The notes under the pieces were generated by a model, which saw only the letters and a list, made by a program, of their open reading frames with translations, was not told the origin of the DNA and did no database searches. From assembly GCF_026571515.1 (NCBI RefSeq), contig NW_026867067.1, positions 62,001-126,000 on the forward strand: a stretch of 64,000 nucleotides of DNA, in the 5' to 3' direction. Source of the stretch: Ruditapes philippinarum (lineage: Eukaryota). The translations under genes and the position numbers were made by a program. This document shows positions 1 through 64,000 of the stretch, in pieces; the first letter of the stretch is position 1, and each line of letters opens with the position of its first letter.

Positions 1-1099
1 CCACGAGATACTATGTCGTGGCCACGAGATACTATGTCGTGGCCACGAGTTACTAAGTCGTGGCCACGAGATAGCTAAGGCGTGGCCACGAGATAAATAA
101 CCAATCAGATTACACCATATATGTGAATTTTCCTAATTAACTAGACATGTGCTATAGTACAAGGATGCCCCTTCTTCACCAGCCTGTAAAAGTGCCATTT
201 ATACAACTTATTGACTTGTCAATAATTTTACATTTAGCGTCACTGTGACCCTGCTTTTTGACCCAATTATCTCGAAATTATTAGATGTCATATACTGATA
301 AGGTGCAATGATCTTTCTGGGTAACATTAACCATGGCTTATCCTTTCTAAATTATTCATCAGACAAGGATTTTACCTAAGAGGCTATTTACTGTTCATGG
401 GAAATGTTCCTTACAAACAAAATAAACCAGGACTTATTCCTTCTCATGTTATCGTATAAACAAGGTTTACAGGCCGTTGTACGTACAAACTGACCAATTC
501 GATCACAAACTTGCCCAACAAAGAGCTATAATCAAATTTAATGTCTGATGGGCCTTGGAAGGTGACTTTCTAATATGATCTTAAAGACAAGTTCAAAGTG
601 AATATCTTCAGTATTTGCAAAGAATAATGTTGCATATAAAAGTAAGTTGTTAAGTTTAAAAAAATTCATATTATATATAGAGTATTCTGATTGGTTAATT
701 ATCTCTTGGCGACGCTTTAGCTATCTCGTTCCCACGAGTTAGTAACTCGCGGCCACGACATAGTATCTCGTGGCCACGACTTAGCACTATCTCGTGGCCA
801 CGACTTAGTTACTCGTGGCCCCGACATAGCATCTCGTGGCCACGACTTAGCTATCTCGTGGCCACGACTTACTTACTCGTGGCCACGACATAGTAACTCG
901 TGGTCACGACTTAGCTATCTCGTGGTCACGACTTAGTAACTCGTGACCACGGCATAGTATCTCGTGGCCACGACTTAGTAACTCGTGGCCACGACTTAGC
1001 TATCTCGTTGCCACGACTGAGTAACTCGTGGCCACGACATAGTATCTCGTGGCCACGAGATAAATAAAAACACACACATGTCACCTTTGTGCCACCGTA
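1..1099. mobile_element. Foldback non-autonomous DNA transposon with inverted arrays of a ~21-bp repeat (ctcgtggccacgac...); IS3EU-like CCGTA terminus; left end outside window
   Basis: The array at 1-120 is the reverse complement of the array at ~685-1060. The element ends ...gccaccgta at 1099. TAY..RTA termini match IS3EU-type elements. Confidence 0.7.
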
Positions 1100-1104
1100 C
1101 TAAA

Positions 1105-3030
1105 CCACCGTTTTAAATGAGATTTTGGCTTTTTGTCGGCTGTTTTAAGTACAGCAATGCATATTATACCGTATGATTTCGATTTTCGGTAGGCAAGTGA
1201 CATTAACTTATTTTCTGGTGATATAAAAAGTTGAAATAAGTTGATAAAATGTGATTCAAGCCGTTTTAATGTGGTAACGCCGATGTACGTGAATTGTGCT
1301 TCGCGGTAACGCCGGAAAATTTGATTTTTTTCATATATGGCACTGAACTGTTATACAGGTTTAACGCAAATATAATCAAGTTATTTGTGACCTCTTGTAA
1401 GTAAATAAGAACAATAAACTTCGATTGCAAATAAATTGAATATAAAAATAATAGAAAACAATCAATAGAAGATGTGTTTGTATATTTTATGCCTGAAATA
1501 ATACACCTTTAAAGCTTGAAAGTCTCCACATGTCCTTTATTGTGTTGGCGTGATGAGAAACCCAACCAAAACAAATATTTGGCTGTAGCACTTTGCTTGG
1601 TTAACTCCTGTGAAAATGGATTATTCATTTAATTTAATTTTGAAGTGACTTGTATTCAAAAGATATTTTACTTAGAAACTATAATACCCAAAACTTGTAA
1701 AAGCATAACCTTACTGTCCTCTGCTAAAGTTAAATAAATTATAACCCTTGGGGTAAAGATTTACCCTACTCTTGACGTTCCTTATTATATGTTAACTTGT
1801 ATGGGAAAACATTGAAATCTACCGTAAGAGCTTATGCTAGGCATTACTATAGACGTTTTCAAAACTTACAGGTTAATGACCCTAAAAGAAGCCACCAGTA
1901 CAAATACAGAGTGACCATTTGCTCACTCAGTTAACTCATTTGTATAAATACATTAAATATCTAATACCAATCTCTCGGACTTTGAATGAACTGTTCCAAG
2001 ATCACAGCTGAGCAAAACCGTTTCATAAATTTACCAGGTAAAGGGTGACATAGCCTAAAGACAGGTTGAATATATTTTGGTTTCTTAACTCAATGTACAT
2101 GTGGAGTGCTACTAGAGATGTGTTTTGGGAGATTTTATCTATCCATGTCATGAAGGTCTAAAAGTGGACATCCTCATGTTTACTATGCCAAATAATTAAA
2201 GAGTGAGAACAATGAAACATTCTATAATTTAACAAAGCCCATTTTCATAACTACCATCTCAAAGGGTATTGAGAAATTGATACACCGTTGCTACCCCATT
2301 TTTTTCCCTTGAGTGAGACATTTCACGCATTGCCTCGTACTCACTTCAACAAACATTAATTATAATACGAAGCTTATAGCTCCGTGGTTTCAGGGACGGA
2401 TTCGAGACTGTGTCTCTATTTACTACCAATCAATCTAAAATAAATTATGTATAAAATGAATTAAAGTTTCCCCATAAAAATATATTTGAAAAGTGCTGAT
2501 ACTCGCTTATTAATGGCGTTAAACCAGTATAACAGTTCAGTACAATATATGACATAATCACATTTTCCGGCGTTACCGTGAAGCACAATTCACGAACATC
2601 GGCGTTACCTCATAATGACGGATTGAATCACATTTTATCAGCTTATTTCAATTTTTTATGTCACAGAAGATAAGAAAATATCACTTGCCCACCGAAAATC
2701 GAAATTATACGGTATAATATACATTTTTGTACTTATAAGAGTCGACAAAAAGCCAAAATCTTGCTCAAAACAGTGAACAAGTCATCATTTTCACGAATGA
2801 TCTTGAAAAGTAAACATTTTTTTGGAAATTCTCTTGATGAGGGATAAAGAGTAATGTCTTTGCAGCCGTATGCGGCTATTACTTTCTTTCAGTTCGGTTA
2901 AGTAAAACATATATTGGCCAGTTTACTTACCGCGTTGGAAATTCTGTCAGTTATCCGCCATTTATTGCACATTTCTGCGTTACTTATTGCACGAATCGTG
3001 CGTTATTTTCACATTCCGGCGTTACTGGAT
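1105..3030. mobile_element. Large MITE with long TIRs; left arm truncated by the element at 1-1099
   Basis: 1105-1367 is a diverged reverse complement of 2516-2775 (e.g. ggtaacgccggaaaat / attttccggcgttacc). Similar sequence continues to ~3030 without a partner in the window. Confidence 0.7.
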
Positions 3031-3044
3031 ATACACGGTGGTAC

Positions 3045-3400
3045 CGGAAGGCGATAATCAACAATGTGATAACGCGATGGCGACAATACGAACGTGCGAT
3101 GACCACAGTGCGAAAATGCGATGGCGATAATGCGACAGTTCGATAACGCGATGACGACAGTGCGATAACGCGAAGGCGACAATACGATACCGCGATGGCG
3201 ACAACAGGATAGTATTATCGCACTATCGTGTTGTCACCATTGCTTTATCGCACTGTCGTCATCGCGTTATCGCACTGTAGCCATCGCATTATCGCATTGT
3301 CGCCATCGCACTATTGCTGTCATCCACTGTCATATTGTCGTCATCGCATTGTCGCCCCTCTTGATCATTAAATATAACCATGGTCCTAACGGTGTCCGTA
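3045..3400. mobile_element. Foldback MITE of (gcgat/gcgac) short repeats, CCGTA end
   Basis: gcgataacgcgatggcgacaat repeats invert near 3210. The element ends ggtgtccgta at 3400. Confidence 0.65.
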
Positions 3401-3669
3401 CTGTCTCCGTACTACGAGGTCAATGACCAATGACTTGTGCCGGAGATATATCAAACCCGCAGTGTATGGGTATTTAGCGGGGAACTTTATTTCACCACTC
3501 GAGGTCTTTACAAAGAGTTTAACAAATAAAAAGGATCATAACCCCCACTATTCTCAGTGGTTGTGGGTCGGGAATATACAATAATTTACTTGTACATAGG
3601 AAAAAAAACAAAAACAAAACAGATTTTATTCAAAATTAATGTTACAATGAAATAAAATTTGTAAAAATT

Positions 3670-3812
3670 GCGGCGTGGCCGAGTGTTTAACGTGTCGGAC
3701 TGGTAATGTAAGGATTGCTGGCCGTATGGGTACAAACACCGTCAGGTGAGCAAAAAACTTTACACTCATTGCTTAGTACTGGTTCTAGGAACGGATTCGA
3801 GAGTGTTTCAAT
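3670..3812 (+). mobile_element. tRNA-derived SINE (CORE-like body)
   Basis: A-box-like tggccgagtg and degenerate B-box gggtacaaacacc, followed by tgagcaaaaaactttacactcattgcttagtactggtt...aggaacggattcgag. A tail fragment also lies near 2385-2410. Confidence 0.6.
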
Positions 3813-3886
3813 GAACTAATAGGTTCTTAAACAAAAATAAAATAAATTAGTATAAACTAATCTGCATAAAAGTAATGACCCCTTAC

Positions 3887-4216
3887 CAGTTATTTTCAAT
3901 TCTCTTTTTCTGACAAAGTAACCGCATTCGAAAGTAACGTCTGCATAGTCTTGTAGAAATTTACCATGTATCGTAAGATAATACACCTTCATATTTCCAA
4001 TCCATTTGCAATTTGACGTCATATTATCAGAATGTTGTTCTACGCCATAACGACATTGTGGTTTTATTTTGGCCACGTGACCAAAATTGTTCGAGAAATA
4101 GATTATTGTATCGTTTGGTAGATTTTCGGTGTAACAGCAGATGGAAAATGGAGTATCAAACAGAGGGACGTCACATGTTGAAATTTGAACGCTGCCCCAT
4201 GGCGTCATTTCTTGAG
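3887..4216 (-). CDS. Intact phase-1/1 exon paralogous to the first Ig-like exon of the Ig-TM-HECT gene
   Basis: Flanked by tttctag| and |gtaagg, 330 nt, open. QEMTPWGSVQISTCDVPLFDTPFSICCYTENLP...DYADVTFECGYF aligns with ITSWADVQISTCDAPIAYKPFSLCCYTENLP...DYADDIFECGFY at 22393-22722, which has the same length and phase. Confidence 0.8.
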
Positions 4217-5639
4217 CTAGAAATAAAAATGAAGTTTGGGGAAATAACTGTATATTCCTTGATATTTTTATTTAAGAAAACTATAATTCATTCTCTGAGC
4301 TAGTATTGTTAATTTGAGTCTGGCAAATACTATATATACATGTTGTTGTTTGTTTTATTTGTTGTTTTCATCTGCATGCCTCCAGATGAGCCAACAAATT
4401 TCAATAAAATCAAACTTGAGAATGAGTGTTGACATTTTATGAAAGTTAAGAAATTCAATATAAAAGTAATAATTTACACGTTATGTGTGCTTATTGACTG
4501 GTTTTGCAGTATTTTTCACTATATCCCAGATAGCATTCTATATGGGACCCATGTGGGGCCCATATGGGCACCTATATGGGTCCCATTTGGGCTGCCCATA
4601 TGGGCCCCATATAGGAAGTGCAACCGGGTTCCAAATGGGTCCCATCTGGGCAGCCCTTATACTCAATATGGGATTCACATGGGCCCCATCTGGGCAGCCC
4701 ATTTACACAATATGGGCCCCACATGGGCAGCCCTTGTACTAAATATGGGTTTCAAATGGGCAGCCCAGATACTTCCATTATGGGTAGATTTTGAATTCCG
4801 GGGTAGATCTATTTTCAATTACTTCAATTATAAGTTTGCTGGACGTTAAGATAGCAACCGCTTGCTACAGGGCATGATTCTTGTACTTGCATTAAATATT
4901 CAAGTGATGTTTTAACTCATTCCGTTTCCTGGAACAGACAGATTATGGCACAAAGCCTTTATGATCATGCAAGAAAACAATACACAATGTATATGCTTTA
5001 ACAATGTAACTTTATTTAGTAATCTCACTTATGGTAAGTGTATATCATATACATACAGATTCTCAATACATTCTGTGGACGCCTGATGTCAACAAAGAAA
5101 CCTTTACTTATGTAAATAAACTTAGAAAAGTGTACAATATAAAATCCTAAACTGTACATATTTGTAAATCCACAGAATTTCATTTTGACTACATAGTTTT
5201 TAATTCAAAAATACAGAAATATTAATTATTATTCAAAAAGTCCTATGTAGTAAATATTACTTTGGTACACTTAATAAGCAACATGTAATGGAAAACTGTT
5301 TATAATGTACGAACAAAATAATTAAAAATGCAGTTTCATAACATTAGATACCAAGGAAAAATGAAACTTATGCTAGACACTGGTAAAACTTTACAGAAGG
5401 TCTTTGGAACTCCAAGAAATATATGTGTATAATGTTTAAATTTCAGTGAATCAGCAGTATGACCCCAAATGTCTTTTTAACTTTCTACATAATTCATAGA
5501 AAAAGTATTATACATTTACTGTAATTCATTACAAATTTCTATCTACCAATTACTTTCATTTTCAAATGATATAGATCTACATCAATTAATATAAAAAGTT
5601 GTTCATTACAACCATGTATTACACTTTGGTATGGTAGTG

Positions 5640-6390
5640 CTGAAGAAAAAAATGTTATGCAGCTCGTGAAAAGTAACAAATATAATAAACAAAACCTTGG
5701 CACAGTTGTAATACTGTTCATAGATGTGTAAACAAAATATTATGCAGCTGATGAAAAAAAATTAATATAATTAACAAAACCTTGGCACGGTTGTAATACT
5801 GTTCATAGATGTGTAAACAAAATATTATGCAGCTGATGAAAAAAAATTAATATAATTAACAAAACCTTGGCACGGTTGTAATACTGTTTATAGACGTGTG
5901 GACAAAATATGCAGCTAATGAAAAGTAACAAATATAATACACAAAAGGTTGGCACTGTTGTAATTGTCAACAAAATATGCAGCTAATGAAAAGTAACAAA
6001 AAGTAATACAAAAAAGGTTGGCACGGTTGTAATACTGTTTATATAGACGTGTTAACAAAATATGCAGCTAAAGTAACAAATATGATACACAAAAGGTTGG
6101 CACGGTTGTAATTCTGTTAATAGACGTGTAAACAAAATATGCAGCTAATGAAAAGTAACAAATATAATACACAAAAGGTTGGCACTGTTGTAATTGTCAA
6201 CAAAATATGCAGCTAATGAAAAGTAACAAAAAGTAATACAAAAAAGGTTGGCACGGTTGTAATACTGTTTATATAGACGTGTTAACAAAATATGCAGCTG
6301 ATGAAAAGTAACAAATATAATACACAAAATCTTGGCACATTGAAATACTGTTTATAGACATGTAAACAAAATATGCAGCTGATGAAAAGT
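5640..6390. repeat. Tandem array of ~70-85-bp units inside the CACTA-like element (~9 copies)
   Basis: ttggcac(g)gttgtaatactgtt...aaaatatgcagct(g/a)atgaaaa recurs at ~5695, 5780, 5865, 5949, 6018, 6097, 6179, 6248 and 6332. Confidence 0.9.
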
Positions 6391-6726
6391 AAAAAATAGT
6401 TTGTACAAGTTTGTAAAAATCAATAATAATTAAAATGTGATATTTTAGATCAAATTTGTTGTGAAGAAATTCATTAAAAAAATTGTCAGTAAAAATAATT
6501 GGTTTTAGTAATTTCTCCGATATTATCAAAGTTTCAACAATAACAACAATAAAGATTACAAGAATCATCATTGTAAAGTATTTCAACTTTATTTTAAAGG
6601 TTAATACCATATCAATACATGTGTTCCCTGTTAGTGTCAAGTTTTGACAAGATGTTATAATTGTATTGATCAGTATCAAAAACATTCCCCAAGCATTTAA
6701 TGTCTTGATTTAAATAGTAACAATGT

Positions 6727-6836
6727 TTTTTGTTTGTTTCATTTTGCGCCTTTTACGTCATATAGGCGGGTAGTTTCCTAACCATCGTTTCTGGAGAGTT
6801 ACACCAGTACTAGACTACCTTCCTCCGTGCAGTAAC
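6727..6836 (-). mobile_element. 3' fragment of a Meta-SINE-like element
   Basis: The reverse strand reads gttactgcacggagg...tagtactggtgtaactctccag...ggttagg...aaacaaacaa, resembling the body and tail of the SINE at 24080-24580. Confidence 0.4.
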
Positions 6837-7496
6837 AATGTTTAATGGAAAAAAACAACAGCATATAGACAACAGAAAAACAGCATTAATGTCAACAACA
6901 AACATAACATAGCAGCAGAATATACTGACTAGAAGGCAAAATTTGACTTTCCAAGAATTTTGCATTTACAAGAAAGACATGCTATGCTGATGACCTCAAA
7001 CATTAAAATTAGCAACAAAAGTATAACAAGATAAACAAATGAGCCGCTTACTGTAGTTCTGACCCTTATCACATTTTAAAAATACCTTGATACATATTGA
7101 CTTTCAATCAGTGGAATAACTTATATGCAGATGAAGTAAAGGTTTGAAAATGTAAAATAAAAGTCATTTATTTTATGCTTTTGAGTGTATTACTGATGTA
7201 TCCGTGAAAAATATATTTGATAATTTCACAGTGAAATGATTAAAATTTCAAACTTTTCTATGACGAGACTACTTTTTAAAGATTTTATCATCATTCAAAT
7301 TTTTTGAATTCAATAAATAATATCATGGCTATTCAACGTTGATTGTCAAACTTATTTTTCAGCCCAAGACTTCCTGTATTTATGAGAAATTGGACTTAAA
7401 TTCAACTAAAATTGATGTTAACAGTGGGGAAAACAGATTTAATATTAACGTTAATATTGAGGAAATTTCATTAGCATAAAATAAAAAGACACTTTA

Positions 7497-7652
7497 TTGT
7501 TTGTTGTGTAAGATGTAATTTTATATCATTGAAGGAACTTTAAAAAACAGTGTTCTCACGAGCGCATAGCCACTCATGAGAATACTGTTTTTAAAGCTCT
7601 CTTGATGATATAAAATTTCATCTTACACACAAACAAACAAATATCCTCTATA
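7497..7652. mobile_element. Short hairpin MITE
   Basis: ttgtttgttgtgtaagatg...aaaaacagtgttctca is the reverse complement of tgagaatactgttttt...catcttacacacaaacaaacaa. A related copy lies at 48846-48990. Confidence 0.7.
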
Positions 7653-7680
7653 AATTTGCATTTTTAAATTAAAAACATGT

Positions 7681-10217
7681 CTAGTCACTTCCTTCATTTT
7701 CTTCAGGTAAGGTCTCTGACACTTTGTTTCTTGCTTTCCTTCCCCCATCGCGGTCCCGCGCCCCAGCCAGCCACTTTGAAACCTCTATTTCAACATCCTT
7801 CCTCGTTGCAGCCTTTGTCGGCAAGTTCCTTTGGACACATTCTACAAAACAAGCATTCTTATCCTTAAAGAATGAAATGAAGTGAAATGAAGGTATTGAA
7901 ACCATTCAAAGGTCATAAGCCACCTTGTAGCATTTTGAGCAGTATAAATTGGAATATAAACTAATTCTGGTATGTTTTACCAAATAAAGATGTTTGTTTC
8001 CTGGTTTTACATAGCTTTTCAAAATATTTCTGTGATATCGCTGCAGTCAGTTGTAAGCTGAGATCATCTTATCGGTGTATCAGTAAAGAATGTTAAGGTC
8101 AGCAAATAAGTTGCTTTACAGGAAGGTGATTTCTGTTTATATTATGCATCACAACACAATGCATGGGATCAAAACCACACAGCATGTAAAATATTCTCTC
8201 TTATTAATTTCCATAAAAGCTAGTCAAGCATTTTCCTTTATTAAAGCAATACCCGAAGACACAATAACAAGATCTTGGATAATATATCTATTTTGAAGAC
8301 ACCACTTTGCAAATTTGTAAAATATCACTTACTATACAATACATTCAGTATCTAGAGGCCCACAAACTTTTCCTTCCCCTTCAGCCACTTCATATTGTAC
8401 ATTCTTGCCAGTTCATTTGACATGGTTTCTTTCATCAAGCGGTCAACAGTTTCCCGTACATCTGCCATACCAAACATTGAGAGGAACCGCACCTTAAATA
8501 AAGCAGAACATAAACTTTTTTTAATGTTAATTTTAACACTACTAAGTGATGGGCTGCAAGTCACCAAATGACAAATAATTGTCAACTGGACCTCAAAAAC
8601 ATAATCTGCCAAGAAAACTGTTTGGATTGACAAATTAAAAGATCTTCCCTCATATATTTACAGCCTAGGACAACACCTTAGTGACTTGTGCCTTTATGTT
8701 TGTCCCCTCCACCGAGTGTTATGGGGCACATTATCATTGTTTTTTTTTATACAAGAGTTTATTCAATATCAACAGAATAATTTTTGATAATATAATAACA
8801 GCTCAATTCCTGGATTTTGTGGGTACTAGTCATTTTCCTGGTATTTTGAAAGCTGCCAGCATTTTGATTAATGAATTGACTGTCTTGTCCTAATTAATAA
8901 TTAATGTTGAAAACGAGGCCAACTGCCCATGTCTTGTGCTCATGGCTATTATAGCATATATAAATAACATAACTGTGTCAATATGAATCAAAAAATTAAA
9001 ACATGCCAGTTTTTAATTCTGAAATTAATGCAGCAAAGTGTTTGTCCACTGTGCAATATTTTCCAACATAAATATAGCAGAATGATTATACATTATCATC
9101 AAGTGCTCACCACAGACCATTATGTTATTTCGCTTTTAGGCCAGTGGATATGGGGTATACTTTTTTCAGTTACTAATGGAGCAACATACATGACTAACAC
9201 TATGCTTACCACAGATGAGAGCATTGTCTGATCTCCCAGAAGCTTATCGAATGCTTCCATCTGCTCAGGATAACGAAAAGGGAATGAGATATCTTTCGGA
9301 AGTTGCAGCGGTTGGTCATCTGTTGCTGACCTTAACAGCATTCGCTGTACCATCCTCTTAATTTCACGATTCTTTTCTCGCATTGTCCTCAAGACTCGGA
9401 GAATCTGTGTAACAGCAGCTGAAAAAAAGATGTCATAATTCTAAGCCATATACTTTTAGAGCTATGTGTGGTCTGGATCCATGCTGGTCTCAAACCCATT
9501 ATGTTGGTTTTGTCATGACCCGGCTCAAATGAAAAAAATCCAGTATTTTAAATTTTTCCTTGGCTTTAACAGTAATTAACGCTAAAATCTCAAAAGGATT
9601 GTTGAGTGTGCAAGGTCACAAAATGTGAAAATGATAAGAAATCATGAATTAAACTTAACATATTTTTGAGCCTAGGCATGTCATTTGGTGAAAATAAACA
9701 TTCTTGACTCTTCCAGGGACCGTAACTTTGGATAACAGTAGTGGGGTCAGGCAAGAATATGCGCACAAATTCACATCATGATAAAGACTAACATAAGTAA
9801 TCATCAATTTCTTTTGAATATTTTTTGAACTAGGGGCGTCACAAGGTGAAACTTTCCATTTTTGGCTGTGTCACTCAATCCAGCTTGTTATAACATTTAT
9901 TGACTTGTTTTGAGAATATAACATTTAATAAGTATGTACTGTAATAATAAATATATTTATAGCTCCGAAGTTTATACTTACTGGGCCAAATAATCTGCCC
10001 ACGGAAGGGTGTATCAGAAGCACCTTGTATTGGAGAAGCACTTTGCACATCACTGCTGGCCTCTCGCAATGCCTGTGCAGATAAGCGAGGCGGAGATGAA
10101 AGTAGGCTTTGTGACTCTTTGGGCGTTGTTGCTTGGTCAATAACTTGTGGTGGCCTACTCTCTGCGTCTGTCTCATTCTCATCAGTGCCACTATATTCAT
10201 ACAGCCTTTTTGATGGC
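7681..10217 (-). pseudogene. Transposon-borne spliced gene for a DUF4806/BEN-like protein with one in-frame stop; 5' exons degraded
   Basis: GT-AG exons 10217-9982, 9418-9210, 8492-8333 and 7841-7681 join in frame (...LPKDISFPFRYPEQMEAFDKLL...GMADVRETVDRLMKETMSNELARMYNMKWLKGKEKFVGL*ILNVLYKCV...VSKWLAGARDRDGGRKAR). The TAG is at 8352-8354. The family call is from motif resemblance only. Confidence 0.75.
9469..9526. mobile_element. Single TIR fragment of the GAGCC..GGCTC MITE family
   Basis: Matches the right end of 24209-24443. Confidence 0.8.
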
Positions 10218-11810
10218 CTATTTACAATAAAATAAAAATACATTAATAAGTAATTATAAAATACATATACATTAAGTGAGTTATTGCGCCAAGTGACAAT
10301 ATGATTATGACCCGTAATCGGCTGGCAAACATGTACTAGTCTATGTTTACGTACCAAATTGTTGTGCCGCAATTTTGTCTACCAAGGATTTTTAGCACGA
10401 ATGCGTTTGTTTCCCCGATAGATATTTCATGAACGGGAAGGGCTAAAGACTTGGTCCCATTTGGAAGCTTAATACAAACGTGAAAGTGATAAAAGATTTT
10501 TTTAATTGTCTGGACAATTGTTTTCACAACGGCCCGGGAAGTGAATCCCTTGCTTGCAGGCTCGAATCTGGAGTTTCTGGCCTTCTCTTAACTTAAAGTA
10601 TGTTTTTAAAGGGGGGTATAATTTACAATTTTTTTCGGTTTTTGACCTTTTAAAGATGAACACAGGTTTAATTATCTTTCGGGTCATATTTTTTCTTCCC
10701 AGGTCCGATACTCGTGCCTGTGCAACATAGGGCTTGGTTGGTACTTGGAAAAAATACTTGAATTTGTAATAATAAGTATTTGCATTTAATATTTTAAAAT
10801 GCTTATGAATGAAATATTGGTACAAAATGGAAGGGACTTCTAAGGCTAGGAGGGGTCACTGGATTTCAAATGATGGTGTCCCTTTAAAAAAGGATCTCTT
10901 AAAATTTAGTCTAGATAGAAACAATATTATTAAAATGTTAGTGTCGACTCCGTCACAGTTAAGTTATTCAACAATAACAACTATACACATCCATAGGTCA
11001 GCTAAAGTGCCTAATAGTGGGCGTAAATTCTAGAAAATGTCGCAAATTAAACTGACAAAAACTATCGCGAAATTACATGGCAAAGGCAAAAACAAAAAAT
11101 AAATGACGTTTACACTTACCTACACACACAATAAATCTGTAAGGATATAATATGAAAGGTCGTTATACGAAATCGTCGTTAAATGTTCCGAATTGAAATG
11201 AAATATTGTTTTCGTGTACAATTTTACAATTTAACGTTTCAATACACAATTTGATTTTAAGCGGCAGCGGAAATCACGTCTGCGCATGCTTGAAATAAAT
11301 TTTTCATCAAATGCTGATTTTTATAAATTATTTCTGAATTAATAGTCTAAAAACACATTTTTATATTTAGATTATAAAAATTAAAACCAATATAAAAACT
11401 AAACAAATTAATTTCTCGCACCTGCTCAGGCATGCTAATATTTATTGGGTTGCCCGAATGGGACCCATATGGGTCCCTCATGGCTTGTATATATGTTAAT
11501 GCTACGATTTTTATAAAAGATAATAGCAATTTATGCCAAGGTGGTCACACAATAGCTCAAAGTAAGCAAGTTCTAAAGAAATAAATAAACGAAAAATCGT
11601 TTTTCCTTATAGTGCTGTAATATGGGACCCATATGGGTCCAATATGGGCGTACCCAAATGGACTTGCCCATATTGGTCCCATATAGGTCCAATATGGGCA
11701 TACCCATATGGGCTTGCCTAGATATAGCCCATATGGGTCCCATATATGCATGTTTGCTGGGATTTCTACTGCGTTATCAATGCAGTAAGGGCAATTCTGT
11801 ACCTTTTTAA

Positions 11811-12127
11811 AGGCCCATTATGCCTCAGAAATGTATTTCAATTAATTTATCAAAATGTTTTTAATTTTGGTGTATTTTATAGTAATCAAAAACTTATTCA
11901 TTGGCCAATTTTACCGGAACCCATTTTTTCATCAGTCGCTTTTTGGCAATAAGTACATTTATAGTGAATAAGTATTCTGTTTGGGAATCAAAACCTTTTT
12001 AACATTTTGCTACTTTTAGGCTTAATTATTGTACATTTATCGCTAAACATTTTTAAACATCATGAAATTTATGCTTGCACTTTCTAAAGAAGTAAAGCTG
12101 TATTTGTTTCTGAGGCAATATGTGCCT
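11811..12127 (+). mobile_element. TTAA-flanked Kolobok-like MITE
   Basis: ttaa|aggcccattatgcctcagaaa ... tttctgaggcaatatgtgcct|ttga. Six copies occur in the window. Confidence 0.7.
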
Positions 12128-12791
12128 TTGAATTTCCCTTTTTTCGTTAATACTAGTAATCTGTAAAGAAGATTTCAATAATTAGCTTGAATAGGGAGTT
12201 TAGTTAAAAAATGAGATTTACTTTAAAATAAAGGAAAACATAAGATACAGGGATGTATTTTATAATTTAACTTACATTTGGAGTCAGCAATCACTAGAAA
12301 AAATAAAGTTAATGCAAAAGAAAACTCCATTGTCAAATCACAGAATTTAAGTAATTTATTTATAATATTCCATAAACACTTTCCCTTGCATTGTCTGAGC
12401 TAATGTTTTAAATACGTTTAATTATACATTGATATTTTTACGGATAAGCAATTACCAATTAAAAGTAGGTCAATTAATCTATTGTTAATAAAGGAAATGT
12501 GTAGGATAACGGTAATTAGACGGTACTTAGTCAACAAAATAGGCGGATATATTAAGGCGGATATGTTAATTATGATAAAGCTTTCACCGGACACACGTGT
12601 AAGATATGCCTAATTGTAGATAAATTGATGGGCATGTCATCACATGAGCGGTGATTGTACCTAATAGCGTGTAAACATAATTGTTTATTTAATTGTTAGC
12701 TGTCCAGAAACGCATATTTGCAGTTATGAATTATGGGTTGATAAAGTTTAAGACGTATAATATTTTAGTATTTAAGGTAACATTTGTGATG

Positions 12792-13782
12792 TTCGTGAAG
12801 TTAGCCAGACAGCCGGAACAGCCGGAGTAGCCGGAACTCATTTTTGTCAACTCCAGCTCTTCCGGCTAGCCGGAATCCGGTTCCGGCTATACAGGCTGGC
12901 CAGAAAGGATACGGTAAAACGTGTGCAAAAGAACATTGGCTATTCTATAATATAATGTCAAGTTACTTATCACAATGATCTCCGGCAATTACGGCTGGCC
13001 AGTTAAACAGAAATCAAGGCCACATAAGATGAAAAAAAATGTGTCATGCATTGTGTGTCCGGGTGTCCGTCGGGAATACTCTGGTATTTGCCGACGTTGT
13101 GCCGAAAATCGTACTATACAGCTCATATCTGGTCAATTCCGACTGGCCCCTGTGGGGACCAGACTCAATTCCGCAGAACCGCATATGGTGGGATGGTTAG
13201 GGGGTCTGACCGGGTGTCCGCGGTAATAGGTGTGTCCGTCGGCAATACTCGGGTATTTTGCCGACGTTGAGCCGAAAATCGTACTATACAGCTCATATCT
13301 GGCCAATTCCGGCTGGCCCCTGTGGGGACCAGACTAAATTCCGCAGAACTGCATATGGTGGGATAGTAAGGGGGTCTGACCGGGTGTCCGTGGGTATAGG
13401 TGTGTCCGTCGGGAATACTCTGGTATTTTGCCGACGTTGAGTCGAAAATCGTACAATACAGCTCATATCTGACCAATTCCGGCTGGCATCTGTGTGGACC
13501 AGACTTAATTCCGCAGAACCGCATATGGTGGGATGGTTTGGGGGTCTGACCGGCTGTTTTTCTGGCCAGCCGTAATTGCCGGAGATCGTTGTGATAAGTA
13601 ATTTGACATTACATTATAGAAATAGCCAATGTTCTTTTGCACACGTTTTACCGCATCCACTCTGGCCAGCCTGTATAGCCGGAACCGGATTCCGGCTAGC
13701 CGGAGAAGCCGGAACATCCGGAGTTGACAAAAATGAGTTCCGGCTGCTCCGGCTGTTCCGGCTGTCTGGCTAACTTCACGAA
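12792..13782. mobile_element. Young MITE with ~210-bp TIRs enclosing three ~170-bp tandem repeats
   Basis: ttcgtgaagttagccagacagccggaa... and ...ttccggctgtctggctaacttcacgaa are near-perfect inverted arms. Internal units start at ~13061, 13230 and 13400. Confidence 0.9.
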
Positions 13783-14627
13783 TTTATTGGGCTAACCAAC
13801 TTATTAGAGTTGTCAAAGAGACATCGAGATATTTTTGGACGGGAACTGTCTTAACCAAAGATTTGACAGTAGGGAAAAAAGTTAAATGGGTTAAACCGGT
13901 CACACTTAATTAAATTAGCCTAATGGGTATGTAAATGATATTTTACTACTTGTGATAATATATTTAATTCTCGCAAGTACTTGTGCTACAATTAACAATT
14001 GTATCTACTTAATTAATCAATATTCACGACACAGTTTGGTTATTTTACCAAAAAGAAAGAAGAAGAAGTTCAAATCATTCAGAGATAAACAGAACAGAAT
14101 AGAACAGAACATGATATTTTATTTGCATTAAATACAAACAATATTTATAGCCATACAAATATATAGTCTAAATGGGAATGAACTCATTGTCTTCCTCTAA
14201 AAGCCAAATATAAAAATCGACCTAATTTGTAAATTGATCTTATAGAATCTGTTGACCTTAAAGTAATGAACTTCTGAATAGACGGCCATCTGCAAAAATA
14301 CTAGGTGAAAATTTTGATTCGTAACTGTCTGTATTTAGGACAAACAAGTAAAAATTGATAAGGATCTTCAATCATATCTATGTTACATTGAGTACAGTAT
14401 TGTTGTTGTCGGTCAGTATTGTTATATCGTCCAGTTTCAATGGCTTAATTTTTTGTACACGACACTGACATTTTTCTGTATACATAGGTTATTTGTGAAC
14501 GGATCTTGTTCACATTTTGGACTTTACAAAATTCAACATATTATACTTATTGACTGGTTTTGCAGTATTTTTCACTATATTTCTACTGCGTTATCAATGC
14601 AGTAAGGGCAATTCTGTACCTTTTTAA

Positions 14628-17020
14628 AGGCCCATTATGCCTCAGAAATGTATTTCAATTTTTTTATCAAAAGGTTTTTAATTTTGGTGTATTTTATAGT
14701 AATCAAAAACTTATTCATTGGCCAATTTTACCGGAACCCATTTTTTCATCAGTCGCTTTTTGTAGTGAATGAGTATGCTGTATGTAACAAGAGGGCCATG
14801 ATGGCCCTGAGGTCGCTCACCTGTATATAGCCCCCCCCCCCCGGGCAAATGTTTACCCAAGGGCTTTTATTTGTTTATTTGAACAAACTTGGTAGATACC
14901 CATAAGAAGATGTTTCATGCTAAACATCTAAGTTCTAGCTCATTGGGTTTTTTAAAAGAAGATTTTTTAAGTTTTTACTATACACATATAGTTAAAAACA
15001 ATGACACCCCTGGGGCAGGGCCAGTTTTGACCCCGGGCTTTTATTTGAACAAACTTTGTAGATATTTACTTAAAGATGTTTTATGCTTAATATCTAAACT
15101 CTAGCTATTTGGTTTTTTCAAAGAAGATTTTTAAGTTTTTGCTATACACATATAAGGAAAATCAATGACCCCCAGGGCGGGCCAGTTTTGACCCCAGGGC
15201 TTTTATTTGAACATACTTGGTAGACACCCATTAGAACATGTTTCATGCTACATATCTTAGCTCTAGCTCTTTGGGTTCTTTAAAAGAAGATTTTTTTAAG
15301 TTTTTACTATATGCATATAGGGAAAATCAATGACCCCCTGGGGCGGGGCCAATTTTGACCCAAGGGCTTTTATTTCAACAAACTTGATAGACATTCACTA
15401 GAAGATGTTTCATGCCAAATATCTAAGCTCTAGCTCTTAAGGTTTCTTTAAAAGAAGATTTTTTAAGTTTTTACTATATGCATTTAGGGAAAATCAATGA
15501 CCCCCTGGGGCGGGGCCAATTTTGACCCCAGGGCTTTTATTTGAACAAACTTGGTAGACATTCACTAGAAGATGTTTTATGCCAAATATCTAAGCTCTAG
15601 CTCTTACAGTTTTTTTTTTAAAAAAAGATTTTTTAAGTTTTTACTATATGCATATAGGGAAAATAAAATGACCCCCTGGGGCGGGGCCAATTTTGACCCC
15701 AGGGTTTTTATTTGAACAAACTTGGTAGACACTCACTAGAAGATGTTTCATGCCAAATATCTTAGCTCTAGCTCTTTTGGTTCTTTAAAAGAAGATTTTT
15801 TAAGTTTTTTACTATATGCATATAGGGAAAATCAATGACCCCCTGGGGCGGGGCCAATTTTGACCCCAGGTTTTTATTTGAACAAACTTGGTAGACATTC
15901 ACTAGAAGATGTTTTATGCCAAATATCTAAGCTCTAGCTCTTACAGTTTTTTAAAAGAAGATTTTTTAAGTTTTTACTATATGCATATAGGGAAAATCAA
16001 TGACCCCCTGGGGCGGGGCCAATTTTTGACCCCAGGGCTTTTATTTGAACAAACTTTGTAGACACTCACTAGAAGATGTTTCATGCAAAATATCTTAGCT
16101 CTAGCTCTTTTTGGTTCTTTAAAAGAAGATTTTTTAAGTTTTTACTATATGCATATAGGGAAAATCAATGACCCCCTGGGGCGGGGCCAATTTTGACCCA
16201 GGGTTTATTATTTGAACAAACTTGGTAGACATTCACTTAGAAGATGTTTCATGCAAAATATCTAAGCTCTAGCTCTTACAGTTCTTTTAAAAGAAGATTT
16301 TTAAAGTTTTTACTATATGCATATAGGGAAAATCAATGACCCCCAGGGGCGGGGCCAATTTTGACCCCAGGGGCTTTTATTTGAACAAACTTGTAGACAC
16401 TCACTAGAAGATGTTTCATGCCAAATATCTTAGCTCTAGCTCTTTGGGATCTTTAAAAGAAGATTTTTTAAGTTTTTACTATATGCATATAGGGAAAATC
16501 TATGACCCCCTGGGGCGGGGCCAATTTTGACCCCAGGGCTTTTTATTTGAACAAACTTGGTAGACACTCATTAGAAGATGTTTCATGCCAAATATCTAAG
16601 GCTCTAGCTCTTAGGGTTGTTTAAAAGAGATATTTAAAGGTTTTTCTTTCGCGTTGCCATGGCAACCAGAGTTCTGTATGAATTAAATTCTTTTGAACAA
16701 ATTTTTAAAGGTGACCACCAAAGGAACATTCCTGTGAAGTTTGGATGAAATTGGCTCAGTGGTTTATGAGGAGATGTCATTTAAAGCAAAAGTTTACGGA
16801 CGACGGACGGACGGACGGACGGACGCCGGACGAAAAGCGATCACAAAAGCTCACCCTGTCACTTTGTGACAGGTGAGCTAAAAAACCTTTTCAACATTTT
16901 GCTACTTTTATGCTTAATTATTGTACATTTATCGCCAGGCACTTTTTAAACATCATGAAATTTATGCTTGCACTTTCTAAAGAAGTAAAGCTGTATTTGT
17001 TTCTGAGGTAATATGTGCCT
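14628..17020 (+). mobile_element. Kolobok-like TTAA MITE split by a HINE insertion
   Basis: The 5' part (14628-14785) and 3' part (16882-17020) are colinear with the intact copy at 11811-12127. TTAA on both sides. Confidence 0.8.
14786..16881 (+). mobile_element. Helentron-associated non-autonomous element (HINE; pearl/DTC84-like) with ~11 core repeats of ~168 bp
   Basis: Starts aacaagagggccatgatggccct (hairpin). Subterminal gctcacc at both ends, tandem cores, a (ggac)n microsatellite at ~16797-16830, and a terminal palindrome gctcaccctgtcactttgtgacaggtgagct followed by an A run. Confidence 0.9.
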
Positions 17021-17763
17021 TTAAATTTCCTTTTTTTTTTCGTTAATACTAGTAATCTGTAAAGAAGATTTCAATAATTAGCTTGAATAGGGAGTTTAGT
17101 TAAAAAATGAGATTTACTTTAAAATAAAGGGAAAACATAAGATACAGGGATGTATTTTTAAATTTAATTACATTTGGAGTCAGCAATCACTAGAAAAATT
17201 AAAGTTAATGCAAAAAGAAAACTCCATTGTCAAATCACAGAAATTAAGTAATTTATTTTTTAATATTCCATAAACACTTTCCCTTCCATCGTCTGAGCTT
17301 ATGTTTTAAATACGTTTAATTATACATTTATATTTTTACGGATGCGCAATTACCAATTAAAAGTAGGTCAATTAACCTATTGTTAATAAAGGAGATTTTT
17401 TGGAATAAATTTCCTTAATCAAAATACAGCCCAGCTTGTGCTTAAGGCCACAGAAGCTTTTGAAGATCACATTCCCGACTCTGTTTTAACTGATCTCTAA
17501 ATATATACAGGGTTGACATTTACATTTATGTTGAAAAAAAATTAGTGCATTGGTCTCTTGTCCTGGAAATAAGTAGTTTCGATTTATTATGTAAAATTCA
17601 ACTCTTCAAGGGCGAAAATCGCAGGATCGATGTGCTGATAGGTATTCACCCTTACCACGTGACCATGTAACTATTAGTAGCATTGTAAGAAGAGAGTATC
17701 TTTCTCTCTTACCAACAACATTCTATGATATTCAGTTATTAATATTCGTTCCAGTAGTCATCA

Positions 17764-19029
17764 TTTTTAGCTTGACTATTCGATAAGAATAAGTAGAGCT
17801 ATCCTAGTCACCCGAGCATGTGCGTCGGCGTACCCACTTATGTTAAAGTTTTTGTAACACCTCAAATATTTTCAAAGTCCATTGACATATGGTTTGGAAA
17901 TTTTGCACACTTGTTTAACATCATGACCCCAACTTGTAGACAGGAGGAGGTAACTCTATCAAGCATTTTGACAGAATTATGCCCCTTTTACGACTTAGAA
18001 TTAGCTTAAAGTTAATGTAACTCCTCATAAATTTTCAAAGTCCATTGACATACGGCTTTGAAACTTTGCACATTTGTTTACAATCATGCCCCCAATCTTT
18101 AGACAAGAGGAGGTAACTCTATGAAGCATTTTGACAGTATTATGCCCCTTTTTCCAACTTAGAATCAACTTAAAGTTTCTGTAACACCTCAAATATTTTC
18201 AAAGTCCATTGACAGAGCTTTGAAACTTTGCACACTTGTTCACCATCATGTCCCCAATCTTTAGACAAGATGAGGTAACTTTATCAAGCATTTTGAGAGA
18301 AGTATGCCCCTTTTTTCAATTTGTTTTAAAGATTGGGTACCACCTAAAATATTTTCAAAGTCCATTGACATATGGCTTTGAAACTTTGCACACTTGTTCA
18401 CCTTCATGTCCCTAATCTGTAGACAGGAGGAAGTAAATTATTCAAACATTTTACAGAATTATGCTCCTTTTTCAACTTGACTTTGCATTAAAGTTTGCAT
18501 TTCACCTCAAATATTTTCAAAGTCCATTGACATATGGCTTTGAAACTTTGCAGACTTGTTCACCATCATGGCCTCAACGTTTACGCAGGATGAGGTAACT
18601 CAATCAAGCATTTTGACAGAATTGTGTCCCTTTTTCGACTTAGAATTTACTTTGAAGTTTTTGTAACACCTAAAATATTTGCAAAGTCCATTGACATATG
18701 GCTTCGAAACTTTGCACAGTTGTTAACCATCATGTCCAAAATCTGTAGACAACTGGAGGTAACTCTATCAAGCATTTTGACAGAATAATGCCCTTTTTCG
18801 ATTTAGAATTTCCATTAAAGTTTGCATACCACTATTCAATTGACATCTTGCTTTGAAACAAGTTGAAATTTTATACACTTCTTTGAGAGCATAATAGGAC
18901 TCTCTCCAAGGCCTATAACTCTACCATGGATTTAAAGGAAAAGTATTATAAAATTTTACATTATCAAAGATCTTTTACTATCAAACACTAAGAATAGTCG
19001 AGCGTGCTGTCCTTCCGACAGCTCTTGTT
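17764..19029 (-). mobile_element. Second HINE family, opposite orientation, 6 core repeats of ~162 bp
   Basis: Ends tttttagcttgactattc... and ...gaatagtcgagcgtgctgtccttccgacagctcttgtt. Core aaatattttcaaagtccattgacatatgg recurs at ~17864, 18027, 18191, 18346, 18509 and 18673. Confidence 0.88.
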
Positions 19030-19413
19030 ATTTTTAACATTTTTTATTCCTTGTTTGTGAAACAATTATTAACAAGAAATAAAAAAGACAATGTATTGTC
19101 TTGACCCCAAACTTTAAATCGGTTTACCTACAAACTTAAACACTTAGCACTGAGGAGAAAAAATATAAAATCACTTAACCATTTCATTATATTTCTTACT
19201 TCCTCTTACTTGTATGATATTTTTCATGCGGTTAAGATAATTAATTTCCACATTTAAAGAATGTTTTCTCTCTGCACTTAAATTTTTCATGGAAAGAACT
19301 CTTATTTTTCAACCACGTATTTTGTTATCCAGATTGGGTTCTTCTTATACTTTTTTTTTATTTTTCCTTCTTTCCTATAGTTGTTTTGTTAAAATTGTAT
19401 CACTGTTGTACAG

Positions 19414-19868
19414 CGTCCACCGGATATAGACCCTAAGAATACCGAAAACGAAAGTAGAAAGCTGCACACCGAGTACACCCAAGGTGATGTTTTAACTTAT
19501 TTCTTCATGTGTAGCTTATTGAGGAGCTACAGTAATTGCAAAAATGGACAAATACCTTAGAAAGAAATAGTTAATGTATTTTAGTGTTGCTTGGTATACT
19601 TCTTTTTCACTCCACATACCACCTTTTATCAATAGAACATTTACAAGATTGGTGTATATCGGCAGAGAATGACCCGTGCATGTCCAAAGAGAGTACCGTG
19701 TCAGTAAATGTCGCAAAGAAGGTATGGATATGCACCACGAGATACACGTGTGTCCTTTCTACAGATTTGGAAATTTATTCATTCTGCATGAAGTGTGCCT
19801 TTAATTTTGTTCATTATATACAGGTGCCGGCATGCCCGAGCGGTACACACATCGGACAAGTAATCTAA
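19414..19868 (+). CDS. Possible three-exon 3' gene fragment, product unknown
   Basis: AG/GT-bounded segments 19414-19483, 19636-19721 and 19824-19868 join in compatible phases: RPPDIDPKNTENESRKLHTEYTQEHLQDWCISAENDPCMSKESTVSVNVAKKVPACPSGTHIGQVI*. No recognisable domain. Confidence 0.3.
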
Positions 19869-20176
19869 GGATTGATACATACATATATTTGTATCATAGT
19901 TTGGGGACCTTTCTGTTTAAAATGTGTCAGAGTTAAATCGTATACTTAACATGCATTTCTGCGTTAACTGGAGTGCAGGTATTAGTTACCCGCACTGCAG
20001 AGTATGCCCATTGATTGGTTCATTTTTTATCTGGGGTTACATATTGTGATGACGGGGAAAGGGAAAGCGATAGGAATATATCCTATTCAGATGCTTGTTC
20101 ATTGGTTCCTTTTTCTGGGGTTTCATATTGTGACATCAGGGAACGTGTTTTTATGTTTGACTATGATACAAAAGAG

Positions 20177-20270
20177 AAAGAACATCAAAACACTCGGCAA
20201 TCTGATTAATACTCGGGGGCTACGCCCCCTCGTACAAATCAGATAGCCTCGTGTTTCGATGTTCTTTCTA
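20177..20270. mobile_element. Small hairpin MITE remnant
   Basis: aagaacatcaaaacactcggcaatctgat ... atcagatagcctcgtgtttcgatgttctt inverted arms. Confidence 0.6.
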
Positions 20271-21993
20271 TTACATATATGATAAATGGCGCTTAATTAA
20301 TGTTATTCCACTTTTTACATCTAAATTTTAAGCTATAGTTTCAAATACGTATTTGATATTCATTACTTAATGTTTGATATGACAGTACTTGTAATAGGGT
20401 ATTGAACATAACGCAAGTTGTTCTTTAATATCAAATATACTTGTTCTCGTCCGACTAATATGCAACGTTTACAAACCCTTTATAAAGGCATAACTTGTAT
20501 TTTATACAAATTAAAATTTGTACAATTTCTTTTTTACTAGTCTTTACCCTTGAGAAAATAATTACTATGTCCTCTGTCCACTGAGTGTGACAGGGTGTTT
20601 ATTTTTAGAAATGGGTTTTTTCCTTCAACTATTTTCTATTTAAAATAATTATAACAGATAGTTTGACCGTGAAGTTTAAGTGTCAATTTTGACGTAAAAT
20701 CCATTTTAGTCAACATTAAATCGTTCGCTAAAAAATGGACATGCTATTAATCATGTAAAGCTACCTTAAACGTGTGTTAAATGAATGAATTATGCATTAA
20801 CAACTTGTATAAAATCGAAAGTTGAAAGTTCCAAAAAAAGAAAGTAGGGGTTACGCATTAAAATTCCCCATTTCGGGGTAATCGTTTAGGAAAAGATTTT
20901 GATATTGGAGAAACACCCTCAAATTTTTTTAATTTTTCCTTTTTAGTGATAAATTTTAATGGGAAATAGAAAATTAAAATTTTCTTCCCTTTGATAAAAT
21001 TTAAAAAACCCCGCCCAAATTTGATATGTAGACCAATACCCGGGCCCATCCTTCGCCTGTATAATACGAAGCCCTAGCGCACAATGTGTTGGGCTAATCA
21101 ACTAATTAGAGTTGTCAAAGAGATATTGAGATATTTTTTGGACGGGCGATGTCTTTTCTAAAGATTTGACAGGGGAAAATAGTTAAATTGGTCAAACCGG
21201 TCACGCTTAATTAAATTAACCTAATGGGAATATAAATGATAATTGATGTTTTACTATTTATGTAAAAGGATAGTTATAATGCAAGTACTTGTGCTACATT
21301 TAACAATTGTATATCTACTTAATTAATCAATATTCACGACACGGTTTGGTTATATATCCAAAAAGAAAGAAGAATAAGGTCAAATCATTCAGAGCCCATC
21401 TAGTTTTTGAGTTATCTGCCCTTGAATTTGATGGGTTTTTTTGTCTGTTCAAAAACAGTTTAATCTGATTTTATTTATCTATTTTCTTTACAATTGATTC
21501 ATAATTGGGCACAAATCAAACTAAATGGAATAATATAAAGCATGATTTATTTATTGTAATTATTATATTTCTTTCTCGTTTTATTTTCAAAAATAGGCCC
21601 GTTTTAGGGTTTTTAATTTTCTTTCTTTTCTTTTTCTGAACCATTCCTTGAAACGTCAAACATTTAAAAGGAAGTCGGGTACATGAAAAATAGAAAATGC
21701 CTTGCTAACCTTAAATGTGAATTACTTGCCCTTAAAATAACATCCTCCCCAAAAATGAAGAAAAAAAATGAAAAAGACTAAAATTACGAGCAAGTGATCG
21801 GCGACCATAGTTCGTGTTTTCGCTGTTATGTTTCGAACTGTTATACTCGTAACAGTCAAAACCTGTGAAAAAGCTCAATAAATCTTATTGATCATTATTT
21901 TTTTCTAACTAACTATGCCGAAAAGACAACAGTCTTAATCTGTCACGTATATTATGTCTATTTTCTTGGAGAGTATCCAAATATTCATTATCA

Positions 21994-22328
21994 TATGGTG
22001 GCTGATTTGGTACACTTTGCGCAATGCGTTTTCGATAGCGACAATACAACCTATATCGTTATCGCCATTTCGTCTTGTCGTCGCACTGTCGTCTTGTCTC
22101 TAGCGAAGCGCGCCCTGTCGCGATGTCGCCCTGTCGCTTGGCTTATAAGCCAATCCTTCGATTTAAGCCGAGGGAAAATGTGACATCGCGACAACACGCT
22201 CCATTTTGGCGAGCATAGTTAGCGACAGGATCACAAGACGAAAGTCCGACAACGCGCCGTTTGGCGCTTTCTCGTGATGTCGCTAGCGACAACACGACGC
22301 ACAAAAGCTTTCCAAACCAGCCGCCATA
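21994..22328. mobile_element. IS3EU-like MITE (TATGG..CCATA, 6-bp TSD)
   Basis: TIRs tatggtggctgatttgg / ccaaaccagccgccata. Direct repeat ttatca at 21988-21993 and 22329-22334. Confidence 0.8.
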
Positions 22329-22392
22329 TTATCACACGTTGTGCTTCTGCTCGAAACATGTCTAACATAAAACTTTCTCTTTTCACAAACAG

Positions 22393-25300
22393 ATATTACG
22401 TCATGGGCTGATGTTCAAATCTCAACATGTGACGCACCAATAGCTTATAAACCATTTTCACTTTGCTGCTACACGGAAAATTTACCAAGTGGTGCATCAG
22501 TATTTTTCTCAAACAACTCCGGTCATTTAGCCAGGATAGGGCCATCTTGTGACATTTGGTATTATGGCGTCGGCGAAGCTTCCGGTTTGATACTGAGTTG
22601 TACCAAAAAGGGGAACGCTACGGTTTACAGTTTAACGCTACAGAACAAAATTTTTACAGACTACGCAGACGACATCTTTGAATGTGGTTTCTATGGTAAC
22701 AAGTCAAGAACAACAATAACCGGTAAAATTTGAGTGTAAATTTAAACTTGTATCTAGAGTATTTACAGATTTGTAAGTAGGCCTAAATGTATCATATTTA
22801 ATTTTTTTACGTACGCGCGCAAGCTATCATAATCTGTCTATCTTTCATTATCTAATACAGTCATTAAATAAAGCATGTTAGCTTGTAAGCTCTATTATTT
22901 GATTATGCATGATTGTACGTTTCGGTCGTGTTATTTACCAATTACAAAGCTTCCTGATTTTTTCTTCAGTCCTAGATAGTCATACCACAAGAGTTTTCAT
23001 ACCTGGTTCAAGTCCTGTGTTGTATTACAAGTTACTAAATAGTTTGGCAAGTAACATAAGATTATACATGCTCCAGTCTAACGTTACACTCCTTGAAGTC
23101 GATCAAAAAAACAACGTGGCGTACTATGATACTGGCATTATGTTCAACGGAAATGTTCATCAAAACAACTTCTCCGCAATAATTCTAAACTTACAAAGAC
23201 AAAGGAACGGGACTTATGTCTGTGAATACACTATTGATGATGGCACAACTGTACGAGACGGCATAACTGTTGGTGTACTAGGTAAACCTTTATAGGTTTT
23301 GATTTATTTTTACTTCACTATTCTATTTTTGTTTTTTACTAAATAATCTTATATTCTTCTCATTTCACTGGTTAAAGTAAATCATATGAGCATGCTTTAG
23401 AGTTTGCAATACCTTTTACAGGAAACCCAAAGGTGCCAGAAATTAGAAATACCACGTGGAAAGTGTCCGGAAGTAAAATATCCGGAAATGTGACATGTGA
23501 CGCAGTTTCCGGTTCCGCTGCTCCACTTTTCTTCAAGCCTCTTTTCATGACTAAATGGGTCATTCCATCTAAAGACGATTGGCCGGAAGGAAACAAAGGT
23601 TACGATTCAACAAGCAATGGATCTTCAGCTTACATATCAAACGTTGAATGTAGCACTACAAATTTACTGCCGATATATTGCTCAGTGTCCGAAAGTGATT
23701 TAATTTCAGACAGAAGTCCAGGGCTTTTTCCAAACATAATATGCAAGTATTTTCGATTTTATCATATGAATGTGTGGTTAAGCATTTGTATAATGGGAAA
23801 ATTAGGATATTAACTTAACAATTGACTAATGATTAAATCACTATTTATATTTCCAAGCCTGTTGATAAAAAATTGTGATGTCAAAAGTTCAGAGATTATG
23901 TTCTTGAAGACCCTGTAGCGCATGATACTGTTTTATTTGCTTGGCATCAATGGATATGTCAAACTCAATACCAACATGTTCTTTATAAATTGAATGAGCC
24001 ACTTCTGAATTTGTTTGATAAGGCAAATACACATAAGGTGATCAAGTTGTTGACTTGCACCTTCAGCCTGAAATTGTCCGTCCGCTTAGCTCAATACAAT
24101 AAGCATCGGATAATTATTTCAGAGGTGGCAGGTTTGATCCTCGGACCAGGCGTAATTTCTCCGTGACAAATAATCTCGGACATTGGACATTGAGTCTAAA
24201 GGTCATTTGAGCCGCGTCACGACAAAACCAACATAATGGGTTTGCGACCAGCATGGATCGAGAGCAGCCTGCGCATCCGCGCAGTCTGATCAGGATCCAT
24301 GCTGTTGTCTTACCAACTCTATTACAAGTAAAGAAACTGATAGCGAACAGCATGGATCCTGATCAGACTGCGCGGAAGCGCAGGCTGGTCTGGATCCATG
24401 CTGGTCGCAAACGCATTATGTTGGTTTTGTCGTGACGCGGCTCATTTGTCCCTCACCGTTGATTCAAAAATTATGCAGGATTAGTAAGTGGTCACTTTTG
24501 GAGAAATTGGTAATTACCGGTTTGTAATCCAGCCTACCAGGACTGTCATAGTTCATATGTGTGGAAATAATGTAAAAAAGGGAGAGAAAAAAATATAAAA
24601 AACTTACGAGTAAAATGTGTATGTATTATTTCATTTTAACAAATCATATAATATTTTGATAAAGGTTCTGAATTAGGAGTGTCAAAACCAGTAAGTGATG
24701 ACGACGATCTTGGTGACTCAACATTCAGAGCTCTCGTTATTGTCATATGTATCTCAGGTATATATTTTCTAACCATTTGTTGGGGGTTAGTTTACCCAAA
24801 ACATGCTGATTTTCTTAATGAATTTGCAAACTGACATGGCTCTATACTTGTGGCAAACACTAATAATTTCCCGTTCGAGCAGATCAATGGTTAAATAGAG
24901 TTTCGCTTTTCTGGTTGCGGTGGACTTTAGGTACTGTTCCAGACACAGGGTGATGTAATATCACGTTAAAAATGACCCATGAAGTAATTTTCAATGCTTG
25001 ATTCGATCAAACTAAGATGTAAAACTGATCAAAACGTAGCAGTTTTTATCAGTCCCGTTTGATATTGAGCCTACGGGTGTTTTCTTTTCGACTTTCACGG
25101 TTGGCAGGTGGGATCACAGTCCGTCTGTAAGCTGGCTGTATAGCGTCTCAAAAGTAAATAAAATTATGTCTCTGACAAGATTCTAACACAAACACAAATG
25201 GGTGAATGTTCGTCTTAATTACAGTGTTCCATTACCATTTTGAAGTACGATATTCATACACTGTATTAAGAAACCGCTCAAGAAACGTAAACACAAATGG

Positions 25301-28300
25301 TCACTTAATAAAATAGTCTCTTAACAAAATTTTGCTAATTTTGAACAAAAACAATCATTTGTGTTAACTTGTATTACGTGTTTGTATTTCATGTCAGTAG
25401 TATGAATATTATTTTTTAAAGTCATCAATCTGTGTGGCATTTTCGTATTGAAAGACTGTGAATAGTACATTAAAATATCAAGAGCTTTATCACATAACGC
25501 ATGATGTATGCATTGCATAATGACTAATGATAAAAATAAAGTATAGCATAAAAGAAATGAGCCGTGCCATGACAAAACCAACATAATGGGTTTGCGACCA
25601 GCATGGATCCGGACCAGCAGGAGAGAAGTAGAGAACAGCATGGATCCTGATCAGACTGCGCGGATGCGCAAGCTGGTCTGGATCCATGCTGGTCGCAAAC
25701 CCATTATGTTGGTTTTGTCATGACGCGGCTCAAATATCCACTGCGTTATCAATTGCCCGATAGATGTGCTTATAGGTTTAAATGTAAATATTAATATAAA
25801 TATAATAACGATTGTCCTTGGAAGTGATTTGACGATAACACTCCTTGCGGAACCAGTTACGTAGATAACCAGCATATCAGCGTAAGATACGCACAGAAAT
25901 CAACTTTTTTACAAAGATTTTGTGCAGAAGTTGCGTAGATAAAGGTTTAAGGTATATGTTATGAATACAATAATTTTGTATGCGTAGATACGATTAATAA
26001 GTACTGCTACTTTAATTTTCAGTGACCAGCACCGTTTTCATCTTTGTAATTACTATGGTCGTTGCGTAAGTTCCCTTTTTAAATTTTCATTAGTTTGCCA
26101 CGTTGATCTCTCAAGTCTTTATTACTTTTAAATTTATCAATTCTTTTTTTTAAGTTTATTTCGAATCTAAACGGTCTTTTAAGATGCTACATTTAAGAAA
26201 CATCCATGCTATTTATTTTGGCAACGTTCATATTAGGAAATTTACAGTAGCATATTTCAATTTTTAGGCAATTTACAGTAGCATATATCAATTCTAAGGC
26301 AATTTACAGTAGCATCTATCAATTATAAGGCAATCTACAGTAGCATATATCAATTTTTAGGCAATCTACAGTAGCATATATCAATTCTAAGGCAATCTAC
26401 AGTAGCATATATCAATTTTTAGGCAATTTACAGTAGCATATATCAATTTTTAGGCAATTTACAGTAGCATATATCAATTTTTAGGCAATTTATAGTAGCA
26501 TATATCAATTTTTAAACAATTTACAGTAGCATATATCATCTTTAAGGGAATTTACAGTAGCATATATCAATTTCAAGGCAATCTACAATATTTGATTACC
26601 AACATTGACCACTGTACATTTACTTTCCCATTTATTTTAACAGCCGGCACAGTCGCATCGACATGAATTTAAAGAGAAAGATGAGGATATGCTGTGTATG
26701 TTTTAGAAGGTGCTGCAGATGTTGTATTGGTAAGATTTACTTTCTTAAACACATTTTCATTATACATCATTTCATTAAAATCATTTTTTTCTTCAGATTT
26801 TTCTTTTCAAATTGTTAAGGAACCGGTTTGTCTTTGACTATAAACTCTTAAATGTAACAGTTACAAGGACTACTTGTGACCTCGGACGAGTTTTCTAAAA
26901 TTTAAGTCTTTTAATATGGTCTGAATGAACTCCTTTTTGTAAAGGGCTTGCATGATATTAATTAATACAGAAACTGATCTATTTTAAGAATATTTGCCGA
27001 GTTCTGAATCGGATTCCGATTCGGATCTTGAAAGAAGTATTCAGCGAAGCAGACGAGATGTTGGCGGCCTTGACCCTTTTGGTAGGAGGCGGAGGAGTGA
27101 TGAGCGACCTACCCTTGCAGATGGATGTAAGTTGCATATAAATTGGCACGTCATATCTTAGATCATTAAGAAGTATTAACTTTAAATCAAAGTTAACTCT
27201 TTATAGATTATTCGAGTATATGGGCAAAACTGATTGTTGCTTCACTTCTGCACGAATTTTGTTCTCAATAACGTAGCACTGTTTTAATACCCAAATGTCT
27301 AAAATGTTCATCCTTACATTTCATGAGATTTTTTCATAAAAACTGTGTTTTAAAAATTATGACAATTCTGTCTCAGTCCTTTACATAGCCACGTGATTAA
27401 CCTTATATATCACGTGATGTTTCTTTTCTTTTTACAGTGCGATCAGAACGAGATTCTCGTCCGAATGAAGTTCAACAAGCGCTGGAACGCATTGCAATAG
27501 AGGAGTCCAGACAGAACTATCAGATGAATATTGCTCAGGGTTCAGGTTTGTTGTCTATCATAAAAGATTCTTTGACGTCATTCTCTGCTTTTTATGAAAA
27601 ATCATTGGATGATGAATTAATGTAATAAATCATCTAGCCTGCCTGGGAAAAGAATGTGTTCATCATTTTAAGCATTTTTATCTTCTTTTGGGGAAATATT
27701 GGGAAGGATAAGTGTTCTAGTCCGTCTGGAAAAGGGGTTTTGTACATAATTTGCAGTATTTAGAGGGGAAGTATTAGGGAAAGATTTCAAAGAAATCTTT
27801 GCAGTAGTCTGTCATTTTCTGTATACATGTATTATGGAAAATGCTGCTTCACAAAATTGCAATCGTGTAAATGACTTTGTCTATACACAGTTTCAAAGAT
27901 ATTAGCGTTTTCTCTGCCCTTTTGTCTTTTCTTGAACGATATTTGGAACGATTTCAAATATGTCACTGCATTTTTCATTGGAAAAAAATCCTACACATGT
28001 AAAACAAGTTGTGACGAGTCTCAAAAATATCCGTAAAATCTCTCATAAAAGTTTTTCTTATTGTATTAATATGTAATAACTCATACATTTTAGGAACAAA
28101 CGATGGTGGTCAGTTCAATGCCTTATTTTCACAACCAGGTGATAATATTGATGAGATAGGCCTTGGATTTCCAACAATTGATGTAGGAGAAAGTAGTTCT
28201 GGGCCGCAAGGAGCAGAAGGAGGTGCTGCTCCAACAACGGTAAACGATGATCTAGCAATGCTGAGAGAGGTTGAATCGTGTATGTATACTATTTTGGCTA

Positions 28301-29610
28301 TTCCAGTGAAAAGGTCTGTTTTAAATGACAGGGAATTATTATTTCTAGAATACCTTAAAAACCAATATATATTGACTTCCATAAACATAATTTAAAATTT
28401 ATATCATCAGAGAAAATCAAAGGAATCATCTTTTTTTCGGATATTGACGGTAATTAAAGATACGTGAACCATGATACATGTATATTTGTATTTCGTTCTT
28501 TCCTGCTCACTCTAAATGCAGACATAAATCATGTGTATATATTTTTTAGTGCTTGATCGCCATCATCGACATTTAGGACGTGACGTCATCCCTCTTCAAA
28601 TATCGAGAGAAAATATTTTAGAGAATTTGATTGGTTATTATACTGAAGAATCTCTCGCAAGATCTCGCATTACTGTGAAGTTTATCGGTGAGGAAGGCAT
28701 GGACTGTGGTGGTGTCACCTACGATATGTTTACAACATTTTGGTACCGAGCTCAAGAGGAATTTTTCATTGGTTACGAGGCAGTGGTTCCGTATCTTCCC
28801 CCTCAAAGATTCACAGACGATTCAAAATATCGAGTTCTCGGTCGCATATTATCCCATTCCATTGCCGTTATGAAAGAATTTCCGATACATATGTGTAAAA
28901 GCACGATTATCGCGATGATCTACGAAACTACTGATGTTTCGGCAGAAATTCTACTTGAAGATTTCCTGTACTTTCTGGACAGCCATGATCGTAATTTGGT
29001 TACCACGGCAATAAACGATTACAGCAGTTTAACTTCAGATCAAGCAGACGAACTTATGACCATATTTGAAAGGTATGAATATGCGATCAGAATAACAGCC
29101 GAGAACTTTAAGCATCACGTGACTCAATTGGCACGCCACGTGACCTGTATACGCCCAAAACCATTGCTTGACAAAATGAGATCGGGTATACCACAGTCTC
29201 ATTTGGAACATTTTTGGTCGAATTTCCATTTAAAAACCCTCGGCATCCTGTTTAGAGCTCTGAAACCAACTCCGGAAAGAGTTATCGCGCGCTTAAAAAC
29301 TTCCGATGACAATCCGCGTCTTTCTCGGCATCAAAGACGGGTATTCGATTTTCTTAAAGACCTGCTGAAAGAAATGTCGGAACCAGAGCTTGAGACTTTC
29401 CTTCATTTTGTAACAGGAAAGAAGTCCATACCACGAGAGAAGATAACTATTGAGTTTACAACAGAAACAGGGAAGCTTAGATTACCAAAGGCTCACACAT
29501 GTTCAAACATGATGGAGTTGCCAGCATCATACGAAGATTACGAAACCTTTCGCTCCGAGCTCAAACATCTTTTGGCATCCGATGAAGCACTGAAAATGTC
29601 AATGGAGTAG
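22393..29610 (+). CDS. Type-I membrane protein: 3 Ig-like domains + TM + Cys-rich segment + UIM-like motifs + HECT E3 ubiquitin ligase domain (~892 aa plus an unplaced signal-peptide exon)
   Basis: Exons 22393-22722, 22970-23281, 23422-23742 (GC donor), 24665-24757, 26023-26065, 26644-26729, 26989-27126, 27438-27545, 28094-28279 and 28550-29610 splice in frame without stops. V-set motif FSAIILNLQRQRNGTYVC; 9 N-glycosylation sequons in the ectodomain; TM ALVIVICISVTSTVFIFVITMVVA; HECT motifs VKFIGEEGMDCGG, FLHFVTG and LPKAHTCSNMMELP. Confidence 0.85.
24080..24580 (+). mobile_element. Degenerate tRNA-derived (Meta-like) SINE interrupted by a MITE
   Basis: A box ttagctcaa and B box ggtttgatcc. 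The body resumes after 24447 (gtccctcaccgttgattca...). Confidence 0.5.
24209..24443. mobile_element. Palindromic MITE, GAG..CTC termini, 4-bp TSD ATTT (Sola2-like)
   Basis: gagccgcgtcacgacaaaaccaacataatg... with an inverted arm; attt on both flanks. Confidence 0.88.
25559..25731. mobile_element. Same MITE family, internally deleted, TSD AAAT
   Basis: gagccgtgccatgacaaaacc...gacgcggctc with aaat on both sides. Confidence 0.88.
26235..26590. repeat. Intronic 31-bp minisatellite, ~11 copies
   Basis: ggcaatttacagtagcatatatcaattttta repeated head to tail. Confidence 0.95.
28550..29610 (+). CDS. Terminal exon encoding the entire HECT domain (G2E3-like)
   Basis: LQISRENILE...VKFIGEEGMDCGGVTYDMF...FLHFVTG...LPKAHTCSNMMELPASY, catalytic Cys retained. 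Acceptor attttttag| at 28549. Confidence 0.93.
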
Positions 29611-30701
29611 ATGGCCACGGAATGAACTCTTTGCCAAAATGTTATTTACGATATGATATACATGTATAAGTGAACATTTGGAGTCGAAAAACACTTTATG
29701 ATTGATAAAACGAAAGTGATAAAAATCATGCTCATATCGCATGCACATGACCGGAAGTTAGTGTTATGACTATCACCGTCTATATATAGCATATGTCATT
29801 TTGTTGATTTTATAATTCTGTTTCGCCATTGAACTAAGTACTCTACAAAATCATGCTCGTATTAATTATCAAAATTTTCCGTAGCTTTGATAAAATATAC
29901 ATGTCAGACAAATTTTCATTTCATTTAAATCATGCATTAGAATAACATGAAAAGAAATATCGCGCGTGGTAAATTCATCAGAAAGCAGTTAAAAAATTAA
30001 TCCTAACCAACAAATACTTGTACTGCCAAGTAGGTAAATACACGTATGAAATACATCATTATGACAGCAGCTTCACATATAACTCAATCTTCGCTTTATC
30101 TCGTAGAGAACTGATTGGTCCCTTGAGTGTCCATTTATCGAGTTTCAACCGTATTCCCAATATGTGACGTATGTAATAATACGATGTCGTCATATCTCCT
30201 GATTAAATTGTGTAAAAATGTGTGCTCATAAGGAAATAATGCACTAAAACTTTGTTCTAATTTCGAGACTTTGTTCTGATAGTTAAACTTTGTGTTGATA
30301 ATGAATAATACAACTTTAAACTGATTATGAAACTTTTGTACTCCTAATGTGCTCAGAATGAAGTTTAACTTAGTGATAATTGGGAACACTTTGTAATAAT
30401 AACGAAATTCTTTTCTCACAAATTTGTTTGATAATAAAACATTAACCGGATTATACATACGCTAGTTTATTTATATTAATAATTTTGCATCTGCGTCATT
30501 TATCTATTTTTATATTGATTGCTTATACATGTATGTCCATTTTTGCACATATTTTCAAAGCGTTTGTTATATAATTTGCACATATCAAAATAATAATAAA
30601 CTTTATTTTTGCTTTATATTTTCTCTTCATGCTTTAGAGCCCTCTGTTGGTGGAAACAATACTATTTATAGCTCAACAATAGAACGACATCATTGCAAGC
30701 G

Positions 30702-30780
30702 TATGGAAAGCCATGGCTGTCTGATATTGTTCTGTTTCAATTTATGTAACCATTTGGATGACAAATAATTTCACTTCGAC
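30702..30780. mobile_element. Solo terminal fragment of the foldback element at 32216-34823
   Basis: tatggaaagccatggctgtctgatattgttc...aaccatttggat matches its TIR. Confidence 0.8.
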
Positions 30781-32215
30781 CGTAACTATTTTCGTACAGT
30801 AGCGTATGAAATTACAACTTCATTCACAACGGCGAAATAACGTCATTCAAAGCATGCCATTGTATAGCACGCGACTCATCTGGCACCCCCATGACAGATG
30901 AAAAATCCGGCATGGGTAAAATAAACGGAAACACCAGTCTGATATGCAAGAAATACTCTGTCAAATCATTGTAATAGTTTATGTTTATAAATGAAAGTCT
31001 GGGTTTCTATTTAGTGATATAAAACCCATAGTATTCAGAGTATATCACTCATAGTGTTGTTAACATAGCTTTGCCGATTTTTTTGTGGCCTACGTATTAA
31101 GTTATGATTCCGTAAGTTTCCCTATAAATGTATTGTGTATCTTGTTCTTTCAAAGCATATTTCTCGATTCAATGACAATTACTGCACTAAAGTATTTTTT
31201 TCCTCCGCAATGATGACATTATTCCGCTGTTAAACTCATTTTTTAAGTAACAACTGCGCTGATAAACTTTTTCGGGAAACCTTTAACCCTTGACAGACAT
31301 TTGCTCAATCGTATTTTAAGTACCGTAAGAAAGAGAATTTCAAGGAAATTTATGAGTTGACAAATTTAATTTCATCTGTTCAAACGACACTTGATATATT
31401 GTCCTTGTGACAGTGAACACTTTCAGGGCTTACTTACTTTAAGTAATTAGACAATAATCCCATTTAGTCTTTCGATTGTTATTTTATTTCCAATGTCAAG
31501 TTGTTTTCCAAGTATTTCTCTTTAATTATATACATGTATATAGTAACATTTAGGTGCTAATATACATTATATGAATCAGAATAAACACTTTAATGACAAT
31601 AGAATAAGGAAAATATTACATTACGTTGGTATCATTGTTTAACTTAACGGACATAAAATAGTAAGAGTATATAATTAAGAGACAATTGTTCTGTTAAGTG
31701 AATGTGAGTAAGACCCTTGAAGTTGTTGAAATACAGCAAGGGCTATTTTTTTTATATATCTAACATTTTCATGAAAATTAGAGCAAAAATCTTTGAGGAT
31801 ATGATGTCACAGTTACGCAGTATTTAAATTGTATGTTTATATCATGTCTTGTAAATAAGATGATTTTTGAATGTATTCAAAAATTGATATCTCATTTTTT
31901 ATTTATTCCTGCAATTTTTTGAAACATAAATGTTGGTATTTCTGTGCACATTCATTACCTGAGTATTTTGACCTTATATAAGGATGGTTCCACATACTAT
32001 ATTCAAAAATGCACATCGTATAATGATATATTGACATCATATAAAGACGCATTGACATCAAATTATGGAAAGCCTTGACTGTCTTATTATTATTAACCTG
32101 AACGTTGTTACGTCCAACTAGCAATATATTGAGTCAACCTTTCCGTATATAATGTGCACACATTAATATATTATGTGGATCCATCTTTATATGTAGTCAA
32201 CTGAACAATATTTGA

Positions 32216-34823
32216 TATGGAAAGCCATGGCTATCTTATATCGTTCCTTTCAATTTATGTAACCATTTGGATAATATATGAGTTCACTTCGACTATATAT
32301 GAATTGAAAACACCTTCTTATTTAACCGGAATCCATTATATTAATCCACAGTTACAATATATGAAACCATACTGTCAGTGTATGAAACCGAGTTAGCAAT
32401 ATATAAGTTGATTTTCTCAATATATGATTCCATTTCTTCAATATATGGTACCAAAGTAGCCATGTATGAACCAGATACCCTTATATGAATCCGTATTATC
32501 AATATATTAATTCATTTTTACAATATATGAAACCATTTTATCAATGTATGGAACCAAAGTAGCAATATATGAGTTAGTTATACCAATTATTCAATATATG
32601 GAACCAAAGTAGCAATGTATGGAACCAGGTGTCCTTATATGAAACCAAATTATCAATATATTAATTCATTTTTACAATATATGAAACCATTTTATCAATG
32701 TATGGAACCAACGTAGCAATATATGAGTTGGTTATTACAATATATGATACCAATTATTCAATATATGGACCTAAAGTAACAATGTATGGAACCAGGTGTC
32801 CTTATATGAAACCAAATTATCAATATATTAATTCATTTTTACAATATATGAAACCATTTTATCAATGTATGGAACCAAAGTAGCAATATATGAGTTGGTT
32901 ATTACAATATATGATACCAATTATTCAATATATGGAACCAAAGTAACAATGTATGGAACCAGGTGTCCTTATATGAAACCAAAGTATCAATATATTAATT
33001 CATGTTTACAATATATGAAACAATTTCATCCATGTATTGAACCAAAGTACCAATATATGAGTCGATTATCACATTATATGATACCAGGTCTTCAATATAT
33101 GGTACCAAAGTAGCAATGTATGGAACCAGATGTCCTTATATGTAACCAAATTATCAATATATTAATTCATTTTTACAATATATGAAACCATTTCATCCAT
33201 GTATTGAACCAAAGTATCAATATATAAGTCGATTATCACATTATATGATACCAGGTCTTCAATATATGGTACCAAAGTAGCAATGTATGGAACTAGATGT
33301 CCTTATATGAAACCGAATTATCAATATATTTAATCAATTTTACAATATATGAAACCAGTTTATCAATGTATGTAACCGAAGTAGCAATATATAAGTTGAT
33401 TTTCACATTATATGATACCAGTTCTTCAATATATGATACCAAAGTAGCAATATATTGAACCAAAATGTCATTATATTGACGGGACTTTTTTTAAAGACTG
33501 TATTCTATCCTTGCACCGGTATTACAGTTTCGCGCCAATATTCAAAAGACCAGCGTGCTTCACTGATTGCATACTGCACATTTTCTAAATAAGGAAATAT
33601 TTGAATTTAACGTCACATTCACTTCAAATGGGCTGGGCAGGCAAAACTTATCGTTATATATGTACGAGTTGTATGTCATAATTTAAGCTATTGTGTCGTA
33701 CTGACCATTAACAAAAACATATTTAAAAAATAAGTTCATCTCGACCTTTACCTTTGATCAAAAATGGGCATGGCCAGTAGGACACATCAAGGTTAATCTA
33801 CTCACAAAGTTTAAAAATAATCAGTCAAATAATAATTGATTTCATGAAAAAGTGTATGCATTGTAATAACAGAACCCAGTGACCTCGGCCTTTGACTTGT
33901 TGACATGAAAATAGGCTATTTTGGTTCCATATAATGAAAATTGCTATCATAGACTGTAACATCAACTTATATACTGCTACTTTGGTTCCATACATTAATA
34001 AAATGGTTTCATATATTGTAAAAATGACATAATATATTGATAATTCGGTTTCATATAAGGGTATCTGGTTCCATATATGGCTTCTTTGGTACAATATATT
34101 GAAGAACTGGTATCATATAAAGTGATAATCAAGTCATATATTGCTACTTTGGTTCCATACATTGATAAATTGGTTTCATATATTGTAAAAATGAATTGAT
34201 ATATTGATAATTCGGTTTCATATCAGGACATCTGGTTCCACACATGGCTATTTTGGTACCATATATTGAAGAATTGGTATCATATAATGTAATAACCAAC
34301 TCATATATTGCTACTTTGGTTCCATACATTGATAAAATGGTTTCATATATTGTAAAAATGAATTAATATATTGATAACTCGGTTTCATTTCAGGACATAT
34401 GGTTCCATATATGGCTACTTTGGTATCATATATTGAAGAATTGGTATCATATAATGTAATAACCAACTTATATATTTCTACTTTGGTTTCATAAATTGAT
34501 ACATTGGTTTCATATATTGAAAAATGAATTAATATATTGATAATTCAGTTTCATATAAGTACATCTTGTTCCATACATGGCTACTTTGGTACCAAATATT
34601 GAAGAATTGGAATCATATATTGAAAAAATCAACTTATATATTGCTAACTCGGTTTCATACACTGACAGTATGGTTTCATATATAGTAACTGGATTAATAT
34701 AATGGATGCCGGTTAAATAAGAAGGTGTTTTCAATTCATATATAGTCGAAGTGAACTCATATATTATCCAAATGGTTAAATAAATTGAAAAAGAACAATA
34801 TCAGACAGCCATGGCTTTCCATA
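32216..34823. mobile_element. 2.6-kb foldback element (TATGG..CCATA, IS3EU-like) whose arms are inverted satellite arrays (21-bp subunits, ~168-bp higher-order unit)
   Basis: TIRs tatggaaagccatggct / agccatggctttccata. The left array (~32340-33470) is the reverse complement of the right array (~33920-34700), with a unique spacer between. No clear TSD. Confidence 0.85.
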
Positions 34824-34967
34824 TATATGTCCCTATATGCATGTTCTATTGTTGTTTTTTCTATTTCATACACATAATTATGGCGGACATTCTCTCCATA
34901 GTAACCGCTTATAATATTTACGGCTGAAAGAGTCTTAAATCACCGCAGTTCGTATTTGTTTCATTAA

Positions 34968-35240
34968 AGGCCCATAATGCCAAAGAAATGCTTTTATGAT
35001 TATTTCTCAAAAAGCTATTTAATTTTGGTGTATTTTACAGTATCAGAAAAGTTGGCAAATTACCCGCACCCTATTTTTCATTTGTTGCTTTTTAGCAGTA
35101 CTCATTTAGTATTTTGTAGTTTGCTATATTTTTGACAAGTTATTACATATCGCTACTTTCTTCCGGTAACAAGCATCTAACTTTTTTTCTGAAACCATTA
35201 TTTAAACATTATTAAATTCATCTTTGCTCATTCTGGATGG
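34968..35240 (+). mobile_element. Kolobok-like TTAA MITE, 3'-truncated
   Basis: ttaa|aggcccataatgcc...; colinear with the other copies. Confidence 0.6.
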
Positions 35241-36145
35241 TCAGTTTCTTGCTTGACCACCTCTTCTATATACATACATATACTAAGGAACTAGTGCCAA
35301 TATGAACGAAAAACCCTCATTGACAAGATATTTTGATGACCGATTTATAGAGGTTACTGGCTATGACTTGCTACTCATCATTGTGGGTTCGAATCGTGAC
35401 AATTCTGCCATGAGACAAACCAACGAAACCATCTAGCTTGTTCAGTAGTTTCCAACTTTTAGAAGTTTACCTTTTTGTCCATCTTTGCCTTGAAATAAAA
35501 ATGTATACACGAAAACACTGAAGAGACGCGTGGACGCAGGGTCCATCAGCAAAGTGTTTTGTGCCAAGTAAGGTAAAGTAAAGTAAAACCAAAATAGTGA
35601 TAAAATACATGCAACTTAATTTTCAAGATTCAAGTTATTTAGCCTTTTAAGTTTGTTTTTTTTTTTGTTTGCCTTGATAAAGGAATGACGATATTTACCT
35701 TAAAAACATCGCTATAGGTTAATTGATATTAGCTTTTTTATGACATTAATATTGTTATTTGATTAATAGGAATGTAAATAAAACACGAATAGACTGAGCG
35801 GAAGTGTGTTAATTGCACCAAACCACCTTTTAAATTTATCGTTCATTTTTCTGTTCTCCAATTCACAATTATAATATTAAGATTTTGACCGCCGCTAGCA
35901 GTACAGAATGCGTCGGTATAGTACTCTGATCCGAAATCGATAATCCGTTTCTTATATACTTTTAGTAACATGGTATTTCGAAATCCTTTCCAACATGTAC
36001 ATAGTCTGACTAAAATAGTACTATAATCCGATAGAGAAGACGCCGTCTAAAAAGCGCATGCCCGTACCAGTTCGCTGTAGACATAGGTCAGGCAAGACAA
36101 GACAAAAAGTAAATTAATTAGGAATTATTACAATTGGAAATTGTT

Positions 36146-39100
36146 ATGATGACACCTGAATTTTGTTTATTGTTCGGACTGGTGGTTTTCTGCGGAGCGC
36201 TAGGTTTAGGTAAGTTAATTTATTGAGTATTGTTTTTTTCGCAATGTTTTAAAACTCTCCATAAATTGACCTTCAATGACATTCTTTGAACGATTAGGCT
36301 ACTGACGCTAATTCAGCTGTATTCATTCGTGGATATAATTGTTAGTTTTAACTTTATTAGCATTTCACGTTGTCAAAAAAATAGTATTAAAAAAAGTTTG
36401 AAAAAAATCTAATAATTAATTCAACGTCAGGTGAAATAATTTAATTGAAATATACGCGTTTATTTTTACAACAATTGTTATTTATGTTGTTGTTATTGTT
36501 GTAATGTGCAATATCTATACATATAAAGAGACAATTTTAAGAGAAAAAAACAACAAAAACAATTTTCCTAAACTTTGGTTATTTTCCTTTTTTAAATTAA
36601 TGCGTTCAGAGATAATTGTTTCATCTTTTGAATGATTATTATTGATATAGCGTGATAAAAATATAACTTCTAGAAATAAAAATGATATCACTTAAAAAAT
36701 AAAATGAAATAAATTAATATATTGCAGTCATCAATGTACATTTGGTATATACATGTATATTTGGTTAAATAAAAAAAAACAAATTTGTGTACAGTACAGA
36801 TGCGCTGAAACGTTTGGTTGCGTGACTGAACATTTCATATTATCTGCATCGTCGGATATTTTTACTTCTTACCCTTTCCCCACTAAAATGTGTGTGATAT
36901 ACTTGTCTTACTTTGCATTTGGAACACTCCATTGTTAAAATGAGGGGATTTGGTAATGGAATTTTGAAAACTGCCTGAAGAAACTTGTACTAACACATCC
37001 GCTAAGCAGACAAATGAAATTTTAATATGATTATGTACCAAACAATATCGAACTAAAATAAATTTGTATAAACCATACGAATTAGTATTGAGGTGCTTCA
37101 TGAGGGTCTCCTTTGTGTAAAAAAAAAAACAACAAAAAACACTAACAAAAAAAAACACACACACACACACATTCTCACATCTTTTGTACAATTTAATCAC
37201 CTATTGTTAAAACGACTTAACTCTAAAAATAGGACGACTTCGACCTTGTATTTGCATAATTGTATAATATACGACAGTATAGCATGCACTATTTCGTATG
37301 TCATAATTTCTGACCCTTTGTTGGAGCAGAATCTACTACAATTTCGTTAAAGCTTTTATTCACCCAGGAAACCCATTGTTAAACGTTTTTTGAATATGTA
37401 TATGATAATATAGAAAGTCGATCTCCTTACAGATATTTTACCCTAGATAAAAGTTATTGTATTTTTTATTTTGTTATTTTTGTTATTGTTAATATTTATG
37501 AATATTAATTAATATTTAATTCTCTTTATTTCTGACATTTTTGTCTTCTTCAATAAGTCATATGTTTTTACATAAATATAGACTATTGTAAACAATAAAA
37601 TCTAAAATTATAGAAATTTGAGTACTAGTTAACCAAATTTTCGTCTGCTAAGTATATACTATCAACTTCCGGTCGCGAGATGATTTTTGGCTGAGCATTT
37701 TGAATTGATGGACAGGTTGAGTTCATTTATTTATACGTTCTATTCATAATGCGACATTGCTTAAATCAGTTGTGAATTTAAAGAACTTTTAAGTTTTGGG
37801 TTTATAAATAAATTTAATTGTGAATCCTCTGAGAAAGCATCACCATACACATTGTTTAGCCTCGTTTTGTTTCATTTCTTTCATTTTGCCCCGTTTCATT
37901 CCCGCCCTCAAATTCTCTTTCAGTGTTAAAGTGGATATTTGCTTAAATTAAGTGGTCATTTTTATTAGGTAACTTGACCTTGTGACAACATTATGACCAA
38001 AGTTTTCCTATTTAAATAACAATGAAGTGTGTAAAAAATCAAACATACTTATTTCAGAGATTGAATAAATATTATAAATGTCACAAACGAATTTGTGCGA
38101 GTCGGTTCGTGTTTTTACAATCGCTTACAAATGATTTAAGAATGACATTATCAAATTTATAAAAACATGATGTATTAGATACACAAATGAAAGGGAAAAC
38201 GAAAAGACAGAGATATATTTCGCTTTTTGTACGTTTTCCGTTTTGTCTAATTCATCTACATGTATTCATCTTTTTTTCGGTGATTAAAAACTCTCTTGAC
38301 AATAGCAACCATTGATTTAATGGAGTTCAATGTAATTCGCATGCAATCTGTCATTAATTGTGTGTCATTAATTATCGAATCTGGCAAATTGCCATTGATT
38401 TTCATCTACATTTCATGCAGAATTTGTACTCATTGAAACGCATCACGATTGTCATTTCATACACTGTGATACGCTGATTTTCTGAAATGGACTTGCCCAG
38501 CTTCTATTTTCGGAAATGTTTATTATCAATTTTAGGTATATCAAGATGAATTACATGAAGTGTTGTTGCATTTTTGCAAAAGTAACCTGTTTAGTTACAT
38601 TAAGTAATATTTTTTACTTTAAATTCACCGATCTGGTTTTGTTGTTGTTGTTGTTGTTGCGTTTTTTGTTGTTGTTTTTTTTTTTCATTTAGGAAACACA
38701 GTGATAAAATTAACCTGTTTAGTAATAGAAGGTGACATTTTGATCCTTTTAGTTAAGTAAGCGGCTTAATTATTTTGTTGCATAAAATATACCAAATGGC
38801 GTGTTTTGTTACATTAAGTTGCATGTTGTTGATATATACATGAGGTTACACGTTTAAGTGATTTTAAGCTGCTTTAAGTCACCTCTTTTGTTACATAAAT
38901 ACTACAGTATATTTAGTAACTTCTGTTACGTTTAATTCTTGCGAACAATATATTTCAAAATACATGGTAATATTATGAAATACCGCACTATAAAAGTATC
39001 ATTTTGCAATCACTGTTATGCATATGACGTAAATGAAAATGAAATAATTGAAACTGGAATGTAAGGGTGAATCCGATATCAGTAACTCATTGAGTGAATT

Positions 39101-40988
39101 ATAGTGGGATTGAAGATCGATGTACCTTTGACCTTCGTTGACTGTTTTAAATGATAATGCATTTAATAATTTAAAAAGAGCGAATAAACTCTTTACAAAA
39201 GCAGTACATGTATTAATTCTTCCTAAAGTAAGACTTCCTTCAAGTGAGCGGGCCAGCTTCCTGTGGTTGACAAACTGGGGGGAGGGGGGGGGGCTTAAAC
39301 ATATTGCCATAATAATATCAGACATACAGAAACGGTCGTAAATGTAGTATAATTATTTTCTTGGGACTGAAATGTTTATGTTATGTTTTTGTTTGTTTGG
39401 GTTCTACGTCACAACGACACAGTATAGGTCATATCGCGACGTTCCAGCTTTACTGGTGGAGGAAGACCTCAGTTGCCCCTCAGTGCATTATTTCAGGCAC
39501 GAACGGGCACCTGAGTAGAACCACCGACGTCCCGTAAGCTAGCTGGATAGCTTTCTCACTTGAGAGAATCCAAAGTCCCTGTCGGATTCGAACCCACAGC
39601 GTTCGTTATGAAAACGAAACCCCCTGCTGCAGAAATATGAAGTAAGCACACCAGTATCGAAGTAGCTTGAAGATTGCAACCAAGCTTATATATTTTGATG
39701 TACATGTATATATAGGTAATGCACCGAAAATCTGATGCTCTGATACCAACAAACCTTTCTCCCAAACTCAAACTCCTAAACTCCAAACTCCAACCCTCCC
39801 CCAAACTCCACCCCCACCCCCAAAGAACTCTTAACACCCAGTCTCTCCTCTCTTACTGGTACTCATTACATAAAACGATCTGTATTTTTCAGCTGACAGT
39901 GTTAGCTGTTTCGAGTGCTCGAACCTACAGGACAAGAGATGTGGGACAACATTTGACTTTGCGCCCGGCTCAACGGAAGCCAAGGAGAAATATCTGAAAA
40001 AATGCGAGGGAGAATTGACCTTCTGCAGAAAATTGACATATGAAGACGATTTTCAAGGAAAGAAAACAAGTATGTCCATAAAATAGGCGCTCAGTGTTTC
40101 CTCTTTTTCACTCACTTATTACTAGTATTTCGGTTAACTCAATTCTAATAAAGCCTGAATATTTATGTAGTAAAGATGTATGGCTGTACGTTACTGGGTC
40201 TGGGATGGGTTGGGTCTAGGTAAAGGTACAACCTGCCAAATGGAAATTATGCATCTTGGAAATATATTGAGTTTCTCCTTGGTATTTTCATGCACACAGA
40301 GTCTAAACAAGACCGTCTTTGCATAGACAATTGCCACACGTCTGTACAAATAAAGGCAGTTCATTAGGTTGCATAAATTGTATGTAAATGGTGCCACTGA
40401 CTGGCTGACAAGATTGTAATATTGCTCATTCTCACTAGGGCGCTTATTGTTTAATAAGGGATAGTATCAAAATTTGCCGAATGATGGAAATGAGCCTCCT
40501 ACAGGGATGGTTCATAAAATATTCCAAATGAATATCTAAGTAGAGAGAATCTTATGATTGTCGCTAAATTATTTTTTACACTTTTCTTTGGAGCGTAAAC
40601 CAGCCGCTTGAGTCGCAATGCTATACATATGAACCACCCGTAATGTTTACCCTATTATAATGTTAAATACTAAGATACATGTTTATTTTAATATTATTAG
40701 CATTTGCTACGCGGAAAAAAATATATTCCATTCATAATTGCAACACTGTATCATAATTATATAAACCTTTCATTCTTTCCAGACGGTATAGTTGTGTCAC
40801 GATCATGTTGGACCTCCCCGGGAAAGGAAGGATTTGAACCGGAAGTTAAAGAGTGTTCGGAAATGTTCAAAGGTGTAGCATGTTACTGCAAAGGTGATCT
40901 CTGTAATGGGAGTGAACTCGTCCGAGCATCTACTGCAATTTTATTCATTGGATTACTTCCCTTACTTTGTTCACTATTAGGATTTTAA
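36146..40988 (+). CDS. GPI-anchored Ly6/uPAR three-finger protein (quiver/sleepless-like), gene 1, 148 aa
   Basis: Exons 36146-36209 (signal peptide MMTPEFCLLFGLVVFCGALGLA), 39893-40069 (VSCFECSNLQDKRCG...CEGELTFCRK) and 40783-40988 (RSCW...CYCKGDLCNG + hydrophobic tail). Phase-1 GT-AG introns; 10 LU-domain Cys. Confidence 0.92.
39385..39601 (-). mobile_element. RUDI/V-SINE-like element, 5'-truncated
   Basis: B box (ggttcgaatcc on - strand) and conserved central domain ...gtcggtggttctactcaggtgcccgttcgtgcctgaaataatgc..., shared with 47352-47674. Confidence 0.8.
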
Positions 40989-42668
40989 TTATTTTTTTTT
41001 GTATAATTTACTCTAATGCTATGCAATATTAAGATCAGGAACATTTCATATCTTTTTGAAAAGAAATGTTTATTGTATGCAAATTTGTAAAATGTTTGTT
41101 CGATTAACGTACGTAATCACTTTTGTTTTATGATATATGACTTGATGCGAATTATGTTTCTTTCGTTAAAACAGGCACAGTCCGACAACATACGTTCTTA
41201 AAATACCAGTAGTCAGCCCAATACATTTTCTTTATGTGTACACTTATATTGCAAAGTGGTGGTATTATTGAAAGTCGTTTGAAAGTGCAATTGTCGTGAT
41301 TTCATTTATGTATATATGAAATACCGTGTTATATGAAATACCATGTTTTCTCATTGTTTTGGATTCACATTTTGTCATTTTTGAAGCAAATATTTGTCGT
41401 TATTTAAGATTTTTTGTTCTATTTTATGTATTTATATATGTGTGTTATCATGGTAACCAGTGTGTAAAAATAATATTACAAAACAGAAACGACGGTATGC
41501 ACTTTTTCAAACATGTATCAAATGTAGAAAAGTATTATTATAATCTTTATAACTGAGTTTAGTTTATATTTGATATGTGACCACAATAGGTTATACTTGT
41601 TAAATTGTTCAATTGTATAATAAAAAAATCATTGTGCTTTTAGCATAAAGGTCAATGATTCACATTGATCCAAGTCTGGGATTCATTTACTGACTTTCAA
41701 CAAAATTGTACACGAAAAGTAACGCCTTAAGTTTCAAAGTTATTGATACTAGATTAAATAAAAGGGAATTAATAAATGAGAGTATACTCTATTTTCAAGA
41801 TTCAAGGAAGGTAACAAATGATGTATTACTCTTCTCAAAGGGAATGAAATCTATAAGAATTTACATTTTATATTTGCGAATTTTAAAGTTTCATCAGTGT
41901 AAAATCCTTAGTTATGTTACACACATGTAGAGATTATTAATATATGCCGAAATATAAATGCAATTTTTGTCCGAAATTTAGAAATTTATTCACAGATGAC
42001 ATATATATGAATTTAGTTACAATAGTAATTTGCGAAATAAACGAGTTATTATTTTTTAATTTGGAGCTATTCATAGTAGCTTTAGGACTATGATTTCAAA
42101 ATGTCTAATGTCTTATTTTGTTACATAAAATATATGTCGCACCACTTTAGTTGAGTGACACTATGTAATAGCAGCTTTAGTCTATAGTATTATAAAAACA
42201 AAATATTTGATATTTTGAATGGTGTTTGTAATTCTTTCTGTACATCCCCATTTATGTTCAGGACATGATTGTGAATTTATATTTTATTATTTTACGCGAG
42301 TCCAAAGTCAGTGGGAAATAAGTTAGATATTTAGTTTAACCCTGCTGTGTAAAACTATAGTCGTGCTCTCAATAACTATTATTTCTTAGGTCAAGAAATT
42401 GTTCTATCAAAAAACAAAGGAAGAAGGACAAAACTCCACACGCCAAACCCCCACACCTCAATTTTTTAAAGTGGACAAAACCCCACACCTTCTTATTATT
42501 TGTTATAAAACCATACAATTTAATAACAAAAGTTAAGCAATGCGCCAAAAATATAGAGTATCGTCTGGAAGAATGGAGGTGTATGCACACGGCACAGGCA
42601 GGTTATTTTCGTCACTGGTCAATTGTCGTTCTTTCTCTAAACAAAGGGTTCTGATATTATCTTTTTAA

Positions 42669-43020
42669 AGGCCCATTTAGCCACATAAATGATATAATTT
42701 AAATTTTCTGAAAATTTCCTAGCTTGGGTGTCCAGTTTCTAAAAAGTTACTCATTGGCCATATTTCTCGGCCATCTTTTGTTTCTTTGGCATATTATTAA
42801 CAATTACAGTTATAGTGAATAAGTATTTTAAATGGAAGTAAAAATATTACTTTGTTTACATTTTGCTTCATTGATTACAATTTATTTTACATTCAACATT
42901 GCCTTTTTAAGGTGATGAGCATCTTGCATGTTCTAAATCAATTATAACAACATTATTTAACAAATACTTGCCCTTTCTGCATAATAAAAAATTAATTCAT
43001 TACCGAGTCAAAATGTGCCA
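42669..43020 (+). mobile_element. Kolobok-like TTAA MITE
   Basis: ttaa|aggcccatttagcc...aaagttactcattggcc...aatgtgcca|ttaa. Confidence 0.7.
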
Positions 43021-44281
43021 TTAACATTACAAGTTACATATATTTTTATGGATCACCCCCCCCCCCCTCCCCCCTCCCCATTAGGATAAACAATATTTGA
43101 CGAGCTTACAGCAGAAATGCGTGCGCATGAAAATTGTTGAACATGTTTTATCAGTCATAAAAAGTCAGTTTTCTTGTATCCCGGGAGAGGAACTGTGTTA
43201 CATTTCATTGAAACTATACATAAGCCCTTCTTAGTCGGTAATTATAATCATTTAGTTGAAAAAGTGAGTGCAAAGGGAAACGCATTTTTTTTAGAAACTT
43301 CTACGTCTGAGCGGCAGGAACATCTCTCAAATTTATCTACTTGTGTAAGTAAATAAAATAGAGAAGTAAAGAGCATTAAAGGAAAGCAACACTCAAGGAA
43401 CGATGCCTTAACAATTTCAAGTCACGCATATAGTAATGGCGCCCAGTGAAGTACCGTAAGGGACAATTGCACAAACACGTGTAAGCGGCAAAATTGGGAA
43501 AGGTAGTGTGTGGCGCTGCATATGCCTCAACGCCGATAAATGTAGCACTTGCTGCTAAATGCCGCACCATTGCCGCTCAATGTCGCATCCGCCGCTATAT
43601 ACATGTAGGGTAAACTGTTAAATGTCGAACGATTTCCCCTTGCCCTTAAATGTCGCAACACAACCGTTAAAATTAATGTCGCAAGATGTAAATATAGGTA
43701 AAGCCGACGGTGTGACGCTCTAGAATAAGTCACAAACAAGGGGTCCGGGGATATTAAGGAAAGAAGGGAAACAACTCTTACCGTAAACGGCCTTAAGCTT
43801 TAGAACTAAACGTTCAAATAAAACATTCAAAAACACATCTACGTATATAAATAAAGTTATTGCAAACAATACACACAAACAGAAACATTAAGGATAGATA
43901 AATGTGTGAATAGTCACAACTTCAGTAGCTATATTGAATAATCCTATCTAACTCAGTTACGAATTACTTTCCATATAATACAAGCTTGGAAAGTGAGCGT
44001 ATGTAGTTAAACCGTATATAGAATTAGGTCTGCAAATCGTTATTTATTTATATGATCGACTTGTTTTGTAACTAAATTACATCATTTCAGTTTTCACTTG
44101 TCTCATGGGTCCATTTCAAACACATTTTCATCACGAGGTTCCACGTAAACTGTTGGCAAAAAGTCATATTGATCCATGCATGGAGCAGTTAGTATTCCTA
44201 CACTAGTATTTTTGTTGTTGAAGCTAATACAATATCGTGTGATAGATGATAATGTGAAATTTTAAGACAAGAACTATATTT

Positions 44282-44510
44282 GAGCCGCGTCACGACAAAA
44301 CCAACATAATGGGTTTGCGATCGGCATGGATCCAGACCAGCCTGCGCATCCGCGCAGTCTGATCAGGATCCATGCTGTTCGCTATCAGTTTCTTTACTTG
44401 TTATAGGGTCTGTAAGCGAACAGCATGGATCCTGATCAGACTGCGCAGATCCAGGTCTGGATCCATGGTGGTCGCAAACCCATTATGTTGGTTTTGTCGT
44501 GACACGACTC
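44282..44510. mobile_element. GAG..CTC palindromic MITE, TSD ATTT
   Basis: Same family as 24209-24443. Confidence 0.88.
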
Positions 44511-44998
44511 ATTTATCCGTTTTTCTATCCATGGTTATCTTCTGCCGGCGGAAATTATATATTTGGGATATAATCAATTAAATATTTAAAACACTCCCAC
44601 TGCGCGTTTCTCCGCGAATTGATGAGTAAAGCTCTACCACTTCATCAACTCAAATCTAATTTACAAAACAAAAGGACATATATTTCATAAATACTTTTAA
44701 CAATCGAGAAATCAAAAACCGTATACTGTTGGACAATAAACAATGAATATTTTGTCTGCCTGAGTTTCGTTTCATGAGGCATCGAAAACGAGGCAGAAAT
44801 CTTTCAGCAGACGATCTCTTGCAGACGACTTAGCACGCAGATGACGATCGCATCTTTTGTCGGGAAAAAATAATATTTCCCTTTAAGAAATGCTTAAATT
44901 AAAAGTTCATTTGCGTTACAGAAATAAATCTAATTGTCGCAAAATAAGCTGATAAATTTGAAAAAAATAGAAAAATACATATAATTATATGAAAAGAA

Positions 44999-47900
44999 AT
45001 GATGAATCCATTCGACATTTTGTTTCTTTTAACTGGACTTATTCTTATTGCTCAACACCAAGGTAAGTCGTTTTCCTTTTAACGTTTTAGTTTTTTTTTA
45101 TATTAAATTGCATACTTAGTATATAAATACATAATATACAAAAGGGTTTGGCCAAAAGTGTTTACAACATTATCGTGGGCTCTCCCCAACATCAGTTTCA
45201 TAAAGTAAAGATAGATTGATATAAAAGTAAACAAAAGTAACTTTTGATACTATTGTCCCGTCTGTCAGTTGTCTAATTTACAGATTACTAATATGAGACA
45301 AATATGAAAATTACAAATTTTCGTAGTCAGTACATCTATATTTTATAGGGAAAATAACATACATGTAATTTCATAATAAGATGCAGATTTTTGTGACTAA
45401 ATGCACTTTATCTATGTTTCAATGTAAAATATACATGATGAGAAAAAAAAAATATTGGATTGTTTATATAAACTGGTGGGTTATGAGATGGAAATCAGTA
45501 ATCATTTTTCATTTCGTTTCTTTTTTAGAAAATACAGTAACTTTGATACACATAATCGAGATATGTATTTCATTTAAATAGAATAAAAAAAATAGAACTG
45601 TGCAGCTGAGAAATTGAAAGTCTTAAAGTTTAACATTCTGACTTTGAACAATACAGAGTTTTACCGCTTGGAAATTTTCACCTTCAACCAATCAGTTGTC
45701 ATCTAATTCTTGTAATGTTATATCTACTCTTTTTTCTTCTTCAAAAATGAGATTTTTATAACGCTGTGTCCATCCGAACCTTTTTTTCAATTGTGAAATA
45801 TGACGTCATCGGCGAAGATCCCTTGTAAGCAGTTTGGTGCATCCTGGTTAAACCTCGAGCTATTTTGTTTAATTTGATTTGGGCTTAATATATGCATATC
45901 AATATTTATGACATCGTTACTTTCATTTATTATACATTTTATTATATTTACCATCAATTTTCACTGTTACATTATGGATGTAATATTAGTAATGTTTGAT
46001 GCTTGTAGGCCTACATTTTATTTTTAGTAAAACTTAATGCAACATTAAACGCTGACCTTAATTGTGGTTTGTTCTTTTTGGCGTCAACATCGCTACGTTG
46101 TTTCCCTTTGCTTTAGCTATATACAAAACCAAGCAGGTCGGAAAAAGATTTTCATGAATATCTACGCCTGATGAGTACATAGGCAAATTTCCAACGCATG
46201 GCATAAACCGGTGCCCTGACGACAGCGTCTGGGCTGCTAGGATGGCGCCCCTGATACTCCGTAATGCCGGACTTTAAAGCTCCCATATCAAACCGAATTA
46301 AGATCGATTACTAAGAATATCTTTTAACTCTGCTTTATTAACATATTACTGAGTCATTTAAATATAAATTCTAATTAGGGGATTTACTAGCATGCTATTT
46401 ATTCCATCAGGATTATTGTCAAAGAAGTCCGTGAACTTCTCCAGAGATCATTTTATCCAGGATTGGTTAGTACTTATTTTAAGCAAAAAATATTATGTTG
46501 CTCTAGAAATATATTTTAAATGTTAAGCATTCATCATGCGCTCGTGAAAATTCTGCAGGTGCCGGTACCTTCCGCGTCAAATATAAAACAAAAAGCATCG
46601 ACATGACCATGAGCAACCGTTTTGATCTTTGTAAAAAAAAAAGTTTATACAATGTTTTTCGAAAGACCCTAGTTTATTGTATAATCATTTTTCTACAGAG
46701 TTACCTCCCTTCTCAATACAGTCTGTAACTTTAAGGGAGGTAATCGCTGCGTTGAGTTAATGGACTTTGCTGAATGTTTTTGATGGATTTATCCATGCAG
46801 CTTTGAATCTGGAGCAGTCCATTCAAATTATAAGGGATTTCAATATCAAAATACCCAAATTGAACTACCAGGCTCGCTGTCAAACGTATGAGTAACATAA
46901 TTGCATGATTAAAATTTACAACGCGACCGTTTGATCTTTTGCAACGCGACGGTCTTATTTACTGGAAAAGAAACACTTATGACATCAATACCCATTTCAA
47001 ACCTGACAGTATCGTACATACACTCAATTCTTTTCGTCCTCAGCTGATGGCCTTAAGTGTTACAAATGTTCGAGCATTCTCGACTCTGCCTGTAGTGATG
47101 ACTGGGAATTGACGACCTCAGAAGCTGCAAAGTTTGAAGTGAAGTGTTCATCGTCTGCAAAAGCTTGTCAGAAAATTGTGGGGGAAATTCAAGGTTAGTA
47201 CCCTATTTTAAAATTTAGCTTCACGTTAGACTTCTTTTATTTATTTTTACTTTTTATCGGTTTTATGATGATGATGATGATGATTATGATGATTATTATT
47301 ATTTATTTATTTATTTATATTATTTCCTGAATCAACATTAATAGAGAAATTATTTTTTTTTAATGCGTTTATTTAAGGTCGCCGCCGGAAAGCCCATATG
47401 GGCGACCGTACACTCAAGTCGGGTCATCCTAGAGCGTCCCGCCGAGATTTTTCGTCGATTTTTTCCAGCTTTATTGGTGGAGGAAGACCCCAGGTGCCCG
47501 GGTGCTCCGGGCATTATTTCAGGCACGAGCGGGCACCTGGGTAGAACCACCGACCTTCCGTAAGCCAGATGGATGGCTTCCTCACATGAAAGATTTCGAC
47601 CCGAGTGAGGATCGAACCTACAGTGGTGAGTGATCTCAAGTCAGCGACTTTAACCACTCGGCCACGGAGGCCCCTAATAATAGAGAAAGAGCACAGAACG
47701 TGTCATTTATACACTATCTTATTATCGCTCATGTCAATTCGGGAAACTTCGTATATTTCCGTATTTTGTTGCTTCTCATCACTAAGTTGATCTATAATAA
47801 AAACGAAACATGACGCACGACCTCATGAAAGGTGTAAACCTACAAAATATGTTAATTAAAATGTAACAAAATGTTGATTTGGTTCTTTTTAAGGAAAAAA

Positions 47901-50900
47901 AGTTCAATAAAAATACATAGAAAGAAACTGAAAAAAAAGGATTATTACTAACAATCTTATCTATATTACTACATTAATAAATATATAAATGTATTCAACC
48001 CCGAAATACTTAAAAACAGAAACAATGGCTTCAACCAAAAATAGACTGCAAAACAAATGAAATGAATTTTGTATGAGTTTTGGCTTTATAGTGTGAGTAT
48101 TCATCAATTATTAATACACATATCGTCATAACTTTTTAATGGTGCTTCAACATACCACACGGAACATACATCTAAGTTATAGCGCATGCGCGAGATAACA
48201 TGTTATATTTAACTAACAAAAAAATAAATAAAAAAAAAAAAAAAATAAGACGAAAGACAAACATGTACTAGATCTACTTAAATGGCCATTTAAAATGACC
48301 ACTAAAATGGCCGCCAAATTTCTTTATCATAAATGGATGATATATCAAATAAAACTTTTAAGGAGCAGAGTACTATTTTTTTCAGATGAATTTACAAAGG
48401 ACAATAAATACTTGCATACATGTATTCATTTCTCATCTAATAAAATGTAAGCAATGGACTTCCAGTATTTGTGCTATGTGATGTTCCAATATAAATCATT
48501 ATTGGATACAATCTTATCAATAAAGCCTCAGTTTCATTTCCAGAGTCCAAATATTCCGTATCAAACGCATATCGTACTCCATATATCCTCGTTTCCCACT
48601 TCTAGGTCCAAAAATGCAATATCAAATCTTAATTGTACTCTATCTAGCCACGTTTTTAGCTTGTGAGTCCAAAGGTTTCAAATGAAATCCATATTATACA
48701 CAAAATAAGAGTATATTTAATTTAATAAAGCTGTTGATTTTTATCTGAATACTTCCCTCCTTAACATTAATGATGTAAAATAAAGAGTTCATCAAGCCTT
48801 GTTGAGTTATATAGAATTCAGAATTGTACTCTGCAATGTATATAAAAAAGAGGATATTTGTTTGTTTCCACTGAATGTGGAATATAACCCCAGTAAGAAA
48901 TATATTCATGAGCGCAACAGCGAGTGAAAATATATAAAATATTCTCACTTCGGTGTGAGGTTTATTCAATATTCACTACATCCTTTTTATCTTAACCTGA
49001 GAATTGATATTGTTTTCCTACGTTAGAAAGGGCAAACATTAGTTTAATAACATTGAAATTATAGTTAGATGCTTAACACATTAAAAAAATAGCGCTAAAT
49101 ATGAATTTATTTGTCATAAAAGTAACAAAATGTTAACAAAGTAGAATTTTGACTTCCAGACAAAATACTGAATCACTATACTGTAGAAATTGGCAAAAGA
49201 GGCAGCAGAAGCTTAAGATGGTTCGGGTAATTGGTCAATGAATAACGTTTTGAAAACTTCAAGAGGAGACCAAAACAAAAAACAAAAACAAACCTTTGAG
49301 AAATATAGACAAAAGCATTTCTAGGGCAAAATGGGCTTTAAGTAGTAATCTGTATGTCCCAGAGACAAAATCTCACCCAGTTTGTATAACTTTGTGATAT
49401 GACTTATACTTCACTTATATATTTTAAGTATATCACTGAAAAAGATAAGATAAAAAGTTACGCAGTAAAACATGGATATTGATCTACAAGACTATATCAG
49501 TCACAATAGTACAGTCTCAATGAGAGAGTTTAAATAATAATACAAACAATAAATGGTTCATCTGAGAATAATAACTAGTACACGTATTGTCTTATATCGA
49601 TCACGTGTGTTACAACACTTTGTTCCATCCATTAGCCGTTGGAAAAGTTCTAGTCCTGCAGGACTAATAAGACTTGGAATAAAGCGAGGTGGCACCGCCA
49701 TAAAAATGATAAATGAAAGAAGAAATGCATCATTATTTATGAGAAGAGCTTCTATATTTCTATACTAACTGTTTGGATTTTTTCTCGGATTTTAAATTAA
49801 GAAAACAATATGAAATGTCAAGAATCCGACATTGATTTAAGTCGGAGCCTATCTCAGAATAATACATTAATCCCGTCACTTTCATTACAATTACAAATTA
49901 CTTCTTTTAAATTCAACATAGTTGCGACAAAACAATTTTGCAATAATATCTGACGACGATTTTTCAGCATTCAAGCAATTGTCTATTGATGAAGTACGGG
50001 GAAGCTGGAGAATGGGTAGGGTCAGATATCGGAGACCTTTGTATAACATAACTGGACCGTTTTCGGCAAAGCATGTCAAAAGTTAAATTAGTTATTTAAG
50101 TAGTGCTTGAGTAATAAGTAATAACATTATACATCCAAACATTCAACTAAGCATGGGTTCTATCAAACACCGAGAGCATTTATTGGTCGAATTTCATTGC
50201 ATAAACTACCTTGGTTATACCCAGGGGAGGAAATTAACAATAAATAAATAATAATCTTATTTCGGCCTATGTAAATGATTTCTTTGTAATCCAGCTTCCT
50301 TAATCAAATATTAATATGGTGTTGGTGGTTTTTGTAGTTAACCGTCCGGATCACGGCACTATGATTTATGGATAAACTTTAAAGGCTCATTCTGCCTCAA
50401 GAGAAACTTTTAATTCTGTTTTTCAAAAGATTTTTATTTCTGGTGTTTCTTTAAAATTTCTAAATGTTAACTTATTGGCCAATTACCTGAACCGTCTTTT
50501 GCTTCTGTTGCCGTTTGGCAATTAGTGAATTTGTATTGATTTAATAAGTATTTGTATGGACGTCAAAATACTACTTTGTTTACATTTTCGCTACTTTTAT
50601 GACAAATAATTTCAAATTCAGCGCTACTTTGTTTGGGTAATAAGCATTATACATGCTCTCAAACCATTTTGATGGAAGTGTTTCTTCTCTAGGGGAAAAA
50701 CGTTTCTGCGTTTGAGGCATGATGTGTCTTTAATTCTATTTATACTGGCTATTGCATAAATGTTGCTGACGTCATCAGCTCTCTTGTACCTAGCTTGTAA
50801 TTCTCAATTCAAGTACATAATTGATAATATGCTCAACTAACAAGCTCATATATTTTCATTACATAGACAGATGGCGTTTGTCAGAATAAAAGAACGTTAA

Positions 50901-51654
50901 ATATTGATTATGGACAAGTTAACGAATTCCTTTTGATATACGAGATACATTTCTTTCGACGAAAACAGACGCGCGCGTGCAAGTAACAAAGTTAATAATG
51001 AAAATTGATTAAAGTTTAACATATCACCCGTATATGATTATTATGACAATGTACAAAAAAGGAAGGGTTTATCGATCTAGGATCTAGAAACAAAATATTT
51101 CTAATTATCCAATGAAAGATTAGTCGGAACTGTACACCAAAGATTAAGAGACTTTGTCTATTACAGTATTACCTCTGCAAAGCAATGCCCTTTAGGAGAG
51201 AAAATATGGTTGTTGTTTCTTTCTTTACACAATTCAGTTGTAGCACCGTCCTCTACCTCTTTTTAACATTTTAACGGGGTTTGTTTTATAATACTGTCAC
51301 CTCAGACTGTCATTTTTACTGGGATTTGACCCCAACCCCCATCAGTAGTTATATATTTTAATGAATTATTCTATTGTGTTTTTGTTCCTTATTTATATAT
51401 ATACATGCATGTTATCAAATTTTGCAGGTACGGGCGTACAGCACGTGTACAGACAATGCTGGAACCATACTGGTACAGAAAATTACATACCAACCGGATG
51501 TGAGGAGGATGACGTTCGAGGTGGTGTCGTCTGCCGCTGTACGGCCGATATCTGCAACGGACAGCAACGCTTGCTACCTTCTGATTATATCTACTTCGCA
51601 CTTCTTTCGTCTGCTGCGCTTATAAGGCAATATTATTACTCGATTCTGATTTGA
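44999..51654 (+). CDS. GPI-anchored Ly6/three-finger protein (quiver/sleepless-like), gene 2, 146 aa
   Basis: Exons 44999-45062 (MMNPFDILFLLTGLILIAQHQA), 47044-47193 (DGLKCYKCSSILDSACSDDW...CSSSAKACQK) and 51428-51654 (RQCW...CRCTADICNG + hydrophobic tail). 10 Cys; phase-1 introns. Confidence 0.92.
47352..47674 (-). mobile_element. Full-length RUDI/V-SINE-like element
   Basis: The - strand begins ggggcctccgtggccgagtggttaa (A box), then ggttcgatcc (B box), a central domain and an A-rich end. Confidence 0.85.
48846..48990. mobile_element. Degenerate hairpin MITE
   Basis: agaggatatttgtttgttt start and central catgagcgcaacagcgagtga, as in 7497-7652. Confidence 0.5.
50383..50729 (+). mobile_element. 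Kolobok-like TTAA MITE in intron 2 of Ly6 gene 2
   Basis: ttaa|aggctcattctgcctca...tgaggcatgatgtgtct|ttaa. Confidence 0.75.
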
Positions 51655-53888
51655 AGCATTAGTCTATATGGATACTTGTACAATAATTTTGCGTGTGAAA
51701 AGTAAATTATTCAAAATTATTTTACATACCCAGCACCAAGAAATTGATTTATTTGACTATGATCAGGAGGAAAATTTTCATCACATATAAAGAGATCTTA
51801 TTTAGAGAAAAAGGATAAATTTTATGACGTTTTATACAAAGGCTGGATGGTTTAATTGTGTGTTCTGTGCTCACAGGAAGTGTTAAAGCTACATGTTTGC
51901 GGGTTTTTTTTTTTTAATGCGTAGCATACATCGGTGAGGTGATTCTTTTCCTGGTAAAAACGCTGATTCTTGATTTTGGAAGTGTCGTCTGCTGCTTGCG
52001 CACGAGAATCTGAAGATCGTTTATGACAAAGAAACATGTATAGTCTCTAAAATAATGGTGGAATGCAAAAATCACCGCTATTTCCATAAATTGTAGCTTG
52101 CATACATGTACATGTAAATGGAATTATTGTTTATAAATAACTAAGTGAGGCTAATAACTGTTTGTTGGAGGAAATCCAAACAGTGAAAATTTAAAAAAAG
52201 TGAAATAAAATGGGAAGATTGATATAAATGTTTAGATATTAATAGTGTGTACGATATACAGGATCAATCAGCCCACCCTTGTGAGAAAATTTAAAAGTAT
52301 TTATTTTGTTTATGCTTGTACAGTATTCTTTTTCACGGATGCGGAATCATAAAAGTGTTGCATATGTGTTTTTATTGGACTGATGATATTCACAACCTTT
52401 GTATCAAAATCAATCAAAAATGCGCAGCATTTGCTTCTTTTACATATCCATGTTTTATCTATGTATTCAACTAATCACCTTTCAATATTTTGTTTATGCG
52501 ATTCATTTTAAACATTTCATGGACGTTGAAAGCAAAAAGACGCGAGTGTTGTGAAAATTATTTTGAACATAAGTTTGAGAAATATTGCTCAATCACCATT
52601 TATGATTAATATGTCACAATTACAAATAATTTGTTAGAATTATATAAATGTGCACAGCTACTTTGTGTTACTTTCTTATCTTTCTTCAGATGCAAGACTA
52701 AGGGAGGTAAACGCATTGGTAATTCGACAAAAGTGTAACGACAGTTACATCCCTTCCTCTATTATCGTTATGTTCTAGCTAGTGTTTGTCATTACACCTT
52801 TGTTGGATATACATCAAAGAAAATAATTATATTACGATCTTCACAGTTTAAAACGTTTTAAACTATTTTTTCTTTTCTTTATTTTTCGTTCGACAATATC
52901 ATAATAACATATACCTTCCGTTTCCTTGTTTCCATTACACATACAAAAGTGCCTGGTTGATTGAGATAAGATGAAAGTAAGTTAGTAAATAAATGTTCAG
53001 CAGTGTCAGATGTAAGTCGGGTGCACTGTTTTGAAGAGCCTTTTTTCGCTTATACTTTGTTTTTACAGAATGTAAATAAGAATTGATTTTGATTATTTAA
53101 ATAAGTGTTCCATCTTTTGAATGATGTTTTCAAATATAGTAAAATTATCGTAAAACAATCGCCCGTTGATCATCAGGACATTATTATAATTAGCACCCGT
53201 TTACTTTTTAAAAAGGTAGCGTTTTCCCGATCTTTTAAGAAAAAGGGCATATCTTCCGATGATATCTTTGCGTGAGTATGTACAATTGTACATAGCACAA
53301 TGCCATCTATTTTCACGTTCAATGAATGAAATATCTAACTTGAAAAATATCCCGAAATCATCTATTAAACGGGTGCCGGGAGAAAAAAGAGAAAATGTCT
53401 TTCTTCATAAATGAAAGTGCACAGAAAATCAATGCGTGCTTATTTATAATTGAAATACAACTATAGATACGAAATTCATTGTGGAAATTCATGAACAAGT
53501 AAGCCGGTATTAAACATTATTTGTAAACAAGTAATGCTAAGAAATAATCCCATTTAAATTTATACACCCTAAAAACACTTATTAAGTGACTCGTATTTCA
53601 GAATTGCGTAACAATAAAGAAAGATCTTATTACTTCCTACATAGCAACGCCAATTAAAAACATTAAACATCCGGTTTACATTCTCTCGATTTATAATTAG
53701 TAAATACAGAAACCCCACAATTATTAAGTCAGGGCCTGATAACGCGCGCGAGCGGAAGCGCCATCTTCTATTCAATTGCATTATCAATGAACGGCCTCAG
53801 GAACAGCTATTTATAAATCGACCTTGAGAGTTTTTTCTGTGTTATAGTCAGATTTTCTAATTTTCTCCAGTGAGTTGTTGTGGATAAA

Positions 53889-56800
53889 ATGGCTTCAACA
53901 AGCACCATTATAGCGATTATTGCGGTGATCTGTGGGTTCATAAAGGAAGGTAAGTGAACTTAACCAATACATAGTTTAGAAACGTATTTTATATATATAT
54001 ATTTTCTTGAATTACTTTAATCGATAAATCATTACGCTCATATTGATGCAACAATGGAGTTCAACAGACCACGACCGAATGTTTCCTTCCGATAATCGAT
54101 ACATGCATGACCTGGATTTGGATTAGTTACCGTTTTATTTTGATTACACGCGAAATGCGATTTTGCCCGGAAATTTGGTAACCCGTGCGATTTGTGTTTA
54201 CACGATTTTGCACATTAATTTACTATGCTATGTATAGTTCAGACATAAGTCATTCAATAAGCGTCCAGTCACCATGAGTCAATATATTGACTTATTACTT
54301 GACAGTGAAAATTCAACATGTGTGCAAAACAACAACAAAAACCAACAACAACAAAAATGGAGCAATTGGACTTTGTAGTATAATATGAGAAATAATATAA
54401 AAGCCATTATTTTCATAAGATAACATCTTAATTCACACCGGGTCACTTAAGGCGATTTGCTGATAAACTTTCCGAATAAAACAAGCCACCTGTCGTTCTT
54501 ACATTGTGACGTTTTGTAATCTAGCAAGAGTTCAAACAAAGGAAATGCATAAATATGGTCGCTAGACGCACAACTCTAGGAATAATGCGACTACTCCAGG
54601 AATAATGTGATAATGTCACAACCCCGTGAATAAGCTCACTACTTCAGGAATAAGGGTACTACCCCATGATTAAGATCACTACTTGAATAAGGCTATAACT
54701 CTTAGAATAAGGTCACTACTCCATATTTAAGATCACTACTTCCAAGAATAAGGTCATTTCACCAGGAATAATGTCATTACCTGTGGAATATGGTCATTAC
54801 TCCCTGATTACGGTTACTTGTCCGTGAATAAGGCCACTACCCCCATGATTAAGGTCACTACTCCAGGAATAAGGGTATTACTCTAAGAATAAGGTCGCTA
54901 CTCCATTAATAAGGCTTTTATTTCAAGGATAAGGTCACTACTCCAGAATAAGGGCTACTACTTCATGAATTAGGTCACTATTCCAGATTTTAGGTCACTA
55001 CTGCATGAATAAGGTCATTTTACCAGGAATAATGGCATTGCCCGTGGAATAAGGTAATTACTCCATAACAATGGTTACTAGTCCGTGAATAAAGTAACTT
55101 CTCCAGAAATAAAGTCATTACTCAAGTATTAGGGTCTAAAGTCTACGAATACATGTATAATGCGACAACTCTAGGAAATAGCCCCCCCCCCGACTCAAGG
55201 ACACTGTCACACCTGGGATTCATTACGAATTGCATGGTTATTCATTGAGGAACTAGAGGTTTGTTTAGTTTAAACATTTATTTTAGCATGATCATGATGA
55301 AAGTTTAAAGATTACTTTTATCACCATTTACACTCAGACGAGTTTGTCTGCATGCAAGCCGACTGAATCTAAAATAAATCTTAACATTACTTGTTGTTGT
55401 TGATTTTATAGTTTTAAATTCACTTTAATGGATGTATTAGAGAGTTTTGCGTTGAATAAATAGCTATATATGAAAGAAAGGAGAGGCTTTAAAAGTTGTA
55501 AACCCATTTTCTTAAAAATTTGAACGAAAAAGTTGCATTCAATTTTGTTGAAAATTTACATAATAACGTTTGTTTGTTTACTTTAACACATTATTGCACA
55601 TTTTGAAAAGATGATACAAAAAATTGTTCAAGGTCTTGGCGCACTAAAGTGTTTAACTAAATAGCTACTTTCATATGTTTTAATTTTGCCGAGAAAGGGC
55701 GTCTTAAAATGAAGACATATATCATGTATATCATGACACTATAAAACCTGCAGGCTTAATTTAATTATACTAAAGACAAAACAGAGCCTTATTTATTTAC
55801 GTTTTACGTACAGGGTGGGGTGTTACCGCGTTTTACTGTTTTTATACAGATAAAGAAGAAGTTATGAATATAATTGACCGATTTGCCTTATAAGGACCCT
55901 TTTTATTTCAATTTAGTTGAAACAGGGTCTTTTAAGTAGAATTTTGAAAGACCCTTGTTGAAATCATATTTTTGTCCTATGAAATCGATCATTTTTACAT
56001 TTAATTTGTTAGGTCAACATTAAACAGTAACCTATACATAAAATACGCTTTAAATGACGAGCTTAAATATTGCTGGTTTAACATACGCTCTTGGTGGGTC
56101 TTTAAATGAGTAAAAACTGTGCCGATAATAGATTACCACGCGTAAATACCTTGGCAAGGCTCGGTGAAAACGTGGCGGTAAAGGCATTTTAACAAATGGC
56201 AAATTCTTTACGTTGACAACATTAATCTTCCGTATTTAGGTGTTATGTTTTATTTCAAATGCATTCAAATATGGCCATTAACCGTTTTCAGTAACATGTT
56301 ACTTTTTGAATCGATGTACGTCGGTACATTCGTACCTTGTTGCCTTAGAGTAAATAACTAAATATCCGTGGACGGAAAAAGGTCTCATCTCTTGTGATAA
56401 TCGCAATGATTTACTTCAATTCAGTAATATTTAGGAGGTGAAAACGGATATTCATTTATTCCGGGTAGTATCTCATCCTTACTGTAACCGAAGGAGGCAG
56501 AAGAAATTCATCGATGCAGTATCGTACCTTTGTATTGCACCGATTGTCAACGGTTTTAGTTAAGTTAAACATTGTAGAAGTGTTGTAACTTGAGTTTATT
56601 TCACAATCACCATTAATTTACATTTGTAGAATATTGCAAAATAAATTTAACCGCGGCAAAGACGCATGTATATTACTAAGAAGGTCACGAGCGTAGAATT
56701 GCGTTATCTTATTACTTTCCATGGCTTTAATTAGTTGGGACGTTTACTTATAGATTAATAAAATACAGTCAAGGTCCAATCCAGATGTTCCAAGTTTGAA

Positions 56801-58783
56801 ATATCTTCGGCTATTTTGGCGCCTAAACAGACCCAACATTGACCTAACAGTGCGGGAAAAAGACAGAGGACTTTATTTTGGCTTATTTTCTCCGACTTGT
56901 TCATTTTGTTTTGTATTTTATTTTCTGTTCTAGGTAATGCACTGAGTTGCTTCAATTGCTCAAGCGTGCTTGACTCAAAGTGCGGGAAAACTTGGGAATA
57001 CTCCGGCACGGAAGGGGATAAGTACTTGGTGAAATGTGTAGGAAACACCGTAGCATGTAGAAAACTTGAAACTACTGACACATATAAAGGTACTTTGACT
57101 AAGTTACTACATTAATAATTAAGAATGCTAAAGTGGATTTCATCAATATTCTGTTGTCTCATATAATTTAAAGATTTAATAAATAATTCAATTCTAAAAA
57201 TCCGCAAACTTTTCAAAAGTTCAAGTTTCAAAACTCGTTGTCATGCCAACGATGATCTAGTGATAAGTCACATTCTCAAATTTATAACTTATGGGCACGA
57301 GATCATTAATGGTCCACTGAAATCCTTTGTATTCATAAACTCATAAAATGTCTATTGTCAGCTTTGCACGTGTAAATCGTTATTCCTGTAAGTATAAAAT
57401 TATTCATCTAAACTTCAAAAAACTTTGGTCAAAGTTTTCCCCCAACTTTTGGGAAAAGGGGCAGTTTTAAGGGGAAAAGAAATAAATAAAACCAAAACCA
57501 AAAATGGGTTTTAGATGCGTAAGCCTAGAAATAGGTTCTAGGCAACTTTTTTTGAAAACTTTACATTGGGAAAAAGGTCATATGTTTTGGGTTACTTTTA
57601 ATAACTTTTTCTAATGTTTAACCCTGGGAAAATACGGTCTTAATTGAAAATAATCATAAACTATCGGCAACAAGGTCAAACCATAGGAAAAATGAATCCC
57701 TAATGATAGGGTTAGATTTACAAAAAAAAACTGACTGAATATTGTTAACAATTATATTTAGCATGATGATCAGTTGTACAGTGGAAGTTTGTATACGACT
57801 TTAGCAAATAAGTTATAACTAGGAATGTTATTATATTACAAAACTTGAACTGCAACGCTTTTATAAACATGATTTGAATGATATGTAATTTGCATATCTT
57901 TCAATTCAGTCATTTGTAATGAGGTTCATTTTACCCCCTTTCTTGTTAAACATGCAACATATGCATATTTTGTTTACATTTTCATCGCTGTTCATCAAGA
58001 CAGCCGATAGCAAAATAAGTTTTTGGGTCAAATTGGATTTTATTTGATTGAAGAGAACAAATTGCAAAATTACATGTCGATCTATAGGAGCTTATTGAAA
58101 TGTTATGAAGTTACACAAGTATTAAATATTTATTGCATTTCTATGCTTTGCTATATTCAACTTTTGAACTAAAATACGGGCTGCTAGAAATTGACATAAA
58201 ACAGGCACGACAAAATCAATTGTCCGTATTACCTAGGTTGTCCCACAGCCTGTTAGGTCTTGTGGAAAATTTCAGCATTTACTGTATCAATATCATACGG
58301 ACAATTTACTATTGTCGGGAGATAAAAATGGAATCAGATTTTGCCGCCCCTGTAAAATGACTAATGTTTTCTGAATCAATTTAGGCCAATAATTGACCAA
58401 AAATACAGACCGTGTAGATTGATCCTAGTTTTGCCTGATAATCTTATGTGCATACTTAGCACTGAAAAGAGCATTCATGAGCGTCTTTTACATGTTTGTT
58501 CACGTGAGAGTATTAAAGCCATGTTTATAGCATCCGTGCTATATTTTACCGTTATATTTTTATAGGAATGACGGTAGTTCTGAGGTCGTGTTGGAACGTG
58601 AGCAGTGTGGAAGACCTCGATGAGGAGTTCTTGGACTGTAGAAAGATGGCCAGTATCGGAAAAGCGTGCTACTGTAACAAGGACCTTGATGGCGGGAAAC
58701 CTTGCAACGGGAGACAACCGTTGGTTGCATTCGCTGGACTAATCATATCAACCGTTTTAGCAGCACTTTGTCATTTGTTCTGA
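53889..58783 (+). CDS. GPI-anchored Ly6/three-finger protein (quiver/sleepless-like), gene 3, 144 aa
   Basis: Exons 53889-53949 (MASTSTIIAIIAVICGFIKEG), 56934-57089 (NALSCFNCSSVLDSKCGKTW...CVGNTVACRK) and 58566-58783 (RSCW...CYCNKDLDGGKPCNG + hydrophobic tail). Confidence 0.92.
54575..55135. repeat. Degenerate ~21-bp minisatellite in intron 1 of Ly6 gene 3
   Basis: gaataaggtcactactcca(g) variants, roughly 25 copies. Bracketed by acaactctaggaa at ~54570 and ~55165. Confidence 0.9.
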
Positions 58784-59701
58784 AGATCAGTTATCTTTTC
58801 ATCACATTTTGGAAAATCATAGGTCACGAAATAATTGGAAAATGAAAAAAGCAATAGCATTTTGAAAAATTTAATCGTAACATTACACTTGGTTGGTATT
58901 TTTTTGTTTGTAAGTGCTGGGACTTACAAAAAAGTGCAATTTATTAGTCAAAAATAATTCGATTCATAAACAGCTTATGAGACTCAAGTTAATGTTGTTG
59001 ACCTGAATTTCTCTTTAACAGAGGCGGATATTGACCATTTATAAATTAAAACAACTCCTCTACCTTTATGAAGGGATTTTAGAAAAAGTTCAAAATTTGA
59101 TCTATTTTTATCAGAAATTAAATAATAATCACATAGCTTAGAACAAGGTCCCAATTTACTGAATGATTTTTTTTTTCTAAAATAAAAAAAAAATTTTGAT
59201 AAAGAATATCAAAATGAGGACCCAGTGTGTTGACAGTAAAGCCTGTAACCAGGTGAAATTGAAAAGATAAAATGCAAATGGGTCATCCTGATAAGCAAGG
59301 CTAATGTCCTGGGTTAACTTAAGGTCAAATTAAATTGAGATTGAATTTTCAGTCATATTTAAATGAAAATTGCATAAATTGACATAATGTTCCTTTTATG
59401 TGGTGTATGGTAAAATAAAGTTAAAAAACACCAAACAGGTTTATATGATTACAATTAATTCTACAATTTTTTGAAAAGATATTTTTGACATGCATAAAGG
59501 TTTTTTTCTTTGTTTAAAGATCATGAAGCATCTCTTTGTATTAAGTCATTTATTATCAATGTGTCATGCAAAATAAACTGCAGAAACAATTTAAACTAGA
59601 GACAAACACTGGTATCAGATGAAGTTGGTATATAAATAAAATAAATGACTGGTTGGTAGAAAGTAGCAGGGATATTATTTACAAACTTATGCAATAGTTA
59701 A

Positions 59702-60060
59702 AGGCCCATCATGCCTCATGCAGAAAGGACTATTTTAATTTCTCAAAAAACTTATTATTTTTGATGTACTTTTACATTTTCCCCAAAAGTTACTCATTGG
59801 CCAATTACCTGAACCATCTTCTTCCTCTGTTCTTTTTGGCATTTAATTAATACAGTTAAAGCAATATTTTGTATGGAAGTCAAAAACTACTTTGTTTACT
59901 TTTTGGTACTTTTTTGACAAATTATTTCGCAATTAGCGCAACTTTCTTCAGAAAATAAGCATCTTACATGCTCTTAAACCATTATTTAAACGTTATAAAA
60001 TTCAGGTTTGCCCTTTCTGAAGAAGTAAAATTGTATTCGTTTTTGAGGCATAATGTGCCT
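59702..60060 (+). mobile_element. Kolobok-like TTAA MITE
   Basis: ttaa|aggcccatcatgcctca...tgaggcataatgtgcct|ttaa. Confidence 0.8.
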
Positions 60061-62267
60061 TTAAGACAGATTAATGTATATAAACTTACATTAAGTTTAA
60101 ACAAATAAAATTAATGTTTGTCTGGTAAATTGTTAGAAAATGTGAATAATTTATCAGTATTTTTCCTTATTTGGATGGATGCAGTGTTAAAGAGGATTTG
60201 GGGTTAGATGAATTTTCATGTATTTTATTAGACATGAATTACGTGCATGTGATTTGAATTCTCATGTAGTACCTTTTTTTATAGAGAACTTAAAAGTATT
60301 TGCAAGGGAGCTCATGATATATATACTATATTCTATTATTTTAACATTTGAAAATCCCATTGTTGCCATATCAAGGTGTGACCGATGCTAGATATAAAGG
60401 ACACACATGGCAATATTGGATCTACATCCCTTCACCAATAAAGCTGGGGGTGAAGCTAAAAGTGTCAGCTTAGATTATCTCCCTTTAACCATACATCTAT
60501 TATAAGCTTTAATTAGATTAACTCCCTTTAACCATACATAAGATAAATAACATCAAGTTGCAACAATTAATATTTCGTGAAATTTTGTATTTTTTTGCTG
60601 GTTTATTATGAATATATGGAAATACTCTGCAGTCTGCAATCCAATATATTATGTCAAAAAAGATGTAGTAAATAACAGTGTATGGGAGAAAAAAATACAT
60701 ATAGTTTGTCTTTAGGCAGGACTTGTGTATTTTGTATACTGCTTAATGAGAATATTATATCATAATGCATGTAAAAAATGAGAATTGTTGTACACAATTT
60801 ATAACATGTGCCAAGTGACAAATTGCATTTACTTTATTATCTAGCATATGCAAAGATGCTTGGGATTGTGTTACTTTCTTGATTTAAATGTACAGTTTCA
60901 TAAGTGCAAAATTAATAAAAACAGTTTTATACATTTTGCATTTAAAGCAACACTTATATAAACTGTATATCCATGGGAACAACATCTGAGACAGCTGCCT
61001 GTGCATAGACATGAAAATTTAGTTCTGGCCAGAACATTCCCCCAACCCCCCAAAAAACAACAAACAAACAAAAAACACCAAATTTCAGAAATCTTAATTT
61101 TTTTGTGAAAGAGATCAAAGAGATCAAGAGATACTGGCTCTACAGAAAACTTAAAACTTGTGATTTTGCTATTTAGAGGTTATGACTGCATACTAAATAA
61201 TGATTTAGTGCAAATTGAATATACATTTGTATATAGTTTATATGTAGGATGTGTAGATTTTTTGTATACAAGCTTACTGTATTAGGGCCTATTATATATG
61301 CTTATTCTGCCAATAGTTTCTTTGTTTTTTTATAGATTTTATATACATGCTTATTCTTATTATAACTAGAAAGCTTCATTTTTTCGTAAGTTTGTACTAT
61401 TTTTCTATTCTCTTTAATAAATAGGTGCCTAAATCAAACTCTTTTTCATAAAGAACATATTCAAAAAGTAAAAAAAAACCTAATCACTTTTCATATATTA
61501 CCTCAGAAAATGAACCATTGTTAAAGAAATTATATTATTAATATATTTTTTACTAAAATTATATTACCTCACTTTTTACCAATACTTCACAGCCGTCAAG
61601 TTTGTACTGTTAACTTTCAACAATAGAATCTCTTCAAAAATAAAATCTCATTTTCACTGTTTGAAACTATTTTTTTAAAAAAAACATTTGTGCATCTTGA
61701 AACAAATATATTGTCACTGCACTGTACTTTTATACTTACATAAAAAAACAAACATCCAACCAAAAGATATTCTATTTTTCTTCTAAAAATTGTAATTAAA
61801 ATATTTTAAGTAAATATATCTTGCATTCTTTTCATAAATGACATACTGAAACGATAATTTTTTCTTACTATTTCTCAAAAAATTATCAAATTTTTGAAGA
61901 GTAAGCAGATAAAATCTGCAAATACAATGTACATACTCCTCGAGTTAAACAGCAATTCACCAGTTAACCTTTTCTTTCTGATATAAAATCTGATATACTT
62001 CTTGTTCGGAACAGTTTTGTTAAACTATATTTTGGTGCAATTTTTATTTTTTTGTCAGATTCACAAGATGAACTTTCCTTTATCTAGTTTTAAAAGGCAC
62101 AGTTTTGTTACTGCCTTTTTGTTTCTTCTGTAAATTGTTCAATGCTAGAGATGTTTATATTAATATTTACTGCAGAATGTATTATATTATATCATGATAG
62201 ATTTCTTTTGTTGCTATAGAGATGTTCATGTAGTAACCATTGCTATGGCACGCTTTTCTCTACACCT

Positions 62268-62502
62268 GGGCCCCGTCATGACAAAACCAACAAAATGCGA
62301 TTGCGACCAGCATGGATCTAGACCAGCCTGCCCATCTGCGCAGTCTGATCAGGATTCATACTGTTTGCTATCAGTTTCTCTTCTTGTAATGGAGTTGGTT
62401 AGCGAACAGCATGGATCCTGATCAGACTGCGCGGATGCGCAGGCTTGTCTGGATCCATGCTGGTCGCAAACCCATTATGTTGGTTTTGTCCTGACACGGC
62501 TC
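62268..62502. mobile_element. GAG..CTC-family palindromic MITE, TSD ACCT
   Basis: Same family; acct at 62264-62267 and 62503-62506. Confidence 0.85.
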
Positions 62503-63529
62503 ACCTGATTTTGCTATTTTCGGACTGTTTGCTCTTATATTGATTTAGTCCTAGGTCAGGCATCAGTGTTAATAAGCTCGCCAGTTTTCCCTACATAAGT
62601 ATTGCTTTACTTACATAACTTAACTAGCTGCTATATCCATTCACCTGTCATAGAACCATTGATCATTTTTAGGAAAAATTTCAAACTTATGATGTACTGA
62701 ATGAAAGCACACAATGCAGACCATGTCCAGATGGCATGGATATGCTGGCTGATTTTAGCCAGCACTTGTCACATTACTTGCTAATAGCTGGCTAAGGGGT
62801 TAGAATTTCATTGTGCATTGTTTATATTTATAGAGAATCAGCTTTTATATACAACTGGAGTAAATAATTTTTGTGCACAAATTAAATATTAATATTGAAA
62901 TTTTGGTCATTTTTCCATACATTAATTGTGTACCTAATATTTTGTTGGAATCACACATATATACAGTAGATCCTGGATAATTACTCTGTTATTTGGATAT
63001 AAACAAGGACGTTGATAAGGTTAAAGCATAACTCATAAAATTTCTGTATATATTATTAATATTCATATCCTTTATCTGTTGGTGCCTACATTCCATTGAT
63101 AATACACAGAAAAAAACCTCTTATTTAATCACCAATCTTTTCTGTTGTAGAATGGTATAAATTTGAATGAGAAAATGTTTGTTATAAATAAAACTGAAGG
63201 CAAATTTAGTGCGAGTTTATCAGATGGAATGTATGTTATATGTAAATATATTGAGTGCAAGTTTTGTTTTCAAAGACATAAATGATTTTACAAAAATGTT
63301 ACTCTTCAAAGTTATAGGTCATACAGCAAAGATGAAAATTTGTCGTGTATGTGTTATGTTTGGCCTCTTTGGCCCACAGGGTAAAGACCAATACTGTTGC
63401 CTGATACCTCTATAGGTTCTAGTCGTACCTTTAAAATTTGTCATGTTATTTTCAAGAATAAATCCAAATATTGGGAAGTTGATGATTCTTCTTATGAATA
63501 TAAATAAATTTTATGGATTGAGCCAGCTG

Positions 63530-63700
63530 AAAGAAATTACAGAGCCTAAAATAATTAACATATGCTGAAATAATTAACAGGGTCTGAAATAATTAACCGA
63601 GGCTGAGCTAATTAATATACATAGCCTGAACTTATTTACAAAGCCTGAATTAAATTGCATTAATTATCAGAGCCTTAATTACTGAGTCTGACTTAATTTA
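63530..63700. repeat. Degenerate ~20-bp minisatellite
   Basis: Recurring (g)cctgaaataattaaca-like units. Confidence 0.55.
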
Positions 63701-64000
63701 AACTAAATATCAAAGGGACATAACTTTTACAGCTACTTCATTGTATTTCCATGATATGAAAAATTCCATTATTTTAAAACAACATAGTACAGGCAATGTG
63801 TGTACTGCAAAATGAATGGATAGATTTATATTATTGCCAGATCTGTATGAATGATGTGTTATTTAAATGTTGTAACATTATATTGTTGTTTAACATTTTT
63901 TTCCTTTGTGATCACTTGAATGTCAAATGACTTTTTCACTTGAATGTCAAATGATTTAGTCTTTTGAATGTCAAATGATTTAGTTATTTTTAGGCAAGAA

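What the first reader, a model, noticed from the sequence alone, without database searches (positions are those of the whole stretch)
22393..29610. Candidate receptor-type HECT ubiquitin ligase: Ig ectodomain and single TM fused to an intact HECT domain
Seen: ten exons splice in one frame (only fragments appear in the ORF track). They give Ig-like x3, a 24-aa hydrophobic helix, a basic/Cys-rich segment, a low-complexity linker and a full HECT domain with catalytic Cys (AHTC). Established: the well-known membrane-spanning E3s with ectodomains or loops (RNF43/ZNRF3, the GRAIL/RNF128 PA-RING family, MARCH) are RING-type, whereas NEDD4, HERC and G2E3 HECTs are soluble and reach membranes through C2 domains or adaptors. 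Inference: this is a cell-surface receptor that couples extracellular recognition directly to HECT ubiquitination, plausibly in invertebrate immunity or allorecognition. I know of no described protein with this architecture, but I cannot search.
Basis: partly seen in the sequence, partly recalled or inferred. Interest (0 to 1): 0.92.

Follow-up and report, generated by a model that had tools for sequence, protein, structure and literature searches.

The report
Bivalve membrane receptor with HECT ligase
This Manila clam gene really does encode one protein with three immunoglobulin-like domains on one side of a membrane and a complete HECT ubiquitin ligase on the other; all major bivalve groups have it, and I found no description of such a protein in the literature I could search.

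Summary
The one correction is the exon 3/4 junction, which is 23742/24665 with a GC-AG intron. Spliced contigs from three public runs in three studies show the junctions, and one 1630-nt contig runs from the second Ig exon into the HECT exon.

The genome is Ruditapes philippinarum. RefSeq splits the gene into LOC132734709 and LOC132734702. A 905-aa ORF from a transcript assembly (P0155) holds the whole protein: leader, three Ig-like domains, a transmembrane helix, a basic Cys-rich segment, a linker with UIM-like motifs, and HECT.

An AlphaFold2 model (mean pLDDT 81) was searched with Foldseek. It matches three-Ig arrays and HECT domains of HUWE1, Smurf2 and NEDD4. The Cys of the AHTC motif lines up with the SHTC motif of Rsp5.

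The same architecture occurs in Mercenaria, Sinanodonta, Potamilus, Solemya, Mizuhopecten, Ylistrum, Mytilus and Pinctada. On a quick HECT tree these proteins form one clade.

Surface location, ligase activity and an immune role remain untested. Membrane-anchored HECT ligases already exist (AREL1, PfUT), so HECTs are not all soluble, but neither has an ectodomain. The leader exon was not found in the window. The scan holds three side notes on this same stretch and none on other DNA.

The parts
22393..22722 (+). Exon encoding Ig-like domain 1 (phase 1-1). It starts at an acceptor, so a leader exon must lie upstream.
   Evidence: Open frame and splice sites. tblastn of P0155 residues 20-128 gives 96% identity. 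RNA-contig depth is 20-24 in the first bin. The model shows a beta-sandwich at 25-128.
22970..23281 (+). Exon encoding Ig-like domain 2 (phase 1-1), with a V-set-like NGTYVC motif.
   Evidence: Contigs begin at 22969/22970, and the 23281/23422 joint is seen in 3 runs. Pfam V-set scores 16.9 bits, below the cut-off. P0155 is 84% identical here. The X1 contig has 0 mismatches.
23422..23742 (+). Exon encoding Ig-like domain 3 (phase 1-1). It ends at a GC donor (GCAAGT).
   Evidence: Contig pieces 23420-23742 in X2 and X5. P0155 residues 233-340 are 96% identical. The Cys...Trp...YC pattern is in the translation.
24665..24757 (+). Exon encoding the acidic stalk and the first half of the transmembrane helix.
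   Evidence: The 24757/26023 joint is seen in 3 runs. A start at 24665 follows from the lengths of the pieces of X2 record 8. P0155 residues 341-370 are 100% identical.
26023..26065 (+). Exon encoding the second half of the transmembrane helix (ends in phase 2).
   Evidence: Joints on both sides in 3 runs. Kyte-Doolittle 2.85 over residues 362-380 of P0155. Model helix 358-399.
26644..26729 (+). Exon encoding the basic, Cys-rich juxtamembrane segment. The reference is 15 nt longer than the transcripts, and the difference keeps the frame.
   Evidence: In all 3 runs 11 letters replace 26644-26669, and the 26729/26989 joint is present. Net charge is +6 and there are 7 Cys just after the transmembrane helix.
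26989..27126 (+). Exon encoding an acidic Ser/Asp run and the first UIM-like motif.
   Evidence: Contig pieces 26988-27126 in 3 runs. The motif is canonical (hydrophobic-x-x-Ala-x-x-x-Ser) in the Mercenaria protein and in P0160. Pfam gives no UIM hit.
27438..27545 (+). Exon encoding the second UIM-like helix (…ALERIAIEESRQ…).
   Evidence: Joints 27126/27438 and 27545/28094 in 3 runs. The motif is conserved in heterodont and unionid members. Model helix 462-489 has low confidence. Pfam gives no UIM hit.
28094..28279 (+). Exon encoding the low-complexity linker and the first part of the helix that leads into the HECT N-lobe.
   Evidence: The 28279/28550 joint is seen in 3 runs. Model helix 540-559 (pLDDT above 90) spans the junction at residue 553, and Glu551 is invariant in the family.
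28550..29610 (+). Single exon encoding the HECT domain, with catalytic Cys in AHTC, 35 residues from the C-terminus, and the stop codon.
   Evidence: Pfam HECT E 1.1e-19. 100% identity to XP_060577479.1. Alignment to the SHTC motif of Rsp5. Foldseek matches HUWE1, Smurf2 and NEDD4 HECT domains at E 6e-14 to 1e-12.
3888..4217 (-). Ig1 exon of a head-to-head paralogue. The rest of that gene lies upstream of the window, and its HECT exon carries stop codons.
   Evidence: tblastn 48% identity. The own-genome search places Ig2, Ig3 and a HECT exon with 7 stops further along the minus strand of the contig.

Best explanation
The locus is one gene for a type I single-pass membrane protein of about 905 residues. 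In order it has a short leader, three Ig-like domains carrying many N-glycosylation sequons, an acidic stalk, one transmembrane helix, a basic Cys-rich (probably palmitoylated) juxtamembrane segment, a disordered acidic linker with one or two UIM-like helices, and a complete C-terminal HECT ubiquitin ligase domain on the cytosolic side.

It belongs to a bivalve-wide family that appears to have arisen once among HECT proteins without a transmembrane segment.

Shown here: the transcript, the architecture, the topology signals, the folds, and conservation of the catalytic motif.

Inferred: the protein works as a membrane-tethered HECT E3. Engagement or clustering of the Ig ectodomain would bring HECT domains together. 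They would then ubiquitinate the protein's own tail or the tails of neighbouring membrane proteins, driving endocytosis, degradation or signalling. The UIM-like helices would bind ubiquitin in cis to tune this. That would make it the HECT counterpart of transmembrane RING ligases such as RNF43/ZNRF3.
For: - **Transcript:** spliced contigs in 3 runs from 3 studies. One 1630-nt contig links Ig2 to HECT.
- **No retrocopy:** the own-genome search matches exon by exon only, so no intronless copy explains the spliced contigs.
- **Full-length ORF:** P0155 is in the same 90% cluster as the RefSeq fragment and maps exon by exon onto the window.
- **Homologues:** proteins of 860-1140 aa with the same layout come from four bivalve subclasses.
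- **Transmembrane segment:** among 150 HECT relatives only this clade has a strong hydrophobic segment upstream of the HECT domain. It forms one clade with SH-aLRT 96.
- **Topology:** 12 sequons in the ectodomain against 0 in the cytosolic part, and +6 charge after the transmembrane helix.
- **Folds:** model pLDDT is above 85 for the Ig domains and above 90 for HECT. Foldseek matches three-Ig arrays and HECT domains with probability 1.0.
- **Catalytic motif:** Cys870 and the AHTC motif are invariant in the 8 family members, and Cys870 is invariant in all 60 aligned HECT sequences. It aligns to the catalytic motif of Rsp5.
- **Junction-spanning helix:** a conserved helix crosses the exon 9/10 junction.
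Against: - RefSeq annotates two separate genes.
- The leader exon is not found in this assembly, so the start of the reference allele is unverified.
- The three contig runs are only guessed to be RNA. The one certain RNA run gave almost no reads, with a single junction read.
- The UIM has no Pfam support.
- There are no data on localisation, activity, ligand or substrate.
- The human G2E3 HECT domain, also divergent, is reported to be non-functional (PMC3673628), so catalytic activity cannot be assumed from sequence.
Confidence: 0.85

Rival explanations
1. The protein is membrane-anchored but lives in the ER, Golgi or endosomes with the Ig domains in the lumen. It would act in trafficking or quality control rather than as a cell-surface receptor, as AREL1 does at the ER.
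For: AREL1 shows that a single-pass HECT ligase can be an organelle resident (PMC12864862). Nothing here tests localisation. Expression in the one certain RNA run is very low.
Against: A leader plus a glycan-rich three-Ig ectodomain, and a Cys-rich juxtamembrane segment typical of palmitoylated post-ER proteins. No KDEL- or KKxx-type retrieval motif is visible at the C-terminus, which ends ...KMSME. These are weak arguments.
Confidence: 0.25
2. These are two genes, as in RefSeq: an Ig/transmembrane gene and a cytosolic HECT gene. The joined form would be rare read-through or an assembly chimera.
For: The RefSeq models LOC132734709 and LOC132734702. Logan contigs can be chimeric, and P0155 is only 84% identical to the window in Ig2.
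Against: - The same junctions appear in 3 runs at the same depth across all exons.
- The same fused layout appears in at least 8 other bivalve genera, from independent annotations.
- A conserved helix crosses the exon 9/10 junction.
- RefSeq's Ig fragment reads through the GC donor into the intron, and its HECT model starts at an internal Met. Both look like prediction artefacts.
Confidence: 0.04
3. The HECT domain is a pseudo-enzyme and serves only as a docking scaffold. The protein would be an Ig adhesion or signalling receptor with an inert tail.
For: The HECT is divergent: E is only 1e-7 to 1e-5 against solved HECT domains. The human G2E3 HECT is reported to be non-functional (PMC3673628).
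Against: The catalytic Cys, the AHTC motif and many N-lobe and C-lobe positions are invariant across the family. dN/dS of the HECT exon is 0.13-0.19. The bilobal fold is predicted with pLDDT above 90.
Confidence: 0.1

Closest known systems
AREL1 (KIAA0317), ER-resident single-pass HECT E3
   Same: A HECT ligase held on a membrane by one transmembrane helix, with the catalytic domain in the cytosol (PMC12864862). The AREL1 HECT structure 6jx5 is among the Foldseek matches.
   Different: The AREL1 transmembrane helix is at the extreme N-terminus and the rest of the protein is cytosolic, so there is no ectodomain. Here the helix sits mid-protein, behind about 340 residues of Ig-like ectodomain. 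AREL1 is only rank 36 in Foldseek and does not appear in the sequence searches against solved structures.
Transmembrane RING E3 receptors (RNF43/ZNRF3, PA-TM-RING such as RNF128/GRAIL)
   Same: A type I layout with an extracellular recognition domain, one transmembrane helix and a cytosolic E3 catalytic domain.
   Different: The catalytic domain here is HECT, which forms a thioester with ubiquitin, not RING. The ectodomain is Ig-like, not a PA domain. Pfam finds no RING.
PfUT, Plasmodium HECT ligase with four predicted transmembrane domains
   Same: An integral-membrane HECT ligase (PMC4022464).
   Different: PfUT is a 3893-aa polytopic ER/Golgi protein with an armadillo-like fold. It has no Ig ectodomain and comes from an unrelated lineage.
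Other animal HECT proteins without a transmembrane segment, found as relatives (scallop, unionid, sturgeon, sea cucumber, beetle)
   Same: Their HECT domains are 25-43% identical to this one. Unionid P0010 and P0011 are sister to the clade on the quick tree.
   Different: None has a strong hydrophobic segment upstream of the HECT domain or an Ig-like hit in Pfam.

Membership tests
HECT ubiquitin ligases (Pfam PF00632) | Match to the HECT profile above the curated cut-off | tested here: met
   71.6 bits for the exon and 68.5 bits for P0155, against a cut-off of 23.9.
HECT ubiquitin ligases (Pfam PF00632) | Catalytic Cys in the C-lobe about 35 residues from the C-terminus | tested here: met
   Cys870 of 905, in AHTC. 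It aligns to SHTC of Rsp5 and is invariant in 60 sequences.
HECT ubiquitin ligases (Pfam PF00632) | Bilobal HECT fold | tested here: met
   Model residues 540-905 have pLDDT above 90. Foldseek E is 6e-14 to 1e-12 against HUWE1, Smurf2, NEDD4 and UBR5.
HECT ubiquitin ligases (Pfam PF00632) | Ubiquitin thioester formation and transfer | not testable with these tools
   Needs biochemistry.
Immunoglobulin superfamily ectodomain | Ig profile match above the cut-off | tested here: inconclusive
   V-set scores 16.9-23.4 bits against a cut-off of 26, and only in domain 2.
Immunoglobulin superfamily ectodomain | Ig-like beta-sandwich fold | tested here: met
   The model has three sandwiches with pLDDT 85-95. 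Foldseek E is about 2e-11 against titin I67-I69 and against three-Ig T-cell receptor and antibody chains. The Atlas nearest named clusters are V-set, I-set and C-set (a lead only).
Immunoglobulin superfamily ectodomain | One domain per phase 1-1 exon | tested here: met
   The exons are 330, 312 and 321 nt, each 2 bases + whole codons + 1 base.
Type I single-pass membrane receptor | N-terminal signal peptide | tested here: inconclusive
   P0155 and its homologues start with short hydrophobic leaders. No signal-peptide predictor is available, and the leader exon is not found in the window.
Type I single-pass membrane receptor | One transmembrane helix with the positive side C-terminal and glycan sites N-terminal | tested here: met
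   Kyte-Doolittle 2.85. Charge +6 after the helix. Sequons 12 against 0. The same holds in 7 of 8 family members.
Type I single-pass membrane receptor | Cell-surface location and ligand binding | not testable with these tools
   No experimental data.
Transmembrane RING E3 (RNF43/ZNRF3, PA-TM-RING) | RING finger in the cytosolic tail | tested here: not met
   Pfam finds no RING or zinc-finger hit in P0155 or its homologues. The Cys-rich segment is only about 15 residues long.
UIM-containing proteins | Match to the UIM profile or consensus | tested here: inconclusive
   No Pfam hit at E up to 10. The consensus spacing is met in the Mercenaria protein and P0160 for motif 1, with Ser in place of Ala in this clam.
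G2E3 / G2E3-like metazoan HECTs | PHD/RING-like zinc fingers N-terminal to a divergent HECT; grouping with G2E3 on a tree | not tested
   No G2E3 sequence was available by reference. No zinc-finger hit was found. None of the names that sources give to the relatives mentions G2E3.

The most novel reading that the evidence does not exclude
This is the first receptor-type HECT E3. In this reading a cell-surface Ig ectodomain recognises an extracellular partner (microbial, or self/non-self cells, including the transmissible cancers of bivalves) and directly switches on a HECT ligase in the same polypeptide. That would be a signalling logic so far known only for RING ligases. The multi-copy, mosaic Ig1/Ig3 exons would then be a variable recognition repertoire.
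Probability: 0.3. Interest if true: 0.85.

Novelty: new variant of a known kind. Interest (0 to 1): 0.62.

Why it matters
HECT ligases are thought to reach membrane targets through C2 or WW domains or through adaptors. The known membrane-anchored ones have no ectodomain. A conserved family that wires an extracellular Ig module directly to a HECT domain would add a new class of transmembrane E3. It would give a natural system for asking how HECT activity can be gated from outside the cell. It would also add a candidate to the large, poorly understood set of bivalve surface receptors.

There is a practical point too. The RefSeq models for this clam split the gene in two, so domain-architecture surveys that rely on them will miss it.

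Tried and rejected
- **Leader exon:** it was sought by fuzzy peptide match, a degenerate DNA pattern in the window and the whole genome, and a scan for Met + hydrophobic run + phase-1 donor. Nothing credible turned up. The best-looking candidate, at 16083-16137, lies inside a repeated element and was rejected.
- **The look-up of encoding contigs:** it was closed, so the P0155 transcript contig could not be fetched.
- **UIM:** Pfam gave no hit for either motif.
- **Diversifying selection:** dN/dS between this gene and its paralogues is below 1 in every domain. Values around 1-1.7 among the near-identical type-B copies rest on very few changes, and at least one of those copies is a pseudogene, so I do not count them.
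- **Word-based homologue searches:** searches with the ectodomain found only two close relatives. The wider family came from the HECT search and a scallop query.
- The database protein P0155 served as a stand-in, and single exons were used by reference. No complex prediction was run, because I claim no specific binding partner.
Full report
**What is in the sequence.** The window is AT-rich animal DNA with no gaps. On the + strand between 22393 and 29610 there are ten open segments with splice signals that join in one frame. They are 22393-22722, 22970-23281, 23422-23742, 24665-24757, 26023-26065, 26644-26729, 26989-27126, 27438-27545, 28094-28279 and 28550-29610. Every boundary is phase 1 except the 26065/26644 junction, which is phase 2. 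Each of the first three exons is a phase 1-1 unit of 104-110 codons.

**Transcript evidence.** I laid four public runs on 22650-28649. Contigs of X1, X2 and X5 come from three studies. They are labelled RNA only by guess, but they are spliced. They show joints at 23281/23422, 24757/26023, 26065/26644, 26729/26989, 27126/27438, 27545/28094 and 28279/28550, all GT..AG. Depth is the same across all exons within a run (88, 103 and 22).

One X2 contig of 1630 nt runs from the Ig2 exon through every later exon, and about 520 nt into the HECT exon. The lengths of its pieces fix the exon 3/4 junction at 23742/24665. That is a GC-AG intron with donor GCAAGT, slightly different from a GT-based join.

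All three runs carry an allele 15 nt shorter at the start of exon 6, and it keeps the frame. The one certain RNA-seq run (X24, 12% of it read) had almost no coverage and a single junction read.

The own-genome search matches the protein exon by exon only. So no intronless genomic copy explains the spliced contigs.

**Identity of the gene.** A HECT-exon search of 1.8 billion representatives returned XP_060577479.1 of Ruditapes philippinarum at 100% identity. It is LOC132734702, 513 aa, and starts at an internal Met in exon 6.

The same 90% cluster holds LOC132734709, a 201-aa model. It starts inside Ig2 and reads through the GC donor into the intron. The cluster also holds P0155, a 905-aa ORF from a 2792-nt transcript-assembly contig.

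P0155 maps onto all ten exons. Identity is 96-100%, except 84% in Ig2 and lower values at the short exons 5-6, which include the 15-nt indel. It adds an 18-aa hydrophobic leader.

So RefSeq splits what the transcripts show as one gene. P0155 was used as the stand-in.

**Architecture and folds.**
- **Hydrophobic segment:** P0155 has one strong segment at 362-380, Kyte-Doolittle 2.85.
- **Glycosylation sites:** there are 12 N-glycosylation sequons before it and none after.
- **After the helix:** there is a +6 net charge and 7 Cys within 40 residues behind it.
- **Model:** AlphaFold2 with a 60-sequence alignment gave mean pLDDT 81. It shows three beta-sandwiches (25-128, 130-232, 238-340; pLDDT 85-95), a helix at 358-399, a disordered linker with a low-confidence helix at 462-489, and a HECT domain at 540-905 (pLDDT above 90).
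- **Fold search:** Foldseek against the PDB matched HECT domains of HUWE1, Smurf2, Smurf1, NEDD4, UBR5, Rsp5, Tom1 and AREL1 at E 6e-14 to 3e-11. It also matched three-Ig arrays (titin I67-I69, three-domain T-cell receptor and antibody chains) at E about 2e-11.
- **Pfam:** HECT is called well above threshold. The V-set hit on Ig2 is below threshold.
- **Catalytic motif:** the C-lobe motif PKAHTCSN aligns to PKSHTCFN of Rsp5.
- **Junction-spanning helix:** the helix at 540-559 that leads into the N-lobe spans the exon 9/10 junction and contains an invariant Glu. The HECT exon is therefore not a complete module on its own.

**Distribution.** Full-length proteins with the same order of parts come from:
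- Mercenaria (Heterodonta)
- Sinanodonta and Potamilus (Palaeoheterodonta)
- Mizuhopecten, Ylistrum, Mytilus and Pinctada (Pteriomorphia)
- Solemya (Protobranchia)

Eight members align throughout, with conserved ectodomain cysteines, the GTY motif of Ig2 and the AHTC motif.

Among the 150 best HECT relatives, only these have a strong hydrophobic segment upstream of the HECT domain. On a quick maximum-likelihood tree of the HECT region they form one clade, SH-aLRT 96. The only other rows inside it are three short HECT-only fragments. The sister rows are unionid and scallop HECT proteins without a transmembrane segment. The careful tree search did not finish, so this is a quick tree only.

The UIM-like motifs occur in heterodont and unionid members (four copies in Potamilus) but not in scallop or Solemya. 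Pfam does not call them.

**Paralogues.** The window is C15554:62001-126000 of the assembly.
- A head-to-head copy lies on the minus strand. Its Ig1 exon is at window 3888-4217, and its HECT exon carries seven stop codons.
- A further copy lies nearer the start of the contig.
- Contigs C12548, C5808 and C7003 hold further copies or partial copies.

These four copies resemble each other (type B) and differ from this gene. Against this gene:

| Domain | Amino-acid identity | Synonymous divergence (dS) |
|---|---|---|
| Ig1 | 51-55% | 1.5-1.7 |
| Ig2 | 81-84% | 0.10-0.18 |
| Ig3 | 56-61% | 0.6-0.76 |
| HECT | 83-88% | about 0.55 |

They show a mosaic history, most simply gene conversion on Ig2 and an older split of Ig1. 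dN/dS between the types is 0.13-0.5, so positive selection is not shown.

**What is known.** AREL1 is an ER single-pass HECT ligase with the helix at its extreme N-terminus and everything else cytosolic (PMC12864862). PfUT is a HECT ligase with four predicted transmembrane domains (PMC4022464). The eukaryote-wide HECT survey (PMC3673628) and the bivalve HECT survey (PMC11353290) mention neither transmembrane nor immunoglobulin domains. Phrase searches for transmembrane or receptor-like HECT, and for the locus names, found nothing. The library is not the whole literature, and I could not query InterPro.

**Verdict.** The architecture is real, expressed and old. Its reading as a surface receptor that gates HECT activity is reasonable but untested, as is any immune role.

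I class it as a new variant of a known kind: a HECT E3 in a type I receptor layout. It is analogous to transmembrane RING ligases but not a member of that group.

Noticed in passing
window 24201-24451 and 25555-25739: Two palindromic MITE-like elements sit in introns 3 and 4. Their arms are about 106 nt long and 93-95% complementary. In RNA-like contigs their summed depth is 10^4 to 10^5 times that of the gene's exons, so this is a very abundant transcribed repeat family in this clam.
   Followed up: partly
window 26233-26587: A 31-bp unit is repeated 11.5 times (90% matches) inside intron 5.
   Followed up: partly
window 26644-26669: The reference carries 15 extra nucleotides at the start of exon 6, and they keep the frame. 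All three transcript runs have 11 letters in place of these 26, which changes ARHSRIDMNLK to ARRHVK just after the transmembrane helix.
   Followed up: partly
window 22970-23281 versus G000 C12548, C5808 and C15554 copies: Exon-by-exon synonymous divergence from the paralogues differs about tenfold: 0.1-0.18 for Ig2 against 1.5-1.7 for Ig1. The transcript-derived P0155 looks like a mosaic of the two paralogue types in Ig2. This suggests gene conversion or exon exchange within the family.
   Followed up: partly
window 23743-23813 and 26687: RefSeq splits this gene. LOC132734709 reads through the GC donor at 23743 into the intron, and LOC132734702 starts at an internal Met in exon 6. The unusual GC-AG intron and the repeat-laden introns probably caused the split.
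   Followed up: yes
G000 C15554:32091-33156 (upstream of the window, minus strand): The HECT exon of the head-to-head paralogue carries seven stop codons. RefSeq annotates a 130-aa fragment of it as LOC132734700. This copy is a pseudogene.
   Followed up: partly
window 15960-16200: A unit of about 170 bp is repeated directly and contains a short Met-initiated hydrophobic ORF that mimics a leader exon. I rejected it as the gene's first exon.
   Followed up: yes
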